Assembly (NCBI GenBank): GCA_963825525.1
Contig: CAWGTN010000003.1
Location: 96,001 to 160,000 of the forward strand
From: an uncultured Chloroflexia bacterium
GTDB taxonomy: Bacteria; Chloroflexota; Limnocylindria; QHBO01
Length of the DNA: 64,000 nucleotides
Reading direction: 5' to 3'
Position numbers and translations under genes: made by a program
The notes under the pieces: generated by a model
Database searches by the model: none
What the model was told of the DNA's origin: nothing
The model's input: the letters and a program-made list of their open reading frames with translations, nothing else
Shown here: piece after piece, positions 1-64,000 of the stretch
How positions within the stretch are numbered: the stretch's first letter is position 1
How the letters are laid out: every line of letters starts with the position of its first letter

Positions 1-318
1 GGCCGCGTCGACCAGCAGCAGCACGGCGTCGACCATGAGCAGCGACCGCTCGACCTCGCCGCCGAAGTCGGCATGGCCGGGGGTGTCGACGATGTTGAGA
101 CGCACCCCGTCCACGTCCACCGTGGTCTGCTTCGCCAGGATGGTGATGCCCTTCTCGCGCTCGAGATCGCCCGAGTCGAGCACCCGATCCACCAGGGCCT
201 CGTTGGCGCGAAACGTGCCGGTCTGCCGCAGCATGCCGTCGACCAGGGTCGTCTTGCCGTGGTCGACGTGGGCGATGATCGCGAGATTGCGCAGATCGTG
301 TCGGGTGGCGGTCGTCAT
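1..318 (-). CDS. typA: Translational GTPase TypA/BipA, N-terminal part (runs off window)
   Basis: Manual translation [30 protein letters not shown]...[13 protein letters not shown]...[17 protein letters not shown]; CACGAT -10-like hexamer 7 nt before the ATG. Confidence 0.95.
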
Positions 319-470
319 CGGCCCCATCGTGGCAGATGCGCGTACATGGCGCAGTTTGGGGTGAGGGTGCTCGGCGGAATGACGTACGGCGGAACAGGAC
401 GGGTGCTTGATCCGTCCTTCTCATCACGCGCGTAGCGTGTCGTCAACAGACTCCCCAGGAGTGCACCCGA

Positions 471-587
471 ATGCTCCGGCACGAACCAACTCGAACATCC
501 GTTGCCGATTGGGAGCTCGGCATCGCCGCCATCCTGCTCCTCATCGGGGTGGTCCTCACCACCCTCGTGGTCCCTGCCCTCGTCTGA
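471..587 (+). CDS. 38-aa single-TM micro-protein
   Basis: AGGAG 9 nt upstream; MLRHEPTRTSVADWELGIAAILLLIGVVLTTLVVPALV; fills the intergenic gap. Confidence 0.55.
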   Translation: MLRHEPTRTSVADWELGIAAILLLIGVVLTTLVVPALV

Positions 588-592
588 GTCCG

Positions 593-1648
593 TCAGGGAC
601 GCAGCCGGTAGAAGCGGAAGAAGTCGTTCTCGATCGGCAGGATCTCGAAACCGCCGAACCCCGCTCGCTTCGCGTAGCCGCGGAGCGTGTCGGGACGCAT
701 CACCGTCCCCGTCGCGACACTCGGTGCGCGGGATCGCCCGTCCGGCAGGCAGGTCGTGATGCTCCAGCCGTACATGAAACGTTCGATGTCGTCGCCGGGC
801 GGCGCGAAGGACTCGGCCACTCGCTCATCGACCACGATCAGGGATCCGCTCGGGCCAAGGGCCTTCCTGACCGCGTCCAGCACGGGCACCGGGTTCGCCA
901 TGTCATGCACCGCTTCGATGATGATCGCGGCGTCATAGCCGTCTCCCAGGGTCGCCGCCGCGTCGGCATGACGGAACTCCACGCGATCGCCCACGCCGGC
1001 GGCCGCCGCGTTGGCGCGTGCCGCATCGATGGAGGGGCCGTCCAGGTCCACGCCCACGATCCGTGCCCGCGGGTAGGCCCGCGCGATGGCGATCGTCGAC
1101 CAGCCCTCCCCACACCCGACGTCCAGCACGGTCGCCGCCGGGGCGGAACTCAGTCGCTCGTGCAGGTCGGGGATCGCACCCAGCCACTCCGGGCCGAGAA
1201 GATGCGTGAACGGCGGCCGGTTGAGCGCCGCCTGTCCCTCGCGCATGTCCGTGCCGTACCGCTCCCATCCGACGCCGTCGCCGGTCCGGTAGGCGTCGAC
1301 CAGCTCCGGTAGGCGGCCGAAGGCCGCGACCATCATGCGAGCGATGGGCGCCATGAGGTTCAGGCTCTCCGGATCCACCAGGACCGCGGCGTGGTCGGCG
1401 CTCAGGCGGAAGCGGCCGTCGGCATCGACCTCGAGGATCGACCCCGTGGCCTGCTGCTCGAGCCACTCACGCGCGTAGCGCTCGTCGATGCCCGCGCGGG
1501 ACGCGAGCTCGGACGGGCTCGCCGGTCCGTCATCGACCAGGGCCCGATACAGCCCAAGTCGATCGCCCAGGTACACCCCGGCGAGGTCGAACGCGCCGAG
1601 GGCAGAGGCAAACAAGCGCTCGCTGAGCGCATCGGCGGAGGCAGTCAC
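593..1648 (-). CDS. Class I SAM-dependent methyltransferase with N-terminal wHTH (Rv2258c-like)
   Basis: LGDRLGLYRAL, RYAREWL, VLDVGCGEGW, EAVHDMANP motifs. Confidence 0.9.
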   Translation of the reverse strand: MTASADALSERLFASALGAFDLAGVYLGDRLGLYRALVDDGPASPSELASRAGIDERYAREWLEQQATGSILEVDADGRFRLSADHAAVLVDPESLNLMAPIARMMVAAFGRLPELVDAYRTGDGVGWERYGTDMREGQAALNRPPFTHLLGPEWLGAIPDLHERLSSAPAATVLDVGCGEGWSTIAIARAYPRARIVGVDLDGPSIDAARANAAAAGVGDRVEFRHADAAATLGDGYDAAIIIEAVHDMANPVPVLDAVRKALGPSGSLIVVDERVAESFAPPGDDIERFMYGWSITTCLPDGRSRAPSVATGTVMRPDTLRGYAKRAGFGGFEILPIENDFFRFYRLRP

Positions 1649-1763
1649 TGGTCTTCTCCGTTGAGGGTGATGGGTGACAAGTATTGCGTCCCAACCCCGC
1701 CACCCGCGACGGTCATCCGATCGGTTGGCCCATGCGTCATTCGGACCGGCAGCCGTGCCATCC

Positions 1764-2060
1764 TCAGCCGATGTCGGTGGTGCCCCCGGGACGCGGTGAC
1801 GATCGCTGAAATCGGACGGCGATGACGAGCGTGGCGGCTCCGATGAGCAGCGCGACGCTGTTCGGCACGAAGATCGCCGGGTTCCCGAGCGAGATGCCGT
1901 ACGCGACCCACAGGCTGAACCCGATCTCCAACACGCCGAGGTAGGCGATCGAGATGTCCGCCGACGATCGACGCCTGAGCATCCGGCGAATCTGGAGCAG
2001 GGGCGCCAGCGCCATCAGCACTCCCCAGCTGGCGGCAGTCACGGCAAGCGCATCGGTCAT
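1764..2060 (-). CDS. SemiSWEET / PQ-loop family transporter
   Basis: About 98 aa, 3 TM, PLLQIRRM...SSADIS, LWVAYG, PN motif; AGGAG RBS before ATG 2060. Confidence 0.8.
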   Translation of the reverse strand: MTDALAVTAASWGVLMALAPLLQIRRMLRRRSSADISIAYLGVLEIGFSLWVAYGISLGNPAIFVPNSVALLIGAATLVIAVRFQRSSPRPGGTTDIG

Positions 2061-2151
2061 GGGAACTCCTCGTGTCGAAGCGCTCAGGACCGATCGGGCC
2101 GCGTTCGCTGGACAGGCGACCACCGAGGAGCGCGCGCGCGGCCCGACAATG

Positions 2152-3797
2152 CTACTCCGGAACGCGGATCGGCTGGCTCGGCGCTGGGTCCGTCGTGGCC
2201 GCGGGCCGCCGGAAAAGCTCGAGCTCGGGGACCAGCAGGATCACGATCGCCGCTGCACCTGCGGCGCCCGCCACGGCGAGCCACATCGCAGTCGCGATGG
2301 CCTGGTGGATGGCATCCACGATCTGTCCGATGAGTGGCTCGACGGTCGGCCGCGCCGCGGCCGGGACGCTCGAGAGGATCTGCTGTCCGAGGTCCACGCC
2401 GACGCCGGTCAGGTTGGCGTCGGCAGCGGCGCCGCCGGACGCGAAGCGATCTACGATCGGCTGCGGAACGCCGCCCGCCGCCAGCTGGCGCGGGATCTCG
2501 TTGGCCAGCGAGGTACCGAAGATCGTGCCGGCCAGTGCGAGGCCGACGGATCCGCCGACCTGCCGGAAGAAGGTCAGCGCGCTGGTTGCGGTTCCGAGCA
2601 TTCGCGGTGCGACCGCGCTCTGGACCACGATCGTGAAGACGGTGAAGGACGGGCCGATGCCGAGCCCGGCGATGAACATCCAGAGCCAGACGGTGGTGAT
2701 GGGCGTATCGGATCGGATGCCCGTCATCAGGAACAGCCCCACCGTGCCGACCGCCATGGCCCCGGCCGTCAACCACTTGTAGCGCCCGGTGCGGGCCACG
2801 ATGAAGCCGGAGGCGATCGAGCTGCCGATGACGCCGGCGATGAGCGGCAGCATCTGATAGCCGGACTCGGTCGCGCTCGAGCCCAGCACGAACTGGAACC
2901 AGCGGGGGATGAAGATGACGGCGCCGAAGAATCCGAACGTGATGAGGAACGTCGCGATGATCGAGGCGGTGACGGTTCGGTTGCGGAACAGGCTGAGTGG
3001 CAGGATCGGCTCAGCGGCGCGCGATTCGATCCATACGAAGAGCCCACCGAGCAGGGCACCGATGAGCATGAGGCCGCCGACCTGCGGGTCTGCCCATTCA
3101 CCGGTCTGCTTGTTCGTCAGGCCGAGGAGGAACGGGATGAGGGCTGCCGCGAACACCGAGGCACCGAGGTAGTCGATGGACCGAACGGCTTCGGGATGAC
3201 GAACGGGCGGCAGGAGGCGCCACAGGACCGCGAGCGCCACGATGCCGACCGGGAGGTTGACGAGGAAGACCCAATGCCAGCTGATCGTGTCGGTGAGGAA
3301 GCCGCCGAGCGCGGGGCCGAGGATCGAGGCGATGGCAAAGACGGCACCGAACAGACCCTGGTACTTCCCACGCTCGCGCGGGCTGAAGAGGTCGCCGATG
3401 ACGGCGAGGGCGATCGGGAAGATGGCACCCGCGCCAGTCCCTGGATGCCACGGAAGGCGATGAGCTGGACGATCGACTGGGACAGTCCGGCAAGGAGCGA
3501 CCCGACCAGGAACAGGCTGACGCCGAACATGATCATGGGCCTGCGGCCGAACTGGTCGGAGAGCTTGCCGTAGATAGGCCCGGTCACCGTTGCGGCGAGG
3601 AGGTAGATCGTGACGACCCACACGTAGAGCTCATTGCCGGAGAGATCGGTGACGATGCGCGGCAACGCGGTCCCGACAATGGTCTGGTCGAGCGCGCTGA
3701 GGAAGATGGTGAGAAGGACGGCGCCAAGGATCTCCATCCTGGCGCGCTGGGTGACGTGAACGGGTGCCTGGTCGGGTGCGGGTGATGCGCTGGTCAT
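2152..3797 (-). CDS. DHA2 (EmrB/QacA) MFS efflux transporter; one frameshift near 3435
   Basis: ORFs 3117-3797 (LDQTIVGTALP, GKLSDQFGRR) and 2152-3621 (WHWVFLVNLPVG) join at FRGIQGL/GAGAIFP. Confidence 0.88.
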
Positions 3798-4265
3798 GCG
3801 GTTGCTTCCTCGGATGACGCTGATCGCGCGCGCCGCGGCGTTGAGATCCCTGACCGACGCGGCCAGGCGTTCCTGTTGGGTCGCGTGAGCGACTCGATGA
3901 GCCGAGCGATGCGGTCGCGCCGGCTCTGCTCCATTCTCGGATGAGCTGGCGGCCCTGCTCGGTGAGGGTGACGAACACGACGCGCCGATCGACGGTGTCG
4001 TGCGTTCGCTCGACGATGCCGCGCTCGGCGAGCCTGCCGATGATCCCGGTCGCGTTGGGGAGCGCCACGTCCAGGCGTTCGGCGATGCGACTCATCGGCA
4101 CTGCTCCTCGATCTCGAGGAGTGCGAGCACGCCGAAGCCGACCATGGAGAGGCCGTGCTCCTGGCAGCGAGCGGCCCACGCACGGCGATGCTGGGCCAGG
4201 AGCGGAACGAGCGCGTCGATGATTTCGGCCGCCCGCGATAGGGTGGCGCGCGAGGTTCGAGTCAT
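3794..4265 (-). CDS. MarR family regulator with several frameshifts
   Basis: Pieces across frames: MTRTSRATLSRAAEIIDAL..., MSRIAERLDVALPNATGIIGRLAERGIVER..DRRVVFVTLTEQG, ...SEEATA*; lies upstream of the MFS pump. Confidence 0.8.
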
Positions 4266-4271
4266 CGAGTT

Positions 4272-4311
4272 AATTATGGTGACATGAATGATTATGTCAA
4301 TCGGAATGATT
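4272..4311 (-). promoter_or_regulatory. marR promoter (TTGACA-16-CATAAT) overlapped by tandem AT-rich operator-like repeats
   Basis: -35 at 4300-4295, -10 at 4278-4273, 7 nt before ATG 4265; ATTATG-N7-GAATG repeated with an 18-bp period. Confidence 0.6.
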
Positions 4312-4338
4312 AGCCTTGGAAATCGATGCCCCCCGACT

Positions 4339-4425
4339 CGTGGACGCCGTGTGGATAGCTTCGGAATCCGACCGAAAGTTCGGGGATAAGTGGGCTTGCG
4401 CAGCGCCGGCCCGCGACCCGATACT
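4339..4425 (+). promoter_or_regulatory. DnaA-box-like array plus sigma70-type promoter (copy 1)
   Basis: CGTGGACGC 4339, TGTGGATAG 4350, CGGGGATAA 4381, TTGCGC 4396, 18-nt spacer, GATACT 4420; same layout as 17151-17236. Confidence 0.7.
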
Positions 4426-4427
4426 GA

Positions 4428-4580
4428 GGTCGTCCCGAAGGGGCAAGCGACCGGATCACAAGATTTCGATCATGAGTTCCGGCAGCGGGTTTGGAGGCTT
4501 CGGCCAAAGATCCTGACGGCAGCGGTGGCTTCGGTCACCGAGGTCGGACGCCTGTTCCTTCGGGACATTTCGCATGCCCG
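4428..4580 (+). ncRNA. Unrecognised structured ncRNA, copy 1
   Basis: 24-nt identity to copy 2 at the 5' end; four UUCG-capped hairpins; compensatory changes relative to copy 2. Confidence 0.75.
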
Positions 4581-4590
4581 CGGAGGATCG

Positions 4591-5352
4591 ATGAGCGTGA
4601 CACCGGACGTCGGGCCCGGCGCCCGCGTCCACGACATTCGCGTCGCGGATGACGCCGAGGCCTTCCTGGTCGAGCCCGAAGAGGGCGGACGCGGGCCAGC
4701 GGTGCTCTTCCTCCACTGGTTCGACACCGAAGCGACCGATGGAAACCGCACGCAGTTCCTGGACGAGGCTGCGCACCTTGCGCGCGACCGCGGCGTCGTC
4801 TCCATCCTGCCGCAGGGTCGCTTCCCATGGGCCGGGGATCCTTCCGACGCAGCCAGCGACATCGAGCGCATCGGCGCGGAAGTCGCGGCCCATCGGGCGG
4901 CCGTGGATCTCCTCAGCGCCCGTGACGATGTCGATCCATCGCGCATCGGCCTTGTCGGGCACGATTTCGGGGCCATGCACGGCGTGCTGCTGGCGGCCGA
5001 CGACACGCGCATCTCGGCCATGGTCATCATCGCCGCCACGCCCCGCTGGGGGGATTGGTTCCTTCCGTTCTGGGCGATCGATGGCGATCGGCACGACTAC
5101 CTCCGCGCGCTGGCTCCGGTTGACCCGATCTCGCGGATCGCCGACGTGGCGCCCCGGCCGATCTACCTGCAGTTCGCCCGCAACGACTTCTTCATTGCCG
5201 CCATGACCGGGCTGGAGCTGCACCGTGCCGCCGCCGAGCCCAAGGAGATGCGCGCGTACGACGCCGACCATGGGATGCGCGTGAGCGAAGCGCGCGACGA
5301 CAGGGTCGCGTTCTTCGACCGCACGATCCTCTCGGAGCGCCCGACCGGCTGA
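4591..5352 (+). CDS. Alpha/beta hydrolase (dienelactone hydrolase/acetyl xylan esterase-like) with GHDFG elbow
   Basis: VDPSRIGLVGHDFGA, QFARNDFF, YDADH; GGAGG before ATG 4591. Confidence 0.85.
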   Translation: MSVTPDVGPGARVHDIRVADDAEAFLVEPEEGGRGPAVLFLHWFDTEATDGNRTQFLDEAAHLARDRGVVSILPQGRFPWAGDPSDAASDIERIGAEVAAHRAAVDLLSARDDVDPSRIGLVGHDFGAMHGVLLAADDTRISAMVIIAATPRWGDWFLPFWAIDGDRHDYLRALAPVDPISRIADVAPRPIYLQFARNDFFIAAMTGLELHRAAAEPKEMRAYDADHGMRVSEARDDRVAFFDRTILSERPTG

Positions 5353-5451
5353 GTGCCGGCTTCAGGGGTTGCGCCCCGCGGTATCCTCAGCGGGCCGTCA
5401 TGCCCTTCGGCACCTCAGGGGGTTCGCGATACGTTGGCCGGAGGTGCGCAC

Positions 5452-5625
5452 GTGGAATTGGCAACCGGGCGCGACATGCTCGTCATCGCTCTGCTCGTGG
5501 CGGCGGTCCTGAGCACGATGTGGATTCTGTCCGCGACGCGCCGGCATCCCGCCGAAATCGGCCGCGCCGAGGACGCCCGTCGGACCCCTGAGGCGCGAAG
5601 GGACCAGACGCCTCGAGTGCGATGA
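5452..5625 (+). CDS. Small single-TM protein
   Basis: GGAGGT 6 nt before GTG 5452; MLVIALLVAAVLSTMWIL followed by a charged tail. Confidence 0.5.
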   Translation: MELATGRDMLVIALLVAAVLSTMWILSATRRHPAEIGRAEDARRTPEARRDQTPRVR

Positions 5626-5635
5626 CGCTGCCACC

Positions 5636-6358
5636 TCACGTGTCGGTCGGGTAGTTCCAGCGGCCCACCTGTGAGGCGAGCGTGACCGGGTCGAGAATCA
5701 CGATCGATCCGGCCGACGTCGTGACGATGCCCTCGCTTCGGAGTTCGCGAAGCACGCGGGCCACGACTTCTCTCACGGTGCCGACGCCGTCCGCGAGCTG
5801 CTGCTGCGTGACAGGCACCGTGAGACGCTGAGGCTCATCGGTGGGATGGGCCAGGTCCAGCAGGTGGCCCGCGACGCGCTCCCGCATGGTGCCGAAAGCA
5901 TGGGCGGCCAGGCTTGCGTACGAGTCCTCCAGCCGCTGGCTCAGAGCGTGGACGACCTGCGTCGCGGCGCTCGCGTCGGTCTCGATGATCTCGCGCAGAT
6001 GTCGGATGTTGAACTCCACGACCGTGCAGTCCGTTACGGCCGAAATGCCAAGCGGTGCCCGGTCGCCGACCAGGGGAAACACGCTGCCGATCAGCTCACC
6101 CGGACGAGCGTATCGAACGGTCAGCATCCGACCGTCCCCGGCACCGATGTACGCTCGCGCGACGCCAGACTCGACGACGCCGGCCCGCGTCCACTCGGCG
6201 CGCGGCGGGAAGATGGCCGCCCCGGCGCCGACACGCGTGGTGGTCGCGCTGTCGAGGATCTGTTGGCGGAGCGATTCGCTCAGACCCGGAAGGAAGCCTG
6301 CGCCGATGAGGGGCGCGTCGCTCGTCTCGTCCGTGGCATCCGCCTCCGCTTGGTGCAC
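5636..6358 (-). CDS. Crp/Fnr family transcriptional regulator (start uncertain)
   Basis: cNMP-binding-like domain (VESGVAR..PGELIG); HTH TQQQLADGVGTVREVVARVL. Confidence 0.9.
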   Translation of the reverse strand: MHQAEADATDETSDAPLIGAGFLPGLSESLRQQILDSATTTRVGAGAAIFPPRAEWTRAGVVESGVARAYIGAGDGRMLTVRYARPGELIGSVFPLVGDRAPLGISAVTDCTVVEFNIRHLREIIETDASAATQVVHALSQRLEDSYASLAAHAFGTMRERVAGHLLDLAHPTDEPQRLTVPVTQQQLADGVGTVREVVARVLRELRSEGIVTTSAGSIVILDPVTLASQVGRWNYPTDT

Positions 6359-6378
6359 TCTCGTCGCCGTCGCGGAAG

Positions 6379-6394
6379 CGTGACCTACGTCACG
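6379..6394. promoter_or_regulatory. Crp-type binding site
   Basis: CGTGA-cctacg-TCACG, a perfect GTGA-N6-TCAC between the Crp gene and the divergent operon. Confidence 0.7.
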
Positions 6395-6516
6395 GACTAC
6401 CGTCGCGGGCACGATCCGATCGGTCGATGGTAGTCGGGCGGACGATCGGGTGTCATGCACACATTCCCACGCATTTGACGCCCACGTCATTCAATCTCTC
6501 GACGGAGTTCTTGATC

Positions 6517-6906
6517 ATGAAGCGCATCCTGTTCGTCGCGCTTGCCGGCCTCTTCACCTTCGGCGGTGTCTACGGCCTCGCGGCAAGCCTCAACCTCACC
6601 TCGGACGGGCTCGGTGCTGCGACGCAGGTCGTCGCAGGCTGCCAGGCCGGGACCCTCACTGCGACCTATACCTCGTCCTACTCGTCGTCGACTCCGGGCT
6701 ACACCGTCCCGACGGTCAACGTGACCGGCCTCGCGGCGTCGTGCTACAGCAAGGCATACCGGATCACCCTGACCGGCGCCGGCAACGCATCACTCGGGGA
6801 AGCGACCGGTACCACGCCGGCCAGCGGCACGACCTTCGCGGCGACATTCACGCCAGCGATCAGCGCGACCTCGATCACGGGCATCTCGGTCGTCATCAGC
6901 GGCTGA
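6517..6906 (+). CDS. Secreted putative fibre/pilin subunit (SipW substrate)
   Basis: Signal peptide, then AASLNLTSDGLGAA; Thr/Ser-rich beta protein with two Cys; GGAG RBS. Confidence 0.7.
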   Translation: MKRILFVALAGLFTFGGVYGLAASLNLTSDGLGAATQVVAGCQAGTLTATYTSSYSSSTPGYTVPTVNVTGLAASCYSKAYRITLTGAGNASLGEATGTTPASGTTFAATFTPAISATSITGISVVISG

Positions 6907-6976
6907 CCTCGATCCCCGGGTCGCCGTCCGAGTCATCGGCGGCGGCCCTGGGTGATCCGCAGCAAGAGACGTGCGC

Positions 6977-7349
6977 ATGAGTCCCTGGCGATCCGCCGCG
7001 ATCACCCTGCTGGCAACGATCGCCGGGGCCAGCGTTGGCGCCGCCGCGTCCCTTGCCCTCTCGGCCGGGAGCCTCGGTTTCGCAACCGCCAGCGTGCCGC
7101 AGGTGCACGAATGCGGGATTGACGGTCACGCCGATCCTCACCGTGAGCACGGTGACGAGCGTCACCGTGAGCACGTTGCCGCCGGCATGCGGAGGAGCAA
7201 CCATGGCGGTGACCGTCGATGACGGCACGACGACCGGCAGCGGCTCCGTCGTCATTCCGGGTGGCGGAGGGTCGGTGAGCGTGCCGATTACCGGGACCGC
7301 CGCCCTGCTGGCCTCGGTCCGGATCGATCTCGTGATCCTGGGACCGTGA
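6977..7349 (+). CDS. Second putative fibre subunit; frameshift near 7100
   Basis: MSPWRS...AAASLALSAGSLGFATASVP joins RCTNAGLTV...LPPACGG; paralogous pattern and Cys pair. Confidence 0.65.
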
Positions 7350-8080
7350 GCCGACCCGTCGTTCGTCATCTCTCGAGTGTCGTGGCGATCCTCACGGCCG
7401 TGGCGCTCGGTGGTTCGTGGGGCCCGGCCAACGCCGCCAGCCTGTCGTTCAGCTCGCAGCTGCTCACGCCATATCGCACCTGCGTCCTCAGCGGGACGCC
7501 GGCAACGACGACGGTCGTCGCTGATGCGGAGGTCAGGCAGGCAACCGCCGGGACCAACTATGGCACCGCGACCACGCTGGTCGTCACCTCGAGCGGGACC
7601 GCCAACCGCCGGATCTACCTGCGGTTCGACCTCGCCGCCTGCGTTCCCGCCATCCCCGTCCACGGCGACTGTCCGGCTCGCGACGCTCCGGCTGTATGCC
7701 AGCGCCCTGCCGGCCGCCTGCCGCACACTCGATGTGTTTCGCCTCACCACCGCCTGGACGGAGGCGGCGATCACCTGGACCAATCAACCGTCGGGAACGG
7801 TGCTCAACACGCCCGCCGCTTGCCACCCGCTCGGACTCATTCGATGTCGGCACTCCGGTCGGCTGCCTCAACCGAACGGCGGGGGCCTACGTCAACGGGG
7901 TGGACCTCACCGCGGACGTGGCCGGCTTCGTGTCCGGGGCGTACCACCAATCGCGGGTGGATGATCCGTGACGATGTCGAGGGCTCGGCGACGGCTCGCA
8001 CCGTCACCTTCTCGGCCAAGAACCTGGGAACGCCCGCCCAGGCTCCGCAGCTGATCGTCACCTACGTCGTGGTGCCATGA
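7346..8080 (+). CDS. Secreted DNRLRE-domain-like protein (putative tip/adhesin); internal frameshifts
   Basis: NAASLSFSSQLL; ADAEVRQA..TNYG, RIYLRFDL, ATLRLY, WTEAAITWTNQP, DLTADV, NRGWMI, PQLIVTY across three frames. Confidence 0.75.
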   Translation: MSRPVVRHLSSVVAILTAVALGGSWGPANAASLSFSSQLLTPYRTCVLSGTPATTTVVADAEVRQATAGTNYGTATTLVVTSSGTANRRIYLRFDLAACVPAIPVHGDCPARDAPAVCQRPAGRLPHTRCVSPHHRLDGGGDHLDQSTVGNGAQHARRLPPARTHSMSALRSAASTERRGPTSTGWTSPRTWPASCPGRTTNRGWMIRDDVEGSATARTVTFSAKNLGTPAQAPQLIVTYVVVP

Positions 8081-8638
8081 GCCTTCGTCCCTCGAGCATC
8101 TTCGGCACGATCGTGCTCGTCGTCCTGTTCGGTGCGTGGTTCGGCCTGTTCCGTCCCGTCAGCCTGGGCGGGCCGGCGACCTGGGTGGTCATCCGCGGGA
8201 GCTCGATGCAACCGACCTACGACACCGGCGATCTCGTGGTCATGCACGCGTCGGACGCGTACGCGTCAGGAGACGTCGTCGCGTACCGCGTTCCGGAAGG
8301 CCAGATCGGAGAGGGACACGTCGTTGTGCACCGGCTGGCAGGGGGCAACAACGGGGCGTGGGATGTCCTGGGCGACAACAACGACTCACTCGACCCGTGG
8401 CACCCGTCTAACGCACGACATCCTGGGCAAACCATGGATCACGGTCCCCGGGGCTGGACGGGTGGTGGCGTGGCTCCATCAGCCGGCGGTCCTGGCGGCT
8501 CTGGCATCGGCGATCGTCGTTTCGCTGCTCGTGGGATCGGAGACACCGCGCGCTGTTCCGGATCGCCGCCGCTCCACCATCACCTACGCCTGGTCGAAGG
8601 GGTCTAGACCTGCTCCATCGGAACAGCCGATGCGCTGA
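8077..8638 (+). CDS. sipW: ER/SipW-type signal peptidase I; frameshift near 8410
   Basis: GSSMQP, GDLVV, GDVVAY, VVHR (Ser-His dyad), GDNNDSLD, then ILGKPWITVPGAG in the next frame. Confidence 0.85.
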
Positions 8639-9281
8639 CGCCGAGGCCGACCGGGCAGGCGACGCCGGTCGAGTGGTCCGGGCAGTACCCGCTCGGGTTC
8701 TTGGCGAGGTACTGCTGGTGGTAGTCCTCCGCGAAGTAGAACTCGGGCGCCGGCTGGATCTGGGTCGCGATGCGCCCGAAGCCGGCCTTGGTCAGCTCCG
8801 CCTGGTACATCTCGCGAGACGATTCGGCGGCGGCCCGCTGCGCGTCGTTCTGCGTGAAGATCACCGATCGATACTGCGTGCCGACGTCGTTGCCCTGCCG
8901 CATCTCCTGGGTCGGATCATGCTCCTCCCAGAAGGCCTTGAGGATCTCGGGATATGAGACCCGGGACGGATCGAAGACGACGCGGACCACCTCGGCGTGC
9001 CCGGTGCGGCTGCTGCAGACTTCCTCGTAGGTCGGGTTCGGCGTGTGCCCGCCCTGGTAGCCGACCGCGGTAACCAGGACGCCGGGCAGCTGCCAAAAGG
9101 TCTTCTCGACGCCCCAGAAGCACCCGGCGCCGAACTCGGCGATCTCGGACCCGGACGGATAGGGGCCCTTCAATGACGCGTCGTTGACGAAATGGCGCTC
9201 CGCGGTCGGAAGCGCGGCGGGGCGACCTGGGAGTGCGTCGCCCGGATCGACCATCTTGGTCTTATTGCCGAAGAGGAACAT
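8604..9281 (-). CDS. msrA: Peptide-methionine (S)-S-oxide reductase
   Basis: GCFWG, NPTYEEVC, QGNDVGTQYRS, AEDYHQQYL. Confidence 0.97.
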   Translation of the reverse strand: MFLFGNKTKMVDPGDALPGRPAALPTAERHFVNDASLKGPYPSGSEIAEFGAGCFWGVEKTFWQLPGVLVTAVGYQGGHTPNPTYEEVCSSRTGHAEVVRVVFDPSRVSYPEILKAFWEEHDPTQEMRQGNDVGTQYRSVIFTQNDAQRAAAESSREMYQAELTKAGFGRIATQIQPAPEFYFAEDYHQQYLAKNPSGYCPDHSTGVACPVGLGVSASAVPMEQV

Positions 9282-9408
9282 GAATGAAGTCTACGCCCGA
9301 TTCATGACGGTTGCGTGAAGGTGAACAGGCGCGGCGGGCGGTCGCGGCGTCGCCGACCGGGGCGGGTCAGGAGGTGCGACTTCGGCACGAGCCCGATACC
9401 ATCCATCC

Positions 9409-9795
9409 ATGACGCATGACCCAGCCGACTATCCCGAGGTCCGCCTGGCCGAGCTCGTGATGCCGAACCGAACGAACCATCACGGGACCCTGTTCGGCGG
9501 ACATGCGCTCGGGTTGATGGATCATGCCGGCTGGGTGGCAGCCACCCGATGTGCGCGTCGGACCATGGTCACGGTCGCGTCCGATCGGGTGGAGTTCAAG
9601 GTCCCGGTCCGCGCCGGACAGCTGGTGGAGCTGGTGGCGCGGGTCACGGCGGTGGGGCGCACGTCGGTGACGGTCGGCGTCGACATGTTCTCGGAGGACG
9701 TGGCGACCGGCGAGCGGCGACTCGCGACCTCGGGGAGCTTCGTGTTCGTTGCCATCGATGACGCGGGGGCTCCGACGCCGATTGCCGGCCGCTGA
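9409..9795 (+). CDS. Acyl-CoA thioesterase (hotdog fold, YciA-like)
   Basis: NHHGTLFGG...MD, VGRTSVTV, FVFVAID. Confidence 0.9.
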   Translation: MTHDPADYPEVRLAELVMPNRTNHHGTLFGGHALGLMDHAGWVAATRCARRTMVTVASDRVEFKVPVRAGQLVELVARVTAVGRTSVTVGVDMFSEDVATGERRLATSGSFVFVAIDDAGAPTPIAGR

Positions 9796-10040
9796 CGCGG
9801 CGCCTCCCGGGTTGAACGTTTCGCAGGGTCGCCGCGTATCCATGTCACGAGGCGGGTGGGTGCGATGCGGACCCGACGCACGGCCGGCACGGATCGCGAC
9901 ACGGAGCGTCGCAGTGGCCTGAGCGATCCGCGACCACCGGTCGTCGACGGGCCCGGGACGCCATCGCAACCCTCCTCGTCCGTTCGCCTGTTCATGCGCG
10001 GCGCGACCCAGGGGCGTGGGTCGCGCCGCACCTCGCCCGG

Positions 10041-10649
10041 TCAGCTCTCGAGGGAGCCGTGGGACGCGGTGTCGCCGACCACCAGCACGATCGCGCGGGC
10101 CAGGCTCGCGCCCTCGTTTCGCAGCTGGTGGGGCTGGTGGTCACCGAAGCCGATCGAGTCGCCCGCGGCAAGTCGATGCTCACCGAACCCGACCCGGAAC
10201 GTGAGCTCTCCCTCCAGCACGAGAAACAGGTCGCGCCCCGAGTGCCTGAGGAACTCCTCGCCGCTGGTGGCGCCGGGTTCGTATCGGATCTCCATGAACC
10301 GAGTTCCAGGCTCGTCGCGCGGCAGCAGGTTCTCCCAGGTCACGCCCCCGTTCAGCTGGATTCGCTGCCGATCGGCCGAACGAACCACCCAGGCGGTTTC
10401 ACCGAGCACGGCCTGGATATGCGACGGCACGTCGCCGAAGAACGACGCGACGGGCACGTCCAGGGCCGCCGCCAGCAGGTAGAGGGTGTCCACCGACGGC
10501 GTGACCTTGCCGTTCTCTACCTGGCTGAGAAGGCTGGGACTGGCGCCGATGGCTCGCGCCAGCTGACGCAAGGACAGCTCCCTCGAGGCGCGCAGCGCCC
10601 GCAACCGTGCGCCGATCTCCGTGGCATTCGGTGCCCGCCGGTCGGTCAT
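10041..10649 (-). CDS. XRE-family HTH + cupin regulator
   Basis: LSLRQLARAIGASPSLLSQVENG; cupin HSGRD...PHQLRN. Confidence 0.92.
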   Translation of the reverse strand: MTDRRAPNATEIGARLRALRASRELSLRQLARAIGASPSLLSQVENGKVTPSVDTLYLLAAALDVPVASFFGDVPSHIQAVLGETAWVVRSADRQRIQLNGGVTWENLLPRDEPGTRFMEIRYEPGATSGEEFLRHSGRDLFLVLEGELTFRVGFGEHRLAAGDSIGFGDHQPHQLRNEGASLARAIVLVVGDTASHGSLES

Positions 10650-10662
10650 CGGACAGGCGGCC

Positions 10663-10721
10663 GTTCAGTAGCAATGAACTTACTGCCCGAATGCCCCGTA
10701 TTGTGTTCAGCCTGACTGATG
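10663..10721. promoter_or_regulatory. Two putative operators, GTTCAG-N5-CTGAAC-like
   Basis: GTTCAGtagcaATGAAC 10663-10679 and GTTCAGcctgaCTGATG 10705-10721, between the regulator and the ABC operon. Confidence 0.55.
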
Positions 10722-10847
10722 AAATGGGCAGGCAATGGCACTACGCCGGTCGGGCGAGTCATCGGCAGGGAGTCCTGGTCCGTCTCGTCTTCGCCGATCA
10801 CTCGCTCGGCCGCGCGCCATCGGGGAATCATGGAGGAACGCGCTGTC

Positions 10848-12824
10848 ATGCAACCACGCACGTGGCGATACGCCGCGATGGTCACGACGCTCGGCTTGGT
10901 GCTCGCCGCCTGCGGGGGAGCGGGCACGAATTCGTCGGGTGGGGCCACAGGATCCGATTCGCCCTCCACTGGTCCGGGGTCCTCAGGGGATCCTGGCGGT
11001 GAATCCGGCTATCGCGATGCTATCACCTGGGTCCTGGACGGCCAGCCCGGGAAGATCAGCAACGGCGCCGATGATGATCCCACCGCCGACCTGGCGGCGT
11101 TCATCTACGACGGGCTCTATCAGTACAACGACAAGATCGAGCCGGTCCCGAACCTCGCGACCTGCGAGCCAGACGCGGATGAGTTGGTGTGGACCTGCTC
11201 CCTTGGGGAAGCCACGTTCCACAACGGCGACCCGATGACGGCCGAGGACGTGAAGTACAGCTACGACCTCGCCATCAGCGAGAACTGCACGTACAACCCC
11301 TCGATCTGCCTCGCCGGGTTCGTGGAGTCGGTCGACGTCATCGACGACCAGACGATCGCCTTCACCCTGCCGCAGGCGTACTCACCGTTCCTCACGCTGA
11401 TCCTGCCAACCCTCGGCATCGAGTCGAAGGCCGTGATCGAGGATGCGTATGCGGAGTTCACCGGCGCTGCCGGATCGATTGACCCGACCGACGTCCGCGA
11501 TGCGGCGGCGGCGATCGACGAGCCGGCGGGGGCCGACGAGCCTGATGCTGCGGGCTGCGAGGCGGCCCTGGCGGATGCCGAGGCTCTGCTCACGCAGGCT
11601 GGCGTGGAGCTGCCGCGACGCGAGGACCACACCTTCGACGGTGCCTTCGATCCATGCAGCTACGGGACGACGCTGTCCACCGACCTGCTGGGGGTTGCCA
11701 CCTCGCTCGAGGCCGATGGCCTGGATGCCGTGGCTGCGGTCTACAGCCTCCTGCCGTTCAACCGCGCGCCGGTCGGCACCGGCCCGTACAAGCTCGTCGA
11801 GTTCGAGGTCGGCCAGAGCGTCGTTCTCGAGGCGCACGAGGACTACCACGACGGGACGCCCGCCACGCCACGGATGAACTTCGTGATCATCACCGACCTG
11901 GTCGCCGCCGCCAGCGCGCTGGCCGCCGGGCAGGTCGACTACGTCGAGGAGATGACGCCCGACGCGTACGAGGCGGTTCGCAATGCCTCGAACGTGAAGG
12001 TCGCCGAGTACCCCGGATTCCTGCACCTCGAGTTGCAGTTCAACGTGCGTGAGGGACGGATCTTCGGCGACATCAACCTGCGCAAGGCGCTGCAGCTGTG
12101 CATCGACAAGGCGGGGCTGGTGAGTGCGGCAACCAATGGGACCGCGCTGCCGACGGAGTCGGAGACGCCTCCGGCATCGTGGGCCTTCAACCCGGACGTG
12201 CAGGGCGTCGAGCGCGACGTCGACGCAGCCAAGGCGCTCATCGAGGAGTCCGGCTGGACCATGGGCGACGACGACTTCTACCAGCAGGACGGTCGTCGGC
12301 TGGAGGCCACCGTCCTCGTCAGGGCCGGCCAGAGCGACCGGATCAACTTCATGCAGCTCTTCGCGGAGCAGGTCCGAGAGTGCGGCGTGGACATCACGGT
12401 CAATCCCGCCGACTTCCAGACCGTGCTGCTGCCGGCCCTCGATCGGGCATGGGCCGCGGATGGGTTCGACGCCTACTTCGGCGGATGGTCCGCCGCGGTC
12501 GACCCCGACCCGTTCAGCCTCTGGCACTGCAGCCAGGTCAGCACGGAAGAGCGACCGGAGCAGTTCAACTACATCGGCTACTGCAACGAGGAGGTCGACG
12601 AGATCATCGAGGCAGGCCTGGCCACGAGTGACCAGGCGGAGCGCAAGGAGCTGTACTTCCGCTTCCAGGAGATCCTTGCCGAGGAGCAACCGTACCTGTT
12701 CGCCTACGCGCCCCTCGTGCGGGACGGGATGGACGTCGGTCTCACGTTCACCGACGGCGAGCTGAACCTCGAGTCGCCGACCTGGCTGTGGCAGCGCCAC
12801 AAGGTCGTGATCCCGGAGTCCTGA
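10848..12824 (+). CDS. Peptide/oligopeptide ABC substrate-binding lipoprotein (family 5)
   Basis: LAAC lipobox, IYDGL, FHNGDPMTAEDVKYS, PVGTGPYK; GGAGG RBS. Confidence 0.93.
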   Translation: MQPRTWRYAAMVTTLGLVLAACGGAGTNSSGGATGSDSPSTGPGSSGDPGGESGYRDAITWVLDGQPGKISNGADDDPTADLAAFIYDGLYQYNDKIEPVPNLATCEPDADELVWTCSLGEATFHNGDPMTAEDVKYSYDLAISENCTYNPSICLAGFVESVDVIDDQTIAFTLPQAYSPFLTLILPTLGIESKAVIEDAYAEFTGAAGSIDPTDVRDAAAAIDEPAGADEPDAAGCEAALADAEALLTQAGVELPRREDHTFDGAFDPCSYGTTLSTDLLGVATSLEADGLDAVAAVYSLLPFNRAPVGTGPYKLVEFEVGQSVVLEAHEDYHDGTPATPRMNFVIITDLVAAASALAAGQVDYVEEMTPDAYEAVRNASNVKVAEYPGFLHLELQFNVREGRIFGDINLRKALQLCIDKAGLVSAATNGTALPTESETPPASWAFNPDVQGVERDVDAAKALIEESGWTMGDDDFYQQDGRRLEATVLVRAGQSDRINFMQLFAEQVRECGVDITVNPADFQTVLLPALDRAWAADGFDAYFGGWSAAVDPDPFSLWHCSQVSTEERPEQFNYIGYCNEEVDEIIEAGLATSDQAERKELYFRFQEILAEEQPYLFAYAPLVRDGMDVGLTFTDGELNLESPTWLWQRHKVVIPES

Positions 12825-12841
12825 GACCGGGAAGACCCGAT

Positions 12842-12876
12842 GCCGATGGCGTCCGCCGAGCGCGGGCGCCATCGGC
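12842..12876 (+). terminator. Intercistronic stem-loop after the SBP gene
   Basis: GCCGATGGCGTCCGC pairs with GCGGGCGCCATCGGC; no U tail, possibly mRNA-stabilising. Confidence 0.55.
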
Positions 12877-12906
12877 CATCCCATCCGCTGAACGAGAGGC
12901 TTGGAC

Positions 12907-13869
12907 ATGACGGGCTACATCGCGAGACGCTTGCTGCAGGCCGTCCCCATCCTGTTCGGCGTCGCGATCATCAGCTTCGGGCTGGTCCACCTGGCGCCCG
13001 GTGACCCCATCGATCGATTCCGGACTCCGACCGTCCGTCCCGACCAGCTCGAGGGCCTCATCCGGCTCTACGGCCTCGACCGGCCGATCCACGAGCAGTT
13101 CTGGAGCTGGATCAGCACGTACGTCCAGATCTGGCGACCGGAGGCGTGGGGCTATTCGTTCCTCGACGGCCAGCCGGTCATCTACAAGATCGCCGAGCGC
13201 CTTCCGGCGACCCTGCTGCTGGGTGGGACCGCCCTGCTCGTCACGGTGCTGGTCGCGATCCCGCTCGGGATTCTCGCCGCCGTGCGCCAGTACAGCTGGG
13301 CCGATCGGCTCATCAGCAGCCTTGCCACCGTCGGCTACGCCATCCCGTCCTTCCTGCTCGGGCTCTACCTGCTCTTCTTCGGCGGCGTGGTCTTCGGGTG
13401 GTTCCCGCTGTTCGGCATGGAGAGCTTCGGCAACGAGGGCGATCCGCTGGACATCGCGTGGCACCTCGTCCTGCCCGTCGCGAGCCTCGCGATCCAGCAG
13501 ATCGCCGGCTGGTCGCGCTACGTTCGTGCGGCGATGCTCGAGGTCCTGCACCAGGACTACGTCCGGACGGCGCACGCCAAGGGCCTGCCCGCACGCCGCG
13601 TGACCTTCAAGCACGCCCTCCGCAACGCGATCATCCCGGTGATCACGCTGCTGGGCCTGACGATCCCGACGCTGCTCGGCGGCGCGGCGATCACCGAGGC
13701 GATCTTCAGCTGGCCCGGAGTCGGCCAGATGGGCGTCGACGCGGTCGCCAACCGTGACTACCCGGTGGTCCTGGCCTTCGTGATGATCGGTGGCATCGGG
13801 GTGGTGATCGGCAACCTGCTGGCGGACATCTTCTACGCGGTCGCCGATCCGCGCATCAAGCTCGGCTGA
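12907..13869 (+). CDS. ABC permease DppB/OppB
   Basis: RLPATLLL, QDYVRTAHAKGL, HALRNA, RDYPVV, DPRI. Confidence 0.95.
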   Translation: MTGYIARRLLQAVPILFGVAIISFGLVHLAPGDPIDRFRTPTVRPDQLEGLIRLYGLDRPIHEQFWSWISTYVQIWRPEAWGYSFLDGQPVIYKIAERLPATLLLGGTALLVTVLVAIPLGILAAVRQYSWADRLISSLATVGYAIPSFLLGLYLLFFGGVVFGWFPLFGMESFGNEGDPLDIAWHLVLPVASLAIQQIAGWSRYVRAAMLEVLHQDYVRTAHAKGLPARRVTFKHALRNAIIPVITLLGLTIPTLLGGAAITEAIFSWPGVGQMGVDAVANRDYPVVLAFVMIGGIGVVIGNLLADIFYAVADPRIKLG

Positions 13870-13881
13870 AGGAGCGATCTC

Positions 13882-14826
13882 ATGACCAATGTCGATGTTC
13901 TCGTGCCCCGTCCGCAGGATCATGACGTCGACGCCGACCTGCTCGACCAATCACCGGTGCGCACCTACTGGCAGCTGGCGCGGGCGCGATTCGTCCGGAA
14001 CCGGCTGGCGCTCATCGGCCTGGTCGCCCTCGCCGTCCTGGTTGTCGGCTCGCTCGTGCTGCCGGCCGTGACCGGCGACGCGTGGCGCGCCGCGGTGTTG
14101 GCGAAGGTCAACGCACCGCCCGAGATCGGCACCGACGCGGCGGGCGAGTTCCGATTCGCGCCGCTCGGCTACAGCGACATCGGCCAGAACATCCTCGCGC
14201 GCCTGGCCAAGGCGACCGGCACCAGCCTGTCGATCGGAAGCGCTGCCGTGCTCATCATCGTGGCGCTCGGCATCGGCGTCGGGTCAGTGGCGGGCTACGT
14301 GGGCGGCTGGGTCGACAACCTGCTCATGAGATTCGTCGACATCGTGCTCAGCCTGCCGGCCCTGTTCATCATCCTGGCCCTGGTCAGCTTCTGGGGCGGC
14401 GGAAGCGTGTGGGTCATCATCATCGCCATCGGCATCACCAGCTGGACGCTCGCCGCCCGACTGGTGCGTGCCGAGTTCCTCCGCCTGCGAGAGGTCGACT
14501 ACGTCGCCGCCGCTCGAGCCCTGGGTGCCAGCCCGCTGCGCATCATGCTCCGGCACATGCTGCCGCCGGCCATGGCCCCGATCATCGTGGCCGCAACTCT
14601 GGGTGTGGCGGACTCGGTGGTCATCGAGGCGGCCCTCAGCTTCCTGGGCTTCGGCATCAGCCAGCCGGAGGCCAGCCTGGGCAACATGCTGACCGAGGCC
14701 CAGACCTACTTCTTCCGGAACCCATGGCTCGTGGCGTGGCCGGGGATCGTGCTCATCACGATCGTCATGAGCGCCTCGTTCCTGGGCGACGGGCTGCGCG
14801 ACGCGCTCGACCCGCGCCAGCGCTGA
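13882..14826 (+). CDS. ABC permease DppC/OppC
   Basis: DYVAAARALGA, EAALSFLGFG, GDGLRDALDPR. Confidence 0.95.
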   Translation: MTNVDVLVPRPQDHDVDADLLDQSPVRTYWQLARARFVRNRLALIGLVALAVLVVGSLVLPAVTGDAWRAAVLAKVNAPPEIGTDAAGEFRFAPLGYSDIGQNILARLAKATGTSLSIGSAAVLIIVALGIGVGSVAGYVGGWVDNLLMRFVDIVLSLPALFIILALVSFWGGGSVWVIIIAIGITSWTLAARLVRAEFLRLREVDYVAAARALGASPLRIMLRHMLPPAMAPIIVAATLGVADSVVIEAALSFLGFGISQPEASLGNMLTEAQTYFFRNPWLVAWPGIVLITIVMSASFLGDGLRDALDPRQR

Positions 14827-14832
14827 CGGAGG

Positions 14833-14872
14833 AAGACAAACGCCCCGATCGGGCTCGGAGTCCGATCGGGGC
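14833..14872 (-). terminator. Intrinsic terminator, probably bidirectional
   Basis: GCCCCGATCGGGCT/AGTCCGATCGGGGC stem followed by GTTTGTCTT on the minus strand. Confidence 0.7.
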
Positions 14873-14984
14873 ATCTGCCTGGAGGGTATTGGGTTGCCAG
14901 GATGATCCCTCTTCCCGGGCCAGACGACCAGCGACGTTGGACTCACGCGGCGCCTACGTCAAGCGACGTAGCCGATGCGTTCGG

Positions 14985-16103
14985 TCAGGTTCGGAGGCGG
15001 TCTCCCATGAGCGCTCGGAGGCGCTCGTGGTCCAGGGCATGGGCCGTGATGCCGTCACGCCCGACCATCGTCTCGGCCGCCAGCAGCGCGTTGGTGATCG
15101 ATTCCTCGGTCGCCTCGACGGTGGCCTCGAGGAGCGGGTTGATCTGCTCGTCGACGACCATGCGCAGGGAGACGGGAGCTCTCGGATCGTCCTCCCCGGC
15201 CCGGTGCGACAGCCCGCGGTTGCCGGTCGAGAAGGCCAGGAACAGATCGCCCGAGCCATGCGAGGCGTAGCTCCCCATGCGCGCGACGCCCATGCCGACC
15301 CGCTGCGCCAGGCGCGCGCACTGGTGGGGGAGGAGCGGCGCGTCGGTTGCCACGATGCCGATGATCGAGCCTCCCTCCGGACCGATGCGGTTGCCGAGCC
15401 GTTCGACCGCGTCCCAGGGCGACGCGACCTCGTCACGTGGGATCGCGGCACCCACCGGGACGCCGTCGATGCGCAGCAACCCGCGTTCTCCGTAGTTGGC
15501 CTGCACCAGGACGCCGACCGTCCACGCACCCGCCCTCCGCGATGCGGTTCCGATCCCACCCTTGAACTCGTGGCAGATCATGCCGGTGCCGCCGCCCACG
15601 TTGCCCTCGGCCACCACGCCGCCGCTCGCCGAGGCAAGCGCCGTCTCGACGTGCTCGGGCCGGACGTGGAAGCCGTTGATGTCGTTGAGCCCGCCGTCGT
15701 ACGTCTCGCCGACCACCGGCAGCGACCAGAACGTCTCGTTCGGGCCGTGAGCGGCAGCCGCGGCCGCGATCAGAGCGTCGTGAACGACCCCGACGCTGTG
15801 CGTGTTCGTGATCCCGATGGCTCCGGCCAGCATCCCCGACTCGCGGATCCACTCGAGCCCGGTCAGCTCTCCGTTGCCGTTGAGCCGATGGGCGCCGGCG
15901 AAGACCGGCTCGGTCCAGATATCGCCCTCGTGCGGCACCACCACCGTGACCCCGGTTCGAACCGGCCCGTGGCCAGGCGTCAGCGGGCCATCGCCCGAGA
16001 TGAGCGTCGTGTGGCCGACCCGGACGCCGGCCACATCGGTGATCGCATTGAGTTCGCCCGGCGGCATCCGGCCGATGCGGATGCCAAGGTCACGTGCGCG
16101 CAT
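14985..16103 (-). CDS. P1/S58 family peptidase (DmpA-like aminopeptidase)
   Basis: NAITDVAGVRVGH, RTGVT, EGNVGGGTGM, EGGSII (autocleavage G/S), GSGDLFLAFST. Confidence 0.93.
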   Translation of the reverse strand: MRARDLGIRIGRMPPGELNAITDVAGVRVGHTTLISGDGPLTPGHGPVRTGVTVVVPHEGDIWTEPVFAGAHRLNGNGELTGLEWIRESGMLAGAIGITNTHSVGVVHDALIAAAAAAHGPNETFWSLPVVGETYDGGLNDINGFHVRPEHVETALASASGGVVAEGNVGGGTGMICHEFKGGIGTASRRAGAWTVGVLVQANYGERGLLRIDGVPVGAAIPRDEVASPWDAVERLGNRIGPEGGSIIGIVATDAPLLPHQCARLAQRVGMGVARMGSYASHGSGDLFLAFSTGNRGLSHRAGEDDPRAPVSLRMVVDEQINPLLEATVEATEESITNALLAAETMVGRDGITAHALDHERLRALMGDRLRT

Positions 16104-16134
16104 CGGCGCAGTCTACCGGGGCGGCGCGGCCGCC

Positions 16135-17076
16135 TCAGGCGCGGCTGGGGTCCGCGTTCGACGGGTTCGGGTGCGCGGACGACGGCTGGCGTGGGGCTCC
16201 TCGGTGCTCGACGATCCACAGGCCCACCAGCACGATGATCCCGCCCAGCAGGGTGAACGGCCCAAGCTCCTCGTCGAGCAACGCCACCGAGGACAGCACC
16301 CCGATGATCGGCACCAGGAGCGCGAACGCGCTTGCGCGTGCCGCGCCGATGCGGGCGACGCCCATGTTGAACAGGACGAACGCGGCGACCGTGCCGAAGA
16401 CCGCCAGGTAGCCGATGCCGGCGAGCGCTCCGGGCGGCGCGGCCCAGACCCTGGCCAGCCCTCCCTCCGCCAGCGCCGGGGGAACCAGGACCACGGTGCC
16501 GAGTGCCGTCCCGTACAGCGTGGTGCTGACCGCGTCGAAGCGGCCATGCGCGATCCTCGCCAGCACCGAGTACACGCCCCAGAAGGCGGCACCGGTGATG
16601 AACAGCACGTCGCCGAGCAGCCGTCGGTCGTCGGTTGCGCCGGTGGGCGTGACCACCAGCAGGAGGCCGACCGCCGCGACGCCGAGGCCGATGATCCCGC
16701 GCGTGCCGAGGCGCTCGCGCAGGAAGAGGCCGGCCAGGATCAGCGTGAAGACGGGCGCGAGTCCCGGCACGATGATCGCGCCGTCGGACGCGGGTGCCAG
16801 CGTGAGGCCGGTGAGGAAGAGCCAGTTGTAGCCGGCGACCGCCGTCAGGGCCAGGCCCAGGATCAACGGAACGTCGCGCCAGTGGATCGGCGAGAGGGGA
16901 CGGTTCGAGAGCCGGGCCCAGCCGAACAGCAGGAGGGAAGCGACGCCGAACCGAATCGCCGCGATGGTGAACGGCGGCGCGGCGTCGACGGCCACCGCGG
17001 CGGCCACCCAGGTGCCCCCGAACGCCACGGCCATGCCGATGAGCATCAGGTACGCGGTGCGGTCGGATGGTGTCAT
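16135..17076 (-). CDS. DMT/EamA transporter
   Basis: 10 TM, two EamA repeats (LRERL, LLDEEL). Confidence 0.9.
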   Translation of the reverse strand: MTPSDRTAYLMLIGMAVAFGGTWVAAAVAVDAAPPFTIAAIRFGVASLLLFGWARLSNRPLSPIHWRDVPLILGLALTAVAGYNWLFLTGLTLAPASDGAIIVPGLAPVFTLILAGLFLRERLGTRGIIGLGVAAVGLLLVVTPTGATDDRRLLGDVLFITGAAFWGVYSVLARIAHGRFDAVSTTLYGTALGTVVLVPPALAEGGLARVWAAPPGALAGIGYLAVFGTVAAFVLFNMGVARIGAARASAFALLVPIIGVLSSVALLDEELGPFTLLGGIIVLVGLWIVEHRGAPRQPSSAHPNPSNADPSRA

Positions 17077-17150
17077 GAGGCCTTCACCTTGTCATCGGGC
17101 GGCGTGTCGTTGCATCGGTCAAACGTCGCAGGGCCGCCAGCCGTGAGAAA

Positions 17151-17236
17151 CGTGGATGGGGTGTGGATAGCCCGCGCCTGACGTCATGGATTCGGGGATA
17201 AGGGGGATTGTTTCGTCAGCGGAGGGCAGAGATACT
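17151..17236 (+). promoter_or_regulatory. DnaA-box-like array plus sigma70-type promoter (copy 2)
   Basis: CGTGGATGG 17151, TGTGGATAG 17162, CGGGGATAA 17193, TTGTTT 17208, 17-nt spacer, GATACT 17231. Confidence 0.7.
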
Positions 17237-17238
17237 TT

Positions 17239-17361
17239 GGTCGTCCCGAAGGGGCAAGCGACACCGGATCACACGGCTTCGGTCATGGGTTTCGGTGCCG
17301 GCAACGGAGGCTTCGGCCGCCGAGGTCGGGCGCCTGTTCCTCCGGGGCATTTTCGTGCCCG
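17239..17361 (+). ncRNA. Unrecognised structured ncRNA, copy 2
   Basis: Homologous to 4428-4580; UUCG/UCCG hairpins; opposite strand to both neighbouring genes. Confidence 0.75.
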
Positions 17362-17362
17362 G

Positions 17363-17920
17363 TCAGCCAACCTCGACCCGCACCGCCTCGATCTCGTCGT
17401 CCGACGCAAGGCGATGCACCGCGCTCAGGCCCCCCGAATCGAGCGATCGGAGGCTGTCGCTCAGCATGCGATGCTGGCGTCGCAGGGCCGCCGGCGGCGG
17501 ACGTGGTGCCGCTCGGGTGGCATTCCGCTCCAGGGCGGTCGCCAGCGACACGTCAAGGACGATCCCGACCACAGGACGGCGGTGCCGCCGCGCGATGGCG
17601 ATCAGCTGCTCGCGCGCCCACGCCTCCACGTTCGTTGCGTCGACCACGGTCAGACGTCCGCGACGCAACCGCATGGCGAGCAACCGGTGCAGCAGGTCGA
17701 ACGCGTCGTCCGTCGCCTCCTGGGCCGTCGGGTCGTCGGTGATCATGGCCCGCAGGTTGTCCGATGACAGAACCTGGCTCGTGCGGAAATGGCGAGTGGC
17801 GAACGTGGTCTTGCCACTCGCCGAAATGCCGATGAGGATCACGAGCGCATCGGCAGGCAGTGCGATGAGCCGAGAAACAGACCGGCCGCCGTTGGTGTCG
17901 GCGGCCGGTGGCGTGGTCAT
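17363..17920 (-). CDS. Stand-alone polynucleotide-kinase-like P-loop protein (AAA_33-like)
   Basis: LVILIGISASGKTTFA, LSSDNLR, TVVDATN, ALERNATR, as in the Pnkp kinase module. Confidence 0.85.
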   Translation of the reverse strand: MTTPPAADTNGGRSVSRLIALPADALVILIGISASGKTTFATRHFRTSQVLSSDNLRAMITDDPTAQEATDDAFDLLHRLLAMRLRRGRLTVVDATNVEAWAREQLIAIARRHRRPVVGIVLDVSLATALERNATRAAPRPPPAALRRQHRMLSDSLRSLDSGGLSAVHRLASDDEIEAVRVEVG

Positions 17921-17930
17921 GAGTCCCGTG

Positions 17931-18122
17931 TCAGCCGTGGGCGTCGCAGTCCGGGCACATCTCGGAGTCGGGAATCGGCGCCTTGGGCTGGCCGATGGCA
18001 CGCGGCAGCGCGCGGCCGCAGATGGTCGAACCGGGCTCGCCGACGAGGTGAACCTTGCTGAAGTGGCGATCGGGCAGCCGCCACGTCACGTAGCGACGCT
18101 GGCGCGTGGGGGTCGAGGACAC
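17931..18122 (-). CDS. 63-aa putative zinc-finger micro-protein
   Basis: GGAG 9 nt before GTG; KVHLV...TICGR...MCPDC; stop 10 nt before the kinase ATG. Confidence 0.55.
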   Translation of the reverse strand: MSSTPTRQRRYVTWRLPDRHFSKVHLVGEPGSTICGRALPRAIGQPKAPIPDSEMCPDCDAHG

Positions 18123-18212
18123 AGGGCGGGACTCCGTTTGCGGGGCCCAATTGTGCCAGATTTCGCCCCTTTTCACAAACGGTCCCATGATCTGGCAGCA
18201 TGGACGCACACC

Positions 18213-19388
18213 ATGAAACGCATTGGAATTCTCACCGGCGGCGGCGACGTCCCGGGACTCAACTCGGTCATCAAGAGCGTCGTGTATCGGTCCAGCGAGG
18301 TCGGCTGGGAGGCGATCGGCATTCGTCGCGGATGGCAGGGGCTCACGCACGTTGACACGTCCCGTCCCGATGGCGGCGGCTTCCTGCGCCCGCTCGATCG
18401 GGTGAGCACGCGGGCCATCGACCGCACCGGCGGCACCGTGCTCCACACCTCGCGGACCAGCCCATCGTCGATGGGCCAGTCGGCGCTGCCGCCGGGGCTG
18501 GATGCGGCCCGTCTGCCTCAGCTGGAGATCGACGGCGGACGGTACGACCTCACCCCGCTGGTCCTTGAGAACCTGGAGCAGCTGGGCATCGATGCACTGG
18601 TCGCCATCGGCGGTGACGACACGTTGAGCTACGCGGCTCGTCTCGGTCGCGAGGGGTTTCCCGTCATCGCCATTCCGAAGACGATGGACAACGACGTCCA
18701 TGGCACGGAGTACTGCATCGGCTTCTCGACCGCCGTGACGCGCGCCAAGGAACTCATCAACCGCCAGCGCACCACGCTGGGCAGCCATGAGCGCATCGGC
18801 GTCTTCCGCATCTTCGGCCGCAATGCCGGCTACACGGCCTGGTATGCCGCCTATGTCACGAGCGCCCGCTGCGTGATCCCCGAGGCGCCGTTCGATCTCG
18901 AGGCCCTGTCCGCCATCCTCGCCGACGACCGGCAGCTCAACCCATCGGGCTATGCGTTCGTGATCGCCAGCGAGGGCGCCATCTGGAAGGGCGGGCAGCT
19001 GCGCGAGGTCGGCGACCCGGACGCCTACGGCCATCGGCACAAGGCCGATGTCGGCGAGGCGCTCGCCGATGAGCTTCACCGGCGCACCGGCGTCGAGACG
19101 GTGCATGCGGACCTGACGTACGACCTCCGTTCCGGTGACCCGGACGCCCTGGACCAGATGGTCGCGATCACGTTCGCCAACGTGGCAGTCGATCTGCTGG
19201 CCGACGGGCAGTTCGGGCGCATGGTGGCAATCCGGGATGGCAAGTACTCGCACGCTCCGCTGCCCGAGCGCTCCCTCGGCGCGCGCATCATCGATGTCGA
19301 CGCCATGTACAACGTGGAGCGGTTCCGTCCGCGCTACGAGGCGAAGCTCGGCTCTCCGCTGCTGTTGGGACCGGCAGTCATCGGGTGA
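18213..19388 (+). CDS. 6-phosphofructokinase (PfkA family), probably PPi-dependent
   Basis: TGGGDVPGLN, GGTVLHTSR, GGDDT, PKTMDND, FGRNAG. Confidence 0.92.
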   Translation: MKRIGILTGGGDVPGLNSVIKSVVYRSSEVGWEAIGIRRGWQGLTHVDTSRPDGGGFLRPLDRVSTRAIDRTGGTVLHTSRTSPSSMGQSALPPGLDAARLPQLEIDGGRYDLTPLVLENLEQLGIDALVAIGGDDTLSYAARLGREGFPVIAIPKTMDNDVHGTEYCIGFSTAVTRAKELINRQRTTLGSHERIGVFRIFGRNAGYTAWYAAYVTSARCVIPEAPFDLEALSAILADDRQLNPSGYAFVIASEGAIWKGGQLREVGDPDAYGHRHKADVGEALADELHRRTGVETVHADLTYDLRSGDPDALDQMVAITFANVAVDLLADGQFGRMVAIRDGKYSHAPLPERSLGARIIDVDAMYNVERFRPRYEAKLGSPLLLGPAVIG

Positions 19389-20851
19389 CCGGCGGGGAGG
19401 GAGCGTTCGCGCCCGAGCGACGCCTGCTGACGATCGGCCTCATCGGGCTCGTCACAACGGCTGCCTTCGAGGGGATGGCCGTGCCGACGGTCCTGCCGGC
19501 CCTGGTCGGCGAGCTTGGCGGCCTGGACCGCTATGGCTGGGCATTCAGCGCCTTCTGGCTCACGAACATCATCGGGATCACGCTCGCCGGGCTGGATGCG
19601 GATCGGCGCGGACCGGGCCGGGCACTGGCCGCAGGCGTCGTGCTCTTCGCCGCCGGCATGCTGGTCTCGGGGGTCGCCACCGACATGTCAATCGTCATCG
19701 CCGGGCGGGCGATCCAGGGATTCGGGTCCGGTGCCCTGGGCTCGGTCGTGTACGCCTCCATCGCACGGGCGTACCCGGCATCCACGACGCCCCGCATGAT
19801 CGCGCTCATCTCCAGCGCGTGGATCGTCCCCGGGCTCGTGGGACCGGCATTGGCCGGGTGGGTCGCCGACACAGTCGGATGGCGGTGGGTCTTTCTCGGC
19901 ATCGTGGGGCCGGTGCTGGTGATGGGCATTGCCGTCTATCCGCAGCTTGCCCGCCTCCGCGCCGCGTCGCGCCCTGGACGGGCCGGCCGCAGTGACGCCC
20001 GGCGTGGTTTCGACGCGCTGCGCCTGGCGATCGGTTCCACGCTCCTGCTCGCCGCGCTGTCGGTCGGATCGATTCGCATTCCGGGTCTCGATCTCGAGCT
20101 CCCGCGAGTGATCGTGGGCCTCCTTCTCGCCGCGGCGGGCTTGGGGCTGGCCGTCACCTCCCTGCGTCACCTGCTTCCCGCCGGCACCCTGCGGCTGCGC
20201 CGTGGGCGTCCGTCCGTGTTCGCCAGCGTGTTCGCCATCGCGTTCGCCTTCTTCGGCACGGAGGCCTTCGTCCCGCTCACCGTGGTCGAAGTGCGCGGCG
20301 AGAGCGTGACCATCGGCGGCCTCGCGCTTTCTGCGGCCGCCGTGACGTGGACAACCGGCTCGTGGCTCCAGGCACGTGCTGCGGGCCTGGGCGTGCGGCG
20401 CACCCTGGCCACGACCGGCGCGGTGCTGATCGGCATCGGGATCGTGGTGAGCGCCCTCGTGCTCCTGCCGGACGTTCCGCTGGTGACGGTCGGGTTGGGA
20501 TGGGCGATCGCGGGGCTGGGCATGGGGCTGGCGTATTCGATGCTCGCGCTGCTGGTGCTCGAGACTGCGACCCCGGGCGAGGAGGGATTCAGCTCGTCCG
20601 GCCTCCAGCTCATGTTCACGCTTGGGACGGCGTTCGGCGCCGGCGCCGGCGGCTCGATCGTTGCGCTGGCGGAGTCGGGGATGCTCAGCCTGCCGACGGC
20701 CATCGGCATCGTGGACGTCCTGATGCTCATGCTCGCGACCCTTGCCGTCGTCGTGACGCTGCGGGTGCCGCGCCGCCCACCCAGCCGCGACGCGGTGCCA
20801 AACACCCGCGCCGCTGCTGCGACGCCGATCGAACCGCTGGTCCGGGGCTGA
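19385..20851 (+). CDS. MFS transporter (14-TM type)
   Basis: DRRGPG, GRAIQGFG, GWRWVFLG. Confidence 0.9.
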   Translation: MTGGEGAFAPERRLLTIGLIGLVTTAAFEGMAVPTVLPALVGELGGLDRYGWAFSAFWLTNIIGITLAGLDADRRGPGRALAAGVVLFAAGMLVSGVATDMSIVIAGRAIQGFGSGALGSVVYASIARAYPASTTPRMIALISSAWIVPGLVGPALAGWVADTVGWRWVFLGIVGPVLVMGIAVYPQLARLRAASRPGRAGRSDARRGFDALRLAIGSTLLLAALSVGSIRIPGLDLELPRVIVGLLLAAAGLGLAVTSLRHLLPAGTLRLRRGRPSVFASVFAIAFAFFGTEAFVPLTVVEVRGESVTIGGLALSAAAVTWTTGSWLQARAAGLGVRRTLATTGAVLIGIGIVVSALVLLPDVPLVTVGLGWAIAGLGMGLAYSMLALLVLETATPGEEGFSSSGLQLMFTLGTAFGAGAGGSIVALAESGMLSLPTAIGIVDVLMLMLATLAVVVTLRVPRRPPSRDAVPNTRAAAATPIEPLVRG

Positions 20852-20954
20852 GCGACCGGGGGCCGGTCCCGCCTGACCCGGGACATTCGACCCTTGCCCG
20901 TCGAGCGAACAAGGCGCCTGATGGCTCGGAACACGTCGATGTGGAGACCGGCCG

Positions 20955-21539
20955 ATGCTCGAGCCCAGCGTCCTCAGCCGTCGATCGTTCATGCGGCGCA
21001 CGCTCGGCGTCGGCGTGGGTCTGCTCTCGCTCGAATTCGTGGGCGGCACGCTCGCATTCCTGTGGCCGAACCTGACCGAGGGTCTGGGTTCGAGGCTGCG
21101 CGTCGGGCGGCTCGCCGAGGTCTCCGCGGCGAATCCTCGCTTCGCCGAGGGTTACCCGCTGAACGTGGCGATCGCGCGCAGCTTCCTCGTCAACGTTCCG
21201 GCGGCCCGTGCGCTGGCGGGTGGCACACCCATCAGCAATCCTGCTCCGGCCGCTGGCGAGATGATCGCCCTGTGGCGGAAGTGCCCCCACCTCGGCTGCA
21301 TGGTCCCCGAGCTGTGTGAGTCGGTGAAGCGCTTCGAATGCCGGTGCCATGGCAGCACGTACAACATCCTGGGCGAGAAGCTCGAGAAGGGGCCGGCGGC
21401 GCGCGGCATGGATCGCTTTGCGGTCGTCCTCGAGGATGACGGGATGATCGTCATCGACACGCGCGAGATCCTGAAAGGCGCGCCGGAAGGCCAGCTGACG
21501 TTCAGCGACCCGCATCCTGCGGACGCCGGGTGCAGCTGA
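20955..21539 (+). CDS. Tat-anchored Rieske 2Fe-2S protein (QcrA/PetC-like)
   Basis: SRRSFMR + TM; CPHLGC, CRCHGSTY, GPAARGMD. Confidence 0.92.
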   Translation: MLEPSVLSRRSFMRRTLGVGVGLLSLEFVGGTLAFLWPNLTEGLGSRLRVGRLAEVSAANPRFAEGYPLNVAIARSFLVNVPAARALAGGTPISNPAPAAGEMIALWRKCPHLGCMVPELCESVKRFECRCHGSTYNILGEKLEKGPAARGMDRFAVVLEDDGMIVIDTREILKGAPEGQLTFSDPHPADAGCS

Positions 21540-21557
21540 CCGGAAGGGATCGGCCGT

Positions 21558-22745
21558 TCAGACGACGTTGATCTCGGGGCTCAGCCGCGACTCGGTGAGC
21601 CGATCCCAGCCGAACGGGGACAGGTCGAGGGTCTCGTAGCCTCCGGTGACGATCCATTCGGCCAGCCCGCGGCCCACGGCCGGGGCCTGCTGGAGCCCGT
21701 GGCCCGAGAAGCCATTCGCGAACAGGAGGTTGGGCAGGGACGGATGAGGCCCGATGATCGCGTTGGCGTCGAGCGTGTTCACCTCGTAGTGGCCGGCCCA
21801 GGTGTCGAGCAGACGCACCTCGTCGAAGGCCGGAACCCGATGCGCCATGGCCGGCCAGACGAACGACTCGAACGGGCGACGGTCGGCGGTGAGGTCGAAC
21901 GTGTCGGGGTCCGGCTCGCCGGGGCGCGGCGAAAAGCCCACCAGGTATCCCGGCCCCTCGGGGCGGAAGTAGATGCCGGATGGGTCGATGATCAATGGTG
22001 CGGCCCCCAGCCTGGCCGGCGACTCCAGGTGGTAGACGAGCCGTTTTCGGGGGCGGACCGGGAGCTCGATTCCGGCCATGGCCGCGAGCTCGGCCGCACG
22101 AGGACCGGTGGCGTTCACGAAGCAGCCGGCCTCGATGGTCGTGCCGTCTGCCAGGCCGACCGAGCGGATCTCCGGCCCGTCACGATTCAGGCGGACCACC
22201 TCGCCGATGCGCTCGACGACGCCGAGCGAGCGCGCGCGGCGCCGAAAGCCCTGGAGCAGCGCGTAGGCGTCGAACCAGCCCTCGTCCGAGAGCCCCAGCG
22301 ATCCGCCGGCCAGGTCCTCGGTGTACAGCCAGGGAAACCGCCGGCCGAGCGCGCCGACATCCAGGAGCTCGACCGGCACGTCGAGCCGCCGCTGGATCGC
22401 ATGGTTGCGTTCGAGGATCGGCATCTCGCTGCTGGTCGCCAGGAAGAGGTAACCGTTCTCGACGAAATCGATCTCCGGGACCTCGCCGTCCACCGCCAGG
22501 TAGCGGTCCGGATGCTTGATGACGTCCACGCCGAAGCGACTGATCTCGATGTTGAGTGGCGTGCTGAACTGGAGCCGGATGCTGGCAGCCGACAGCGTGG
22601 TCGACGAGGTGCGAAACGTCGGATCACGCTCGATGACCACGATCCGGCCATCGAAGTCGGCCCGCGCGGCAAGAAACGTCGCGACCGCGGTGCCGATGAT
22701 TGCGCCACCCACGATCACGACGTCCGCGCGCTCCACCTGGCTCAT
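21558..22745 (-). CDS. FAD-dependent oxidoreductase, DAO/sarcosine oxidase beta family (FOXRED1-like)
   Basis: VVIVGGAIIG, SAASIRLQFS, WAGHYE, NGFSGHGLQQAPAVG. Confidence 0.9.
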   Translation of the reverse strand: MSQVERADVVIVGGAIIGTAVATFLAARADFDGRIVVIERDPTFRTSSTTLSAASIRLQFSTPLNIEISRFGVDVIKHPDRYLAVDGEVPEIDFVENGYLFLATSSEMPILERNHAIQRRLDVPVELLDVGALGRRFPWLYTEDLAGGSLGLSDEGWFDAYALLQGFRRRARSLGVVERIGEVVRLNRDGPEIRSVGLADGTTIEAGCFVNATGPRAAELAAMAGIELPVRPRKRLVYHLESPARLGAAPLIIDPSGIYFRPEGPGYLVGFSPRPGEPDPDTFDLTADRRPFESFVWPAMAHRVPAFDEVRLLDTWAGHYEVNTLDANAIIGPHPSLPNLLFANGFSGHGLQQAPAVGRGLAEWIVTGGYETLDLSPFGWDRLTESRLSPEINVV

Positions 22746-22775
22746 CGGTCCGATCCTAGCGGCTAGCATGCGGAC

Positions 22776-24023
22776 ATGCCCGAGCCGAGCGTCCGCCTCG
22801 CGCACGCCCTCCCGCCCACGGCCGACCTGGTGGTGATCGGCGGCGGGATCGTCGGCTGCGCCACGGCCTTCTTTGCCGCGCGCGCCGGGCTCCGCGTGGT
22901 CGTGCTCGAACGGCGGGCCGCGCTCGGAACGTTGACCACCCCGGTGTCGACCGGTGCCTTCCGTCTCCAGTTCGACAATCCGGAGGAGATCGCCACGGTC
23001 CGCGAGGGGATCGAGCTGTTCGATGCGTTTGCCGAGCGGACCGGGCTCAGCGGCTGGGATATCGGCCTGCGCCACGGCGGATACCTGTTCTGCTCGCTGA
23101 CCGATGAGACGGTCGAGCGCTCACGAACCCTGGTCCGGCGCCAGCGGGAGTGGGGACTCACCGACGTCGAGCTGCTCAGCGGCGACGACGCGAGGGCTCG
23201 CTGGCCGTGGCTGGCGCCAACGGTCCGTGGGGCGCGCTACCGGGCGGGCGACGGCTGGCTGGACGTCAAGCGCCTGACCGTGGGCTACGCGACGGCGGCA
23301 TCGAACGCATCGGCCATTCCGGACGCCGTGCCGGGAGGCGGCGCAACATTCGTGACGGGTGTGGGCGTGGAGTCCATCGAGGTGGCGGGGGACCGCGTCA
23401 CCGGCGTGCGCACGGACCGCGGGTCCGTCTCGACGCGGACCGTGATCGTCGCCGCCGGACCGTACAGCGGGGCGCTGGCGGCGACGGCCGGCGTCGAGGT
23501 CGTGCTGGAGCCGACTCGTCGACAGAAGCTCGTGATCCCCGACCTGCCCCTCGTGCCGGCGGATGCGCCGATGACGATCGAGGAGGAGTCAGCGGCCCAC
23601 TGGCGGCCCGCCATGCGCGGTTGCCTGGCGCTGTTCACGGATCCGCTGGCTCCGCCCGGTGAGCCGATGGACCCGGTGCCGGTGGATCACGACTGGGCAT
23701 TCGGCCTGCTCGATCCGGCATCGGACCATGCGCTCGCTCGCGTTGCACCCTTCTGGCGCGAGGCGTGGGCCGATGGTGCGCCAACCGTCCACTGGTTCCT
23801 CCAGGCCGGGCAATACGAGTACACGCCGGACCGGCGCCCGTACCTGGGCCCGGTGGGGCCGGAGGGTCTGTCGCTCAATGCCGGCTACTCCGGCCACGGG
23901 ATCATGGCGGGCGCGGGGGGCAGCCGCCTGGTGGTCGACCTGCTCACCGGGCACTCGGATGTCGCCGACAACCCGTACCGACCGGACCGCACGTTCGCCG
24001 AGCGGGAGCACGACATCCTGTAG
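22776..24023 (+). CDS. FAD-dependent oxidoreductase, DAO/sarcosine oxidase beta family
   Basis: IGGGIVG, STGAFRLQF, AGQYEYTPD, GYSGHG. Confidence 0.9.
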   Translation: MPEPSVRLAHALPPTADLVVIGGGIVGCATAFFAARAGLRVVVLERRAALGTLTTPVSTGAFRLQFDNPEEIATVREGIELFDAFAERTGLSGWDIGLRHGGYLFCSLTDETVERSRTLVRRQREWGLTDVELLSGDDARARWPWLAPTVRGARYRAGDGWLDVKRLTVGYATAASNASAIPDAVPGGGATFVTGVGVESIEVAGDRVTGVRTDRGSVSTRTVIVAAGPYSGALAATAGVEVVLEPTRRQKLVIPDLPLVPADAPMTIEEESAAHWRPAMRGCLALFTDPLAPPGEPMDPVPVDHDWAFGLLDPASDHALARVAPFWREAWADGAPTVHWFLQAGQYEYTPDRRPYLGPVGPEGLSLNAGYSGHGIMAGAGGSRLVVDLLTGHSDVADNPYRPDRTFAEREHDIL

Positions 24024-24078
24024 TCGAACAGGACCATGGTGGCATTGAGGTCCCCGGCCCAGGTCCCACCATGGAATC

Positions 24079-25281
24079 GTGCTTTCGCCTTCGTGGCCCA
24101 ACCCGGCTGACGCACGTCGCTTCGTCCCGCCCCAGATTCGGCGGCGGGTCCGGGCGGCGGAGCGTCGTGCTGTGCGTCGGGCGGTCTCGCTGAGCGCCGG
24201 GCTGATGGCCACGCTGGTAGCCCTCGACCTGGCGGCTGCTCTCGCAGTCGGCACCGACGGGGTCATGGCGCTGGCGCCGTTCTCGATCGGTGCGGCGAGC
24301 CTGGCATTCCTGGCCGGCGCGCTCGCCCATCGGGGTGTGCGTGCCGAGCCCCTGGCCCTCGTCGCGCTGCTGGCAGTATTCGGGGCTGGTCTCATCGGGC
24401 ACGGGATCATGCCGGCCGGCCGGCTGCTGGGGACCGCCGAGCTCGCCATCATCCTGGTGGGCGCGGGGCTGTTCCTGCCCTGGCATCAGCGCTGGCATGT
24501 CTCGGCGCTGCTGTTGGCATTCGGGCTGGCATCGGCATTCGTGCTGAGCCCGATGGCGTCCTCGCTGAGCACGACCGATCGTGGAAACCTGATCGTCGCG
24601 GTCGCCATGGCCGGTGTCACGAGCGCCATCGGCCACCAGCTGTGGCAGCGCCGCCTGCGATCCATGCTCGAGCAGCAGTTCGCGCTGCGCCAGCTCAGCC
24701 GCTATGCCCAGCGGCAGGAGGCGCACGTCACCGAGCTCAACCGCGAGCTGAACCACGTAGCCCGACACGACTCGTTGACCGGCGTCGGCAACCGCCTGGC
24801 GCTCGATGAGGCGGTGGCACGCCTCCTGGACCAGGGCGATCGGCTTCGGCCACTTCCGTTCGCGCTCGTCCTGTTCGACATCGACCACTTCAAGGCCTAC
24901 AACGATGCACATGGCCACCTTGCCGGCGATGCCGCCCTCGGGCGGCTGGGGGAGATCCTTCGCCGCGCCACGCGTGGTTCGGACCTCGCGTTCCGCTACG
25001 GCGGCGAGGAGTTCCTCCTCCTGCTGCCGGAGGTGGACCTGCCCGGGGCCATGGCGGCCGCCGAACGGGTGCGTGTCGCGGCAGTCGAAGCTCGTGACCT
25101 CCCGCCCTTCACCGTCTCGGGTGGCGTTGCGCTGTGTGACCCGGCCGACGGCCGCGATCCGCAACCGCTCCTCCGTCGGGCGGATACGGCGCTCTACCTT
25201 GCCAAGCGCGCGGGCCGAGATCGCATCGCCGCCGACGAGCTGTCCGTCGCGATGCAGCGGCACGAGATCGCCCTCGCCTGA
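24079..25281 (+). CDS. Membrane-bound diguanylate cyclase (GGDEF); start uncertain
   Basis: About 5-6 TM, coiled coil, HDSLTGVGNR, DIDHFKAYND, RGSD I-site, RYGGEEF. Confidence 0.93.
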   Translation: MLSPSWPNPADARRFVPPQIRRRVRAAERRAVRRAVSLSAGLMATLVALDLAAALAVGTDGVMALAPFSIGAASLAFLAGALAHRGVRAEPLALVALLAVFGAGLIGHGIMPAGRLLGTAELAIILVGAGLFLPWHQRWHVSALLLAFGLASAFVLSPMASSLSTTDRGNLIVAVAMAGVTSAIGHQLWQRRLRSMLEQQFALRQLSRYAQRQEAHVTELNRELNHVARHDSLTGVGNRLALDEAVARLLDQGDRLRPLPFALVLFDIDHFKAYNDAHGHLAGDAALGRLGEILRRATRGSDLAFRYGGEEFLLLLPEVDLPGAMAAAERVRVAAVEARDLPPFTVSGGVALCDPADGRDPQPLLRRADTALYLAKRAGRDRIAADELSVAMQRHEIALA

Positions 25282-25355
25282 CCCGCCTCCCGACGGCGAG
25301 CTCCGGCCTCCGCCGTATAGTGGCCAGCGGCACGCACGCCGAGCCAGGAGCACAC

Positions 25356-26231
25356 ATGAAGGTCGGCCTGCAGATCAACCAGTTCACGTGGCCCGGTGGA
25401 GCGGCGAACATCGGACCGATGCTGGCGCGCATCGGGCGGGCAGCCGATGACGTCGGCTTCGACTCGATCTGGGTCATGGACCACTTCTTCCAGATTCGCG
25501 GGCTCGGGCCGCCGGAGGCGCCGATGCTCGAGGGCCAGACCGCGCTCGGCTTCCTTGCCGCCCACACCAAACGTGCCCGTTTGGGCCTCATGGTGGGCGG
25601 CGTGCACTATCGGAGTCCGGGCCTGTGGATCAAGGCCACCACCACGCTCGACGTGCTCAGCGGCGGGCGGGCCTGGTTCGGGATCGGCGCCGCGTGGAAC
25701 GTGCACGAGTCGAAGGGCCTGGGGTTCGAGTTCCCGTCATTGAACGCGCGCTTCGAGTGGCTCGAGGACACGCTCGAGATGGCCCACGCCATGTGGAGCG
25801 GCGGGAGCGGAAGCGGCGAGGGATTCGAAGGCCGCCGGGTGACGGCCACCCACCTCATCAACTCCCCGCAGTCGATCAGCCGCCCGCGCGTGCCCATTCT
25901 CGTCGGCGGTGGGGGAGAGCGGAAGACGCTGCGCCTGGCCGCCCAGTACGCCGATGCGTGCAACATCTTCGGCCGCTCGCCGGAGTTCGTGCGAGGGAAG
26001 TTCGATGTCCTGCGGGAGCATTGCGATCGACTCGGCCGGCCGTTCGAGGAGATCGAGCGAACCGTCCTGACGTCCGTCGACCTCGAGGCCGAATCGCCAT
26101 CCCAGATCGTCGAGCGATTCGGCGGACTTGCCGAGGCCGGCGCCCAGCACATGATCTTCAGCGTGCGCGGGATTGCCGACCCGTCACGCCTCGAGCGGAT
26201 CGGCGCGGAGGTCCTGCCCCAGCTCAGCTGA
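25356..26231 (+). CDS. LLM-class F420-dependent oxidoreductase (Rv1855c-like)
   Basis: WVMDHFFQ, TLDVLSGGRAWFGIGAAW, GGGGERKTLRL; AGGAG RBS. Confidence 0.9.
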   Translation: MKVGLQINQFTWPGGAANIGPMLARIGRAADDVGFDSIWVMDHFFQIRGLGPPEAPMLEGQTALGFLAAHTKRARLGLMVGGVHYRSPGLWIKATTTLDVLSGGRAWFGIGAAWNVHESKGLGFEFPSLNARFEWLEDTLEMAHAMWSGGSGSGEGFEGRRVTATHLINSPQSISRPRVPILVGGGGERKTLRLAAQYADACNIFGRSPEFVRGKFDVLREHCDRLGRPFEEIERTVLTSVDLEAESPSQIVERFGGLAEAGAQHMIFSVRGIADPSRLERIGAEVLPQLS

Positions 26232-26274
26232 ACCGCGCACCGTTCTCCCGACCGGATGGCCCGCGAACGAGCGT

Positions 26275-27594
26275 TCAGCCGGAGGCGGCCGTGGGCAGCC
26301 CGCCGCGCACGCCGACCAGGTGCTCCGATCCTCGCAGCCAGCGCAGCGGAACCAGGGCCATCACCAGCAGTCCCGCCGACACGATCAACAGTCCGTCCAC
26401 GCCGAGCAGCTCGGCCGCCCCGCCACCCGCCAGCGATCCGACCACCTGGCCCACCGCCAGGAAGACGGAGTACAGCCCCATGATCGCGCCGCGATGGGAG
26501 GGGTGCTCCTCGCTGATATCGGCCAGCATGCCGAGCGCCGCCGGCGTTGCCCCGGCCAGGACGAAGAGCCCACCGGCGGCCACCAGCGCCAGCCCGATCT
26601 CACCGGGCGGTCCCCAACCGAGATCATGGTTGAGCCCGAATGCGGCGCCCACCATGAACAGACCGCCGATGATCCCGATCGCCATGATCGTGGTCCGGCG
26701 GTAGCGCTTGAAGCGATTGCCCCAGTAGACCAAGCCGGCAAAGAAGACGACCATCGCCACCGCCAGGCCGATGCTGATCTGGATCGGCGCGAAGCCTCCC
26801 ATCAGCAGCTGGTCCTCGAACCCTGGCTTTGGCTCATTGACGAGCTGGAAGATCGACTGGCTGGTCCACGCCCCGATGAAGGCGTTCACCGCGATCCAGG
26901 TCGGGGCCAGCAGCCAGACCGATGGGCTCGAGAGGACGGAACGGTACTCCGCGAGGTTGAAGCCCTTGGCCAGGGCGCCGACGCCGCCGGCTCCCAGGTC
27001 TGCATCGGACTCTGCACTCGGGGCCGGATGCGCGCTGACGCCATAGCGATAGATGAGAAAGCTGACGCCGTACAGCACCGCATTCAGGTAGAACGCGTTG
27101 CGATCCAGGAGTGCCCACAGACCGCCGCCGGCAACCAGGCCACCGCCAAGGCCCGCCAGCGTGGCCGCCTCGAAGCGGGCCACCGTCCGGCCGCGCAGGC
27201 CCTCATCGCCCGATGTCGCGAGCGCGATGAATCCCAGGATGGACGGAATGCTGGCCGCCGCCGCGGCGCCTTCCAGCCAGCGCGTGCCACCCAGGAGGAA
27301 CATGTCCGTCGTGAGCGCTGTCATCACGACGGCCACTGCCCCGAAGATCGGCCCGAGCTGCATGATCGACCGCGCTCCGAAGCGATCCGACATGACGCCG
27401 AAGATCGGCGACAGGACGAGCTCGGCAACGAAGAAGGCGGCCGTCAGGAGGCCCACCTCGAACGCCGTCACCTTTGGCCCGCCGCCGAAGGTGTGCAGCT
27501 CGGTCAGGTAGAACACCAGCAGCGCCCCGGTGAGACCCGTGCTGAATCGGAGCGTGAAGGTGCCGATGAGGACGGCGTTGAGAGAGCGGTGCAT
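26275..27594 (-). CDS. MFS transporter
   Basis: GVMSDRFGAR motif A, 12 TM. Confidence 0.88.
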   Translation of the reverse strand: MHRSLNAVLIGTFTLRFSTGLTGALLVFYLTELHTFGGGPKVTAFEVGLLTAAFFVAELVLSPIFGVMSDRFGARSIMQLGPIFGAVAVVMTALTTDMFLLGGTRWLEGAAAAASIPSILGFIALATSGDEGLRGRTVARFEAATLAGLGGGLVAGGGLWALLDRNAFYLNAVLYGVSFLIYRYGVSAHPAPSAESDADLGAGGVGALAKGFNLAEYRSVLSSPSVWLLAPTWIAVNAFIGAWTSQSIFQLVNEPKPGFEDQLLMGGFAPIQISIGLAVAMVVFFAGLVYWGNRFKRYRRTTIMAIGIIGGLFMVGAAFGLNHDLGWGPPGEIGLALVAAGGLFVLAGATPAALGMLADISEEHPSHRGAIMGLYSVFLAVGQVVGSLAGGGAAELLGVDGLLIVSAGLLVMALVPLRWLRGSEHLVGVRGGLPTAASG

Positions 27595-27646
27595 GAGCGC
27601 GCAGTATGCCGCGCCGGGGTCGTGCCGCGCAGGACCCCGGGAAATG

Positions 27647-27684
27647 CACACGACCCCCGCTCCGGTGGGAGCGAGGGTCGTGTG
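27647..27684 (-). terminator. Stem-loop downstream of trxA
   Basis: CACACGACCC-CCGCTCC / GGAGCG-A-GGGTCGTGTG. Confidence 0.6.
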
Positions 27685-27696
27685 GTCGTGAGCGGG

Positions 27697-28044
27697 TCAG
27701 GCGGTGGCGCCTGTCCCCAGGGACGGAAGCCCGAAGGCCTCCTCGAGTGCCTCGGCCGGTCGGAATCCGACCGCAGCCTTGGGTGCCTCGCCGGGTGCGA
27801 AGAGGGCGACGGTCGGAATGCTCATGATTCCGTACTTCATTGCCGTCTGCGGATTGGCGTCGACGTCGAGCTTGCGAACCTCGACCTTGCCCTCGTACTT
27901 CGCTGCCAGCTTCTCGATCTCCGGGGCGACCATGCGGCAGGGGCCACACCATTCGGCCCAGAAGTCGACGACGACGGGCTTGTCGCTCTGGAGAACATCG
28001 GTCTCGAACGTGGCGTCGGTGACTTCACGAACATTTGCGGACAT
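27697..28044 (-). CDS. trxA: Thioredoxin
   Basis: VDFWAEWCGPCR, IMSIPT. Confidence 0.96.
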   Translation of the reverse strand: MSANVREVTDATFETDVLQSDKPVVVDFWAEWCGPCRMVAPEIEKLAAKYEGKVEVRKLDVDANPQTAMKYGIMSIPTVALFAPGEAPKAAVGFRPAEALEEAFGLPSLGTGATA

Positions 28045-28055
28045 GGGGTTCCTTT

Positions 28056-28370
28056 CTAGGAGGATCGCGCGCCGGTCGAGCCGGCGACGGCTTGGATTGC
28101 TCGGTATGCATCGAGGACGCGCTCATCGGCCAGGCGGTACATGACGGTGTTGCCGTCGCGCCGGCTGGCCACCAGGCCCGCCGAGCGCAGCACGCTGAGA
28201 TGCTGGCTCATGTTCGGCACCTGGCAACCGACGTCATGCGAGAGCTCACTCACGCTCCGCTCGCCCGCGGCGAGCTGCTCGAGCACGCAGAGCCGCTTCG
28301 GATCTGCAAGGGCCCGAGCGATGAGCGCTGCTCGCGCCCGCGACGCATCGGCGGTCAATGTCGTGTCCAT
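28056..28370 (-). CDS. ArsR/SmtB family regulator
   Basis: ALADPKRL, SQHLSVLRSAGLVASRRDG..YRL. Confidence 0.92.
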   Translation of the reverse strand: MDTTLTADASRARAALIARALADPKRLCVLEQLAAGERSVSELSHDVGCQVPNMSQHLSVLRSAGLVASRRDGNTVMYRLADERVLDAYRAIQAVAGSTGARSS

Positions 28371-28424
28371 CGCCCGAATCATCTCACAACTTGCGCAAAC
28401 GCGCAAACGATTCGGCGCCCGATA

Positions 28425-29723
28425 TCAGGCGGCGATGGCTCCTGCCTCGACCGGTGCCTCACGCGGCCGGGCGACCTCGGTGGCGCGTGCGGCGGTGAAG
28501 CGGCCCAGCCCGGCACCGACGAACAGGATCGCGAAGGCGGGATAGCCACCCAGCAGCATGACGAGCGAGGAGATGGCCACCCCGCCGGTGTAGGCGCCGA
28601 CATTGCGAGCGACGAAATGACTCTGGAAGGCAAGCACGCCCGGGCCGGTCGCGAGCCGGAAGAGCCGCTCGTTGGCTGCCAGCTGGCCCGCAGTGTCGCC
28701 GGCCGCCATGAGCACCGCCACCAGGACGAGCACCAGCGGCGCCGCCGGATTCACCGGGTGCGCCGCAAGGCCCAGGAGGAGTGCGACGCCCCGCAGCAGG
28801 AACGACCGTCGCAGCAGCTGCGACGACGATCCGCCGCGCAGGTGCGAGCTCACGTACAGCGATGCCAGGACGAGCGTGCCGGAGCTCACCGCGCTGATGG
28901 CGATGGCGAAGCCGGCGCCCGTGTGGAGAACGCTGATGGCATACACCGACAGGAAGGGGGAGAGGCCGGCGGACAGCAGGGCGAGGGACATGACGTTGCC
29001 ATGCCGGCGGAGCCGAGCCTGCTCGTCACTCTTCCACGCCGTCTGCCGCGGAACCCGGATGCGACCGGGCGCCGGGAGCCGCCGGAGGATGACGAGCGGG
29101 ACGAGGCCGGCGATGCCTGAGATGGCGAGGGGTGCCGCGTAGGCCCACAGGCCGACGGACTGCACCAGGCCGTCGATGGTGAACGCAATCGGCAGGAGGA
29201 TCACCGAACCGATGCCGAGAGCAATGCCGCCCAGGCGCGGTGCGACGAGGCGACGCTCGTCATCGGCCAGGATGATCTGGTACCACGATTGCTGGAGGCT
29301 GTAGGCGGTGGCCCCCAGCGCTCCAAGCAGGCCGCTGATGATGCCGATGAGCACGATTGTCACGCCGGCTGGGATCAGGCCGATGGCGGCGAGTCCAACG
29401 ACTCCGGCCAGCAGCAGGCCGCGAGGCTCACCGATCGTCGCGAAGAGCACGACCAGGCCCCGAAGGTTGCCGTTGGTACGGTCGAGCCAGCTGGGCAACC
29501 AGCGCTGCGACATGGTGCCGACCGCCGGAAGCACGGCCAGCGCGGTGGCCAGGGCCGGGTGGGCGCCAAGTGCAAGCAGGAGTGGGATCGTGATTGCCGG
29601 CCCGGTGAGCGCCCCGATGAAGCCCTGGGCGACGGCGAGGGTCCGGAACGGCCGGTACTGCCGGCCGGCGAAGATGCGCCAGTCGGCGATGGTCGGATGA
29701 TGGGACAGAGAAGACGCGCGCAC
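28425..29723 (-). CDS. Divergent MFS-like membrane protein
   Basis: About 12 hydrophobic segments in a 6+6 layout; WLDRT motif-A remnant. Confidence 0.7.
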   Translation of the reverse strand: MRASSLSHHPTIADWRIFAGRQYRPFRTLAVAQGFIGALTGPAITIPLLLALGAHPALATALAVLPAVGTMSQRWLPSWLDRTNGNLRGLVVLFATIGEPRGLLLAGVVGLAAIGLIPAGVTIVLIGIISGLLGALGATAYSLQQSWYQIILADDERRLVAPRLGGIALGIGSVILLPIAFTIDGLVQSVGLWAYAAPLAISGIAGLVPLVILRRLPAPGRIRVPRQTAWKSDEQARLRRHGNVMSLALLSAGLSPFLSVYAISVLHTGAGFAIAISAVSSGTLVLASLYVSSHLRGGSSSQLLRRSFLLRGVALLLGLAAHPVNPAAPLVLVLVAVLMAAGDTAGQLAANERLFRLATGPGVLAFQSHFVARNVGAYTGGVAISSLVMLLGGYPAFAILFVGAGLGRFTAARATEVARPREAPVEAGAIAA

Positions 29724-29880
29724 GTTGAAGAATGAACCTTGTCCGGGAGCGCGCGTACTCCGGCCGGACCCGCTCCGACCGACGTCGGTGCAGGGCGTCC
29801 CAGCCGGGCAACCGACGCCCCTAGGTTACGACATCGCGCCGGGTTCGCGACATGGCCGATTCGTCCCATTCGGGCTTGGC

Positions 29881-29911
29881 CCGGTTGCGACAGCCAAGTT
29901 GTCGCAACCGG
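29881..29911. promoter_or_regulatory. Perfect inverted repeat upstream of the zinc-ribbon gene
   Basis: CCGGTTGCGACA-gccaagt-TGTCGCAACCGG. Confidence 0.6.
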
Positions 29912-29928
29912 AGCTCATCGTGCGTCGC

Positions 29929-30093
29929 ATGAACATTCTTCTCGACTGCGCATCGTGTGGCGACGAGGTCGTCTTCTCGGTCAACGAGACCGATGAGGAG
30001 CTCGTCTGCTCGGCCTGCAATACCCGCATGGCGTTCGCGCCGGATCCGATGATCACGTTCGGGCTCCTGTACGACACCGCACAGGCCGCCTGA
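29929..30093 (+). CDS. 54-aa zinc-ribbon protein
   Basis: MNILLDCASCG...LVCSACNT, two CxxC pairs. Confidence 0.75.
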   Translation: MNILLDCASCGDEVVFSVNETDEELVCSACNTRMAFAPDPMITFGLLYDTAQAA

Positions 30094-30142
30094 AACTCAT
30101 CTCCCAGTGCGGCGAAGTCGCACATATGGCAGGCTCAGCCCG

Positions 30143-30835
30143 ATGGCACGTGCTCGGGCCGCGTCGACCTGGCGACGCGTTGGATCGACGCTGCTGGCCG
30201 CCGCCATCCTCATCGGGCTGGGTGCCGTGGCGGCGTACTCGCTGGCGCGGCTCGACATCGGCCCGCCGTTCGGAGGGCGCATCCCCGCCGTCGCGTACGA
30301 CGCCTACCTATCGGCCGAGGAATCGGCGCCCGACATCACCGCATCCTGCCGCGTGGAGTGGGAAGTGGTCGCCGCCATCGCCCAGGTGGAATCGCGGCAC
30401 GGGCGCATCGACAGCGAGCACCGGCTGGACAGCGATGGGACGGTCGAGCCGCCGATCCGTGGGCAGCAGCTCGACGGGACTCGTGGTACGCAGACCATCG
30501 TCGACACGGACGAGGGAACGCTCGACGGCGATCCCGACTTCGATCGCGCCATGGGGCCGCTCCAGTTCATCCCCACCACCTGGCGCGAGCTGGGTCGCGA
30601 TGGGAACGGCGACGGGTCCGTGGATCCGGACAACCTGTACGACGCGGCGCTGACCGCCGTCGCCCACCTGTGCCTTCGCGAGCCGGGGGATTACACCGCT
30701 CGTGCCGAGCTGCGGCGCGCGCTCATCGCCTACAACGCATCGGGCCCGTATGCGGACGACGTTCTGCGCTGGGTTGATCGCTACCGGGCCGAGCCGCTGG
30801 ACTCCATCCTGGAGCCGTCCCCCGACGGAGTCTGA
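30143..30835 (+). CDS. Membrane-anchored lytic transglycosylase (MltB/SLT_2-like)
   Basis: AIAQVESRHG, AMGPLQFIPTTW, DGNGDG, AYN. Confidence 0.9.
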   Translation: MARARAASTWRRVGSTLLAAAILIGLGAVAAYSLARLDIGPPFGGRIPAVAYDAYLSAEESAPDITASCRVEWEVVAAIAQVESRHGRIDSEHRLDSDGTVEPPIRGQQLDGTRGTQTIVDTDEGTLDGDPDFDRAMGPLQFIPTTWRELGRDGNGDGSVDPDNLYDAALTAVAHLCLREPGDYTARAELRRALIAYNASGPYADDVLRWVDRYRAEPLDSILEPSPDGV

Positions 30836-30842
30836 CCGCGGG

Positions 30843-31349
30843 TCAGCTCTCGCTGATCTCGATGGCGTCGATGCGGTCGCCCGGATTCCTGTCACGCTGC
30901 GGATCGCGCTCGCGCAGGGCGCTGACGACGTCCATGCCCTCGGTCACGCGGCCGAAGACGCTGTGCTTGTTGTCCAGGTGCGGCGTCGGGCCGAAGGTGA
31001 TGAAGAACTGGCTTCCATTGGTTCCGGGGCCGGCGTTGGCCATGGAGAGCGTGCCCGCGCTGTCGTGACGAAGCGACGAGTGGAACTCGTCACCGAACTG
31101 GTAGCCGGGGCCGCCGGTGCCGGTGCCGGTCGGATCGCCGCCCTGGGCCATGAACCCGCCGATGACCCGATGAAAGGTCGTGCCGTCGTAGAAGCCTGAG
31201 CGGGCGAGGTTCACGAAGTTCTCAACGGTGAGCGGGGCGCGGTCCGCGTAGAGCTCGACAACGAATTCGCCCCTCTCCGTCTTGAAGCGAGCCGAGTACT
31301 GCTTCGTGAGGTCGAGGTCGCCTGACGGCGGGCTGGGTCGGTCGGCCAT
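30843..31349 (-). CDS. Cyclophilin-type peptidyl-prolyl isomerase
   Basis: [32 protein letters not shown]. Confidence 0.96.
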
Positions 31350-31414
31350 CGGTTCTCCTGGTGAGGTGGTGTGCCCCCCGATGCTACCGGACATTCCGGA
31401 CGGGGGGCACGCGC

Positions 31415-32041
31415 CTAGTGCTCGACGTCGATGACGAGTCGTTCCGGACCGTCCTCGGACAGCGGCACGACGCGAACGCAGGCCTCGTGGGTCAGCCCCA
31501 GGTACCAGGTGGACTGCGCCTCGAAATCACCGCCCTCGACGAGGTGCACGAGGGTCGGGAAGTCGCGCGCGAAGCTGGTCGGACCGTTGTAGCTGCTGGT
31601 GTTCTCGAGGGTCTGCTTGGTGCCGCCGCGCAGCGTCAGCCGCAGGAAACTGGTACCGGCGACCTCGATCGGCATCCCCGATGCATCGTGGGTGAACGGC
31701 GGCGTCGCGCGGTCGAGCGTCACCTCCGGCAGGCCGTCGGCGAACTCGAAGACGACGCGGTCATAGTCGGCGTGCGACCCGACCCGGACATCGGTGATGT
31801 TGGCTCGGGCAACGGTGGCCGCCTCGACGATCGGCAGCTCGCAGGAGAAATCGGCGAGGGCGTCTGAAGGGATCGGCTCATCGGTCGATGTCGATGTCGA
31901 TGCCGTTGCCGATGCTGATGGAACTCCCGTCGCATCGGGTGACCTGGACGCCGCGCTCGACGATGGGCTGGCAGCCGTGCCGCCGCATGCGGCCAGGAGT
32001 GTCGCGAGCACGATCAAGGTCGCGGGTGGGCGAAGTCGCAT
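31415..32041 (-). CDS. Lipoprotein with AMIN-like domain
   Basis: LAAC lipobox, S/T linker, [25 protein letters not shown]. Confidence 0.8.
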
Positions 32042-32141
32042 GGGGAGAATCTCCGGATTGTGGGTGACGAACGACGGGTCGATGACGTCCCGGAGCCCGA
32101 ACTCGTTACCGCGAGCAAGCATCGGACTAGACTGAGGCCCG

Positions 32142-33239
32142 ATGACCGAGATCCAACCTCCCTATTCGCCCGGGCTCAAGGGCGTGGTCGCGGGGGAGAC
32201 GTCGCTGGCCAGGGTGGACGGCGTCAACGGGCGCCTTCAGTACCGCGGCTATCCGATCGGCGAGCTTGTGGAGCGCGGCACATTCGCCGAGGTGGCCGAA
32301 CTCCTGTGGACCGGCGAGTGGGTGCCCGATGCGACGCTGGCCTGTGGGCCGCTTCCCGGCGGCGTCGTCGATGTGCTGCGCCGACTCCCGGCCGAGACGA
32401 ACGCCATGGATGCGCTGCGCACCGCCGTGTCGACCTGGGGAGCGCTGTCGGGCACCCTCTGGCCACCGACCGTCGAACAGGCCAGGGAGTTGACTGCCTT
32501 TGCCCCGTCAGCGCTGGCCGCCTTCGCCCGCCTTCGCGCCGGGCTCGAGCCGATCGAGGCCGATCCCTCGCTCGGGCTGGCCGAGGGGTTCCTGACCCAG
32601 CTCCGCGGCGAGGCGCCCGACCCGGCTGCGACCCGGGCGCTCGACGCCTATCTGGTGGTCGGAGCCGAGCACGGATTCAACGCTTCCACGTTCGCTGCTC
32701 GGGTGATCATCTCGACGCACTCGGACATCGCGAGCGCCGTGGCGGGCGCCATCGGTGCGCTCAAGGGCCCGTGGCATGGAGGCGCGCCGGCGGAGGTCGT
32801 CGACCAGCTGCACGAGATGGGCTCGATCGACCAGGCGGAGGCGTGGATCCGCTCGACGCTCGAGCGCGGCGAGCGGCTCATGGGCTTCGGCCATCGCGTA
32901 TACCGCAGCTACGACCCACGGGCCGCCGCCCTGCGTGCCGTCGCCGAGAGCCAGGCGCATGTCGCGGGCTGGTTGGAGAAGGCCGTCGCGGTCGAGGAGA
33001 TCGCGCTCCGAGTCCTCGCCGAGTTCAAGCCGGACTATCCGATCAAGACCAACGTCGAGTACTACGCCGCCGCCGTGCTCCAGGGCGTCGGCCTGCCGCC
33101 GAACCTGTTTCCGGCGACCTTCGCGCTGGCCCGGCACGCGGGCTGGACCGCGCATTGCCTGGAGCAGGCCGAGGCCGATGTCCTCATCCGTCCCGACGTC
33201 CGCTACGTCGGACCATCGGAGCGGTCACTCCCGGCCTGA
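32142..33239 (+). CDS. Citrate / 2-methylcitrate synthase
   Basis: GLKGVVAGET, EHGFNASTF, GPWHGGA, MGFGHRVY, NVEYY. Confidence 0.95.
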   Translation: MTEIQPPYSPGLKGVVAGETSLARVDGVNGRLQYRGYPIGELVERGTFAEVAELLWTGEWVPDATLACGPLPGGVVDVLRRLPAETNAMDALRTAVSTWGALSGTLWPPTVEQARELTAFAPSALAAFARLRAGLEPIEADPSLGLAEGFLTQLRGEAPDPAATRALDAYLVVGAEHGFNASTFAARVIISTHSDIASAVAGAIGALKGPWHGGAPAEVVDQLHEMGSIDQAEAWIRSTLERGERLMGFGHRVYRSYDPRAAALRAVAESQAHVAGWLEKAVAVEEIALRVLAEFKPDYPIKTNVEYYAAAVLQGVGLPPNLFPATFALARHAGWTAHCLEQAEADVLIRPDVRYVGPSERSLPA

Positions 33240-34466
33240 GCGATCCGCGACTCCAGGAGGCGTCGCTCGGCGGGGTTGTCGGTCAGCTCCAGGGCCCGTT
33301 CATCGGCCAGGAGGGCGTCTGCCGTCCGACCTGTGCGACGCAGCAGCTCCGCGCGCGCGGCATGGAACAGGTGATACGCGCCCAGCCGATCGGCGAGGGG
33401 CTCGATGGCCGCGAGGCCGTCCGATCGCCCCGTCTCGCTCCGCGATGGCGAGGGCGCGGTTGAGCGCGACCACGGGCGTCGGCTCGAGGCGATAGAGGAG
33501 GTCGTACAGCGCGACGATGCTCGGCCAGTCGGTGGCGTCCCATGCGGGAGCGGCGGCGTGGACCGCCACGATCGCGGCCTGGATCTGGAAGGTCCCCGGC
33601 CGGTTCATGCGCTCGGCTCCCGCCAGCGTTTGGATGGCCGCGTCGATCGCGCCGCGGTCCCATCGCGAGCGGTCCTGGTCAGGCATGAGCACGAGGGAGC
33701 CGTCGGCTCCGAAGCGCGCGTCCCAGCGAGCCAGGTGGAGGCGCATGAGCGCGAGCAGGCCGATGGCCTCTGGCTCGTCCGGCATCAACCGCACGAGCAG
33801 AGACGTCAGCCACTCCGCGTCGCGTGCCAGCTCGCGCCGCTCTGCGGCCTCGCCGGTCGAGGCGAGGTACCCCTCGTTGAAGATCAGGTACAGGACGCGG
33901 AGCACGCCGCCGAGCCGGGCGGGGAGCTCCGCCGGTTCGGGCACCCGATACGGGATGGCGGCGTCACGGATCTTGCGCTTGGCCCGCACCAGGCGCTGGG
34001 CGACGGTCGCCTCCGGCACGAGGAAGGCGCGCGCCACGGCCGGCGTCTCGAGGCCCCCGATCGTGCGCAGCGTGAGCGCGACCTGTGCCTCCTGGTTGAG
34101 AGCCGGATGGCAGCAGGTGAACAGCAGGCGCAGCCGATCATCGGCCCCCATCGGACCGTCCGTCGAGACGCGGGTGCTCATCTGCGTCGCCTCCCGGGTG
34201 AGCTGCTCCATGCGTTCCCGATACCGTGCCTGGCGTCGCAGTCGGTCGACACCGCGCCGGCGGGCAGCCGTCATCAGCCATGCGCCCGGATTGCGCGGGA
34301 TGCCATCGACGCCCCAGTGCTCCAGCGCCGCAACCGCGGCGTCCTGGACCAGCTCCTCGGCCGCGTCCCAATCGCCCAGGATCCTGACCAGTGCCGCCGT
34401 CAGGCGCCCGCGCTCCTCCCGGAGCACGGAGGCCAGGCGCTCATCGACCGTGGAGCGATCAGGCAC
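33203..34466 (-). CDS. ECF42-type sigma factor with TPR-like C-terminal extension; frameshift near 33424
   Basis: [40 protein letters not shown]; C-terminus [12 protein letters not shown]...NPAERRLL in the shifted frame. Confidence 0.9.
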
Positions 34467-34806
34467 CGTCGATGACGGGACGTATCTCGAGCACGTCAGG
34501 GCCCGGCCACGACGACGCGATGGCGATCGCCTGGTCAAGATCGGCGACCTCGAGGATGCCGTAGCCGCCGACCACTTCCTTGCCCTCCATGAATGGCCCG
34601 TCGGTCACCGTCGCTGGGCCGTCACCGTCGCGACGGACCGTCGTGGCCGTCGCCACCGGCTCCAGTTGGTAGCCTTCGATGATTCGCCCAGCGGCGGAGT
34701 GCTCGCCCCACCAGCCGCCGATGCGCTGCATCAGCGCTCCCTGCTCATCGGGCGTCATGTGCGACCACGCCTCCTCGCTGCCGGCGATCAGCATCATGTA
34801 CTTCAT
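34459..34806 (-). CDS. YCII-related DGPF protein
   Basis: [27 protein letters not shown]; GAGGAG RBS. Confidence 0.93.
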
Positions 34807-34847
34807 GCGTCGTGCTCCTCGTGCTGTGCGATTCCCATACTCGTGAC

Positions 34848-34874
34848 GACGACCGGCGGGGCGTGAGATCGACA
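34848..34874 (-). promoter_or_regulatory. ECF42-type promoter
   Basis: TGTCGA-17nt-CGTC upstream of the DGPF gene. Confidence 0.7.
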
Positions 34875-34903
34875 CCGGTACTGATTGTGCACGGGAGACC
34901 GGC

Positions 34904-35185
34904 ATGAGTGAACACGATCGACAGACGGATTCTGAGCTGGGGCTGGAAGGGGCGGACGCGGCCGCCATGGGCACCGACGGCCCGGTCGAGTCCGCGCCAC
35001 CGGGCGCGCAGGTTGTTGACGAGGAGCGGACGGTACCCGGTGCCGGCAGCGGCGACCTGGTGCCGGACGAGGCGAAGCCGTGGTTCACATCGCTGGCCGC
35101 GGCGAGCGACCAGGCCGGGGTCGGAAACGAGGATCCCGACGCCCAGGATCCCGAGTCTCCGACCGACGCGGAGATCGGCCGCTAG
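34904..35185 (+). CDS. Small acidic, probably disordered protein
   Basis: GGGAG RBS; D/E-rich 93 aa filling the gap. Confidence 0.6.
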   Translation: MSEHDRQTDSELGLEGADAAAMGTDGPVESAPPGAQVVDEERTVPGAGSGDLVPDEAKPWFTSLAAASDQAGVGNEDPDAQDPESPTDAEIGR

Positions 35186-35200
35186 CCTCACAATGCCGGG

Positions 35201-36178
35201 GTGAACTCCGCGAACCGATCGCGGCCGACGACATCGGCGGTCGCCATTGCCCTGCTCACGGTGTACGTGGTGTGGGGCTCCACATACCTGGCGATTGCGA
35301 TCGTCATCGAGACGCTCCCGCCGCTTCTCTCGGCGGGCGTTCGATTCGTCGTGGCCGGCGCCCTGATGCTCGGCGTGCTGGCGGCACGGGCTCGACTCCG
35401 ACCCGCCCGTGAACCGGTCGAGCCCGCGACCTGGGTGCACTGGCGCTCGGCCTTCGTCATCGGTGCATTGCTGCTGCTGGGGGGCAACGGCGGCGTCGTC
35501 CTGGCGGAGCAGTACATTCCGTCCGGCGTGGCGGCCGTGCTCGTCGCCACGGTCCCGATCTGGCTTGCCGTGTTCGAGGCGGTTCAGCTGCGGCGCATGC
35601 CCAACAGGCTCGTGATCGGCGGGCTGATCGCCGGCATCGTGGGGGTCATGATCCTCCTGGCGCCGGTCGAGGGGCTGAACCGACTCGACCCACTGGGCGT
35701 CGGGCTCGTCGTCGTGGCCGCCATGTCCTGGGCTGCGGGTTCCCTCTATGCCCGGCGCGCGCCCCTGCCATCCGGGCAGCTGCGGGTGACCGGAATGGAG
35801 ATGCTGGCCGGTGGCCTGGTCCTCATCGTGGGTGGCTCGGTGATCGGCGAGCTCGGCGGGATCGCCGTCGAGTCGTTCTCCGCGCGATCGCTCGTCGGGC
35901 TGGTCTATCTGGTGCTGGTCGGCTCGCTGGCCGGGTTCACTGCCTACAGCTGGTTGCTCGCCAACGTTCCGGTCTCCACGGTCGGCACCTACGCGTACGT
36001 CAATCCGATCGTCGCCGTGGGTTTGGGCGCACTGATCCTGTCCGAGCCGATCACGCCCCGCACGATCATCGCCACCGTGATCATCATCGGCGCCGTGGTC
36101 GCCATGGTCTCCGGGCGGCCGCGTCAGGCGGAGGAGCCCGGGCCGGCCCCGGAGACCGCCACCCTGGCCCCGGACTGA
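35201..36178 (+). CDS. EamA/DMT transporter (YedA-like)
   Basis: VYVVWGSTYLAI, YAYVNPIVAV. Confidence 0.92.
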   Translation: MNSANRSRPTTSAVAIALLTVYVVWGSTYLAIAIVIETLPPLLSAGVRFVVAGALMLGVLAARARLRPAREPVEPATWVHWRSAFVIGALLLLGGNGGVVLAEQYIPSGVAAVLVATVPIWLAVFEAVQLRRMPNRLVIGGLIAGIVGVMILLAPVEGLNRLDPLGVGLVVVAAMSWAAGSLYARRAPLPSGQLRVTGMEMLAGGLVLIVGGSVIGELGGIAVESFSARSLVGLVYLVLVGSLAGFTAYSWLLANVPVSTVGTYAYVNPIVAVGLGALILSEPITPRTIIATVIIIGAVVAMVSGRPRQAEEPGPAPETATLAPD

Positions 36179-36209
36179 GGCTGGCACCGATCCTGCGCCA
36201 CACGTGCGC

Positions 36210-36560
36210 ATGAAGAAGTTCACAACCATCGATGCCACTGCGCTGCGCGAGCAGCTCATGTCGGCTGATCGGCCCGTCCTCGTCAACGCCCTGGCGCGTG
36301 AAGCATTCGAGGACGAGCGGATCCCGGGCTCCATATCCATTCCCGCCTCCGAGGCGCTACGCCTCGCCGGAGACATCCTCGCCAAGGATCAGGCGATCGT
36401 CGTCTACTGCGCCTCGAGGCACTGCACGGCCAGCCCGACCCTGGCGCAGAAGCTGGTGGACCTCGGGTACACCCGGGTCACCGACTTCGACGGAGGAATC
36501 GAGGCGTGGGAGCAGGCTGGCCTTCCGATCGAGCGTTCCCGCGTCGCCGTGGCGTTCTGA
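36210..36560 (+). CDS. Rhodanese-like protein
   Basis: RIPGSI, VVYCASRHC, GGIEAW...GLP. Confidence 0.88.
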   Translation: MKKFTTIDATALREQLMSADRPVLVNALAREAFEDERIPGSISIPASEALRLAGDILAKDQAIVVYCASRHCTASPTLAQKLVDLGYTRVTDFDGGIEAWEQAGLPIERSRVAVAF

Positions 36561-36567
36561 GCGCCAC

Positions 36568-36861
36568 GTGAATCGGCCGCAGGTGGCTGTCACGTGCAGT
36601 CCGCGCGAGGGCGGCTGGCACTGCACGGTGACCGTGGGAGACGACCCGGGTGCCACGGAGCACCAGGTGCAGGTGCCGACCGATTCGCTCGCCGATCTTG
36701 CTCCCGGCTCGACGCCGGAGGAGCTGGTCCGCGAGTCGTTCGTCTACCTGCTCGAGCGGGAGCCAAGGGAGAGCATCATGCGTTCCTTCGAGCTGCCGAT
36801 CATCGCCCGATTCTTCGGCGACTACGCCGACGAGATCAGCCGGCGGTTCCGGGGCCGCTGA
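36568..36861 (+). CDS. Hypothetical protein
   Basis: Coding-like bias; ELVRESFVYLLEREPRESIMRSF; GTG 7 nt after the rhodanese stop. Confidence 0.7.
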   Translation: MNRPQVAVTCSPREGGWHCTVTVGDDPGATEHQVQVPTDSLADLAPGSTPEELVRESFVYLLEREPRESIMRSFELPIIARFFGDYADEISRRFRGR

Positions 36862-37351
36862 CGACGTCTTCGGGTGGCCGCGGGTGCATCACGCGGCCAC
36901 GTCCGACCCGCAATCGGTCGAACCCGGCGGGGAAGACCACGAGGTTCCAGGCGCCGGCCTGTGCCGCGGACGGCACGATCATGCCCAGCGCACCAAGCTC
37001 TCGGGCACGGACGGCGACGGCCTGCGCCGTGCTCCGCGGGCCGGTGAGCTGCTCGATGCTCGTCGACAGCGCGGCACGCGTGTCGGGCTCGCGGAGGTCG
37101 ATGATCGGCAGGTCACGGACCTCGATCTGCCACAGGCGGCGGCGCTCCGTCGACGGGTCGATGGCACCCCGCGTCGCGGCGGCCCACTCCGCCCAGGCGG
37201 TGGATGCCTCGAGCGACGCGTAGAGCGGCCACGGTTCGCCGGGGCGGTGGTAGCGGCCCTCGGTCGGGGCCGGGCGCGCGGGCGGCGTGGCCGCGACGTC
37301 CACGCCCGTCTGCCGCCGGACGCGGCCGCTGAAGCTGCTGAGGGGGCTCAG
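36836..37351 (-). CDS. RES-domain toxin (probable CTG start)
   Basis: FSGRVRR, GRYH, LYAS...AE, VPSA...NLVVFP; downstream of the antitoxin. Confidence 0.85.
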   Translation of the reverse strand: MSPLSSFSGRVRRQTGVDVAATPPARPAPTEGRYHRPGEPWPLYASLEASTAWAEWAAATRGAIDPSTERRRLWQIEVRDLPIIDLREPDTRAALSTSIEQLTGPRSTAQAVAVRARELGALGMIVPSAAQAGAWNLVVFPAGFDRLRVGRGRVMHPRPPEDVVSGPGTAG

Positions 37352-37674
37352 ACGTAGTCCCCGACGATGTACGACTCGGCCGCGCCGCGCACCGCATCGA
37401 AGTCACCAGCGGCAAGCCGATCGACCGGTCGTTCCCACGCCAAAAGCGCGTTCGGGGCCTCGAGCCAGTCTCGCTTCGAGGCATCGGCCATGCCGCGGCC
37501 CAGGACGTCCAAGACCGCGTTGAGCTCGCCGATGCGGTCGCGGAAGCGGGCCTGGGGGCGCTGGCCGATCCGCCATCGCTCGGCCGTGCGCACGCTGGCC
37601 CCGGTGGCGCGCGCCATGAATCGAGCCGGAAAGAGGCGGATGAGCCGGAGTGGGGGCGCTGCCTGGACCGTCAC
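37348..37674 (-). CDS. Xre/MbcA/ParS-type antitoxin
   Basis: HTH ARATGASVRTAERW; WLEAPNALL...PVDRL...V toxin-binding domain. Confidence 0.88.
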   Translation of the reverse strand: MTVQAAPPLRLIRLFPARFMARATGASVRTAERWRIGQRPQARFRDRIGELNAVLDVLGRGMADASKRDWLEAPNALLAWERPVDRLAAGDFDAVRGAAESYIVGDYV

Positions 37675-37680
37675 GAGCGA

Positions 37681-37709
37681 ATCCTATCGGCGATGAAAAT
37701 GCCGGTCAA
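37681..37709 (-). promoter_or_regulatory. sigma70 promoter of the TA operon (leaderless)
   Basis: TTGACC-17-TAGGAT, 6 nt before GTG 37674. Confidence 0.75.
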
Positions 37710-37726
37710 TCTGACGGTGCGGCCGG

Positions 37727-39268
37727 TCAGGGAATGAGCCCGGAGGCCTCGTAGATGCGGTTGAGGACGTAGAGCCCATCGGTCTCCGGGTCGGTCAGGT
37801 TGGTCTGCGCCTGCTCCAGCATGATGTACGGGTGCATACGGGCCTGCGCCAGGTCCGTGCCGCGGAACGAGAGCTCGAGGGTCACGCCCTCCTGGGTCTG
37901 CTGGCTCCACTCCTGCCCGAACAGGAAGTTGCCGTGGCTCACCATGGTGACGCTGTAGCGGCCGTCCTCGAGCGGACCGATCTGGATCGGCCCGGACCAG
38001 TGGGTGCCGTGGCCGATCACGTGGTCGCAGCCCGCCTCGAAGAAGACCTGCTGCTGGCGGCGCATGTCGCCTCGGAACTCGGCGTGGTACTCCGCACCGC
38101 CCCACCACTGCGGGACGCAGAACACGAGGTCGGCACCGGCGGCGGCGCGCGCGACCGCCTCGGTCACGTTCTCGTCACGAAGCCACAGCACACCGGCCTG
38201 GCCTGGTGCCGCCTCGAGCGAGCCGGGCACCTCGTTGAAGGCCACGAACCCGAACGTCAGGCCATTGACCTCGACGAACGCGGGCTCGAGTGCCGCGTCC
38301 AGGTCTGCTCCGGCCCCGGTGGTCGGGATCCCCGCCGCCTCGAACTGGTCCAGGGTCTGGAGGAAGCCCGACGTTCCCCGGTCGAACAGGTGGTTTGCCG
38401 CCAGGGTCGCGACGTCGACGCCGTACGTGTCCCGGAGCCGCGGCAGCACCGCGGGGTCGATGCTGAACACCACGCCATCGTTGACGCTGAAGTCGTCGAC
38501 CACGGGGCACTCGAAGTCGTCGACCGTGACATCGGCACCGCTCACCAGCTCGGCCACCGCGCCATCGTTGCCGGTCCGCACGGCATCCACGATGTTGAAG
38601 CCGTTGCCGACGAAGCCCTCGGGGACCGGGTTCGGGTAGACCGCGGTGTACTGCGCCGTGCCGCCGCCGAAGATCCAGTCCCAGCCGCGGCCAAGGGTGA
38701 TCGCCGCATACGCCACGCCGCGGTCGGGACACGAGTCGCCGAGGCTCATGAGCGTGCGGATCTCGTCAGGGTCGTAGGGTTCGACGCCCACGGCCCGACC
38801 GGTGATCGGGTACGGCAAATCCCTGGCCGCGGCGCCGCCGAACAGGTCGGCACCCTCCACGGGAAGCACCTTCACGGTTGGCAGCACCAGGGACGGTGGC
38901 AGCAGCGCGAGCAGCGTCGGGTCGTCTGTCAGCCGTTGGATGAGCTGCGGAACCCCGAGGCAATCGCCTCCACCGGTGATCTCGCGGTCGAGGTAGGCCG
39001 TGACCTCGCACGGGGTCATGATCGTGTCGGCGGCCTCCACCTCGGCCACGGTGATGGTTGCCTTGGGGTTCGTGTAGCCGGTGACCACCGCCAGCGGGAC
39101 CTCCACCTCGGGGATCGGAGTCGGCGTGGGTTCGGGCGTCGCCTCTGGAGTCGGCGCGGCGCTGGCGGGCGCCGTGGACGGGGAAGCCGTCGACGGGCTC
39201 GAGGTTGCGTCGGCGCTGCAGGCCACCAGGCCGATGACGAGGGCAAGCGCCGAGATCAGGGTGCGCAT
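37727..39268 (-). CDS. CapA-family (metallophosphatase-like) lipoprotein
   Basis: LVAC lipobox, P/T linker, [27 protein letters not shown]. Confidence 0.82.
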
Positions 39269-39305
39269 CGGCGTGGATGGTAGCGGCTCGCGGTACCATC
39301 AGTCG

Positions 39306-40412
39306 GTGGAACCCCTTCAGCCGTCACTCGACCTCGATACGATCCGGCGCGCCCCGAAGGTGCTCCTCCACGACCACCTGGACGGCGGCCTGCGGCCGCG
39401 GACGGTGCTCGAGCTGGCGGAGGAGGCGGGATACCGCGAACTGCCGACGACCGATCCGGACGAACTCGCCGCCTGGTTCACGCGCGGGGCCGATCGGAAG
39501 TCGCTCGAGCTGTACCTGGAGGGCTTTCGCCATACGGTTGCGGTGATGCAGACGCGGGATGCGATCGAGCGGGTGGCGGCAGAGTGCAGCCAGGATCTCG
39601 CCGCGGACGGCATCGTCTATGCCGAGGTCCGCATGGCACCCGAACTCCTCACCGACGGCGGGCTGACGCTGGACGAGGCGGTCACCGCCATCCTCGATGG
39701 GTTGCGGCGAGGCGCCGAAGGGACAGCGCTCACCGTCGGCCTCATTGTCACGGCCATGCGCCAGGCGGCCAAATCGGTCCAGATCGCGGAGCTTGCCGTC
39801 CGACACCGGGATGCGGGCGCCGTTGGCTTCGACATCGCCGGCCCGGAGGCGGGCTATCCGCCCACCCGCCACCTGGACGCCTTCAACCACGTCGCGCACG
39901 AGAACTTCCACCTGACGATCCACGCCGGCGAGGGGTTCGGCCTGCCCTCGATCGGGGAGGCCCTCCAGTGGTGCGGCGCCGAGCGCCTCGGCCACGGCGT
40001 GCGGATCGTGGACGACATCACGCTCCGACCCGACGGCAGCGCCGAGCTGGGTCGACTGGCCAGCTACGTCCGCGACACGCGGGTGCCGCTCGAGATGTGC
40101 CCGACATCGAACGTCCACACCGGCGCGACACCGAGCCTGGAAGAGCATCCGATCGACCTGCTTCGCCGGCTGCGGTTCCGGGTCACGGTGAACACCGACA
40201 ATCGCCTCATGAGCGGGATCTCCCTCAGCAGCGAATTCGCCGCGCTGCAGCGCGCATTCGGCATCGACCTGGCGGACATGGAGTGGCTCACGCTGAACGC
40301 CATGAAGTCGGCGTTCTGGCCATTCGACGGTCGGCTGAAGATCATCAACGAGCAGATCAAGCCTGGGTTCGCGGCGCTCCGAGCCTCCGCCGCGGCCGAC
40401 GGGGACGCGTAG
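39306..40412 (+). CDS. add: Adenosine deaminase
   Basis: [32 protein letters not shown]. Confidence 0.95.
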
Positions 40413-40421
40413 CCGCGGGCG

Positions 40422-41312
40422 TCAGCGCGCGCTGACCGTCGGCTCGAGGAAGTCGGCAACCTCGCGCTCCAGCACGGCCGCCTCCGACTCCGAGAGTCCC
40501 CGCAGCGGCGCCCGCATGCCGGGAGTCACCGCCACGCCCCGCATGCCCAGCACCCGCTTGGCTGCCGCGACGAACTGGCCGCTCGCCTCCATGGCGGTGC
40601 GCAGGGTGCGCAGCCGACCCATGGCCGGCTCGTCGCCGGCGTCGAGGGCGGCGCGCACGATATCCGGGAATGCCGCCGACATGCCCGACACGGTGCCGAT
40701 CGCGCCTCGCTCGAGGCCTGCCGCGATGAGCGGCTCGTTGCCGATGAGGACGGGGAGTCCGAGCTCCAGGTAGGGGGCGACGCGCTCGAACGGAGATTCG
40801 CTGACCTTGAGCCCGGCAAGGTTGTCGGCCGCCTCACCGATGCGCCTGATGACATCGACCGGCAGCGGATATCCCGAGCGTGCGGTGAACGCGTAGCAGA
40901 AGAAGGGCAGCGGGGCGCAGGCGCGTGCCGCGGCGACGAAATGCGCGGTGAGCGCGTCGTCGTCGAGTGCGAAGTAGGGCGGGGGAATGACGGCCACCGC
41001 ATCGGCGCCGATCTCGGCCGCGTGGCGCGCGAGGGCGACGGTATCGGCCGTCGACTGTGCGCCGGCATGGACCACGAGCACTCCGTGCAGCGCCTCGCGG
41101 AACGCGGTGGCCGCGCGCTGGCGCTCATCGATGGTGAGGAGGACGCCCTCCCCGGTCGTGCCGCAGGCGAAGACCCCGTCGGCACCGTGGCGCTCGAGGA
41201 ACGACACGTACGGGCCGATGGCCTCGACATCGAGGGAGGCGCCGTCGTTCGTCAATGGGGTGACGGCGGCGACGATGAGGGGCCGATGGCCCAGGTCGGT
41301 GAGATTCATCAC
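40422..41312 (-). CDS. DapA/NanA-family class I aldolase
   Basis: VTP, GTTGE, PPPYF, GLKVS. Confidence 0.88.
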   Translation of the reverse strand: MMNLTDLGHRPLIVAAVTPLTNDGASLDVEAIGPYVSFLERHGADGVFACGTTGEGVLLTIDERQRAATAFREALHGVLVVHAGAQSTADTVALARHAAEIGADAVAVIPPPYFALDDDALTAHFVAAARACAPLPFFCYAFTARSGYPLPVDVIRRIGEAADNLAGLKVSESPFERVAPYLELGLPVLIGNEPLIAAGLERGAIGTVSGMSAAFPDIVRAALDAGDEPAMGRLRTLRTAMEASGQFVAAAKRVLGMRGVAVTPGMRAPLRGLSESEAAVLEREVADFLEPTVSAR

Positions 41313-41432
41313 GCGGCCCATGCTAGACGGCCGTCCTGGGTCTCGCACCTGCGGGCTCCGCACGCTCGCATCGGTGTAGACTCAGAATTCAGACCACCCA
41401 CACAGCCCTTTCACGAAGGCATCGTTCGCACC

Positions 41433-41675
41433 ATGACCTATGTCATCACGGAACCTTGCATCGGCACCAAGGACGCGAGCTGCGTCGACGTGTGTCCGGT
41501 CGACTGCATTCATGCCACCGACGACGATCCGCAGTTCTATATCGACCCCGATGAGTGCATCGACTGCGGCGCCTGTGAGCCGGAGTGCCCGGTGACCGCG
41601 ATTTTCGCCGAGGACGCCGTGCCGGATGGCCAGATGCAGTACATCCAGATCAACGCCGACTACTTCAAGAAGTAG
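41433..41675 (+). CDS. 7Fe-type ferredoxin
   Basis: MTYVITEPC...CVDVCPVDCI...CIDCGACEPECP. Confidence 0.95.
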   Translation: MTYVITEPCIGTKDASCVDVCPVDCIHATDDDPQFYIDPDECIDCGACEPECPVTAIFAEDAVPDGQMQYIQINADYFKK

Positions 41676-41678
41676 TCG

Positions 41679-41987
41679 ATGCCGCGTCTCGTTGTCCTGT
41701 ACAAGCAACCGTCCGATGTCGAAGCGTTCGACGCGCATTACCGCGACGTTCACACGCCCATCGTCAGCCGCTACCCGAACCTGCGCGACATGCGGCTCTC
41801 CAAGCTGAGCGGTGTCGGGGGCAGGGACTCCGAGTTCTTCCTGATGGCCGAGATGATGTTCGACTCGGCCGCGGACCTGGACGAAGCGCTCATGTCGCCC
41901 GCCGGCGCCGAGAGCGCGAAGGACCTCCGTAACTTTGCCGGCGCCGGCGTCACGATGTTCATCGCTCCCGACGAGGCCGATGCCTGA
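41679..41987 (+). CDS. EthD family protein
   Basis: LYKQP.D...FDAHY..VHTP, DLRNF. Confidence 0.88.
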   Translation: MPRLVVLYKQPSDVEAFDAHYRDVHTPIVSRYPNLRDMRLSKLSGVGGRDSEFFLMAEMMFDSAADLDEALMSPAGAESAKDLRNFAGAGVTMFIAPDEADA

Positions 41988-42936
41988 GCCCGGTTCGCCC
42001 GTCCCATCCGACCCGGCCGCTCTCGGCTACGAGCGGATTCGCTACGAGCGCGACGCCGATGCCGGCGTGGCGACCGTCACCGTCAACCGCCCCGACGTCC
42101 TCAACGCGCTGGATCTGCCGACGCTGAAGGAGCTCTCGCACGCCTTCGAGCAGGCCTCGTGGGACGATGCGGTGGCCGTGGTGGTCGTGACCGGCGCCGG
42201 AGACCGAGCGTTCTGTACCGGGGCCGATCTCGACGAGCAGGCGCTCATGGGATCGACCAGTGGCCAGTACTGGCGCTGGATGGGTGCGTTCATCGAGATG
42301 CACGACAAGCTGCGCCACATCGGCAAGCCGACGATCGCGCGTGTCAATGGCGTTGCCGTCGGCGGCGGCAACGAGCTCCAGATGGCGTGCGACCTGTCGA
42401 TCATCGTTGACGACGCCTATATCCGGCACGTGGGTCCCGAGCACGGCTCGGTGCCGGCCGGTGGTGCGACCCAGTGGCTGCCGATCATGGTCGGTGACCG
42501 GCGCGCGCGGGAGATCATCATGCTGTGCGAGCCGATCGCCCCGCAGCAGGCCCTGGACTGGGGACTGGTGACGCGGGTGGTGCCGCGCGCCGAGCTCGAT
42601 GCGGCGGTGGCGGACATGGCAGCCAAGCTGGCCCGCAAGCTGCCGGAGGCAATGCGATACACGAAGACGCATCTGAACTGGTGGCGCGACCTGGTGTGGT
42701 CCCAGACCATCGAGCACGCCCGGGACTGGCTGGCCGTCCACTCGGTCGCCGACGAGACGAAGGAGGCCGTCACCGCCTTCCACCAGAAGCGGAAGCCGCG
42801 CTTCGCCGAGCTGCGCAAGGTCGAGGCAGGGGACGGGCGCGTCTGTCCGTCCTGCGGTGCGACCGGGCTGCCTGCGGCGCACCGCTTCTGCGGGGTGTGT
42901 GCCGCGGAGCTGCCTGACGTCTGGAGCCTCGAATGA
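41980..42936 (+). CDS. Crotonase, Oah/BamA-like ring-opening hydrolase with C-terminal zinc ribbon
   Basis: AFCTGAD, GGGNE, GPEHGSVPAGGATQWLP, ARDWLA; tail CPSCG...FCGVC. Confidence 0.8.
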   Translation: MPEPGSPVPSDPAALGYERIRYERDADAGVATVTVNRPDVLNALDLPTLKELSHAFEQASWDDAVAVVVVTGAGDRAFCTGADLDEQALMGSTSGQYWRWMGAFIEMHDKLRHIGKPTIARVNGVAVGGGNELQMACDLSIIVDDAYIRHVGPEHGSVPAGGATQWLPIMVGDRRAREIIMLCEPIAPQQALDWGLVTRVVPRAELDAAVADMAAKLARKLPEAMRYTKTHLNWWRDLVWSQTIEHARDWLAVHSVADETKEAVTAFHQKRKPRFAELRKVEAGDGRVCPSCGATGLPAAHRFCGVCAAELPDVWSLE

Positions 42937-43715
42937 GCGACGAGGAACTCGTCCTCGTTGAGCGGCAGGCGGAGCAGCGCACGGCGCTGGTGCGCCTCAA
43001 CCGCCCCAAGCAGCTCAATGCGCTCAACGGGCAGGTCATGGATGCCCTGTGCGCCGCGCTCGAGGAGCTGGACCGCGATGATTCGATCCGCGCGATCGTG
43101 GTGACCGGCAACGAACGGGCATTTGCGGCCGGTGCCGACATCGGCGAGATGGCGAACGCGACACCGGTCGAGATGCTCATCACGAACCGCATCGGGCAAT
43201 GGGATCGCATTCGCCGCATCACGAAGCCGGTCATCGCCGCCGTGAACGGATGGGCCCTCGGTGGAGGCTGCGAGCTGGCGATGACCCTCGACCTCATCGT
43301 GGCGGGCGAGGGCGCGAAGTTCGGTCAGCCCGAGATCGGCATCGGCGTCATCCCGGGGGCGGGCGGAACGCAGCGGCTGACGCGCGCCGTCGGCAAGAGC
43401 AAGGCGATGGAGATGGTGCTGACCGGTGAGCCGATCACCGCGCGGGAAGCCCTGGATGCCGGCCTCGTGGCTCGGGTGACCCAGGACGAGGTCGTGGTCG
43501 ATGACGCGCTGGCCCTGGCCGCCAGGATGGCCACCAAGGCGCCGATCGCGTTGCGGCTGGCCAAGGAGGCGGTGAACGCCGCCTACGAGATGAGCCTGAC
43601 CGATGCACTGGCCCATGAACGCCGCCTCTTCTACCTCCTGTTCGCGACCGACGACCAGAAGGAGGGGATGGCTGCCTTTCTCGAGAAGCGGGAGCCGGAT
43701 TTCCGCGGCCGATGA
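42933..43715 (+). CDS. paaF: Enoyl-CoA hydratase (PaaF-like)
   Basis: FAAGADI, GGGCELA, FGQPEI..G.IPGAGGTQRL. Confidence 0.82.
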   Translation: MSDEELVLVERQAEQRTALVRLNRPKQLNALNGQVMDALCAALEELDRDDSIRAIVVTGNERAFAAGADIGEMANATPVEMLITNRIGQWDRIRRITKPVIAAVNGWALGGGCELAMTLDLIVAGEGAKFGQPEIGIGVIPGAGGTQRLTRAVGKSKAMEMVLTGEPITAREALDAGLVARVTQDEVVVDDALALAARMATKAPIALRLAKEAVNAAYEMSLTDALAHERRLFYLLFATDDQKEGMAAFLEKREPDFRGR

Positions 43716-44671
43716 ACCTCGGCAATCCTGACCAGCCGGTGGGCGGGCTGGCCGTTCCTCGCCCCCCCGGCGTCGAGATCCGTCCCCTGGCGCGCGAGGA
43801 CCTGGCCGCGGCACTGACCCTCGTCCGCGAGCTTCATGACCTTCCCGATGGGGATCCCGAGCTCTTCCGCGAGCGGTATGACGCGTTCGTCAATGACGTG
43901 GACGCGGCGCCGTTCCTCGCCGTCGTGGATGGCGTCGCGGCCGGGCTGATCGGGTTCGCATTTCGGCGCCGGCTCAACCACGCGACCTTCGAGGGCTGGG
44001 TGGGCGACCTGGTCGTCTCGGCGTCGTTTCGGGGGCGCGGGATCGGACGGGCCCTGCTCGCCTCGGCGCTCGCCGAGTGGCGCCTGCGTGGCGGGCACCA
44101 GGTGATGCTCGAGGTTGGACACGACCGAACGGTGGCACGCGGGCTGTACGAGGCCGTCGGCTTCGCGGACCAGGGGAAGTACTTCGAGATCGGCCCGGTC
44201 CGGACTCGCGCCATCGAGCCGGGCAAGGGCGTCGAGCTTCGGCCGATCGTGGACGACGACGCCGACTTTGACGCCGTCACGCGCCTGCTGGCCGAGCTCG
44301 GCCGGCCGGCGCCGGCGGAGGATCGGCTGCCGGCCCTGCGTCGCACGTATGCGTCCCACGTCGGCCGCCAGGACACGGGATCGCTGCTCGCCACGCTCGA
44401 CGGCGAACCGGTCGGTTTCGTGAGCCTCGAGATGCGTCACCCGTTCTTCACGACCGCGCCGCAGGCCTGGATTCCGGACCTCATCGTCACCGAGCGGGCT
44501 CGCGGCAACGACATCGGCGCGGCCCTGCTGGACGCGGCCTTCGCTGAGTCAATTCGCCGCGGAGCGTACGCGGCCGCCCTCGAATCCGGCCATCAGCGTG
44601 CCGTTGCGCACCGCCTGTACACGACGGCCGGCATGTCCGACGTGGGGAGCTTCTTCACCCTCCGTCGTTGA
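43712..44671 (+). CDS. Tandem-domain GNAT acetyltransferase
   Basis: Two motif-A copies: LVV...RGRGIGRAL and LIV...RGNDIGAAL. Confidence 0.88.
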   Translation: MNLGNPDQPVGGLAVPRPPGVEIRPLAREDLAAALTLVRELHDLPDGDPELFRERYDAFVNDVDAAPFLAVVDGVAAGLIGFAFRRRLNHATFEGWVGDLVVSASFRGRGIGRALLASALAEWRLRGGHQVMLEVGHDRTVARGLYEAVGFADQGKYFEIGPVRTRAIEPGKGVELRPIVDDDADFDAVTRLLAELGRPAPAEDRLPALRRTYASHVGRQDTGSLLATLDGEPVGFVSLEMRHPFFTTAPQAWIPDLIVTERARGNDIGAALLDAAFAESIRRGAYAAALESGHQRAVAHRLYTTAGMSDVGSFFTLRR

Positions 44672-44748
44672 CGGTACGCATCCTGCAATGCTCGTCGTGT
44701 CGAGCGCTTGCTCGCAGGATTGATAGACACCGCATACGGAGGCAAACC

Positions 44749-45018
44749 GTGGGCATTCTTTCTTGGTTGATCGTGGGGGCAATCGCTGGCTGGGTGGCCA
44801 GCAAGATCATGCCGGGTGACGAGGGGTACGGCGTTCTCGGCGGGCTCATCGCCGGAATCGTCGGCGCCATGGTCGGCGGCTTCATCTTCGGCCAGCTGAC
44901 CGGCGAAGACTGGATCAACGGCGTCACCATCGGCACGATCCTGGCGGCCATCGTGGGCGCCCTCGTGGTCGTCTTCGTGTGGAACATGATCACCGGGCGC
45001 AACCGCACGGCCACCTGA
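44749..45018 (+). CDS. GlsB/YeaQ/YmgE (transglycosylase-associated) membrane protein
   Basis: GGAGG RBS; SWLIVGAIAGWVASKIM...GIVGAMVGG. Confidence 0.9.
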   Translation: MGILSWLIVGAIAGWVASKIMPGDEGYGVLGGLIAGIVGAMVGGFIFGQLTGEDWINGVTIGTILAAIVGALVVVFVWNMITGRNRTAT

Positions 45019-45044
45019 GCCCGGCTTCAGCCCCCGACACACCT

Positions 45045-45074
45045 GGACGCCCGGCACACGAGTGCCGGGCGTCC
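45045..45074 (+). terminator. Stem-loop after the GlsB-family gene
   Basis: GGACGCCCGGCAC-acga-GTGCCGGGCGTCC, perfect 13-bp stem. Confidence 0.65.
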
Positions 45075-45101
45075 GCATGCACGCCGGTACAATCGGGCGC
45101 G

Positions 45102-45887
45102 ATGCCTGACTCGACTCCCCAGACCATCGCGATCTCCACCGAATCGCACGTCACCACGATCACGCTCGACCGACCCGACGCTCTCAACGCCCTCAATGCG
45201 GCGATGAGGGGCGAGCTGCTCGTGGCCCTGAAGCAGGCCGCCCGCGACGACGCGGTCCGCGCGGTCGTGATCACCGGCGCCGGACGCGGGTTCTGCAGCG
45301 GCGCGGATCTTCGCGGTGGTTCGAGCGAACGCGAGTTCCGCCGCGTCCTCAGCACGGAATATCACCCACTGGTCGAGCTCATTCGCTCGATGCCCAAGCC
45401 CATCGTGGCCGCCGTCAACGGGGTGGCTGCCGGTGCCGGCGTGAGCCTCGCCTTCGCCTGTGATCTCGTGATCGCCTCGGCCGATGCCCGCTTCGTGCCG
45501 GCATTCCATCGGATCGCGCTGGTTCCGGACTCCGGCCTCACGCGCACCCTCGTCCGCGCCCTGGGCCGCCACCGGGCGTTCGAGGTGCTCCTCGGGGAGC
45601 GGACGCTCGGTGCCGAGGAGGCGCACGCCGTTGGCCTGGTTGCCGCGGTCGTCCCCGCCGATCAGCTGGCCGATGCGACCCGGGCCCTTGCCGATCGGCT
45701 GGCAGCCGGGCCGACGTCCGCGATCGGGATGACGAAGCGGCTCATCAACGCGGCCGAGCAGGACTCCCTGGCCGACAGCCTGGCCGCCGAGGCGGCGCTG
45801 CAGGACGTCGCCGGGCGGGGAGCGGACCACGCCGAAGGGGTGGCCGCATTCGCGGAGAAGCGCGACCCGAAGTTCGGCGGCCGATGA
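45102..45887 (+). CDS. paaG: Enoyl-CoA isomerase (PaaG-like)
   Basis: GFCSGADL, AVNGVAAGAG, LVPDSG, DHAEGV. Confidence 0.8.
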   Translation: MPDSTPQTIAISTESHVTTITLDRPDALNALNAAMRGELLVALKQAARDDAVRAVVITGAGRGFCSGADLRGGSSEREFRRVLSTEYHPLVELIRSMPKPIVAAVNGVAAGAGVSLAFACDLVIASADARFVPAFHRIALVPDSGLTRTLVRALGRHRAFEVLLGERTLGAEEAHAVGLVAAVVPADQLADATRALADRLAAGPTSAIGMTKRLINAAEQDSLADSLAAEAALQDVAGRGADHAEGVAAFAEKRDPKFGGR

Positions 45888-47095
45888 ACGAGGTGCGCAC
45901 GCTCGGCGTGCTCGGCGCCGGGACGATGGGCGCGGGGATCGCGCAGGTCGCGATCGAAGCGGGTCTCGATGTCCTGCTCCATGATCCGGTCGCCGGGGCG
46001 ACCGAGCGTGCCCGCGAACGGATCGGCGGCTTCCTGGCCCGCAAGGTCGAGAAGGGACAGCTCTCGGACGCTGACCGGGCTGCCGCCGTCGAGCGCATCG
46101 GCTTCTCGACGCTGCTCGAAGGGCTTGCCGCCGCCGATGTCGTGATCGAGGCGATCCCGGAGATCCTCGAGCTCAAGCAGGATGCCTTTCGGCGGCTCGA
46201 CGGGGCGGCGCCACCGTCCACGATCCTCGCCACGAACACCAGCTCGCTGCCGGTCGCCCGCATTGCGAGCGCGACATCCCGCCCCGGGCGCGTCGTCGGC
46301 ATGCACTTCTTCAACCCGGTTCCGCTCATGGCCCTGGTGGAGGTCATCCCCGGGCCGATGACCGACGAGGCGGTGGTCAACGACGTCACCCTGCTGGCGC
46401 GCCTGCTCGGGAAGACGCCGGTGACCTCGGTCGATGCCCCGGGTTTCATCGTCAACCGGGTGCAGCGGGCGTACTACCTCGAGGCCTGCCGCATCCTCGA
46501 GGCGGGGCTGGCCGGGGTCGCCGAGATCGACGAGGCGATGCGCGGCATCGGGTTCCGGCTCGGCCCGTTCGAGCTGGCCGACATGGTGGGCACCGATGTG
46601 AGCCTGGCGGCCGGCGTCGCCATCTTCGAGGGCTTCTTCGAGGAGCCGCGCTTCCGCCCATCGCTCCTCCAGCGGAGGGTGGCGGACGCCGGTCGACTGG
46701 GGCGCAAGACCGGCGCGGGCTACTACGACTACGGAGCCGATGGTGCCCGAACGGCGCCGTGGGATGGGCTCACGTCACGGGCCCCCGGCTCGCCGGCAAT
46801 CGCCCAGCTGGATGCCGCCCAGGTCGAGGCCCGCATCCTCGCCGCCATCGTGAACGAGGCTGCGTCAGCGGTGGCCGATGGCGTCGCCTCGCCCGAAGCG
46901 GTCGACACCGCCATGCGCCTGGCAACGAACTGGCCGGACGGCCCGCTGGTCTGGGGCGAGCGGATCGGGCTGGCGTCGGTCGTCAACACGCTCGATGCGC
47001 TTCATGCATCGGTGCCCGATGGCCGCTACCGCGTGACGCCGCTGCTGCGGGCCTTGGCGGATGCGCGCGGCTCGTTCTTCCCGGCACGAGGCTAG
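45884..47095 (+). CDS. paaH: 3-hydroxyacyl-CoA dehydrogenase (PaaH-like)
   Basis: GAGTMGAGIA, TNTSS, GMHFFNP, PGFIVNR, duplicated C-terminal domain. Confidence 0.85.
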   Translation: MNEVRTLGVLGAGTMGAGIAQVAIEAGLDVLLHDPVAGATERARERIGGFLARKVEKGQLSDADRAAAVERIGFSTLLEGLAAADVVIEAIPEILELKQDAFRRLDGAAPPSTILATNTSSLPVARIASATSRPGRVVGMHFFNPVPLMALVEVIPGPMTDEAVVNDVTLLARLLGKTPVTSVDAPGFIVNRVQRAYYLEACRILEAGLAGVAEIDEAMRGIGFRLGPFELADMVGTDVSLAAGVAIFEGFFEEPRFRPSLLQRRVADAGRLGRKTGAGYYDYGADGARTAPWDGLTSRAPGSPAIAQLDAAQVEARILAAIVNEAASAVADGVASPEAVDTAMRLATNWPDGPLVWGERIGLASVVNTLDALHASVPDGRYRVTPLLRALADARGSFFPARG

Positions 47096-47099
47096 GCGG

Positions 47100-47750
47100 A
47101 TGCCGTTGTCCGGCCGCTACCGGGCGGTGATCTTCGACATGGACGGCCTGCTGCTCGACACCGAGACGTTGTGGCACGCGGCCGAGGTCGAGCTGTTCGC
47201 CCGGCATGGCGACACATTCACATGGGACGACAAGCTGGCCGTCATCGGGACCAACCGAGCGATCACCGCCGAATACTTCCGATCACGGCTGGGCGGCACG
47301 CCCGAGCGTGGGCTCGAGCTGGTGGACGAGATGATCGAGCTCATGCACGTACGCGTGCAGGAGGCGGTCGAGGCGCGGCCGGGAGCGATCGAGCTCATGA
47401 GCCGGCTGCGCGAGCTCGACGGCATGCGGATCGGGCTCGCATCCAACTCGCCGCGCTTCCTCGTCGACGCGGCGCTCGAGAGCGCCGGCATGACCGACGC
47501 CTTCGACGTCATCGTGACCTCCGACGACGTGGAGCACGCCAAGCCGGAGCCCGACATCTACCTGCTGGCCTGTCAGCGGCTGGGGGTCGATCCCGCGGAG
47601 GCTGTGGCGCTCGAGGACTCCGCATCCGGCGTTCAGGCGGCCAAGGCTGCCGGGCTCACCTGCATCGGCGTTCCGCAGTTCGCCGAATCCGATGTCTCCG
47701 CCGCCGATCGGGTCATCGGCTCACTCGAGGATCTCCTCGTCACGGCGTAG
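47100..47750 (+). CDS. HAD family phosphatase
   Basis: FDMDGLLLDTE, KPEPDIY, EDS..G. Confidence 0.92.
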   Translation: MPLSGRYRAVIFDMDGLLLDTETLWHAAEVELFARHGDTFTWDDKLAVIGTNRAITAEYFRSRLGGTPERGLELVDEMIELMHVRVQEAVEARPGAIELMSRLRELDGMRIGLASNSPRFLVDAALESAGMTDAFDVIVTSDDVEHAKPEPDIYLLACQRLGVDPAEAVALEDSASGVQAAKAAGLTCIGVPQFAESDVSAADRVIGSLEDLLVTA

Positions 47751-47759
47751 ACTTGCCGC

Positions 47760-47984
47760 ATGTGTCGAAGCATCAAGACTCTCAGGAACGGCGCGATCCC
47801 GGCCGGCGACGACGAGATCGCTGCCGCCGCGCTCCAATACGTGCGCAAGGTGAGCGGGTACCGGACCCCGTCGGTGGCCAACCAGGAGGCGTTCGCCGAG
47901 GCCGTCGTCGCGGTGGCCGCCGCCTCCAAGGAGCTGCTGGCGGCCGTGGCCACCACGCATCCGCAGGCGAGACGGACCGCCTGA
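47760..47984 (+). CDS. DUF2277-like small protein
   Basis: MCRSIKTL...EIAAAALQYVRKVSG. Confidence 0.85.
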   Translation: MCRSIKTLRNGAIPAGDDEIAAAALQYVRKVSGYRTPSVANQEAFAEAVVAVAAASKELLAAVATTHPQARRTA

Positions 47985-48002
47985 CCTCCGCCGGCCCAGC
48001 CG

Positions 48003-48464
48003 TTACCCGAAGGCTGCAATCCCGGCGTCGGCGGCGCGCTGGTCTTCGTCGGAGCTCCCGCCGCTGACGCCCACGGCGCCGACCAGAACTCCGCCGCGCT
48101 CGAGCGGCATGCCGCCGGCAAAGACGACCATGCGGCCCGCAGCCAGCGAATCGTAGCCGTAGAATTCGGCGCCCGGCTGAACGAGGGGGCCGAGATCGCG
48201 GGTCGGCATCCGATTGACCAGGGCGGAATACGCCTTGTCCCTGGCCAGGCCGATCCCGACCAGGTCGGCCCCGTCCATGCGGGCGAAGGCAACGAGCTGG
48301 TCGCCGCTGTCGATGACCGCAACGGACATCGCCACGCCGAGCTCGGCGGCGACTACTTCGACTGCGGCAATGACGCGGCGAGCGGCGGCGAGCGTCATGC
48401 CCGCCGCCTGCGACGCGGTCGGCGTCCGCCAGGCGTCGACGTTCCGCAGGTCCGAATCGGGCAT
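48003..48464 (-). CDS. GlcG/HbpS-family heme-binding protein
   Basis: AVIDSG..RMDGA, KAYSA, GGMPL, GAVGVSGG...D. Confidence 0.9.
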   Translation of the reverse strand: MPDSDLRNVDAWRTPTASQAAGMTLAAARRVIAAVEVVAAELGVAMSVAVIDSGDQLVAFARMDGADLVGIGLARDKAYSALVNRMPTRDLGPLVQPGAEFYGYDSLAAGRMVVFAGGMPLERGGVLVGAVGVSGGSSDEDQRAADAGIAAFG

Positions 48465-48465
48465 G

Positions 48466-49284
48466 TCAGTCCCTTGAGCGGAGTCGCAGCGCGACCAGGG
48501 TGAGCGCCACGGTGCCGATCATCAGCAGCACGGCCATGGCGATGAGGACGGGCAGACGCTGGGCGAAGCGCACCTGCCCATAGAGAAACACCGGGAAGGT
48601 GGGGTCGCCGCCGACCAGGAAGATGGCGAGCGCGATCTCGTCGAACGACACGATGAAGCAGGTCAGCCAGGCGGCGACGATCGTCGGTCCCATGAGCGGC
48701 AGGACAACTCGACGAAGTGTCGCCGGATAGGTAGCGCCGAGGTCCATGGCCGCGTCCTCGAGCGCCGGGTCGAGCCCTGAGAGACGCGCCAGCTGGATCA
48801 GCGTGGCGTACGGCGTGGCGATGACGGTATGCCCGATGGCAACGCTCAGCAGTGAGCGCGGCAGGTCAACCGTCACGAACAGGAGGAAGAATGCGACGCC
48901 CATGACCACGAAGGGAACGACGAGAGGCAGCCCGGCGAGCGCAAGCAAGGCTGCGCGGCCACGGAACTGGAAGCGGAGGACCGCTGTGGCGACGAGGAAC
49001 CCAATGGTGGTGGCGATGGTTGCCGAGGCTGTTCCCACCAGCAGGCTGTTCCGCGCGGCGGCGAGCATCGGGCCGTTGCCGAGCACGTCCGCGTACCAGT
49101 CGAGCGTCAGGCCCTCGATCGGGAATCGAAGCGTCGATCCGGCATTGAACGAGAAGACGAAGAGGATCCCGATCGGCAGGTAGAGAAGGACGAGCATGAG
49201 CGCGTAGAAGGCGCGGAGGGGAACCGCGGTCCCGCCGACGCCGATGTGCCGCGAGCGGCGGGATGGCACCGAACGACCCATCAC
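48466..49284 (-). CDS. Polyamine-type ABC permease (PotC-like)
   Basis: FSFN, LEDAAMDLGA, SFDE. Confidence 0.92.
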   Translation of the reverse strand: MMGRSVPSRRSRHIGVGGTAVPLRAFYALMLVLLYLPIGILFVFSFNAGSTLRFPIEGLTLDWYADVLGNGPMLAAARNSLLVGTASATIATTIGFLVATAVLRFQFRGRAALLALAGLPLVVPFVVMGVAFFLLFVTVDLPRSLLSVAIGHTVIATPYATLIQLARLSGLDPALEDAAMDLGATYPATLRRVVLPLMGPTIVAAWLTCFIVSFDEIALAIFLVGGDPTFPVFLYGQVRFAQRLPVLIAMAVLLMIGTVALTLVALRLRSRD

Positions 49285-50141
49285 AGGGACACCCGCTTCA
49301 GGTTCACGACCCGAAGGGCGATCAGCACAAGCAGCAGCGTCAGGACAAGCATGATCACCGCCATCGCCGCGCCCAGCGGCCAGTTGGCGGAACGCGTGAA
49401 GAAGCCAAGGATGATGTTGCCGTACATGATCCCGTCCGTTCCGCCGACCAGGGCTGGCGTGACGTACTCACCGACGGTCGGGATGAAGACCATGAAGAAG
49501 GTGGCAAGAGCGCCGGGAATGCTCAGCGGCACCGTGATACGCCAGAAGCGGGCCCAGGGGCCGGCCCCGAGATCGGCCGCTGCCTCGAGGTGGTTGCGAT
49601 CGATGCGCTGCATGGCCGCATAGATCGGCAAGGCGGCGAAAGGCACCCAGACATACACGAGCGTGACGATCACTGCGGGACGGCTGTAGAGGAGAAGCGT
49701 CACCGGCTCGTTGGTCAGGCCGATGCTCTCGAGGAGGGAATTGATGGTGCCTTCCGGGCCGAGCATCAGCTTCCAGGCCATGATGCGAAGGAGATAGCTC
49801 ACCGCGAACGGGACGAGCAGGAGGGTCAGATACAGCGTCGCCCGGTTTCCGGCCCGGAAGGTGAGGAAGTAGGCGATCGGATACGCCAGCAGGGTCGCGC
49901 CTGTGGCGATGCCGACGGCAGTGACCACCGAAAGGCCGAGCTGTCTCATGAAGGCCGGGGTGCTCAGGATCTGCTCGTAGTGCTCGAGGGACGGAGCGAA
50001 GCCGCCGTCAGGGCCGACCGCGCCTGAGCCTGAGCGAAGGCTGAAGGCCAGGATGAGCAGCACCGGGACGACGAAGAACAGCGCGAGCCACACCGCGGGC
50101 GGCCCGACGAGCAACGGCAGCGTTCTTCGACGTCCGAGCAC
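49281..50141 (-). CDS. Polyamine-type ABC permease (PotB-like)
   Basis: LAYPIAY, EAAADLGA, NWPLGAA. Confidence 0.92.
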   Translation of the reverse strand: MLGRRRTLPLLVGPPAVWLALFFVVPVLLILAFSLRSGSGAVGPDGGFAPSLEHYEQILSTPAFMRQLGLSVVTAVGIATGATLLAYPIAYFLTFRAGNRATLYLTLLLVPFAVSYLLRIMAWKLMLGPEGTINSLLESIGLTNEPVTLLLYSRPAVIVTLVYVWVPFAALPIYAAMQRIDRNHLEAAADLGAGPWARFWRITVPLSIPGALATFFMVFIPTVGEYVTPALVGGTDGIMYGNIILGFFTRSANWPLGAAMAVIMLVLTLLLVLIALRVVNLKRVSL

Positions 50142-50174
50142 CGTGATGTGCCTCGCGCTCGCGCTCGGCCCGGT

Positions 50175-51290
50175 CTACTCCGCCTGCACTCGCTCCCACA
50201 TGGCGGTCCAGGCGGTCCGCTGCTCGTCGGTGACGATCGGCGTGAAATTCGTGGACTCGAGGATGGACGGGTCGTTGATGCCGAACGCCTCGATCAGCAC
50301 TGGGTCATCGATGGCGGCCATGACATCGGCGTTCGCACATCCGTAGTAGAAGAGCGAGACCGCGTTTCCGCAGGTCGCCTCCGCGAGCTTCAGATCCAGG
50401 AACTTGAGCGCCAGCTCGTAACTGTCGGTCTCGGCGCTGATGCCGTACAGGCCGACCCACGAGTTGCGTCCCTCGTCCGGGTTCGCGTACGCGACCGGGT
50501 CGCCGGCCGCGAGGGCCGTGGCGTAGCAGCCTTGCCACGCATAGGCGACCCAGACCGTGCCGTCCTGCACCGATGGGCAGAGGTCCGTGTATTCGCCGGT
50601 CCAGTAGAACGCGTTGAGGGGCTTCTGGGCGATCCAGTCGGCCTCGATCTGAGCGAGCTGGTCATCGGTCAGCGCGGTCTCATCCCAGCCATTGATGTAC
50701 GACGAGACGGCAACGGCGGCCGGCCCGTCATTCCACATCGATACGTGGCCGGCAAAGGCCGGGTCGAGCAGTGCGTCCCAGCTCGTCACCTCCGGCACGT
50801 GATCCGTGTTGTACAGGATCGAGCTGAAGCCCCAGTCCCAAGGGAGGAAATACTGCTTCCCGTCGACCTGGCCGAGCTGTCGGTACTCCTCCGGCACCTT
50901 GTCCCAGTTGGACAGTTTGCTCGTGTCGATCTCTCGAACGAGGCCCTCATCCACGTAGAACTGCTGCCAGCCCGTGTAGAAGTGGAAGACGTCGGCCTGG
51001 CTGCCGGCCTGCATGAGCGCCAGGATGTTGGCGTCGGTGTCACCGAACTCGAAGTTGACCTGGGTGTCCGGACTCGCCGACTTGAAGTCGGTCCAGAAGT
51101 CTTCGGCTTCGTATCCGCTCCACTCCAGCACGAGGAGCTCGTCCGGCTCGGCCGCAGCCGATGGACTGGACGCCGGCTCGCCAGACGATGCCCCGCCAGA
51201 TCCGCCACCGACGTTGGTTCCGCAGGCAGCGAGCAGCAGCCCGATGGCCACGATGGGTGCGGTGAATCGCGTCAGATGCGTGGTTCGCAT
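50175..51290 (-). CDS. Polyamine-type ABC substrate-binding lipoprotein (PotD-like)
   Basis: LAAC, WSGY, PWDWG, SWDAL. Confidence 0.9.
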   Translation of the reverse strand: MRTTHLTRFTAPIVAIGLLLAACGTNVGGGSGGASSGEPASSPSAAAEPDELLVLEWSGYEAEDFWTDFKSASPDTQVNFEFGDTDANILALMQAGSQADVFHFYTGWQQFYVDEGLVREIDTSKLSNWDKVPEEYRQLGQVDGKQYFLPWDWGFSSILYNTDHVPEVTSWDALLDPAFAGHVSMWNDGPAAVAVSSYINGWDETALTDDQLAQIEADWIAQKPLNAFYWTGEYTDLCPSVQDGTVWVAYAWQGCYATALAAGDPVAYANPDEGRNSWVGLYGISAETDSYELALKFLDLKLAEATCGNAVSLFYYGCANADVMAAIDDPVLIEAFGINDPSILESTNFTPIVTDEQRTAWTAMWERVQAE

Positions 51291-51333
51291 GCTCGGTTGC
51301 CTCCTGATGCGCCGGAGCTCTAGATGCCAATCC

Positions 51334-51405
51334 CTGAAGCGTTGCTCAAGATCGGATCGTACTGCGCCGATACAGGTCGGTCAAGATTCTGAAGCATGCC
51401 TTCAG
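51334..51405 (-). promoter_or_regulatory. potD promoter (TTGACC-17-TACGAT) flanked by two CTGAAG-N5-CTTCAG operators
   Basis: Sites at 51334-51350 and 51389-51405; -35 at 51384-51379, -10 at 51361-51356. Confidence 0.7.
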
Positions 51406-51413
51406 ATGGAGTG

Positions 51414-52838
51414 TCATCCACCCATCCGATAGCCGAGCAGCCGCGGGAGACGGGCGATCAACCGAACAAGGACGTTCGGCCGCCGATCCACCTGCTCCGC
51501 ATCGTCCTTGCGAACGAGTGCCTCGCGAACGAGTCGCGCACCGACATATCGGAACGGCTCGGGTGGGAAGGGCCGCGTGCGGGCACCGACGATCGGAAGC
51601 CGCGCCAATGGGTCCTGTCCGCCGTCGGTCAGCGCGGCCAGAATTCGTCCCGCCAGACGCGACGGCCCCACGCCGTTGCCGGAGTAGCCGTGGGCATAGT
51701 GGACCCGGCCGCCATACATTGAGCCGAGCGACGGTAGGCGATCCGCGGAGATGTCGATCGGGCCTCCCCACGCATCGTCGATTCGGACGTCGGCGAGCAT
51801 CGGAAAGAGGTGGCGAAACCCGGCCGCGGCCCGCGCCACGGCCGTCCGATCCGCCACGAACCCACGCCCGATGACACCGCCAAATCCGGCCCCACCGACC
51901 CCGGCGCCGAAGGCGATTCGCCCGTCCCGCGTGGTCCGGAAGTAGCTGACGGTGAAGCGAGCGTCGGTGATCGCCTCGCCTCCGGTCCACCCAAGCTCGG
52001 CGAGGCGTTCGGGGATCGGCTCCGTGAGCACGATGTAGCTGCCCCAGGTCATGAGCCGAGTGCGAAACCCTGGCCAGCCGGCGGCCCATGCGTTCAGCCC
52101 GAGCACCACCTGCGGTGCGCTGAGCGAGCCCTGGTCGGTTTCGAGGGTCAGCGACGAGCCGGCGCGCAGGCGCCGCACCCTGGTCTTCTCGTGGATCGTC
52201 ACCCCGCGCTCAATCAGCACGCTCCGGAGGCCACGAGCCAGGATCGCCGGCTGCACCGTGGCACCTCCGGGCATGAGGACACCGGCACGGAACCGCGGCG
52301 AGGCGCAGCGCCGCTGGACGTCCTTGGCATCGACGGGAACGTAGCGGTCGGCAACCCCGAGCTCGCGGCACACGCGTACGGGTGCCGCCCACGAGTCGTC
52401 TTGGGCGCGCGACGCACTGACTTCAAGGTAGCCGCCCGGCGTGAACCAGGCGTCGACCCCATGCCGCTCGCAGAACTCCCCGATCTGGCCGACGGCGCGC
52501 TCCGACGCTCGAGCGAGCTCGACGGCGGCATCCGGGCCGTGGAGTTCGGTCAGCAGTGGAAGCTGATCCCACCATCCGTGGACGAAGCCGCCGTTCCGTC
52601 CGCTCGGACCGCCTCCGCAGATGTCCTGCTCGAGGATCACGATGCGTGCGTCCGGCATCCGCTCGAGGAGCTCGTAGGCGGTCCACATCCCGGTGTAGCC
52701 TCCGCCGACGATCGCCACGTCACATTCCGCCGGGCCGAGGAGGGCAGCTGCGGGCGGATGATCGCCTTCAGCACGCAACGCCTCGCGCAGCCACCAACTG
52801 CGTCGATCACCGGGTTCGGGGAGCACCGGATGGTCCAC
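51414..52838 (-). CDS. FAD-dependent oxidoreductase (PuuB-like)
   Basis: VGGGYTGMWTA, GPSGRNGG, WGGPID, GYSGNGV. Confidence 0.88.
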   Translation of the reverse strand: MDHPVLPEPGDRRSWWLREALRAEGDHPPAAALLGPAECDVAIVGGGYTGMWTAYELLERMPDARIVILEQDICGGGPSGRNGGFVHGWWDQLPLLTELHGPDAAVELARASERAVGQIGEFCERHGVDAWFTPGGYLEVSASRAQDDSWAAPVRVCRELGVADRYVPVDAKDVQRRCASPRFRAGVLMPGGATVQPAILARGLRSVLIERGVTIHEKTRVRRLRAGSSLTLETDQGSLSAPQVVLGLNAWAAGWPGFRTRLMTWGSYIVLTEPIPERLAELGWTGGEAITDARFTVSYFRTTRDGRIAFGAGVGGAGFGGVIGRGFVADRTAVARAAAGFRHLFPMLADVRIDDAWGGPIDISADRLPSLGSMYGGRVHYAHGYSGNGVGPSRLAGRILAALTDGGQDPLARLPIVGARTRPFPPEPFRYVGARLVREALVRKDDAEQVDRRPNVLVRLIARLPRLLGYRMGG

Positions 52839-52845
52839 GGCGTAC

Positions 52846-52929
52846 CTAAAGCGTTGCTACAGTTCCGCGATCCTATCGGGCCAGCGGACGGTCGGTCAAG
52901 ATTGCATGCCTGAAGCGATCCTTTAGACT
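52846..52929. promoter_or_regulatory. Divergent promoter region with two further operator copies
   Basis: CTAAAGcgttgCTACAG 52846-52862; CTGAAGcgatcCTTTAG 52910-52926; minus-strand TTGACC-18-TAGGAT; plus-strand TAGACT 7 nt before the regulator ATG. Confidence 0.7.
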
Positions 52930-52936
52930 TGGCGCC

Positions 52937-53494
52937 ATGGCCGAGCAAGACGACATGATCGGGGCAACCCTCCGCGCCGTTCGGCGACGGCAGGGCATGA
53001 CACTGCGCCAGGTGGCTGAGGCGGCGGGCGTCACCGAGAGCTTCCTGTCGCAGGTCGAGCGAGACATCGCAAGCCCATCAATCGCCACGCTGCGGCGTGT
53101 CGCGGTTGCGCTCGGCACGTCCATCGGCGTACTCCTCGACGACGTCGGCCCCCAGGGCCAGCTGGTCCGCGCGGCGGACCGCCGGATTGTCACCTACCCG
53201 GGGCTGGATGCACGCGACGAGTTCCTTACCGATGGCAGCGGTGGGCGCCTGCAGGTGATCCTTTCGGTCGTGGAGCCCGGGGGCGGCACGGGTCCGGAGG
53301 CGTATAGCCACGAGTCGGACGAAGAGTGCCTCATCGTCCTCGAGGGCGCGCTCGACCTGTGGGTGGGTGCCGAACACCATCGGCTCGAGACCGGAGACGC
53401 CATCCGCTATCCGAGCCGCACACCGCATCGCAACGAGAACCCGGGGCCGGACACCGCACGCATCCTGTTCGTGATCACGCCGCCCAGCTATTGA
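52937..53494 (+). CDS. XRE-cupin regulator (PuuR-like)
   Basis: TLRQVAEAAGVTESFLSQVER; HESDEE, PHRNEN, ITPPSY. Confidence 0.92.
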   Translation: MAEQDDMIGATLRAVRRRQGMTLRQVAEAAGVTESFLSQVERDIASPSIATLRRVAVALGTSIGVLLDDVGPQGQLVRAADRRIVTYPGLDARDEFLTDGSGGRLQVILSVVEPGGGTGPEAYSHESDEECLIVLEGALDLWVGAEHHRLETGDAIRYPSRTPHRNENPGPDTARILFVITPPSY

Positions 53495-53551
53495 CCGCGT
53501 CGCCTTCCGTTGGCGGTGCGGTGGCGGCCGGGCCGCGGTAGCATCGGCTCA

Positions 53552-54772
53552 ATGAATGAGTCCGCGTCGCGCACCCCGGTCATCGTCGATGGCATTCGAA
53601 CACCCTTCGGCCGCTATGGCGGCGCGCTGAAGGACGTTCGGCCCGATGACATGGCCGCCCACGTCATCCGTACCCTGGTGGCGCGCAGCTCTCTCGATCC
53701 GACGGTCATCGATGACGTGATCCTCGGGGCGGCCAACCAGGCGGGCGAGGACAACCGAAACGTCGGACGCATGGGGGCGCTGCTCGCCGATCTCCCGGTC
53801 GAGGTCCCCGGACAGACGGTCAACCGGCTGTGCGGCTCGGGTCTGCAGGCGGTCATCACCGCCGCGCATGCCATCGCCTACGGCGACGGGTCGGTGTTCG
53901 TGGCCGGTGGCGTCGAGTCCATGACCCGCGCCCCGTTCGTGATGGCCAAGCCATCGGCTGCATTTCCGCGCGGTGAGCAGACCATGCACGACACCACGCT
54001 CGGCTGGCGCTTCACCAATCCGCGTCTCGCCGAGGCGTACTACCCGTACTCGATGGGAGAGACGGCGGAGAACGTGGTGGAGCGCACCGGCGTCAGCCGT
54101 GAGGAGCAGGATGCCTTCGCGGTCGGCTCGCAGCAGCGGTGGAAGGCGGCGCAGGATGCCGGTCGGTTCGCCGACGAGATCGTCCCGATCGAGGTCCCCG
54201 ACGGCCGGACGACCCGGATGTTCGACACCGACGAGCATCCGCGCCCCGACGCGACCCTCGAGGACCTGGCAAAGCTGAAGCCGGCGTTCTCACGGGACGC
54301 GTCGGGATCGGTCACGGCCGGCAACTCATCGGGCATCAACGACGGGGCGGCCGCGCTCCTGGTCATGAGCGAGTCTCGGGCGCGCGAGCTGGGCCTGAAG
54401 CCGATGGCGCGCCTCGTGGCATCGGCGGTTGCCGGTGTCGATCCCGCGACGATGGGATTGGGGCCGATCCCGGCATCCCGCCTGGCACTCGAGCGAGCGG
54501 GCCTGACGGTTGCCGATCTCGACCTGGTGGAGCTCAATGAAGCCTTCGCCGCGCAGGCCGTTCCGGTGATGCGCGAGCTCGGACTGGACCCAGTGCGGAC
54601 CAACGTGAACGGCGGGGCCATTGCGATCGGTCATCCGCTGGGGGCGTCCGGGGCGCGGCTCGCCGCGACCCTGGTGCACGAGATGCGGCGCCGCGGTGCA
54701 CGGTACGGGCTTGCAACCATGTGCATCGGCGTTGGCCAGGGAATCGCCGCCGTCTTCGAATCCGTCGAATAG
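53552..54772 (+). CDS. paaJ: Thiolase (PaaJ/PcaF 3-oxoadipyl-CoA thiolase-like)
   Basis: [45 protein letters not shown]. Confidence 0.85.
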
Positions 54773-54785
54773 CGACCGGCCGCCG

Positions 54786-55991
54786 GTGTCGGACGTTCGG
54801 CTGATCTTCTCGATCCAGGCCGTTCGCGCGTTCCTCTACGGGTTCAGCAGCATCCTCATCGGCGCGTCGCTGGCGGCAACCGGCCTCGACGCGGCCGCGG
54901 TCGGCGCCGTGTTCACTGCGATGCTGGTGGGCATGGCCATCTCCGCCATGGCAGTCGGCCGATGGGGCGAGCGATTCGGTCGGCGCCGGACATACGCGGT
55001 GCTCCTCGCGATGATGGGGATCGCCGGCACCGTGTTCGCGCTGACCGGCCTGGTTCCGCTCCTCGTGCTGGCCGCGTTGACCGGCACGCTCTCCACCGAC
55101 CCGAACGAGTCCGGGCCGATCACCAGCATGGAGCAGGCCATGCTCTCCACCGCGCCGGCGACGGAGAGGGCACGGGTCTATGGCCGCTACAACGCCGTCG
55201 CGTATCTCGCGGGTGCGGTTGGGGCGCTCGCCGCCGGCGGACCGACCGCTCTGCGCGCGATCCTGCCCGGGCTGCCCCCCGACCAGCGCTGGCTGCTGCT
55301 CATGCCGATCGGCGCCGTCGTGTGCGTGATGCTGGCGCTTCGGCTCTCCACGACGGTGGAGGTCGAGCGCACGCCCATGCCCGGTGCGCGGGGGCTGCAG
55401 CGCTCGCGCGGTACCGTGCAGCGGCTCTCGGCACTTTTCGCGCTCGATGCCTTTGCCGGCGGCTTCATCGTCCAGACCTTCATGGTGTTCTGGTTCGGAC
55501 GCCAGTTCGGCGCGACGGCCGAGGTGATGGGCCTTGTCTTCTTTGCCGTCGGCCTGCTGCAGGCGGCGTCATCGGTCGCCGCCGGGTGGCTGGGCATGCG
55601 GATCGGCCTGCTGAACACCATGGTCTTCACGCACCTGCCGTCAAATGTGCTGCTCGCGCTGGTGCCGCTGGCTCCCACGTTCCTCGTCGCGGCGCTGCTC
55701 CTGATGGGCAGGTCCGCCCTGTCGCAGATGGACGTTCCGGCCCGGCAGGCGTACCTCGCGGCGCTCGTCGATCCGGCCGAGCGAACGGCGGCCGCCGCCT
55801 ACACCAATGCGGCGCGCCACGTGGTGCGGCCGGCCGGTCCGGCGCTCGCATCGGCGTCGATGGGTATGGCGGCGGGGATCCCGTTCCTCGTGGCGGGCGG
55901 TCTGAAGATCGTCTACGACCTGGCGCTGTACGTCACGTTCCGGCGGGTCTCGCTGGCTGACGACGATCCGCCTCCCACTCCCCGCGGGTGA
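54786..55991 (+). CDS. MFS transporter
   Basis: GERFGRRR, ALDAFAGG, MVFTHLPSN, SQMDVPARQ, LKIVYDL. Confidence 0.9.
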   Translation: MSDVRLIFSIQAVRAFLYGFSSILIGASLAATGLDAAAVGAVFTAMLVGMAISAMAVGRWGERFGRRRTYAVLLAMMGIAGTVFALTGLVPLLVLAALTGTLSTDPNESGPITSMEQAMLSTAPATERARVYGRYNAVAYLAGAVGALAAGGPTALRAILPGLPPDQRWLLLMPIGAVVCVMLALRLSTTVEVERTPMPGARGLQRSRGTVQRLSALFALDAFAGGFIVQTFMVFWFGRQFGATAEVMGLVFFAVGLLQAASSVAAGWLGMRIGLLNTMVFTHLPSNVLLALVPLAPTFLVAALLLMGRSALSQMDVPARQAYLAALVDPAERTAAAAYTNAARHVVRPAGPALASASMGMAAGIPFLVAGGLKIVYDLALYVTFRRVSLADDDPPPTPRG

Positions 55992-56514
55992 TCGCGTACT
56001 CGACGTCCCCGTGCTCGTCGCCCGGGATCTTGTACGGCCAGTCCCCGTGGAAGAGACGAATGAAGCGCAGTCCGGACTTCTCCATCACGCGACGCGACGC
56101 GCCATGGATGGCAAGGGCGAACGCGTTCACGCGGCTCGCGCCGAGGTCGGTGAAGGCCAGGTCGACCAGCGCCCGTGAGCCCTCGGTCGCGTAGCCCTTG
56201 CCCCAGGCCGCACGCATGAATCGGTAGCCGAGCTCAGGCTCGTCGTCAGGCGCGTCCTCCTCGGGGCGCAGGTGGAACCAGCCGAGGAAGTTGCCGGTCG
56301 ACTTCTCGATAGCGGCGAAGAACCCGTAGCCGGGCCAGCGGTCGTAGTGGGCAAGCCAACGTGCCAGCACGGCGGCACTCGCCTGGGGAATTCCTCCGGT
56401 GATGTGGAACGTCACGTCCGGGTCGCTGTCGAGCTCGACGATGAGGTCGAGGTCGTCGGAAGTGAAGCGGCGGATGAGCAGCCGATCGGTCTCGACCACG
56501 AGTTCCCCGCTCAT
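55933..56514 (-). CDS. RimJ/RimL-type GNAT acetyltransferase
   Basis: ETDRL, ELGYR...WGKGYATE, SRRVMEKSG. Confidence 0.92.
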   Translation of the reverse strand: MSGELVVETDRLLIRRFTSDDLDLIVELDSDPDVTFHITGGIPQASAAVLARWLAHYDRWPGYGFFAAIEKSTGNFLGWFHLRPEEDAPDDEPELGYRFMRAAWGKGYATEGSRALVDLAFTDLGASRVNAFALAIHGASRRVMEKSGLRFIRLFHGDWPYKIPGDEHGDVEYAITRGEWEADRRQPARPAGT

Positions 56515-56518
56515 CGGC

Positions 56519-57508
56519 TCAGGAGAGCTTGAGGTTCGGGAGCACCTTCTCCCCGAAGGTCGAGATGAAGGAGGCCTGGTCGCGCCCGACGTTGTGGATG
56601 TAGACCTCGTCGAAGCCCATGTCGACGAATTTCTGGATCTGGGCGGTGTGCTCCTCGAGATCGGCGCTGATGAGCATCCGATCCTTGAAGTTCTCGATCC
56701 TCACCAGCTTTGCGATGTTCGCGAAGTCCTCGGGGTTCTTGATGTCCTGCTTCGGGAATGGCATGCCGCCGTTCGGCCACTCCTTCAGGGCGTTCTCTTC
56801 GGCCTCGCCCTGCGTCGGTGCCCAGCTGATGTGGATCTGGAGCTGGGTTCGCATGGCCGATGCGTCCTTGCCCGCCTCCTTGGCGCCCTCGCGGAACTTG
56901 TCCCACAGCATCGCGATCTTCTCGTCGGCGGCGCCCACGGTGATGATCCCATCGGCGAACTTCCCGGTGCGCTTGGCATTCACCGGTCCGGCGGTGGCCA
57001 CGTAGATCGGGACCGGCTGCTCTGGGATCGTGTACAGGCGCGCCGACTCCAGGGTGAAGTAGTCACCATCGTGCTTGACGACCTTGCCGCTGAACAGCTT
57101 GCTGATGATCTCGATGCTCTCGAACATCATCCGGCTGCGTACCCCGATCTCCGGCCACTCGCCGCCGATGACGTGCTCGTTCAGCGCCTCGCCCGCGCCG
57201 AGTCCCAGCCAGAAGCGCCCCGGGTACATGGCGCCAAGCGTCGCGGCCGCATGTGCGATGACCGCGGGGTGATAGCGGAAGCCGGGACAGGTGACGGCGG
57301 TGCCGAAGGGAAGCGTCGTCCGCTGGCCGAGTGCGCCCATGAAGCTCCAGGCGAACGCACTCTGGCCCTGTTGTGGGGTCCATGGGTGGAAATGCTCGCT
57401 GACCTGGAAGCCGGCATCGAAGCCTGCGGCCTCGGATTGTTCCGCCCAGTCCAGGAGGTCCGTCGGATGGAACTGCTCGAGCATTGCCGCGTAGCCGATC
57501 TTCGTCAT
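56519..57508 (-). CDS. F420-dependent LLM oxidoreductase, G6PDH-like family
   Basis: EQFHP, SEHFHPW, GTAVTCP..RYHPA, GAGEALNE. Confidence 0.92.
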   Translation of the reverse strand: MTKIGYAAMLEQFHPTDLLDWAEQSEAAGFDAGFQVSEHFHPWTPQQGQSAFAWSFMGALGQRTTLPFGTAVTCPGFRYHPAVIAHAAATLGAMYPGRFWLGLGAGEALNEHVIGGEWPEIGVRSRMMFESIEIISKLFSGKVVKHDGDYFTLESARLYTIPEQPVPIYVATAGPVNAKRTGKFADGIITVGAADEKIAMLWDKFREGAKEAGKDASAMRTQLQIHISWAPTQGEAEENALKEWPNGGMPFPKQDIKNPEDFANIAKLVRIENFKDRMLISADLEEHTAQIQKFVDMGFDEVYIHNVGRDQASFISTFGEKVLPNLKLS

Positions 57509-57839
57509 GTGCCTAGCCTACCCGCTCCTCTCTTTCGGCGGTTGGGTGGGCGGCCCTCCACGGTATTGGTGGCCGCGCCTCGGTATATGGTGGGCTGGCC
57601 TCGACGGTTCCTGGAGGCGGCGCCTCGATCTATCACGGGATGTTCACGCGAGGCCACGGCTGCGCGTCGGATCTTCGAATTATCGAGCCCTCACGTGCGT
57701 GAGCGACGCGCGCGCGGACCCTTCACGCACCCTGCCACTCGATCCATCGCGGAAACGGCACCTGGCAAGGCTCCTCCGTGCGATTCCCTCGATCCATCGA
57801 GTGCGTGTCAACCGGCGCGGCACGAAAGCGGCGCGGCAC

Positions 57840-57879
57840 GAAAACGGCGCCGGCCGCCCAAGGGGCACCCGGCGCCGTT
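57840..57879 (-). terminator. Intrinsic terminator of the secreted-protein gene
   Basis: AACGGCGCCGG/CCGGCGCCGTT stem ending in TTTT on the minus strand. Confidence 0.7.
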
Positions 57880-57894
57880 GATCGCAGTCAGGAC

Positions 57895-58665
57895 TCAGGC
57901 GCCGTCACCCTCTGCATCAGTGCTCGAGTCGTCCGCGCCACCGTCACCGTGGTGGCCCGGACCGAAGTGACCGCGTCCGCCGCCGAACCCGCCGAACCCG
58001 CCCAGGCCGCGACCGTCGAACTGTCCGCCAGCTTCGAGCCAGGTGTCCAGGTGCTCGATCGCCGCATCGGCGCGAGCCTGGTCCATGCCCTCGGCGACCG
58101 CGGCATCAAGGTCCGCCTGGACCGCCGCGCGCACCGAAGCCTTGACGTCGTCGTAGGCAACGCCCTGCGTCTCGGCCAGCGCCTCGAGGGATCCGGCCTC
58201 GCGCGCCTGCCCGATGAGGTCGGCGCTCTCGATGCCCAGTGCATCGGCTGCCGCCTCGAAGACATCGCCGCCGAGGAAGCCGCGGGCCATACCCCGTTCC
58301 TCTCCGGCATGGAGGCCGCGTCCGAAGGCTCGCCCGAACAGCTCGCAGCCTTCGCCGTCATAGGCGTCGACCCGTTCGCGAAGCTCGGTCGCTCGCTCCT
58401 CGGTGAGATCGCCGGCCGCAACGGCGGCGTCGATCGCGGCGTTGGCCGCCGACTGACCGGCGCTCACCAGGCCGGCGCGATCGGTCCCGAGCTCGGACGA
58501 CAGCGTATCCAGGAACGTGTCGCAGTATTCGCCGGCCGCGCCGGTGGTCTGGCCATCGCTGGCGGCTGGTTCGTCGGTGGCCAGCGCGGAGCCGATGAGG
58601 GTTCCGCCCAGCAGGGCCGAAACCAGGAGGGCTCCGGCAAAGCCGAGTGTTTTCGTGATGCGCAT
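57895..58665 (-). CDS. Secreted helical-repeat protein
   Basis: Signal peptide ending ALA; repeats IDAAVAAGDLTEERA / LDAAVAEGMDQARA; G/H-rich tail; GAGGT RBS. Confidence 0.8.
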   Translation of the reverse strand: MRITKTLGFAGALLVSALLGGTLIGSALATDEPAASDGQTTGAAGEYCDTFLDTLSSELGTDRAGLVSAGQSAANAAIDAAVAAGDLTEERATELRERVDAYDGEGCELFGRAFGRGLHAGEERGMARGFLGGDVFEAAADALGIESADLIGQAREAGSLEALAETQGVAYDDVKASVRAAVQADLDAAVAEGMDQARADAAIEHLDTWLEAGGQFDGRGLGGFGGFGGGRGHFGPGHHGDGGADDSSTDAEGDGA

Positions 58666-58803
58666 TGGTACCTCACTGATGTGGGTGGATGAGGGCGGTG
58701 TCGTGTCGACGGCCAACGATGAGCGGAGGCGATGAAGATCGCACCAAGATCGACGGTGCCGGTCTTCACATCGTCTGAATCGGCTCCGACTACGATGCGG
58801 CCA

Positions 58804-59517
58804 ATGGGAGCACGAATTCTGGTCGTGGAGGACGAGCCGCAGCTGCGCGCGCTCCTTCGGCTGTACCTGGAGCGCGAGGGCCACAAGGTCACCGATACCG
58901 GCGACGGTCCATCAGCCCTTGCCGCCTATGACGCCGATGGCGCCGACCTGGTGGTGCTCGACCTCATGCTTCCCGGGATGCAGGGCGAGACGGTCCTCGA
59001 GGCACTGCGCGACGCGGGAACGGTTCCGGTGCTCATCACCTCGGCCAAGCGCAGCGACGCCGAGCGCATCGCCGGGCTGCGGGCCGGTGCCGACGACTAC
59101 CTGGCCAAGCCGTTCAATCCGCACGAGCTCACCGCTCGGGTCGCAGCGATCCTGCGTCGCAGCAGGCCGATGGGTGGGGACGACCCGCCGCCGATCCTGA
59201 GTTTCGATTCCGGCAGGTTGGTCCTCGATCCCGGATCGCGCCGCTACACGCGGGCCGACGGCGAGGCCGGGCGGCTGACGCCGGGCGAGAGCGCGCTGCT
59301 GGTGGCCCTCGCCGCGCGCCCGGGAGCGGTGCTTGCGCGTCAACAGCTGCTCGACGTCGTGGCGCGACGGCCCGACGAGGTCTACGAGCGCGTGGTCGAC
59401 GTCCACGTGGCCAATCTTCGGCGCAAGCTCGGGGACGACCCCGGCGACCCGTGGCTCATCGAGACGGTGACCGCGACCGGCTACCGCCTTGTCGCCGCCC
59501 TGGATCCATCGCCGTGA
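58804..59517 (+). CDS. OmpR-family response regulator
   Basis: VVEDE, LDLMLP, GADDYLAKPF, VDVHVANLRRKL. Confidence 0.95.
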   Translation: MGARILVVEDEPQLRALLRLYLEREGHKVTDTGDGPSALAAYDADGADLVVLDLMLPGMQGETVLEALRDAGTVPVLITSAKRSDAERIAGLRAGADDYLAKPFNPHELTARVAAILRRSRPMGGDDPPPILSFDSGRLVLDPGSRRYTRADGEAGRLTPGESALLVALAARPGAVLARQQLLDVVARRPDEVYERVVDVHVANLRRKLGDDPGDPWLIETVTATGYRLVAALDPSP

Positions 59518-60821
59518 TGCGCGGCTGGCCACTTGCCGTGCGGCTGGCCGTGCTGCTGTCCCTGGTCGTCGTGGTCGTGCTGCTGGCGGTCGGGATCATG
59601 GTCAATCGCGCGGCATCCCGCTCCCTCGACGAGACGCTGGGGCCACGTGACCAGGAACGCCTCAACCTGGCCGCCGCGATCGTGGAGGGAGGCCTTGAGC
59701 GTGGAGCGGACCGACGCGCCATGCAACGCCTCCTGGAGCGCATCGCCATCGAAACGAGGGGGTCGGTTCGGATCGTCGACGCCGAGGGTGCCGTGCTGTT
59801 CGAGGCCGGCCGGATTCCGGCGGACACCGAGAGCGAGACCCTGACGTCCAGCCTCTCCGATGCGGCCGGAGGCGGTGCACTGGAGGTCGAGCTGCCGAGC
59901 GCCGCCGCGCCGATCGTGCGCGCCTTCAACGGCGCGCTGCTCGTGACCGGGGTGATCGGCATCGCGGCGCTGCTCATGGCTGCCACGATCGGCGCGAGCC
60001 GCATGACACGCCCGCTGCGAGACGTTGCCGCGGCGGCCCGCCAGCTCGGTGCCGGCGACCTGAGCGTGCGGGCGCGGGGTGGGGCGGATGCGGAATCGAC
60101 CGAGCTGGCCACCGCATTCAACGGCATGGCCGAGCGCCTCGAGCGTTCGGAGACCCTTCGTCGCCGCGCGGCGAGCGATCTTGCCCACGATCTCGCTACC
60201 CCGGCGACCGTGCTCGAATCGCAGATCCAGGCGATGGTCGACGGCGTGGTGCCGGCCGACGCGACCCAGCTGGATCGTGCTCGGGCGGCGGCGGCCAGCC
60301 TGTCAGGCGTCATCGGCCACCTCGGCGACCTGACCCAGGCGGAGGCCGCGCCGCTCCAGCGCCGCGCCGAGCCGGTTCGACTGGGTGCGCTGTGCGATGA
60401 GGTGGTCGCGGCGCTTCACGGCCTGCTCCTCGAACGCGACGTTCGCGCCGAGGCGTCCGGATCGGACCCGGTGGCAAGCGTCGACCGGGTCCAGGTGGAA
60501 CGTGCGATCCGCAATGTGATCACGAACGCGGTCCAGCACTCGCCGAAGGGCGGGACCATCCGGATCGCGGTGTCGGAGGCGAACGGGCCCGAGGTGCGGA
60601 TCACGGACGAGGGGAGTGGGATCGGAGCGGACGACCGACCATACGTGTTCGAGCGCTTCTACCGAGCCGACAGGTCCCGGGGGCGAATGCCCGGCAGCGG
60701 CATCGGTCTGACCGTGGCGCGCGAAATGGTCGTGGCCAACGGCGGCTCGATCGAGGTCGAGTCGACCGGGACACATGGGACCACCTTCCTGATCCGATTC
60801 CCCGGCGCGCCATCGGCCTGA
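59514..60821 (+). CDS. HAMP sensor histidine kinase (BaeS-like)
   Basis: 2 TM, HAMP, AHDLATP, NAVQH, DEGSG, FERFYR, GSGIGL. Confidence 0.95.
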   Translation: MMRGWPLAVRLAVLLSLVVVVVLLAVGIMVNRAASRSLDETLGPRDQERLNLAAAIVEGGLERGADRRAMQRLLERIAIETRGSVRIVDAEGAVLFEAGRIPADTESETLTSSLSDAAGGGALEVELPSAAAPIVRAFNGALLVTGVIGIAALLMAATIGASRMTRPLRDVAAAARQLGAGDLSVRARGGADAESTELATAFNGMAERLERSETLRRRAASDLAHDLATPATVLESQIQAMVDGVVPADATQLDRARAAAASLSGVIGHLGDLTQAEAAPLQRRAEPVRLGALCDEVVAALHGLLLERDVRAEASGSDPVASVDRVQVERAIRNVITNAVQHSPKGGTIRIAVSEANGPEVRITDEGSGIGADDRPYVFERFYRADRSRGRMPGSGIGLTVAREMVVANGGSIEVESTGTHGTTFLIRFPGAPSA

Positions 60822-60838
60822 GCCGCACAATGGCGCCG

Positions 60839-61259
60839 ATGCCCAGGATCCTCGTGTTGCTCGCACTCGTGCTTGCTGCCTGCGCCGCGCCGACCGGCGA
60901 TGCCGTGGCGGCGTGCGACGAATCGTGGGATGCCGTGGAGCCCTTGATCGTCACACCGACCGACGAGGCTGCGATCAGCGTGCCCATCGACTGCATGGTG
61001 CGAGATCGACGAGTCGCGCATCCGGATCGGCTTTCTGATGCCCCCGGGGCCCAGCTGTCATCGGCTCAGCGGCCTCACCATCACGGAGAGTGCCGATGCC
61101 GTCGAGATCAGCATCGCCGTGTCCGTCGTCAACGACCCGCTGGCCGGCGCCTGCGCGGAGGAATCGACGCGGGCCGTGACCGAGGTGGACCTCCAGGCAC
61201 CCGTGGCCGACCGCGATCTGCTCGACGGAGGGGCTCAGCCGGTACCATCGGGGTCATGA
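60839..61259 (+). CDS. Cys-containing lipoprotein; frameshift near 61000
   Basis: LAAC lipobox ...PIDCM joins EIDESRIRIGFLMPPGPSC...GACAEE...RDLLDG (ORF 61038-61259 frame). Confidence 0.65.
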
Positions 61260-62731
61260 CAACCGTTCCCACCAAGCTGCTGATTGCCGGTGAGCTGCGA
61301 GACGCGCAGGCCGGCGCCACCTTCGACACCTTCGATCCGGCACGCGGAGCCGAGCTCGCCAGCGTTGCCCAGGGTGGCACCGATGATGTCGACGCCGCCG
61401 TCAGTGCGGCCCGCGGTGCCTTCGACGGGGCATGGGCCAAGACCGCGCCCGCCAAGCGCGCACGGATGCTGAACCGGCTGGCGCAGCTCATCGACGAGCA
61501 CACCGACGAGCTTGCCGAGCTCGAGAGCCGTAACTGCGGCAAGGCAAAGTGGCAGTGCGTGGCCGAGATCAAGGTCGCGGTGTCGACGCTCGAGTTCTTC
61601 GCCGGTGCCGCGCACCATCTCTACGGCCGATCGCACGTCGTGAATCCGGCGGTCGTCACCTACACCCTGCGCGAGCCGGTCGGGGTGGTCGGGGCGATCA
61701 TCCCGTGGAACTACCCATTCATGATGGCTGCCTGGAAGGTGGCTCCGGCCCTGGCCACCGGCAACACCATGGTGCTCAAGCCCGCGTCGGCCACCCCGCT
61801 GACGGCCATCCGTCTCGGCGAGCTGGCGCTCGAGGCCGGCATTCCGGCCGGCGTTCTCAACGTCGTCCCGGGCCCTGGGGCCGAGGTGGGGGAGGCGATG
61901 GCCGCGCACCCGGGCATCGACAAGATCGCATTCACCGGCGAGACCGCCACCGGCCGGCGTATCGCCGAGACTGCGGCGAAGACCCTGAAGCGGGTCTCGC
62001 TCGAGCTCGGAGGCAAGAGCCCGAATATCGTGTTCGCCGATGCGGACCTCGACGCCGCCGTCATCGGCTCTCTGTGGGCGATCTACTACTCGGCCGGACA
62101 GTCGTGCGAGGCGCGCTCACGGATCCTGGTCGAGGACGAGGTGTATGACGCGTTTGCATCGGCATTTGCGGAGAAGGCGAAGGCGCTCAAGGTCGGCGAC
62201 CCATTGGCCGATGACACGAAGGTCGGCTCGCTGATCAGCCGTTCCCACGCCGACAAGGTGCGCGGGTTCGTGGAGATGGGCGTCGAGGACGGCGGCGAGC
62301 TGCTGGCCGGTGGCGCCGTCAGCCTGGATGGCGGGCTGGATGCCGATGCCTACGTGGCTCCGACGGTCATCGGCGGCGTGACGAACGACTCGCGGATCGC
62401 CCAGGAAGAGGTGTTCGGGCCGGTCGTGACGCTGACCCGATTCGGCGATGAGGCGGAAGCCGTGAAATTCGCCAATGACGTGCGCTACGGGTTGGCCGCC
62501 ACGGTCTGGACCGGCGACGCGGCGCGCGGCCATCGGGTGGCGCAGCGCATTCGGTCGGGCGCCATCGGCATCAACACGCCATTCGTCGCGTTCCCCGGCG
62601 TGCCGTTCGGCGGCTTCAAGGAGTCCGGATACGGTCGCGAGCAGTCGATCGAGGCGCTCGACCTCTATACCGAGACCAAGGCCGTCCTGCAGGGGACGTC
62701 GCCGAAGACCGTCAACCCGTTCGGGATCTGA
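61256..62731 (+). CDS. Aldehyde dehydrogenase
   Basis: PWNYP, FTGET, LELGGKSP, GQSC, EEVFGPV; TACCAT 7 nt before ATG 61256. Confidence 0.95.
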   Translation: MTTVPTKLLIAGELRDAQAGATFDTFDPARGAELASVAQGGTDDVDAAVSAARGAFDGAWAKTAPAKRARMLNRLAQLIDEHTDELAELESRNCGKAKWQCVAEIKVAVSTLEFFAGAAHHLYGRSHVVNPAVVTYTLREPVGVVGAIIPWNYPFMMAAWKVAPALATGNTMVLKPASATPLTAIRLGELALEAGIPAGVLNVVPGPGAEVGEAMAAHPGIDKIAFTGETATGRRIAETAAKTLKRVSLELGGKSPNIVFADADLDAAVIGSLWAIYYSAGQSCEARSRILVEDEVYDAFASAFAEKAKALKVGDPLADDTKVGSLISRSHADKVRGFVEMGVEDGGELLAGGAVSLDGGLDADAYVAPTVIGGVTNDSRIAQEEVFGPVVTLTRFGDEAEAVKFANDVRYGLAATVWTGDAARGHRVAQRIRSGAIGINTPFVAFPGVPFGGFKESGYGREQSIEALDLYTETKAVLQGTSPKTVNPFGI

Positions 62732-63183
62732 TGCCGATCCTCCACACCCGCAGCTGGGTTCCGGCGCCGATCGACGAGGTGTTCACGTTCTTCGATGACC
62801 CGGCAAACCTCGGCCGTCTCATGCCGCCGCCGGTGCGGATTCGGCTCGTGCGGATCGAGCCCTCGCCGCCTCAGCCGGGGTCGATCTTCGAGTTCCGCTA
62901 CGGGCTCGGTCCGTTCCAGCGAACGTGGATCGTGCGGCTGCTGGATCGGGTGCCGGGCGAGCGATTCGTGGACGAGACCGTCAGCGGCCCCATGGCCCGC
63001 TTCAACCACAGCCACGGCTTCCGCGCGGGTGAGCGCGGCACGTTCATCGAGGATCGGATCGATTTCCATGTCGGTCCGGACGGGGCTGTCGGGGCGGTGG
63101 TCGACGCACTCGCCGGCATCGTGATGCGCATGACCTTCGTCTGGCGCGCGGCTCGCCAGCGCCAGATCCTCCGAGGATCCTAG
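62731..63183 (+). CDS. SRPBCC family protein
   Basis: APIDEVFTFF..P.NL..LMPP, FVDE..SGP...HSH. Confidence 0.88.
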   Translation: MPILHTRSWVPAPIDEVFTFFDDPANLGRLMPPPVRIRLVRIEPSPPQPGSIFEFRYGLGPFQRTWIVRLLDRVPGERFVDETVSGPMARFNHSHGFRAGERGTFIEDRIDFHVGPDGAVGAVVDALAGIVMRMTFVWRAARQRQILRGS

Positions 63184-63581
63184 GCCGGCTCCATCGACCG
63201 GACCTCGCGTCGGACCAGTGCCGTGGCGAAGAGCACGAGTGCCAGGCCTCCATACACCCCGACCAGGTGATAGGCGGTCGCCGTCAGCCCAAGGTAGGTG
63301 TCCTCTGGCAGCGGCGGGGGCCCAATGCAGGCGCACGCCGCCTGGTACCCGATGAGCAGGACCCCGATCCACACTGCGGCCACCGTCCAGGCGCCCGCAA
63401 TGGTGTGGGCCACGAACCGATGCGGTCGGCCGGTCGGGTCGGCGACTGCCCACGCGTGAATCCCACCGGCGAGGGTCAGGGCCACGAAGAATGGAACGAT
63501 GTCTCCGTCGCCGTCCTGGCTGGCCGCCACGGCGGCGACGCCAGCGAGCATCGCGGCCGCAATACTCGGGATGCCGCGCAT
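63180..63581 (-). CDS. Hypothetical 4-TM membrane protein
   Basis: Hydrophobic segments; GGGAGGAG RBS. Confidence 0.65.
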   Translation of the reverse strand: MRGIPSIAAAMLAGVAAVAASQDGDGDIVPFFVALTLAGGIHAWAVADPTGRPHRFVAHTIAGAWTVAAVWIGVLLIGYQAACACIGPPPLPEDTYLGLTATAYHLVGVYGGLALVLFATALVRREVRSMEPA

Positions 63582-63668
63582 CGGTCACTCCTCCCCTGCG
63601 ATGTCCGGATTGTATCGGCCCTCAGCAATGGGTCGGTTGCGTCGGGTGGGGACGCCGCGTACCGTGGG

Positions 63669-64000
63669 ATGACGATGTCCGGTGCCCTCGCTGCATGGTT
63701 CGATCGGTTCCCCGAAGGCTGGTGGGGGTATCACTGGGCGCCACCGCAGCCGATGAGCGCGGTCGAGCTGATCGGGACCCCGACCATCGACTCCCGCCTG
63801 ATGGCGACCCTGTGGGCGGTGATGAGTCGACGCCGGAGCGTGATGCTGAGCTCGGAGGCGCCGCAGGCCGGCAAGACCACCGCGCTCTCCGCGCTCGTTG
63901 ACTTCCTTCCCGACGACACGACCGGCATCTTTGTGCGTGGGTGGGCGGAGGGGTACGACTGGCTCGACGAGATCCCGGAGGGGACGGGCTACCTCCTTAT
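63669..64000 (+). CDS. CpaF/VirB11-like P-loop ATPase, N-terminal part (runs off window)
   Basis: Manual translation PMSAVELIGTPTID...LW...SVMLSSEAPQAGKTTALSALVDFLP. Confidence 0.7.
   Translation, partial: MTMSGALAAWFDRFPEGWWGYHWAPPQPMSAVELIGTPTIDSRLMATLWAVMSRRRSVMLSSEAPQAGKTTALSALVDFLPDDTTGIFVRGWAEGYDWLDEIPEGTGYLL

Follow-up and report, generated by a model that had tools for sequence, protein, structure and literature searches.

Two small-RNA genes and their upstream arrays

The window analysed here is a stretch of 64,000 nucleotides (contig C3:96001-160000) within an assembly of 2.58 Mb that has a G+C content of 68.5% and is 92% complete. It contains two small-RNA genes, each preceded by a promoter and by an ordered array of three DnaA-box-like sites, denoted boxes A, B, and C. 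The elements of both copies are as follows.

Box A, copy 1: 4339..4347, + strand, CGTGGACGC (CGTGGACG at 4339), upstream half of a double DnaA-type box
Box B, copy 1: 4350..4358, + strand, TGTGGATAG, one mismatch to TGTGGATAA, after a 2-bp gap from box A
Box C, copy 1: 4381..4389, + strand, CGGGGATAA, promoter-proximal, 31 bp after box B and 6 nt before the -35
-35 element, copy 1: 4396..4401, + strand, TTGCGC
-10 element, copy 1: 4420..4425, + strand, GATACT, spacer of 18 nt
Small RNA, copy 1: 4432..4570, + strand, about 139 nt, putative start 7 nt after the -10 (G of GUCCC), putative end after the 3' hairpin and AUUU
Box A, copy 2: 17151..17159, + strand, CGTGGATGG (CGTGGATG at 17151)
Box B, copy 2: 17162..17170, + strand, TGTGGATAG
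Box C, copy 2: 17193..17201, + strand, CGGGGATAA
-35 element, copy 2: 17208..17213, + strand, TTGTTT, 6 nt after box C
-10 element, copy 2: 17231..17236, + strand, GATACT, spacer of 17 nt
Small RNA, copy 2: 17243..17353, + strand, about 110 nt, one internal hairpin fewer than copy 1

The two arrays share the same geometry. Box A is CGTGGAyG in both copies, box B follows 11 bp later, and box C follows a further 31 bp later. Relative to the putative start at 4432, box A extends from -93 to -85, box B from -82 to -74, box C from -51 to -43, and the -35 element from -36 to -31. The sequences and coordinates given for both copies in the initial annotation were found to be exact to the base when the window was read and the two regions were aligned. 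Its description of the DNA between the boxes as unrelated in sequence and equal in length also holds, as the two copies share 6/22 positions in the spacer from box B to box C (counted from the alignment) and the 11- and 31-bp offsets are identical. At about 1, 3, and 4 helical turns, the offsets of 11, 31, and 42 bp place boxes A, B, and C on one helix face, in agreement with the original proposal. Measured against the TTATCCACA (TGTGGATAA) consensus, box B has one mismatch, box C two, and box A three, so that the two best boxes are indeed 1-2 nt away from the DnaA consensus.

Structure and expression of the small RNAs

The RNAs downstream of the arrays are held together by pairing of their ends. 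In copy 1, the terminal helix is formed by 4432-4444 with 4554-4566; in copy 2, its 3' strand spans 17336-17348 and is followed by ATTTT, and a scan reports a terminator-like hairpin at 17335-17349 followed by TTTT. In RNAalifold folds of 20 long and 5 short RNAs, the 13 nt at the 5' end pair with the 13 nt at the 3' end. Among 36 short RNAs from several genera, the helix comprises 12 bp with compensatory changes at two pairs (UA 25, UG 7, GC 3, and GU 1 at one; AU 30, GU 5, and GC 1 at the other). The terminal helix encloses a conserved GAUyrCAUCAAsG motif and between one and three hairpins, of which many have UUCG loops. The 3' strand can alternatively form a local hairpin that is followed by AUUU. 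MarR and hydrolase genes flank copy 1, and EamA and AAA_33 genes flank copy 2; as the neighbors differ between copies, the two are free-standing RNA genes.

The RNAs constitute an undescribed small-RNA family of uncultured soil and freshwater Chloroflexota. At the gathering score, 0 Rfam families are found in the 64-kb window, and the best matches on 4300-4620, P26 (E 2.1) and MEG3_2 (E 8.7), were treated as chance. Ends clamped by a long terminal helix and variable inner arms are features shared with Y RNAs and Y-like RNAs. Identity with Y RNA or YrlA was rejected given that this 92%-complete genome has no Ro60/TROVE (PF05731) gene and the RNA has no Rfam match.

Contigs from three RNA libraries of relatives (freshwater sediment, ice, and soil) cover 4432-4573, which is a weak hint of expression. 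These are Logan contigs holding 0.06 of the sampled words; they report coverage of the RNA body rather than starts, ends, or levels, and their low or zero depth over the promoter and past 4586 carries no meaning. One library contig spans the boxes into the RNA and therefore derives from DNA or read-through.

Candidate targets were ranked by duplex energy, with the inner 40 nt of one short RNA set against positions -70 to +30 of 7165 crude ORF starts, which are unreliable in a genome of high G+C content. The ranking is uninformative for this reason; in it dnaA is 1164th, thyX 4909th, and dnaN 7140th. The top matches of the same search look like false ORFs, and ftsZ lies outside the crude ORF set. 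The complement of the conserved CAUCAACGG motif occurs at 40 sites.

The array in the rest of the genome

In the window, the composite GTGGATAG-N(18-26)-TTCGGGGATAAG has 2 matches, whereas 100 shuffles give an expectation of 0.00, and a chance origin of the array is excluded. The box B sequence TGTGGATAG occurs 2 times in the whole 2.58-Mb genome, both at the arrays of the window, and GGGGATAA occurs 4 times, 2 of them at these arrays. The pattern nG[T/G]GGAnA[A/G] has 443 matches genome-wide, among which only 15 same-strand pairs lie at most 80 bp apart. Five of the 15 pairs are exactly 31 bp apart, and 5/5 are upstream of genes of this small-RNA family. Other close pairs include those at ftsZ (21 bp) and at the origin (41 bp).

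Five loci in the genome were recovered by searching with the conserved 5' and 3' portions of the RNA: the two in the window, C2:1752446(+), C2:1064762(-), and C2:947014(+). In each of the five, a TGTGGATAA-type box is followed at exactly 31 bp by a second box, from which 6 nt lead to a -35-like hexamer; a spacer of 17-18 nt then precedes a -10. The array is best explained as the conserved upstream control region of a small-RNA gene family with five genes in this genome, two of them in the window.

Conservation of boxes and spacing

The RNA has a 14-nt 5' motif that is present in 62/63 genomes of the genus. Loci for comparison were chosen by this motif alone, blind to the boxes, from the loci in hand and 60 further regions, which gave 88 matches with at least 112 nt of upstream DNA in 32 genomes. 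Two of them, L156 and L164, have the 14-nt motif but neither the 3' motif nor a promoter nor boxes; they look like coding sequence and were dropped as chance matches, leaving 86 loci. Boxes were scored at fixed offsets with the patterns nG[T/G]GGAnnn for box A and nGTGGAnAn for box B.

The initial annotation had staked its proposal on boxes and spacing being retained in further homologues, and both are. Box C is present in 86/86 loci, box B in 84/86, and box A in 69/86; the 17/86 loci that lack box A belong chiefly to one short-RNA type. Boxes B and C are 31 bp apart in 85/85 loci, and the remaining 86th has the variant TGTGGGTAA at the same place. TTG follows the start of box C at exactly 15 nt in 82/86. 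All 86 have a -10-type nAnnnT hexamer, with a spacer of 18 nt in 74, 17 nt in 9, 16 nt in 2, and 19 nt in 1.

The DNA separating the boxes, in contrast, is not conserved. Mean pairwise identity over the 86 loci reaches 0.88 in box B and 0.86 in box C but 0.37 in the intervening DNA. Information content is maximal at the three boxes, the -35, and the -10, and does not exceed 0.3 bits per column between boxes B and C. Box C also has conserved flanking bases that do not belong to a DnaA box, with AA at -5/-4, T at -1, and GG at +11/+12. The long-RNA and short-RNA loci differ in their boxes. Upstream of long RNAs, box C is CGGGGATAA in 48/48 and box B is TGTGGAyAG in 46/48. Upstream of short RNAs, box C has the canonical GTGGA core in 38/38 and box B is a perfect TGTGGATAA in 31/38.

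A class-wide scan of 301 genomes with TGTGGAYAR-N23-GKGGANAA, which represents the B-N22-C pair, delimits the distribution of the array. The pair is found in 97/103 genomes of the same family and in 19/20 of its genera besides this one. In the other families it is found in 1/92 (f2), 6/91 (f3), 0/12 (f4), and 0/2 (f5) genomes, and the reversed pattern, used as a control, gives 1 match in the 301 genomes. Inspection of 30 class-wide loci showed that most consist of the array followed by a homologous RNA at the same distance, including the f3 loci L175-L180. At six loci of one other genus (L196-L198 and L200-L202), the pair instead overlaps the promoter of the DivIC septum-initiator gene, and at L181, L187, and L194 it stands in other contexts. 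The genomes counted are mutual relatives, so the counts overstate independence. The tallies include the unpublished genomes G006, G047, G048, G139, G148, G206, and G284, none of which decides a result.

Resemblance to the DnaA boxes of the lineage

The dnaA gene lies at C2 1.52 Mb (PF00308 match at C2, 1520182) and is followed by dnaN. Domain IV of the encoded DnaA aligns to the DNA-bound domain of E. coli DnaA (1J1V, E 2.9e-16) and also to 8BTG. Its signature is GGRDHSTV versus GGRDHTTV in E. coli, a single Thr-to-Ser change.

A comparison with oriC boxes, suggested in the initial annotation for this genome, drew on the dnaA-dnaN intergenic sequence of the genome itself together with that of 11 relatives (6159 nt in total). 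The same box forms are enriched there. TGTGGAC is observed 20 times against 0.45 expected (40-fold) and occurs in 10/12 regions. GTGGACG, the commonest box form of these regions, is observed 35 times against 2.27 expected (15-fold), and GTGTGGA and GTGGACA are likewise among the most enriched 7-mers. The origin regions start with three same-strand boxes, nGTGGATAA, nGTGGAAAA, and TGTGGACAn, placed 20-21 bp apart, and continue with opposite-strand arrays of GTGGACG boxes.

Boxes A, B, and C match these origin forms, and the single exception is the GGGGA core of the long-RNA box C. The origin regions hold 93 sites with a GTGGA core and 20 with a GGGGA core, the latter without the ATAA tail. Because the GGGGA core is not an enriched origin form, the long-RNA box C may bind DnaA very weakly or may belong to something other than DnaA. 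Boxes A and B, for their part, have the layout of a DnaA box pair. In a ChIP-seq study of E. coli DnaA, the protein is reported to prefer box pairs 2-3 bp apart, and a change of the spacing to abolish binding (PMC11317965). Boxes A and B have the same orientation and are 11 bp apart from start to start, which leaves a gap of 2 bp; box A, which completes the pair, is present in 69/86 loci.

Other genes with such boxes

The genome contains seven perfect TGTGGATAA sites, two of which are upstream of these RNAs and three others upstream of ftsZ, thyX, and a parA-like gene. A second parA-like gene is preceded by TGTGGACAA. Read by eye, the upstream regions of ftsZ, parA, and thyX have a proximal box whose end is 27-30 nt upstream of a -10-like hexamer, much as the RNA genes do. 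In the DivIC promoter of the other genus, the box lies between the -35 and the -10, a position that suggests repression there. DnaA binding has been described at the ftsZ promoter of Caulobacter and the ftsL promoter of B. subtilis (PMC10532879), and by analogy the set of ftsZ, parA, thyX, and DivIC would be the kind of regulon known for DnaA elsewhere, as that source presents it. An autoregulated dnaA promoter was not seen: the 580 nt upstream of dnaA hold 0 matches to nG[T/G]GGAnnn on both strands. This box-free region counts against the regulon picture and does not bear on the RNA promoters.

Proposed control of the RNA promoters

The core promoter is weak by consensus. In copy 1, the -35 hexamer TTGCGC matches TTGACA at 3/6 positions and the -10 hexamer matches at 4/6, a total of 7/12 by the E. 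coli standard, which may not fit this phylum. A consensus promoter scan called neither RNA promoter. Such a core promoter fits dependence on an activator.

We consider it fairly probable that DnaA binds the array and controls, probably by activating it, transcription of this family of clamped-end small RNAs. DnaA would first occupy the good double box formed by A and B. The bound protein could then help to load further DnaA cooperatively on the weaker box C, which lies on the same helix face. From box C, DnaA would contact RNA polymerase next to the -35 of the weak core promoter, and RNA output would thus track the amount or the nucleotide state of DnaA. A comparable role is described for E. 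coli nrdAB, where DnaA at upstream high-affinity boxes stabilises RNA polymerase (according to a review, PMC8203912). The second option is repression by a spreading DnaA oligomer. Because the core promoter is weak, activation is favored, although the box position in the DivIC promoter calls for caution about the sign, and we tentatively prefer it as a possible mode of control over repression, which seems rather unlikely.

The fixed distance between the DnaA-like boxes and the promoter suggests that chromosome replication status may control these RNAs. A bolder reading, for which the chances appear low, places the small RNAs at the output of a cell-cycle circuit centred on DnaA, as its post-transcriptional arm. 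In such a circuit a clamped RNA, multi-copy and very stable, would be dosed by the level or nucleotide state of DnaA and would feed back on division, segregation, replication, or DnaA itself.

A single promoter design, which joins a double DnaA-type box to a third box 31 bp on and a weak core promoter, has been retained throughout an entire bacterial family, and each gene of the multi-copy small-RNA family uses it. If the proposal is true, DnaA would be the master regulator of a riboregulator, and the array would provide a testable cis-code (box quality, 11/31-bp spacing, and 6 bp to the -35) for the dialogue between DnaA and RNA polymerase. The bacteria are uncultured, yet the claim can be tested with recombinant DnaA, synthetic DNA, and paired metagenome and metatranscriptome data.

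Alternative explanations

The array may instead be read by another transcription factor; its likeness to DnaA boxes would then be partial or coincidental, and its role as an upstream activating sequence of the RNA genes would stand. Regulators of the OmpR/PhoB type typically recognise repeats in one orientation at 11 bp, and a winged-helix response regulator reading repeats of about 11 bp would suit the geometry of boxes A and B, which are two same-orientation repeats 11 bp apart. The GGGGA core of the long-RNA box C (48/48), which is not the origin form, and the conserved bases around box C that lie outside any DnaA box point the same way. Such a factor is nevertheless rather unlikely. The 9-mers of the array are the words most enriched in the dnaA-dnaN regions and also stand upstream of ftsZ, parA, and thyX; the short-RNA loci have a canonical GTGGA core in box C (38/38) and mostly a perfect TGTGGATAA as box B (31/38); and the MarR/hydrolase genes at copy 1 and the EamA/AAA_33 genes at copy 2 leave the loci with no common regulator gene beside them. 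The boxes could also be intrinsic promoter elements read by RNA polymerase itself, with no separate factor involved, either UP-like or an extended -35 of a particular sigma factor. Box C is directly upstream of the -35, its flanking bases are conserved, and this phylum may follow promoter rules of its own. Boxes A and B, however, are 38-57 bp upstream of the -35, beyond 22 unconserved nt, which is too far for contact with sigma, and the origin region, in which a promoter function is not expected, is enriched in these words too. Intrinsic elements are quite improbable.

DnaA might also bind the array for a purpose other than transcription. The initial annotation had offered datA- or DARS-like titration as an alternative, in which the loci mainly handle DnaA and the RNA promoter is incidental or keeps the DNA open. 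Five loci with 2-3 boxes each make up a sizeable share of the clustered boxes in the genome, and 9/15 close same-strand pairs are at these loci, the origin, or ftsZ. As a primary role, titration is less likely, and indeed improbable, given the rigid register of box C to the -35 and -10 (TTG 15 nt from the start of C in 82/86), which a titration site does not need. The transcribed RNA is itself conserved in sequence and structure, and the loci at C2 0.95, 1.06, and 1.75 Mb and on contig C3 are not grouped around the origin, with dnaA at C2 1.52 Mb. Each locus has three boxes in one orientation only, whereas datA and DARS have more boxes or mixed orientations, plus an IHF site. Titration of DnaA on chromosomal boxes has been reported for E. 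coli (PMC12371093). Finally, the boxes could be leftovers of a recent duplication of the RNA gene with its upstream DNA, kept without selection. Near-identical copies in some genomes (such as L007/L029, L157/L160, and L144/L145) show duplication or gene conversion to be at work. In the window, the DNA separating boxes B and C agrees at 6/22 positions between the two copies while their B and C boxes are identical, and across 86 loci and about 20 genera the boxes are kept and the DNA between them is not. This refutes duplication as the explanation, and we give it almost no weight. Control of the RNA promoters by DnaA is the reading that we retain.

Relation to known systems

DnaA is a transcription factor for a few dozen protein genes. 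In the 2021 DnaA review (PMC8203912), the terms 'sRNA', 'small RNA', and 'non-coding' are absent. The closest promoter architecture is that of nrdAB and the E. coli double DnaA box, which as described (PMC11317965, PMC8203912) share with the present array 9-bp TGTGGATAA-type boxes, a pair with a 2-bp gap in one orientation, and a position just upstream of the -35. Both also mix a good site with a weak site, a combination that in nrdAB is reported to give activation at low DnaA-ATP and repression at high DnaA-ATP (PMC8203912). The present array differs from what these accounts give for nrdAB in that it serves a multi-copy small RNA rather than a protein, has a third box at a fixed 31 bp, and precedes 3-5 paralogous genes per genome.

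Among non-coding RNAs, the Caulobacter cell-cycle ncRNA CcnA has weak DnaA boxes in its gene, which lies inside the origin and is presumably activated by CtrA rather than DnaA (PMC8959179). In contrast to CcnA as it is described there, the RNA genes studied here are away from the origin, their boxes stand in a rigid promoter register, and there is no likeness in sequence or structure. A bioinformatic survey predicts DnaA sites near a few Caulobacter ncRNAs (PMC5988900). These predictions and CcnA are the nearest precedents in the literature covered, which was largely outside the subscription journals and contained no report of this RNA or of a small-RNA family controlled by DnaA.

The DnaA regulon of Caulobacter (ftsZ, gcrA) is similar in that the replication initiator is tied to cell-division genes. 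As clusters of DnaA boxes outside oriC in non-coding DNA, the arrays also resemble datA, DARS, and the clusters of B. subtilis. The E. coli datA and DARS1/2 loci, like the DnaA-box clusters and sda promoter of B. subtilis, either target DnaA itself or contain many boxes, whereas the loci described here have three boxes in one orientation, locked to a promoter, and a conserved RNA product. Multi-copy small RNAs under one regulator are known from Qrr1-5 with LuxO and from RsmX/Y/Z and CsrB/C with GacA/UvrY. The present family differs from them in its DnaA-type motif, in an RNA without GGA-loop repeats, and in a promoter that is not of the sigma-54 type. It shares with the Qrr and Rsm/Csr RNAs the organization of paralogous RNA genes that have an upstream activating sequence at a fixed distance and different flanking genes.

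Predicted DnaA Boxes at Cell-Division and Segregation Genes

Outside the window, DnaA-box-like sites of the source genome (contigs C1 and C2) precede ftsZ, thyX, and two ParA-like ATPase genes, and one further double box stands alone.

C1, 266082-266230: boxes upstream of ftsZ, the gene being identified by Pfam Tubulin and FtsZ_C
C2, 1273598-1273650: boxes upstream of thyX (Pfam Thy1)
C1, 233238-233299, and C2, 1487357: boxes upstream of two ParA-like ATPase genes
C1, 17736-17756: stand-alone double box, TGTGGACAA and CGTGGACAG separated by a 3-bp gap

Upstream of ftsZ, TGTGGATAA is followed 21 bp later by TGTGGAAAA and, after a further ~28 nt, by TAGAAT. The two box forms, as a pair and with their 21-bp spacing, match the origin regions of several relatives. 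The boxes before thyX are perfect and form an inverted pair. Downstream of the double box at C1, 17736-17756, no gene was identified. In another genus of the family, a septum-initiator gene of the DivIC/FtsB type has a promoter that overlaps with the pair of boxes B and C, 31 bp apart (B-N22-C; loci L196-L198 and L200-L202). Box C is located there between the -35 (TTGCAC) and -10 (TAGACT) elements, a layout that suggests repression.

Origin Regions and the dnaA Promoter

The origin-like regions of this genome and 11 relatives (L034, 2518-2908, and the dnaA-dnaN loci L035-L043, L053, and L079) contain two abutting boxes as a conserved pair, with their starts 9 bp apart. The word GAGAAGATA/TATCTTC is enriched ~160-fold in the same regions, with 13 occurrences spread over 8 of the 12. 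In model bacteria, dnaA promoters are autoregulated; by contrast, the 580 nt upstream of dnaA in L034 (601-1180) contain no box with a GTGGA or GGGGA core on either strand.

The Small-RNA Genes

Two features of the window concern copy 1 of its small-RNA genes, and the second has a counterpart in the corresponding region of all the family RNAs.

4273-4300, minus strand: near-consensus sigma-70-type promoter (TTGACA, 16 nt, CATAAT)
4462-4475: conserved motif GAUyrCAUCAAsG

The promoter, found by scanning the window, matches the consensus at 11 of 12 positions and lies ~40 bp upstream of box A, which means that the boxes of copy 1 are flanked by divergent promoters. This promoter is directed towards a MarR-family gene (3631-4179, minus strand) and faces away from the RNA gene.

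The motif GAUyrCAUCAAsG is retained in short and long RNAs from two bacterial families, and their consensus folds leave part of it unpaired. It is the leading candidate for a site at which these RNAs make a functional contact. Contig ends of metagenome-assembled genomes often fall within or adjoin the RNA genes (many loci, such as L119, L124, L129, L132, L157, and L160), and near-identical duplicates are present in some of the genomes (L007/L029, L157/L160, and L144/L145). Together, these patterns point to assembly breaks induced by repeats and to paralogues undergoing gene conversion.

What the first reader, a model, noticed from the sequence alone, without database searches (positions are those of the whole stretch)
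4428..4580. Unrecognised structured ncRNA family: two diverged copies with covarying UUCG hairpins (copy 1)
Seen: 4428-4580 and 17239-17361 start with an identical 24-mer, GGTCGTCCCGAAGGGGCAAGCGAC, and then diverge while keeping the pairing. Hairpin 2 is GAT-TTCG-ATC vs GGC-TTCG-GTC, inside CCGGA/TCCGG vs CACCGGA/TTCGGTG. Hairpin 3 is CGGTGGC-TTCG-GTCACCG vs CGGaGGC-TTCG-GCCgCCG, with a conserved purine internal loop. The 3' hairpin is TGTTCC-TTCG-GGACA vs TGTTCC-TCCG-GGGCA, followed by TTT. Copy 1 carries one extra module of the same type (GGGTTT-GGA-GGC-TTCG-GCC-AA-AGATCC). UUCG tetraloops point to a plus-strand RNA. I do not recognise it as tRNA, SRP, 6S, tmRNA or a riboswitch. Inference: a multi-copy modular sRNA whose repeated internal-loop hairpins may bind or titrate a protein. 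This is the best candidate for an undescribed system in the window.
Basis: partly seen in the sequence, partly recalled or inferred. Interest (0 to 1): 0.9.

Follow-up and report, generated by a model that had tools for sequence, protein, structure and literature searches.

The report
New multi-copy modular small RNA family
The two look-alike stretches are genes of a previously undescribed family of small structured RNAs, present in about five copies per genome in one group of uncultured Chloroflexota, each with its own promoter carrying sites that look like binding sites of the replication initiator DnaA.

Summary
Window 4428-4571 and 17239-17353 (+ strand) are two paralogous ncRNA genes with no Rfam match. 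They form a 17-18 bp closing helix (P1), from which two hairpins (copy 2) or three (copy 1) branch.

The family is larger than two copies. The genome holds five; three are ~72-nt single-hairpin forms outside the window. Models found the family in 50 of 50 sampled genomes of the organism's family and 36 of 44 of a sister family. Both belong to a class whose relatives are labelled Candidatus Limnocylindria. None was found in 56 genomes of three other families.

Compensatory changes support every helix, including P1. All five copies share a conserved promoter with three phased GTGGA-type 9-mers. These match the DnaA-box consensus and the boxes between dnaA and dnaN.

Best reading: sibling small RNAs under one DNA-binding factor, probably DnaA. 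Each consists of a conserved helix, a conserved apical GA/AA-GAU hairpin and a U-rich terminator tail.

Function is inferred, not shown. No expression data were available. This is a new variant of a known kind; interest is moderate to high.

The parts
4339..4347 (+). Copy 1 promoter box 1 (CGTGGACGC), a DnaA-box-like 9-mer lying 2 bp upstream of box 2
   Evidence: Conserved as YG(G/T)GGA in 55 aligned upstream regions of the genus and in other genera. Coordinates.
4350..4358 (+). Copy 1 promoter box 2 (TGTGGATAG), 8 of 9 matches to the DnaA-box consensus TGTGGATAA
   Evidence: It sits at a fixed position, -78 from 4428. The same position holds in all 5 paralogs of the genome. It is conserved across genera.
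4381..4389 (+). Copy 1 promoter box 3 (CGGGGATAA). It reads GTGGA-type (CGTGGACAA, TGTGGAAAA, GGTGGAGAA) in the other paralogs
   Evidence: TCGGGGATAA occurs only twice in the genome, at these two promoters. The box2-N20-24-box3 arrangement occurs 5 times in the genome, all at the 5 RNA genes.
4396..4425 (+). Copy 1 core promoter: -35 TTGCGC (4396-4401), an 18-nt spacer, -10 GATACT (4420-4425)
   Evidence: Both hexamers are conserved while the spacer varies. The generic sigma-70 scanner did not call it, because its -35 matches only 3 of 6. The promoter is therefore inferred from conservation and geometry.
4428..4571 (+). Copy 1 RNA, the long three-hairpin form. The predicted start is near G4432 and the predicted end lies in the U-rich tract 4567-4571
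   Evidence: R1 gives 146.1 bits on + against 32.9 on -. Fold. The start is inferred from the -10 position and from where conservation begins. No transcript data exist.
4432..4449 (+). Copy 1 P1 5' strand (GUCCCGAAGGGGCA-A-GCG)
   Evidence: It pairs with 4549-4566. P1 covariation is shown.
4451..4482 (+). Copy 1 P2 hairpin (CCGGA ... GAU-UUCG-AUC ... UCCGG), carrying the family-wide apical GA/AA-GAU motif
   Evidence: Covariation. The motif is conserved in two taxonomic families.
4487..4513 (+). Copy 1 P3, the extra UUCG-capped module that copy 2 lacks
   Evidence: It is present in 30 long forms of the genus (A3), where 5 of its 13 pairs show changes on both sides.
4517..4546 (+). Copy 1 P4 hairpin (CGGC-AG-CGGUGGC-UUCG-GUCACCG-AG-GUCG)
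4549..4566 (+). Copy 1 P1 3' strand (CGC-C-UGUUCCUUCGGGAC), followed by AUUUC at 4567-4571
17151..17201 (+). Copy 2 promoter boxes: box 1 at 17151-17159 (CGTGGATGG), box 2 at 17162-17170 (TGTGGATAG), box 3 at 17193-17201 (CGGGGATAA)
17208..17236 (+). Copy 2 core promoter: -35 TTGTTT (17208-17213), a 17-nt spacer, -10 GATACT (17231-17236)
   Evidence: The generic scanner did not call it.
17239..17353 (+). Copy 2 RNA, the two-hairpin form. P1 is 17243-17260 with 17331-17348, P2 is 17262-17297, P4 is 17298-17329, and the U tract is 17349-17353
   Evidence: R1 gives 111.4 bits and R2 98.4 bits on +. Fold. A terminator-like site, TGTTCCTCCGGGGCA followed by TTTTCGTGCC, was called at 17335-17349.
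17363..18001 (-). Convergent neighbour of copy 2: a stand-alone kinase domain like that of polynucleotide kinase Pnkp (AAA_33). It is context only and is not shown to be part of the system
   Evidence: Pfam AAA_33 at 6.2e-29. NCBIfam TIGR04075 bacter_Pnkp positions 3-167 of 851, E 1.2e-49, below the whole-protein cut-off. A homolog lies convergent and downstream at 62 of 126 related sites.

Best explanation
The two stretches are genes of a family of 'sibling' small RNAs. None of them matches a described RNA family.

Shown by comparison:
- Every member is built on one conserved closing helix, P1. Its core is 5'-CCCGAAGGGG paired with UUCCUUCGGG-3', followed by a 1-nt mismatch and 3-4 covarying pairs.
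- P1 encloses one, two or three hairpins.
- One hairpin always carries an apical motif: a GAU/AUC mini-stem with a 3-4-nt loop, flanked by GA and AA.
- The genome has five copies, and relatives have about 3-6.

Inferred from conserved geometry:
- Each copy is its own transcription unit. It has a sigma-70-type -35/-10 pair, a start at the first base of P1, and an end in the U-rich tract right after P1.
- P1, or the small local hairpin of its 3' strand, therefore doubles as the intrinsic terminator.

Inferred from sequence likeness:
- Upstream lie three direct 9-mers at fixed positions (about -89, -78 and -47). They match the DnaA-box consensus and the boxes in this genome's dnaA-dnaN spacer.
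- Transcription of all siblings is therefore most likely set by one DNA-binding factor. DnaA is the leading candidate.

Weakest step, inferred only from the conservation pattern:
- Both strands of P1 and the apical motif are fixed in sequence, while the other stems drift freely.
- The RNA therefore most likely works in trans as a folded particle that a protein recognises, as a decoy, scaffold or RNP part. A single-stranded antisense seed is less likely.
- The extra hairpins of the longer paralogs would add or tune binding sites.
For: Identity and chance: one search found the 24-mer twice against 0.01 expected.

No known family:
- One search gave 0 Rfam gathering hits in 64 kb. Searches gave only sub-threshold chance hits.
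- SRP RNA lies elsewhere in the genome. The window holds no tRNA or tmRNA.

Distribution:
- 32 of 36 genomes of the genus.
- (R1): 50 of 50 genomes of family f1 (13 genera) and 0 of 100 in four other families.
- (R3): f1 50/50, f3 36/44, f2 0/49, f4 0/6, f5 0/1.
- (R2, phylum): f1 10/10, f3 1/3, and 0 of 137 other genomes.
- at least 120 exact-pattern stretches among species representatives. Of the 80 titles shown, 74 are labelled Chloroflexota, Chloroflexi, Chloroflexia or Limnocylindria.

Five copies in this genome.

Structure:
- (30 long forms, MAFFT): 11 pairs changed on both sides against 4.8 +/- 1.3 in shuffles, 0 of 500 as high.
- (88 distinct sequences, model-fitted): 29 of 43 pairs against 17.4 +/- 1.7, 0 of 500 as high. 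Slid controls gave 6-14.
- P1 inner pairs: CG 71 / GC 15, and GC 52 / CG 17 / AU 11.
- (30 single-hairpin forms, MAFFT): the P1 pair A11-U reads AU 20 / GC 5 / GU 5 with none unpaired, and G15-U reads GU 21 / AU 7 / GC 2.
- in family f3 the two outer P1 pairs read G-C and C-G where f1 has U-A and G-C.
- P1 adds 9.5-14 kcal/mol.
- Strand: + gives 57-146 bits and - at most 48 bits.

Promoter:
- Boxes, -35 and -10 are conserved with variable spacers in 55 upstream regions, in other genera and in f3.
- 8 matches within 1 mismatch of TGTGGAYAA in 5 x 130 nt, against 0.058 expected.
- the box2-box3 arrangement occurs only at the 5 RNA genes.
- the densest cluster of the same 9-mer in the genome (4 in 600 bp, out of 230 hits) lies in the dnaA-dnaN spacer.

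Independent gene:
- Copy 2 is followed 10 nt later by the end of a convergent gene.
- At 62 of 126 related sites the downstream gene is convergent.
Against: - There are no transcript data. No RNA run was available, so start, end and expression are all inferred.
- The generic sigma-70 scanner did not call either promoter. A terminator-like site was called for copy 2 only.
- Binding of DnaA is not shown. Phased direct repeats 11 bp apart also fit an OmpR/PhoB-type response regulator.
- Box 3 of the two window copies (CGGGGATAA) departs from the DnaA consensus at two positions.
- An exact-motif scan found no cluster at dnaA. Only the 1-mismatch scan did.
- The central 10 pairs of P1 hardly vary, so they are supported by one-sided and a few two-sided changes only. 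In A7 their invariance is partly by construction, because 56 of its 100 source loci were found with an exact P1 pattern.
- On the single-hairpin set, two of five covariation measures did not exceed the shuffles: pairs with double change, 49 of 500; further pair types, 214 of 500.
- Single-sequence z-scores are modest.
- No candidate partner protein was identified. The neighbouring kinase is not co-distributed.
- Copy 1 and at least one single-hairpin paralog sit 20-31 nt upstream of a co-oriented ORF with a Shine-Dalgarno sequence. Some copies may therefore also act in cis.
Confidence: 0.55

Rival explanations
1. Base-pairing regulatory sRNAs. The conserved 3' strand of P1 (GUUCCUUCGGGAC, or CCUCC in some copies) is an anti-Shine-Dalgarno-like seed. 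It would be exposed when P1 opens or after processing, and would repress the translation of target mRNAs, as C-rich or anti-SD sRNAs do elsewhere.
For: - The CCUUC/CCUCC core is invariant in both taxonomic families.
- Several sibling copies under one promoter type are typical of base-pairing sRNA families (recalled: Qrr, csRNA, LhrC).
- The near-palindromic core lets each strand also fold locally (fold with span limit), so a structural switch is conceivable.
Against: - The putative seed is locked in a 17-18 bp helix that is favoured by 9.5-14 kcal/mol.
- Its partner strand is equally conserved, which a seed does not require.
- A 9-mer complementarity scan of the genome gave very many scattered matches and no evident target class (no enrichment test was made).
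- The loop of the apical hairpin varies (UGC, UAC, GAC, CAC, UUCG), so it is not a seed either.
Confidence: 0.2
2. A cis-acting leader or attenuator cassette. The conserved promoter plus terminator hairpin would control read-through into the gene downstream. Examples are the alpha/beta hydrolase at 4591-5352 after copy 1 and the ORF 31 nt after the paralog at C2:947010.
For: - Copy 1 ends 20 nt before an ATG with a GGAGGA Shine-Dalgarno sequence.
- The paralog at C2:947010 is followed 31 nt later by an in-frame GTG behind GGAGGG.
- At 15 of 126 related sites one ORF family starts about 38 nt downstream on the same strand.
- P1 followed by a U-rich tract looks like a terminator (for copy 2).
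Against: - Copy 2 is followed at once by a convergent gene.
- At 62 of 126 sites the next gene is convergent.
- Downstream genes are unrelated to each other: hydrolase, kinase, and ORFs without a Pfam match.
- In leaders and riboswitches the loops and junctions are conserved and P1 varies. Here the pattern is the reverse.
Confidence: 0.12
3. Primarily a DNA-level element. The loci would be chromosomal DnaA-box clusters that titrate or modulate the initiator, as recalled for datA, DARS and the DnaA-box clusters of Bacillus. Alternatively they would be a small mobile repeat. Under this reading the hairpin is only a terminator or insulator and has no RNA function of its own.
For: - There are three to four phased DnaA-like boxes at five loci.
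- Related assemblies often break inside the element, as they do at repeats.
- The title and abstract start of PMC11317965, seen in the listing, state that E. coli DnaA prefers pairs of closely spaced sites.
Against: - The transcribed part is conserved more strongly than the spacers between the boxes.
- It evolves by pair-preserving substitutions, including G-U pairs that exist only on the + strand. That pattern points to selection on the RNA.
- Copy number is stable at 3-6 over two taxonomic families, and sites are syntenic, for example next to the kinase gene in several genera. A MITE would not show this.
- The apical motif is conserved far from the boxes.
Confidence: 0.08
4. A divergent member or functional analogue of a known protein-binding RNA. 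Candidates are Y RNA (bound by Ro/Rsr) and 6S RNA (bound by RNA polymerase).
For: - As in Y RNA, the 5' and 3' ends form a helix of conserved sequence under a variable, modular upper part.
- The Rfam 6S model finds no 6S RNA in this genome, so that niche looks empty. That model rings in only 5 of 14 control genomes.
Against: - No TROVE (Ro) protein is found in the genome, which is 91.8% complete.
- There is no Rfam Y_RNA or 6S match in the window.
- The RNAs are 72-145 nt long and lack a large central bubble.
- Five copies per genome is unlike either family.
Confidence: 0.05

Closest known systems
Sibling sRNA families driven by one regulator (recalled: Qrr1-5 with LuxO, csRNA1-5 with CiaR, LhrC1-5 with LisR, OmrA/B with OmpR)
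   Same: - Several paralogous small RNA genes are scattered over one genome.
- Each has its own promoter carrying the same upstream operator arrangement.
- Each has a shared conserved RNA core and a terminator-like 3' end.
   Different: - The shared core here is a double helix plus a small apical motif, not a single-stranded seed.
- Paralogs differ by whole hairpin modules, from 1 to 3.
- The operator looks like DnaA boxes.
- No chaperone or target is known.
Y RNA / bacterial YrlA with Ro (Rsr)
   Same: The terminal helix is made of the 5' and 3' ends, and its sequence is conserved on both strands. The upper part is variable and modular. Size is about 100 nt.
   Different: - No TROVE-domain protein is found in the genome.
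- There is no tRNA-like module.
- There is no Rfam hit.
- There are five copies.
DnaA-controlled promoters and DnaA-box clusters (dnaA autoregulation, Bacillus DnaA regulon; recalled)
   Same: Closely spaced 9-mers within 1 mismatch of TTATCCACA lie upstream of a promoter, in direct orientation and in helical phase (11 and 31 bp). They are the same box types as in this genome's dnaA-dnaN spacer.
   Different: - The genes driven are small RNAs. I know of no DnaA-controlled sRNA family, and searches listed none.
- Binding is not shown.
6S RNA
   Same: It is an abundant type of non-antisense, protein-binding rod-like RNA. This genome shows none with the Rfam model.
   Different: It is far shorter, lacks a central bubble, is branched in the longer forms, and is multi-copy.
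Intrinsic terminators
   Same: A GC-rich helix is followed by AUUUC(G)UUG.
   Different: The helix encloses 45-110 nt of conserved, covarying structure. It starts at the transcription start, so the 'terminator' is the whole RNA.

Membership tests
Any Rfam 15 family | Score at or above the family's gathering threshold | tested here: not met
   There were 0 matches in the whole window. The best sub-threshold hits overlapping the element were P26 at 13.8 bits against 36, and mir-4523 at 18.2 against 96. Seven single-hairpin relatives gave only a neighbouring tRNA and chance hits.
Y RNA (Ro RNP) | A Ro/Rsr (TROVE domain) protein encoded in the genome, usually nearby | tested here: not met
   PF05731 gave 0 matches in the own genome, which is 91.8% complete. 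The control rang in Deinococcus and Bacteroides.
Y RNA (Ro RNP) | A terminal helix of the 5' and 3' ends with conserved sequence | tested here: met
   P1 meets this. The sequence differs from the Y RNA helix as I recall it, and no Rfam Y_RNA hit was found.
6S RNA | A rod of about 180 nt with a large central bubble, and a match to RF00013 | tested here: not met
   The folds are 72-145 nt, and P1 has only a 1-nt mismatch. RF00013 gave 0 matches in the genome and in the window.
Sibling sRNA regulon | Several paralogs per genome that share a promoter operator | tested here: met
   There are five copies. The box2-N20-24-box3 arrangement occurs only at these five loci. Genomes of family f1 have 1-5 matches to R3, mostly 3-5, and 4-5 to R2.
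Sibling sRNA regulon | A conserved single-stranded seed that pairs with mRNAs | tested here: inconclusive
   The conserved parts are paired. The complementarity scan was uninformative.
Riboswitch / 5' leader | It always lies upstream of a co-oriented gene, and conservation sits in junctions and loops rather than in P1 | tested here: not met
   The downstream gene is convergent for copy 2 and at 62 of 126 sites. P1 is the most conserved part.
MITE / mobile repeat | Variable copy number and location, target-site duplications, and no selection on RNA pairing | tested here: not met
   Copy number is stable and the sites are syntenic. Pair-preserving substitutions are seen. Target-site duplications were not looked for specifically.
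DnaA box | A 9-mer within 1 mismatch of TTATCCACA, clustered, and of the same type as the boxes at the organism's origin | tested here: met
   There were 8 such 9-mers in 5 x 130 nt against 0.058 expected. The top genomic cluster lies in the dnaA-dnaN spacer. The consensus itself is recalled knowledge.
DnaA box | Bound by DnaA | not testable with these tools
   This needs an EMSA, footprinting or ChIP.

The most novel reading that the evidence does not exclude
The five RNAs would form the first known small-RNA regulon of the replication initiator. DnaA occupancy of the three phased boxes would set the level of a set of modular hairpin RNAs. These RNAs, as folded particles, would bind a protein and so couple replication-initiation status or replication stress to downstream physiology. 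They might even feed back on DnaA or on repair functions. In many genomes the two-hairpin copy sits beside a stand-alone polynucleotide kinase gene and an SOS-response-associated peptidase gene.
Probability: 0.2. Interest if true: 0.85.

Novelty: new variant of a known kind. Interest (0 to 1): 0.62.

Why it matters
Candidatus Limnocylindria are abundant, uncultured Chloroflexota of lakes and soils. I know of no regulatory RNA described for them, and one search found no paper that mentions both the group and small RNAs.

This family is well defined. It comes with models, a secondary structure supported by covariation, a copy-number pattern and a conserved promoter. It could be added to RNA family databases and would improve the annotation of hundreds of metagenome-assembled genomes.

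Its build is unusual. One sequence-conserved closing helix and one small apical motif accept one to three inserted hairpins.

Its promoter suggests control by DnaA. If confirmed, that would link the replication initiator to an sRNA regulon, a connection not described in the literature I could search.

The element also breaks assemblies of related genomes, which is of practical interest.

Tried and rejected
1. Exact-motif test of the DnaA idea. TGTGGAYAG and TCGGGGATAA showed no cluster at dnaA. Only the 1-mismatch scan located the dnaA-dnaN cluster.

2. A hairpin between the end of P1 and the conserved tail (GUGCCCG). It is not better than shuffled tails: mean best stem 4.09 against 4.39, and stems of 5 or more in 22% against 43%. 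Dropped.

3. Local 5' and 3' hairpins in place of P1. They are possible, but 9.5-14 kcal/mol worse. The G15-to-A change in several paralogs breaks the local 5' hairpin while making an A-U pair in P1.

4. Y RNA. No TROVE protein was found.

5. tRNA-likeness. I first took the 72-75-nt R1 hits at about 30-36 bits for tRNAs. They are the single-hairpin paralogs. ARAGORN finds no tRNA in the window.

6. A small ORF. The AUG inside P2 of the two window copies reads AUCAAG in other genera, so there is no conserved coding frame.

7. The neighbouring Pnkp-like kinase as obligate partner.
   - It was found in 41 of 50 f1 and 28 of 44 f3 genomes.
   - It is missing with this query from RNA-bearing genera: g20 0/3, g25 0/2, g18 0/1, g11 0/9.
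   - It is not adjacent in the f3 examples checked.

8. Neighbours of the three extra paralogs. They are malate dehydrogenase, UPRTase, PGDH, a cyclase and an ABC transporter, with no common theme.

9. Target search by 9-mer complementarity. It gave very many scattered hits, no enrichment test was made, and it was uninformative.

10. Public RNA runs for window 15000-19000. None was listed.

11. The generic promoter scan did not call the promoters.

13. Literature. Three searches listed no description of this RNA or of a DnaA-controlled sRNA. I saw only titles and abstract starts and read no paper. Supplements were not consulted.
Full report
**1. The observation**

- The shared 24-mer occurs exactly twice in the window, at 4428 and 17239, both on the + strand. 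Chance expectation is 0.01, and 0 of 100 shuffles reached two matches. It also occurs twice in the whole 2.58-Mb, four-contig genome.
- A pairwise alignment shows that the likeness does not start at the 24-mer. About 100 nt upstream are also alike.
- The main difference inside the element is a 31-nt block present only in copy 1.
- Rfam 15 gives no match at gathering thresholds anywhere in the window. In permissive scans of both regions it gives only chance-level hits.

**2.

- Minimum-energy folds of both copies pair the 5' conserved segment with the 3' conserved segment.
  - In copy 1, GUCCCGAAGGGGCA-A-GCG (4432-4449) pairs with CGC-C-UGUUCCUUCGGGAC (4549-4566).
  - In copy 2, 17243-17260 pairs with 17331-17348.
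- This closing helix is P1. Three hairpins branch from it in copy 1: P2 at 4451-4482, P3 at 4487-4513 and P4 at 4517-4546. Two branch from it in copy 2: P2 and P4.
- Forbidding long-range pairs costs 14.3 kcal/mol in copy 1 and 9.5 kcal/mol in copy 2.
A six-pair version with a three-base loop exists, and the terminator scan picked it up for copy 2.
- Single-sequence z-scores are modest, at -2.59 and -1.40, so the case rests on comparison.

**3. Relatives in the genus**

- A DNA search of 61 related genomes found the element in 32 of 36 genomes of the same genus. That is 30 of 34 without the two unpublished genomes G006 and G034.
- There are usually two copies on one contig, 7-27 kb apart and in the same orientation. 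The element often lies at contig ends.
- I collected 49 distinct copies.
- Thirty long forms aligned by MAFFT (A3) gave 92.5% paired cells under the proposed structure. Eleven pairs changed on both sides, against 4.8 +/- 1.3 in shuffles (0 of 500 as high).
- P2, P3 and P4 carry those changes. Of the 17 P1 pairs, 13 never vary and none shows a double change within the genus.

**4. Wider distribution**

- Model R1, built from A3, matched 50 of 50 sampled genomes of the organism's taxonomic family f1 (13 genera). It matched 0 of 100 genomes of four other families of the class. Three of the 50 (G116, G125, G151) are unpublished. Without them the count is 47 of 47 in 12 genera.
Of the 80 record titles shown, 74 are labelled Chloroflexota, Chloroflexi, Chloroflexia or Candidatus Limnocylindria. 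Five carry other labels and one is unlabelled. The organism therefore very probably belongs to that class.
- Other genera carry 109-116-nt two-hairpin forms. Their second hairpin is not the UUCG module of this genus.

**5. More copies than two**

- Model R2, built from two-hairpin forms of many genera, found 4-5 matches in each of the 11 f1 genomes it scored, G000 included. It found one weak match in family f3 and none in 137 genomes of other families of the phylum.
- In the window's own genome the additional matches are three single-hairpin RNAs of about 72-75 nt. They lie at C2:1752442 (+), C2:1064766 (-) and C2:947010 (+). Each has the same P1 and the same promoter.
- A pattern for the P1 core finds exactly these five loci in the genome.
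- Model R3, built from 30 single-hairpin forms, matched f1 50/50, f3 36/44, f2 0/49, f4 0/6 and f5 0/1. The same three unpublished genomes are among the 50.
- The family thus spans two taxonomic families of the class. Its members carry one, two or three hairpins.

**6. Covariation, including P1**

- *Family-wide two-hairpin set.* The alignment A7 has 103 sequences, 88 of them distinct, and was fitted to R2.
  - In it, 29 of 43 pairs show changes on both sides, against 17.4 +/- 1.7 in shuffles (0 of 500). Slid controls give 6-14.
  - The inner P1 pairs read CG 71 / GC 15, and GC 52 / CG 17 / AU 11 / GU 2.
- *Caveats for A7.* The alignment leans towards the model. In addition, 56 of its 100 source loci were found with an exact P1 pattern, so the invariance of the P1 core there is partly by construction.
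- *Single-hairpin set.* This set (A8) was aligned by MAFFT and gathered by model, not by pattern.
  - The P1 pair A11-U reads AU 20 / GC 5 / GU 5 with no unpaired case.
  - G15-U reads GU 21 / AU 7 / GC 2.
  - Cells with double change number 40, against 19.3 +/- 3.6 in shuffles (0 of 500).
  - Two other measures do not beat the shuffles there: 49 of 500 and 214 of 500.
- *Local hairpin excluded.* The G15-to-A change would break a local 5' hairpin, but it makes an A-U pair in P1.
- *Outer pairs.* In family f3 the two outermost P1 pairs are G-C and C-G where f1 has U-A and G-C.
- *Paired deletion.* Between genera, P1 lost one nucleotide on each strand at the same place: CAAGCG/CGCCUG against CAGCG/CGCAG.
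- *Conclusion.* P1 is therefore a real helix, yet its ten central pairs (CCCGAAGGGG with UUCCUUCGGG) are nearly fixed in sequence on both strands.
- *Strand.* Model scores are 57-146 bits on the + strand and at most 48 bits on the - strand. This fits the conserved G-U pairs.

**7. The second invariant**

- Every member has one hairpin whose tip is a GAU/AUC three-pair stem. Its loop varies (UGC, UAC, GAC, CAC, or UUCG in this genus).
- The stem is flanked 5' by GA and 3' by AA, and sits on a covarying lower stem.
- In A8 the columns G-A-U ... C-A-U-C-A-A are invariant or nearly so.
- Because the loop letters vary, the motif looks like a shape to be recognised rather than an antisense seed.

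**8. The promoter**

- Alignment of 55 distinct upstream regions from the genus shows the following, in order:
  - YG(G/T)GGAYR, then two bases, then TGTGGAYAG;
  - about 22 variable bases, then TCGGGGATAA;
  - a -35 hexamer (TTGCGT-like), a variable 17-18-nt spacer, and a -10 hexamer (GATACT here, TATNCT elsewhere);
  - two bases, and then GGUCG.
- The same architecture holds in other genera and in family f3.
- The usual distance from the -10 hexamer puts the start at the G that opens P1 (4432 and 17243). This agrees with the first 3-4 bases being variable among relatives.
- The generic sigma-70 scan did not call these promoters, because the -35 has only 3 of 6 matches. They are inferred from conservation.
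- After P1 comes a conserved AUUUC(G)UUG, so P1 plus this tract looks like the terminator.
- I therefore read each copy as a self-contained transcription unit. Copy 2 has the stop codon of a convergent gene 10 nt after its U tract.

**9. The boxes look like DnaA boxes**

- In the five promoters of this genome the boxes sit at fixed offsets of -89, -78 and -47 from the first base of GGUCG.
  - Box 2 reads TGTGGATAA, TGTGGATAG or GGTGGATAA.
  - Box 3 reads CGTGGACAA, TGTGGAAAA, GGTGGAGAA or CGGGGATAA.
- Eight 9-mers within one mismatch of TGTGGAYAA fall in the 5 x 130 nt, against 0.058 expected from the genome-wide rate. TGTGGAYAA is the reverse complement of the DnaA-box consensus, which I recall from knowledge.
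- Of the 230 such 9-mers in the genome, the densest cluster (4 within 600 bp) lies in the 393-nt spacer between dnaA and dnaN. Its boxes read CGTGGATAA, TGTGGACAA, TGTGGACGA and CGTGGACAA.
- The box2-N20-24-box3 arrangement occurs five times in the genome, only at the five RNA genes.
- Several relatives add an inverted box directly upstream, including perfect TTATCCACA sites in f3.
- This makes DnaA the leading candidate regulator, but it is an inference.
  - Direct repeats 11 bp apart would also suit an OmpR/PhoB-type regulator.
  - Box 3 of the two window copies departs from the consensus at two positions.
  - My first, exact-motif test saw no cluster at dnaA.

**10. Context**

- *Copy 1.* It lies between a divergent MarR-family gene (3631-4179, -) and an alpha/beta hydrolase (4591-5352, +).
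  - The MarR gene has its own strong promoter-like site on the - strand at 4300-4273.
  - The Shine-Dalgarno sequence of the hydrolase follows the RNA by about 12 nt.
- *Copy 2.* It lies between a divergent EamA transporter gene and a convergent 212-aa protein. That protein is a stand-alone kinase domain of the bacterial polynucleotide kinase-phosphatase type (TIGR04075 positions 3-167 of 851, E 1.2e-49).
- *Related sites.* Among 126 related sites in 120 public loci, a homolog of this kinase lies convergent just downstream at 62. An SOS-response-associated peptidase gene lies beyond it at 67.
- *No strict co-distribution.* The kinase was found in 41 of 50 f1 and 28 of 44 f3 genomes. It is missing, with this query, from several RNA-bearing genera. 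I treat it as synteny and as a lead.
- *Other paralogs.* The neighbours of the three other paralogs have nothing in common.
- *Possible read-through.* Two or three of the five copies sit 20-55 nt upstream of a co-oriented ORF. Read-through may matter for those copies. It cannot be the family's general role.

**11. What it is not**

- There is no TROVE/Ro protein in the genome.
- The SRP RNA is elsewhere, at C1:127515.
- The window holds no tRNA or tmRNA.
- The Rfam 6S model finds nothing in the genome. The RNAs described here are too short and lack a central bubble.
- It is not a MITE. Copy number is stable, sites are syntenic and substitutions preserve pairing.
- It is not coding. The only AUG, in P2, is not conserved.

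**12. Mechanism and odds**

- *Shown:* a conserved, covarying, strand-specific RNA structure in five copies, with a shared and conserved upstream architecture.
- *Inferred with fair confidence:* independent transcription from the conserved promoter, termination after P1, and common control by one factor that binds the three boxes.
- *Inferred with moderate confidence (about 0.4):* that factor is DnaA.
- *Inferred weakly:* the RNA acts as a folded particle recognised by a protein. The grounds are that both strands of P1 and a shape-like apical motif are fixed while everything else drifts.
- *Rivals:* antisense action of the anti-SD-like 3' strand (0.2), a cis leader (0.12), a DNA-level element (0.08), and a Y RNA or 6S analogue (0.05).

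**13. Limits**

- No RNA run was listed for this stretch, so expression, ends and abundance are unknown.
- Three literature searches listed nothing on this RNA. I saw titles and abstract starts only.
- The tallies include the unpublished genomes named above. No sequence from them entered any alignment or model.

Noticed in passing
Own genome outside the window: G000 C2:1752442-1752516 (+), C2:1064692-1064766 (-), C2:947010-947083 (+): Three further paralogs of the RNA, each a single ~72-75-nt hairpin with the same P1 core, the same apical GAU motif and the same three-box promoter. They raise the copy number to five.
   Followed up: yes
Own genome C2:1521198-1521589, the spacer between dnaA and dnaN (outside the window): Probable replication origin. 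It is the genome's densest cluster of DnaA-box-like 9-mers: CGTGGATAA, TGTGGACAA, the tandem TGTGGACGG/TGTGGACGA on the other strand, and CGTGGACAA. A stretch with 49% G+C lies next to it.
   Followed up: partly
window 17363-18001 (-): A stand-alone 212-aa protein that matches only the kinase domain of bacterial polynucleotide kinase-phosphatase Pnkp (an RNA-repair type). It is convergent with copy 2, and the gap to the RNA's U tract is 10 nt. A homolog keeps this position at 62 of 126 related sites, often followed by an SOS-response-associated peptidase (SRAP) gene. In this window a phosphofructokinase gene follows instead.
   Followed up: partly
window 4264-4310: Upstream of copy 1 lies a strong - strand promoter-like site (TTGACA-16-CATAAT, 4300-4273) for the divergent MarR-family gene. 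A partly palindromic AT-rich stretch (…ATGATTATGTCAATCGGAATGATTAGC…) recurs upstream of the long-form copy in several relatives. It is probably the MarR operator.
   Followed up: no
Related genomes, e.g. G002:C43 and C36 starts, G033:C112, G027:C15, G005:C60 and C242 ends: Assemblies of related metagenome genomes often break inside this element. The nearly identical 5' parts of the paralogs act as a repeat.
   Followed up: no
L013, L014, L038 (two-hairpin copies in two genomes of the genus): In these copies the retained second hairpin has the variable internal loop typical of P3 (GUU/GAG) rather than that of P4 (CAA/AGG). The short form therefore seems to have arisen more than once, by loss of different modules. 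P3 and P4 look like duplicates of one module.
   Followed up: no
Own genome, whole: The Rfam 6S RNA model finds no 6S RNA, although the same model rings in only 5 of 14 control genomes. The 6S RNA of this lineage, if there is one, is still to be found.
   Followed up: no
Loci L111, L117, L156, L159, L163: Five records that carry the element are labelled Alphaproteobacteria, Steroidobacteraceae (two), Pleomorphomonadaceae and Acidobacteriota. These could be mislabelled or contaminated bins, or transfer of the element. This was not examined.
   Followed up: no

What the first reader, a model, noticed from the sequence alone, without database searches (positions are those of the whole stretch)
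17239..17361. Copy 2 context points to a stand-alone RNA gene, not a riboswitch
Seen: copy 2 is on the plus strand between two minus-strand genes. It is divergent from the DMT gene and ends 2 nt from the stop of the kinase gene, so it has no downstream ORF to regulate in cis. The neighbours of the two copies are unrelated. Copy 2 lacks the extra hairpin and adds a closing helix, GGGCGC/GTGCCC. Inference: an independently transcribed, trans-acting RNA. Its adjacency to a stand-alone polynucleotide-kinase-like gene may be coincidence or an RNA end-processing link.
Basis: partly seen in the sequence, partly recalled or inferred. Interest (0 to 1): 0.75.

Follow-up and report, generated by a model that had tools for sequence, protein, structure and literature searches.

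The report
Stand-alone small RNA gene family
Copy 2 is a real, structured small RNA gene with its own promoter, one of at least five related copies in an uncultured soil Chloroflexota genome, and each copy sits behind sequence boxes that look like binding sites for the replication initiator DnaA.

Summary
Window 17239-17361 (+) lies between the divergent EamA/DMT gene and the stop codon of a convergent stand-alone Pnkp-type kinase gene. It lacks the 31-nt hairpin of copy 1.

It is a structured RNA. In 31 homologues from other genera and metagenomes, 96.9% of pair cells pair, against 37-50% in slid controls, and 9 pairs show compensatory changes. G·U outnumbers A·C 113 to 4, which fixes the + strand.

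No Rfam family matches. A model built here finds the RNA in 50 of 50 sampled genomes of the same Limnocylindria family. It finds nothing credible in the other families of the class.

The own genome holds five loci: two long and three of about 80 nt. All share helix P1, hairpin P2, a -35/-10 promoter and phased GTGGA-N-AA boxes. That box motif is densest at dnaA-dnaN.

Downstream neighbours are unrelated and often convergent (kinase, upp), so a riboswitch is unlikely.

The RNA-kinase adjacency is conserved in 38 of 42 genomes. Each partner also occurs without the other.

No expression data could be obtained, so trans action and DnaA control are inferred.

The parts
17151..17158 (+). Box 1, CGTGGATG (about -92 to -85 from the predicted start); weak DnaA-box-like site
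   Evidence: Aligned with CGTGGACG of copy 1. A G[GT]GGANA match at this position occurs in 17 of 49 metagenome loci.
17162..17170 (+). Box 2, TGTGGATAG (about -81 to -73); reverse complement CTATCCACA, 8 of 9 to the recalled DnaA-box consensus TTATCCACA
   Evidence: Identical in copy 1. Present at a fixed position in 49 of 49 metagenome loci and across genera. TATCCACA occurs only 11 times in the genome, and 4 of those lie upstream of this RNA family.
17194..17202 (+). Box 3, GGGGATAAG (about -49 to -41), just upstream of the -35 element
   Evidence: TCGGGGATAA is nearly invariant across 20 loci from 13 genera and present in 49 of 49 metagenome loci. It lies 31 nt from box 2.
17208..17213 (+). 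-35-like hexamer TTGTTT
   Evidence: TTG is conserved in all aligned homologues, 17 nt upstream of the -10 element. The generic consensus scan did not call it.
17231..17236 (+). -10-like hexamer GATACT (TATNCT in other genera)
   Evidence: Conserved column block. It places the start about 7 nt downstream, at G17243.
17243..17353 (+). Predicted transcript (about 111 nt), a three-way junction. P1 is 17243-17260 with 17331-17348, P2 is 17264-17295, P4 is 17298-17329. The ends are inferred, not measured.
   Evidence: Fold. Pair counts: 94.5% of cells paired against 29-51% slid, with 12 compensatory pairs. Independent set: 96.9% against 37-50%, with 9 compensatory pairs. G·U to A·C is 156:13 and 113:4. 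CM score 124.9 bits.
17335..17353 (+). Terminator-like hairpin (the 3' strand of P1 folded on itself, 17335-17349) followed by TTTT (17350-17353)
   Evidence: It is the only terminator-like site in 17000-17600 (1 found, 0.2 expected). A short U run after P1 is conserved in homologues.
17354..17361 (+).
   Evidence: Present in copy 1, the short paralogues and other homologues. Neither candidate partner covaries with it.
17363..18001 (-). Stand-alone polynucleotide-kinase-like gene (Pnkp kinase domain only), convergent with the RNA
   Evidence: AAA_33 E 6e-29. TIGR04075 profile positions 3-167 of 851, 169 bits, far below the 750-bit cut-off. Convergent neighbour of the RNA in 38 of 42 family genomes that have it.
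16135..17076 (-). EamA/DMT transporter gene, divergent from the RNA
   Evidence: PF00892 E 2e-43. It is the upstream neighbour only in some genomes.
4339..4425 (+). Copy 1 promoter region: box 1 4339-4346, box 2 4350-4358, box 3 4382-4390, -35 4396-4401, -10 4420-4425
   Evidence: Alignment with copy 2 and with genus homologues.
4432..4570 (+). Copy 1 RNA (long form with the extra hairpin P3). The hydrolase SD (4582-4587) and ATG (4591) follow within about 20 nt.
   Evidence: CM score 149.4 bits. Fold z-score -4.0. Sequence. The RNA-then-hydrolase arrangement recurs in the genus.

Best explanation
Copy 2 is an independently transcribed, structured small RNA gene of about 111 nt. It belongs to a previously uncurated multi-copy ('sibling') RNA family confined, in the genomes sampled, to one family of Candidatus Limnocylindria (Chloroflexota).

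Each member is a self-contained module:
- three phased GTGGA-N-AA boxes, centred near -88, -77 and -45;
- a sigma-70-type -35/-10 promoter;
- a transcript whose first base opens an 18-bp closing helix (P1), formed with the 3' end;
- a sequence-invariant hairpin (P2);
- zero, one or two variable UUCG-capped hairpins (P3, P4);
- a short U run after P1.

Shown here: the structure, the strand, the conservation, the promoter architecture and independence from any downstream gene class.

Inferred: that it acts in trans (as a regulatory or protein-binding RNA) through the invariant P1/P2 core; that the boxes are DnaA boxes, so that transcription follows DnaA occupancy; and that weak termination lets some copies (for example copy 1) also feed transcription into the next gene.
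For: Real and repeated. Copy 1 and copy 2 align at 79%. The CM finds 5 loci in the own genome: 149, 125, 40, 39 and 28 bits.

Structure.
- A2, 28 genus sequences: 94.5% of cells paired against 29-51% slid; 12 pairs changed on both sides against 3.6 in shuffles (0 of 500 shuffles reach this).
- A6, 31 sequences from other genera and metagenomes, a MAFFT alignment not fitted to the model: 96.9% against 37-50%; 9 pairs against 4.6 (0 of 500); 7 of 11 pairs of P4 covary.

Strand. G·U cells outnumber A·C cells 113 to 4 and 156 to 13. Pairing would fall to 87% and 83% on the other strand.

Distribution. 50 of 50 genomes of the own family (13 genera) have a match. The other families have 0 of 49, 2 of 44 (marginal, E 0.005-0.01), 0 of 6 and 0 of 1. 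At least 120 metagenome contigs carry the exact 18-mer.

Promoter and boxes. They are conserved across genera. In 49 metagenome loci, G[GT]GGANA sits at -46/-45 in 49 of 49, at -77/-76 in 49 of 49 and at -88/-87 in 17 of 49. The mean is 2.35 per 105 nt against 0.08 in shuffles.

Box identity. The dnaA-dnaN spacer is the densest GTGGA[TC]A cluster of the genome: 4 in 290 bp against 0.05 expected per 450 bp. Similar arrays lie in the same spacer in three other genera.

Not a leader of one gene class.
- The convergent kinase follows in 38 of 42 genomes.
- Short type B is followed by convergent upp in 12 of 20 fetched loci.
- In the metagenome loci, by a crude ORF heuristic, long forms have 15 convergent, 13 same-strand, 6 no gene within 300 nt and 3 too short to judge. 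Short forms have 10 convergent, 0 same-strand, 1 none and 3 too short.

No Rfam family matches at gathering score, and nothing sensible appears at E<=10.
Against: There is no transcript evidence.

The generic promoter scan did not call the promoter (0 found).

Copy 2 alone folds only modestly better than shuffles (z -1.6, with 14 of 200 shuffles as good).

P1 and P2 hardly vary, so they carry almost no covariation. Their invariance could reflect a DNA-level constraint, since both P1 strands are near-palindromes.

Four of the five loci in this genome are followed within 20-60 nt by a same-strand gene or tRNA. In six other-genus loci an arrestin_N-like gene starts about 25 nt after the RNA. That pattern is what a 5' leader looks like.

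No target or partner was found. Loop complements hit only the loci themselves. Duplex energies with rRNA and tRNAs lie within the range of shuffles in 6 of 8 tests; in the other two they only just pass the lowest of 30 shuffles.

DnaA binding is not tested. Box 3 (TTATCCCC on the other strand) departs from the consensus at two positions.
Confidence: 0.68

Rival explanations
1. It is a cis-acting 5' leader or riboswitch-like element. The promoter and structured RNA control the gene that follows through termination at the P1/U run, or through an anti-SD (UCCUUC in the 3' strand of P1) that could pair with the downstream SD. Copy 2 would then be a relic whose gene was lost.
For: In copy 1 the U run ends at about 4570 and the hydrolase SD (4582-4587) and ATG (4591) follow, leaving no room for another promoter. 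RNA-then-hydrolase recurs in 11 or more genus loci. Short paralogues in this genome lie 27 nt and about 46 nt upstream of same-strand ORFs and 60 nt upstream of tRNA-Pro. An arrestin_N-like gene starts about 25 nt after the RNA in L058, L063, L064, L066, L070 and L071. The two halves of P1 can each fold alone, giving alternative structures (sequence).
Against: The downstream genes are functionally unrelated: hydrolase, arrestin-like protein, membrane protein, secreted protein, tRNA. Many members have only a convergent gene downstream. Copy-2-type loci without any downstream gene keep the full sequence and structure across the genus. The proposed alternative 3' helices show no covariation.
Confidence: 0.15
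2. It is chiefly a DNA-level element. The phased boxes and the two near-palindromes (GTCCCGAAGGGGC and GTTCCTTCGGGAC) are protein-binding sites, for example a DnaA-titrating or DnaA-reactivating locus or an operator pair. The transcript would be a by-product.
For: The boxes sit at fixed 11- and 31-nt spacing in 49 of 49 loci. The same motif is concentrated in the dnaA-dnaN spacer. P1 is invariant in sequence on both strands, with no covariation (12 of 17 and 9 of 16 pairs never vary). Both P1 strands are imperfect palindromes (sequence).
Against: P4 and the base of P2 show compensatory changes that matter only for RNA. There is a strong G·U over A·C asymmetry, including two invariant G·U pairs inside P1. 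A conserved -35/-10 is placed so that transcription starts exactly at P1.
Confidence: 0.1
3. It is functionally tied to the neighbouring kinase. It could be a substrate, guide or scaffold of an RNA-repair or end-processing system (Y-RNA-like), or an antisense or terminator element for the convergent kinase mRNA.
For: The RNA and the kinase are convergent neighbours in 38 of 42 family genomes that have the kinase, with gaps of 0-300 nt, or about 915-990 nt (1455 nt in one genome) where other DNA, the arrestin-like gene in the loci inspected, intervenes. In genus g19 the model's end lies 0-15 nt from the kinase stop in 8 of 9 genomes (61 nt in the ninth). The kinase matches the Pnkp kinase domain.
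Against: The RNA is found with no kinase detected (E<=1e-20) in genera g18, g20 and g25: 0 of 6 genomes, each 91-96% complete. The kinase occurs in 27 of 44 genomes of family f3, where no RNA is found, including none at 12 kinase loci (11 from f3, 1 from f2) searched with filters off (best 13 bits). Four of the five paralogues in this genome are nowhere near the kinase. No TROVE/Rsr and no RtcB was found in this genome, which is 92% complete. There is no Y_RNA or YrlA match in Rfam. There is no U run on the minus strand to make a bidirectional terminator (sequence). pfk stays linked as well, which suggests ordinary synteny.
Confidence: 0.07

Closest known systems
Sibling sRNA families driven by one regulator, such as the CiaR-dependent csRNAs of Streptococcus, the LuxO/sigma-54 Qrr sRNAs of Vibrio and the LisR-dependent LhrC sRNAs of Listeria (recalled from general knowledge; not tested in any call)
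   Same: There are several paralogous short RNA genes per genome. Each has its own promoter preceded by the same conserved protein-binding boxes. They share a conserved core and have variable parts, and they lie in unrelated intergenic regions.
   Different: There is no sequence or Rfam relation. The putative regulator is DnaA-like rather than a two-component response regulator. The conserved core is a long 5'/3' closing helix plus a hairpin, rather than an obvious single-stranded seed. Expression and targets are unknown.
DnaA-box clusters and DnaA-regulated promoters, such as the dnaA autoregulatory promoter, the DnaA-box clusters of Bacillus subtilis, and datA/DARS of E. coli (recalled; the listing shows that such work exists, but I read only titles and abstract openings)
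   Same: Arrays of two or three 9-mers close to TTATCCACA, in one orientation and helically phased, lie just upstream of a promoter. The same motif marks the dnaA-dnaN spacer of this genome.
   Different: Here the boxes precede non-coding RNA genes, and the arrangement is repeated at five loci. The listing of my one search on DnaA boxes and small RNAs showed no DnaA-box-driven sRNA family (titles and abstract openings only). Binding is not tested.
Bacterial Y RNAs (YrlA) of the Rsr/RtcB RNA-repair loci (recalled)
   Same: It is a small RNA whose 5' and 3' ends form a long closing stem with branched modules. It lies next to a gene of RNA or DNA end-healing chemistry.
   Different: There is no Rfam match, no Rsr/TROVE and no RtcB gene in the genome. 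I saw no tRNA-like module. The neighbour is a kinase domain only, and the link is not obligatory.
Riboswitches and structured 5' leaders
   Same: It is a structured, conserved element that at some loci lies directly upstream of a same-strand gene, with possible alternative folds.
   Different: The downstream genes are unrelated or absent, and many loci face a convergent gene. It has its own terminator-like end.

Membership tests
Any curated RNA family (Rfam 15) | Match to a covariance model at the family's gathering score | tested here: not met
   There were 0 matches in the whole 64-kb window at gathering score. At E<=10 there were only chance hits to mir-4523, P26 and MEG3_2, far below their cut-offs. 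The short paralogue loci gave only a neighbouring tRNA.
Riboswitch / cis-regulatory leader | Consistently located 5' of same-strand genes of one functional class | tested here: not met
   Downstream neighbours include a convergent kinase (38 of 42 genomes), convergent upp (12 of 20 loci), a hydrolase, an arrestin-like gene, a membrane protein and tRNA-Pro. In metagenome loci, long forms are 15 convergent and 13 same-strand; short forms are 10 convergent and 0 same-strand (crude heuristic).
Riboswitch / cis-regulatory leader | Conserved alternative (expression-platform) pairing | tested here: inconclusive
   Two candidate 3' helices pair in 81-83% of cells but show no covariation (149 of 500 and 492 of 500 shuffles reach the observed values).
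Riboswitch / cis-regulatory leader | Specific ligand binding | not testable with these tools
   This needs in-line probing or ITC.
Independently transcribed bacterial sRNA gene | Own promoter conserved with the RNA | tested here: met
   A -35 TTG, a 17-nt spacer and a -10 TATNCT/GATACT are conserved in 28 genus loci, 20 family loci and 49 metagenome loci, at a fixed distance from P1. This is a sequence prediction only. The generic scan did not call it.
Independently transcribed bacterial sRNA gene | Conserved secondary structure with covariation, on a defined strand | tested here: met
   (0 of 500 shuffles reach the observed values; slid controls 29-51%). (G·U to A·C 113:4 and 156:13).
Independently transcribed bacterial sRNA gene | Own terminator or defined 3' end | tested here: inconclusive
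   There is a terminator-like hairpin and TTTT at 17335-17353. The U run is short (2-4 U) in homologues. No 3'-end data exist.
Independently transcribed bacterial sRNA gene | Detected as a discrete transcript; acts on targets in trans | not testable with these tools
The crude complementarity searches were negative.
DnaA-box array / DnaA-controlled promoter | 9-mers close to the DnaA-box consensus (TTATCCACA, recalled) | tested here: met
   For copy 2, box 2 is CTATCCACA on the other strand (8 of 9) and box 3 is CTTATCCCC. Short paralogues carry exact TTATCCACA.
DnaA-box array / DnaA-controlled promoter | The same motif is concentrated at the replication origin of the same organism | tested here: met
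   The dnaA-dnaN spacer (G000 C2:1521258-1521547) is the top GTGGA[TC]A cluster of the genome. GTGGA-N-AA/TCCAC arrays lie in the same spacer in G063, G061 and G119. That this spacer is oriC is inferred from textbook gene order.
DnaA-box array / DnaA-controlled promoter | DnaA binds and changes transcription | not testable with these tools
   This needs EMSA, ChIP or reporter assays.
Y RNA / YrlA | Ro/Rsr (TROVE) partner gene present, usually adjacent; Rfam model match | tested here: not met
   PF05731 gave 0 matches and PF01139 (RtcB) gave 0 matches in the own genome, which is 91.8% complete. There is no Rfam hit.
Bacterial Pnkp (for the neighbouring gene) | Kinase, phosphatase and ligase-like adenylyltransferase domains in one protein of about 850 aa | tested here: not met
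   The protein is 212 aa. It matches only profile positions 3-167 of 851, at 169 bits against a 750-bit cut-off. It is a stand-alone kinase-domain homologue.

The most novel reading that the evidence does not exclude
A family of sibling small RNAs is transcribed from promoters gated by phased DnaA boxes. The replication initiator would then directly set the level of a conserved regulatory or protein-binding RNA in Limnocylindria. In the reverse reading, these five transcribed box arrays act as DnaA-titrating or DnaA-reactivating loci. Either way this would link replication-initiation status to post-transcriptional control, and possibly, through convergent read-through, to nucleotide-salvage and DNA-end-processing genes (upp, Pnk-like kinase).
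Probability: 0.3. Interest if true: 0.8.

Novelty: new member of a known kind. Interest (0 to 1): 0.58.

Why it matters
Limnocylindria (formerly Ellin6529) are abundant and uncultured, mostly in soil. No paper in the library searched pairs the class name with 'small RNA'.

This RNA is conserved in every sampled genome of one family. It is present in several copies per genome and in at least 120 metagenome contigs. It is therefore probably a core regulatory or structural RNA of that lineage, and it is a ready candidate for a new Rfam family.

If the boxes are DnaA boxes, this would be a clean natural case of non-coding RNA genes in a DnaA regulon. It could be tested with a few promoter fusions and gel shifts.

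There is also a practical point. The near-identical copies explain contig breaks at this element in many MAG assemblies.

Tried and rejected
- Rfam at gathering and at permissive thresholds on the window, both copies and the short paralogue loci gave no family.
- rRNA or stable-RNA leader idea. It was prompted by hits at contig ends and by the tRNA-Pro downstream of one paralogue. The single rRNA operon (C1:130640) has a different promoter, without boxes and without the element. Only 1 of 23 short loci examined has a tRNA downstream. The contig breaks are explained by the repeated copies.
- Coding reading. The ATG inside P2 is not conserved, and the P3 insertion is 31 nt, not a multiple of three. 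I rejected it by inspection; no formal coding test was run.
Neither shows covariation.
- Diverged RNA next to the kinase in other families. Twelve loci searched with filters off gave a best hit of 13 bits, E 0.019.
- Y-RNA system. There is no TROVE and no RtcB gene.
- Targets.
  - Reverse complements of the P2 loops, with up to 2-4 mismatches, hit essentially only the RNA loci themselves.
  - Duplex energies of the P1 and P2 segments with the rRNA operon and with 53 tRNA/tmRNA sequences lie within the range of 30 shuffles in 6 of 8 tests. The other two only just pass the lowest shuffle.
- Literature. I saw only listings and abstract openings, and nothing on this RNA. No paper was read in full, and supplements are closed.
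- My first orientation of the short loci by motif was wrong for many of them, because P1 is near-palindromic. I redid it using the CM strands.
Full report
**Observation.** The stretch 17239-17361 is as described. It lies on the + strand between the EamA/DMT gene 16135-17076 (-) and a 212-aa ORF 17363-18001 (-). The stop codon of that ORF starts 2 nt after 17361. The ORF is a stand-alone homologue of the kinase domain of bacterial Pnkp: TIGR04075 profile positions 3-167 of 851, E 1.2e-49, 169 bits against a 750-bit cut-off, and AAA_33.

Copy 1 (about 4427-4576) and copy 2 align at 79% over 280 columns. The alignment includes about 90 nt upstream. Copy 2 has a single 31-column gap, which removes one hairpin. 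The flanking genes of the two copies are unrelated.

**Taxon.** Close relatives of the kinase carry record titles of Candidatus Limnocylindria / Limnocylindrales MAGs (Chloroflexota). The genome is 2.58 Mb in 4 contigs and 91.8% complete.

**It is a structured RNA on the + strand.**
- I aligned 28 genus homologues (A2) and wrote a structure: P1 (an 18-bp closing helix of the 5' and 3' ends), P2, an optional P3, and P4.
- On A2, 94.5% of 1215 pair cells are standard pairs, against 29-51% when partners are slid. Twelve pairs change on both sides, against 3.6 in shuffles, and 0 of 500 shuffles reach this.
- A second MAFFT alignment, not fitted to the model, holds 31 sequences from other genera and metagenomes (A6). 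It gives 96.9% against 37-50%, 9 compensatory pairs against 4.6 (0 of 500), and 7 of 11 pairs of P4 covarying.
- P1 and P2 are almost invariant in sequence, so they contribute little covariation.
- G·U cells outnumber A·C cells 113 to 4 (A6) and 156 to 13 (A2). The same pairs read on the other strand would pair in only 87% and 83% of cells.
- Copy 2 alone folds only modestly better than shuffles (z -1.6), and copy 1 clearly better (z -4.0).

**It is not a curated family.** Rfam 15 gives nothing at gathering score in the window, and only chance hits at E<=10.

**Distribution.**
- BLAST finds the element in 32 of 36 other genomes of the genus. There are usually two copies on one strand, 7-27 kb apart. 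It finds none in 24 genomes of other genera.
- The covariance model R1 matches 50 of 50 sampled genomes of the same family (13 genera). In the other families of the class it matches 0 of 49, 2 of 44 (marginal, E 0.005-0.01), 0 of 6 and 0 of 1.
- Several MAG contigs end inside or beside the element. The repeated copies explain this. The genome's one rRNA operon has a different promoter and no such element.

**There are five loci, not two.** In the own genome R1 also finds three loci of about 80 nt: C2:1064688-1064766 (-), C2:1752442-1752524 (+) and C2:947010-947087 (+). They keep P1, a P2-like hairpin with the loop GAGAU(U/C)(G/A)CAUCAA, the tail and the upstream boxes. They lack P3 and P4. Similar short hits occur in most genomes of the family.

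**Promoter module.**
- Across 28 genus, 20 family and 49 metagenome loci, the upstream 100 nt keeps the same layout: box 1 (TGGGGAW / CGTGGAYG), box 2 (YGTGGAHAAG), about 21 variable bases, box 3 (TCGGGGATAA), a -35 TTGY, 17 nt, and a -10 TATNCT or GATACT.
- P1 starts 7 nt after the -10 element.
- In the 49 metagenome loci, G[GT]GGANA occurs at -46/-45 in 49 of 49, at -77/-76 in 49 of 49 and at -88/-87 in 17 of 49. These positions are relative to model position 1. The mean is 2.35 per 105 nt against 0.08 in shuffles.
- The spacings of 31 and 11 nt put the boxes on one face of the helix.
- The generic sigma-70 scan did not call this promoter.
- A terminator-like hairpin followed by TTTT (17335-17353) is the only such site in 17000-17600.

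**The boxes look like DnaA boxes (inference).**
- Box 2 reads CTATCCACA on the other strand, and the short paralogues carry exact TTATCCACA. The consensus itself is recalled, not taken from a call.
- TATCCACA occurs 11 times in the genome, and 4 of those lie upstream of this RNA family.
- dnaA is at C2:~1520182. The dnaA-dnaN spacer is the densest GTGGA[TC]A cluster of the genome: 4 in 290 bp, against 300 hits genome-wide, or 0.05 per 450 bp.
- The same spacer in G063, G061 and G119 (three other genera) also carries GTGGA-N-AA/TCCAC arrays.
- Similar boxes precede what I read as the ftsZ and parA genes, and a tRNA-Met gene.
- DnaA binding itself is untested.

**Context survey.**
- *Copy-2 type.* Comparing, the RNA and the kinase are convergent neighbours on one contig in 38 of the 42 family genomes with a kinase match. 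Without the unpublished G125 and G151 the count is 36 of 40. Gaps are 0-300 nt, or about 915-990 nt (1455 nt in one genome). The four misses have the two genes on different contigs, or only a short hit listed.
- Where the gap is about 1 kb, a + strand arrestin_N-like gene (PF00339, E 3.5e-9) starts about 25 nt after the RNA. This is seen in L058, L063, L064, L066, L070 and L071. That gene is absent at copy 2 and in the rest of the genus, yet the RNA is fully conserved there.
- *Copy-1 type.* MFS, MarR, RNA, then hydrolase recurs in the genus. In copy 1 the U run (4568-4570) is followed by the SD (4582-4587) and the ATG (4591). The hydrolase is therefore probably fed by read-through.
- *Short type B.* It is followed by a convergent upp-like gene, with its stop 8-31 nt away, in 12 of 20 fetched loci. 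Type A is followed by other convergent genes in L134, L135, L140 and L141. Only this genome has tRNA-Pro 60 nt downstream.
- *Metagenome loci.* By a crude GC3-based ORF heuristic, with ORFs that overlap the RNA left ambiguous, long forms have 15 convergent, 13 same-strand, 6 no gene within 300 nt and 3 too short to judge. Short forms have 10 convergent, 0 same-strand, 1 none and 3 too short.
- Homologues are therefore not always 5' of a same-strand gene class.

**Kinase link.**
- The kinase is found (E<=1e-20) in 41 of 50 sampled genomes of the family. It is not found in genera g18, g20 and g25 (0 of 6 genomes, each 91-96% complete), and all of those have the RNA.
- It is present in 27 of 44 genomes of family f3, which lack the RNA. 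Twelve kinase loci from the other families (11 from f3, 1 from f2), searched with filters off, give a best hit of 13 bits.
- pfk stays linked to the locus as well.
- No TROVE/Rsr or RtcB gene was found.
- I read the adjacency as conserved synteny with at most a facultative functional tie.

GGGCGC (17328-17333) and GTGCCC (17355-17360) can pair. Across A2 that helix pairs in 82.7% of cells but has no covariation: 149 of 500 shuffles do as well. The same tail exists in copy 1 and in all paralogues. The helix would also displace three pairs of P1. An alternative 3' hairpin fares no better.

**Mechanism.**
- *Shown:* a conserved, strand-specific, structured RNA module with its own promoter-like region, kept regardless of what follows it.
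- *Inferred:* it is made as a discrete RNA whose paired 5' and 3' ends (P1) stabilise it. The invariant P1/P2 core is what partners recognise, while P3 and P4 are structural decoration. Transcription depends on a protein that binds the phased boxes, most likely DnaA. The weak terminator lets some copies drive the next gene.
- I found no target.

**Limits.**
- From the literature I saw only listings and abstract openings. No paper was read, and supplements are closed.
- Gene calls outside the Pfam-tested proteins rest on my own GC3 and ORF heuristic. The names ftsZ, parA, upp, serA, mdh and SRAP come from reading translations, not from a family search.

**Unpublished genomes.**
- The tallies include G006, G034, G116, G125 and G151.
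- Rows L023 (G034) and L029 (G006) are in A2 and in model R1.
- L057 (G125) is in A5 and A6 and.
- L050 (G151) and L068 (G116) appear, L068 also, and L134 (G125).
- Leaving them out does not change any conclusion. For example, the family tally becomes 47 of 47.

Noticed in passing
G000 C1:266066-266130, C2:1487357-1487365 and C1:233231-233300 (own genome, outside the window): The same GTGGATAA/TTGTCCACA boxes lie about 27-29 nt upstream of -10-like hexamers in front of genes whose translations read like FtsZ and ParA, and in front of tRNA-Met. This suggests a wider box-controlled (DnaA?) regulon. Next to the parA box is TTCACGTGAAAC, which resembles a parS half-site (recalled).
   Followed up: partly
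window 3631-4265 (-): The MarR-like gene upstream of copy 1 appears split between two frames: the N-terminal part in ORF 4092-4265 and the winged-helix part in ORF 3631-4179 (PF01047 residues 23-68). This could be a frameshift, a pseudogene or an assembly error.
   Followed up: no
L060, L061 and L062 (other genera), just upstream of the kinase on its strand: In several other genera the kinase gene overlaps the end of a gene that begins MCGRFAQPRS..., which reads like an SRAP/YedK-type abasic-site peptidase (recalled, not Pfam-tested). This would point to DNA repair rather than RNA repair for the kinase.
   Followed up: no
L058, L063, L064, L066, L070 and L071, 20-30 nt after the RNA: An arrestin_N-like (Spo0M-like) gene of about 300 aa lies between the RNA and the kinase in some genera and is absent in the window's genus. 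It may be the ancestral downstream gene of the module.
   Followed up: partly
window 6427-8607 (+): A block with lower third-position GC holds a small secreted protein (MKRILFVALAGLF...), further secreted proteins and a signal-peptidase-I-like ORF (...IRGSSMQPTYDTGDLV...). It reads like a SipW/TasA-type cluster. This was not tested with Pfam.
   Followed up: no
G000 C2:839385-839481, C2:1128563-1128654, C2:1869475-1869570, C1:66846-66935 and C3:81726-81825: ARAGORN lists a tRNA with a four-base anticodon (cgag) and several unusually long tRNAs (90-100 nt), some duplicating anticodons. These could be introns, pseudo-tRNAs or false calls.
   Followed up: no
all RNA loci, minus strand: The model also scores the reverse strand at 20-44 bits, because both strands of P1 are near-palindromes and the hairpins are symmetric. 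Orientation by motif alone misleads, as it did for me.
   Followed up: yes
G096 C2:255006-257663 and G063 C2:1307946-1312261: Two long-form copies 2.5-4 kb apart also occur in other genera. Local duplication of the module is therefore recurrent, not peculiar to the window's genus.
   Followed up: no
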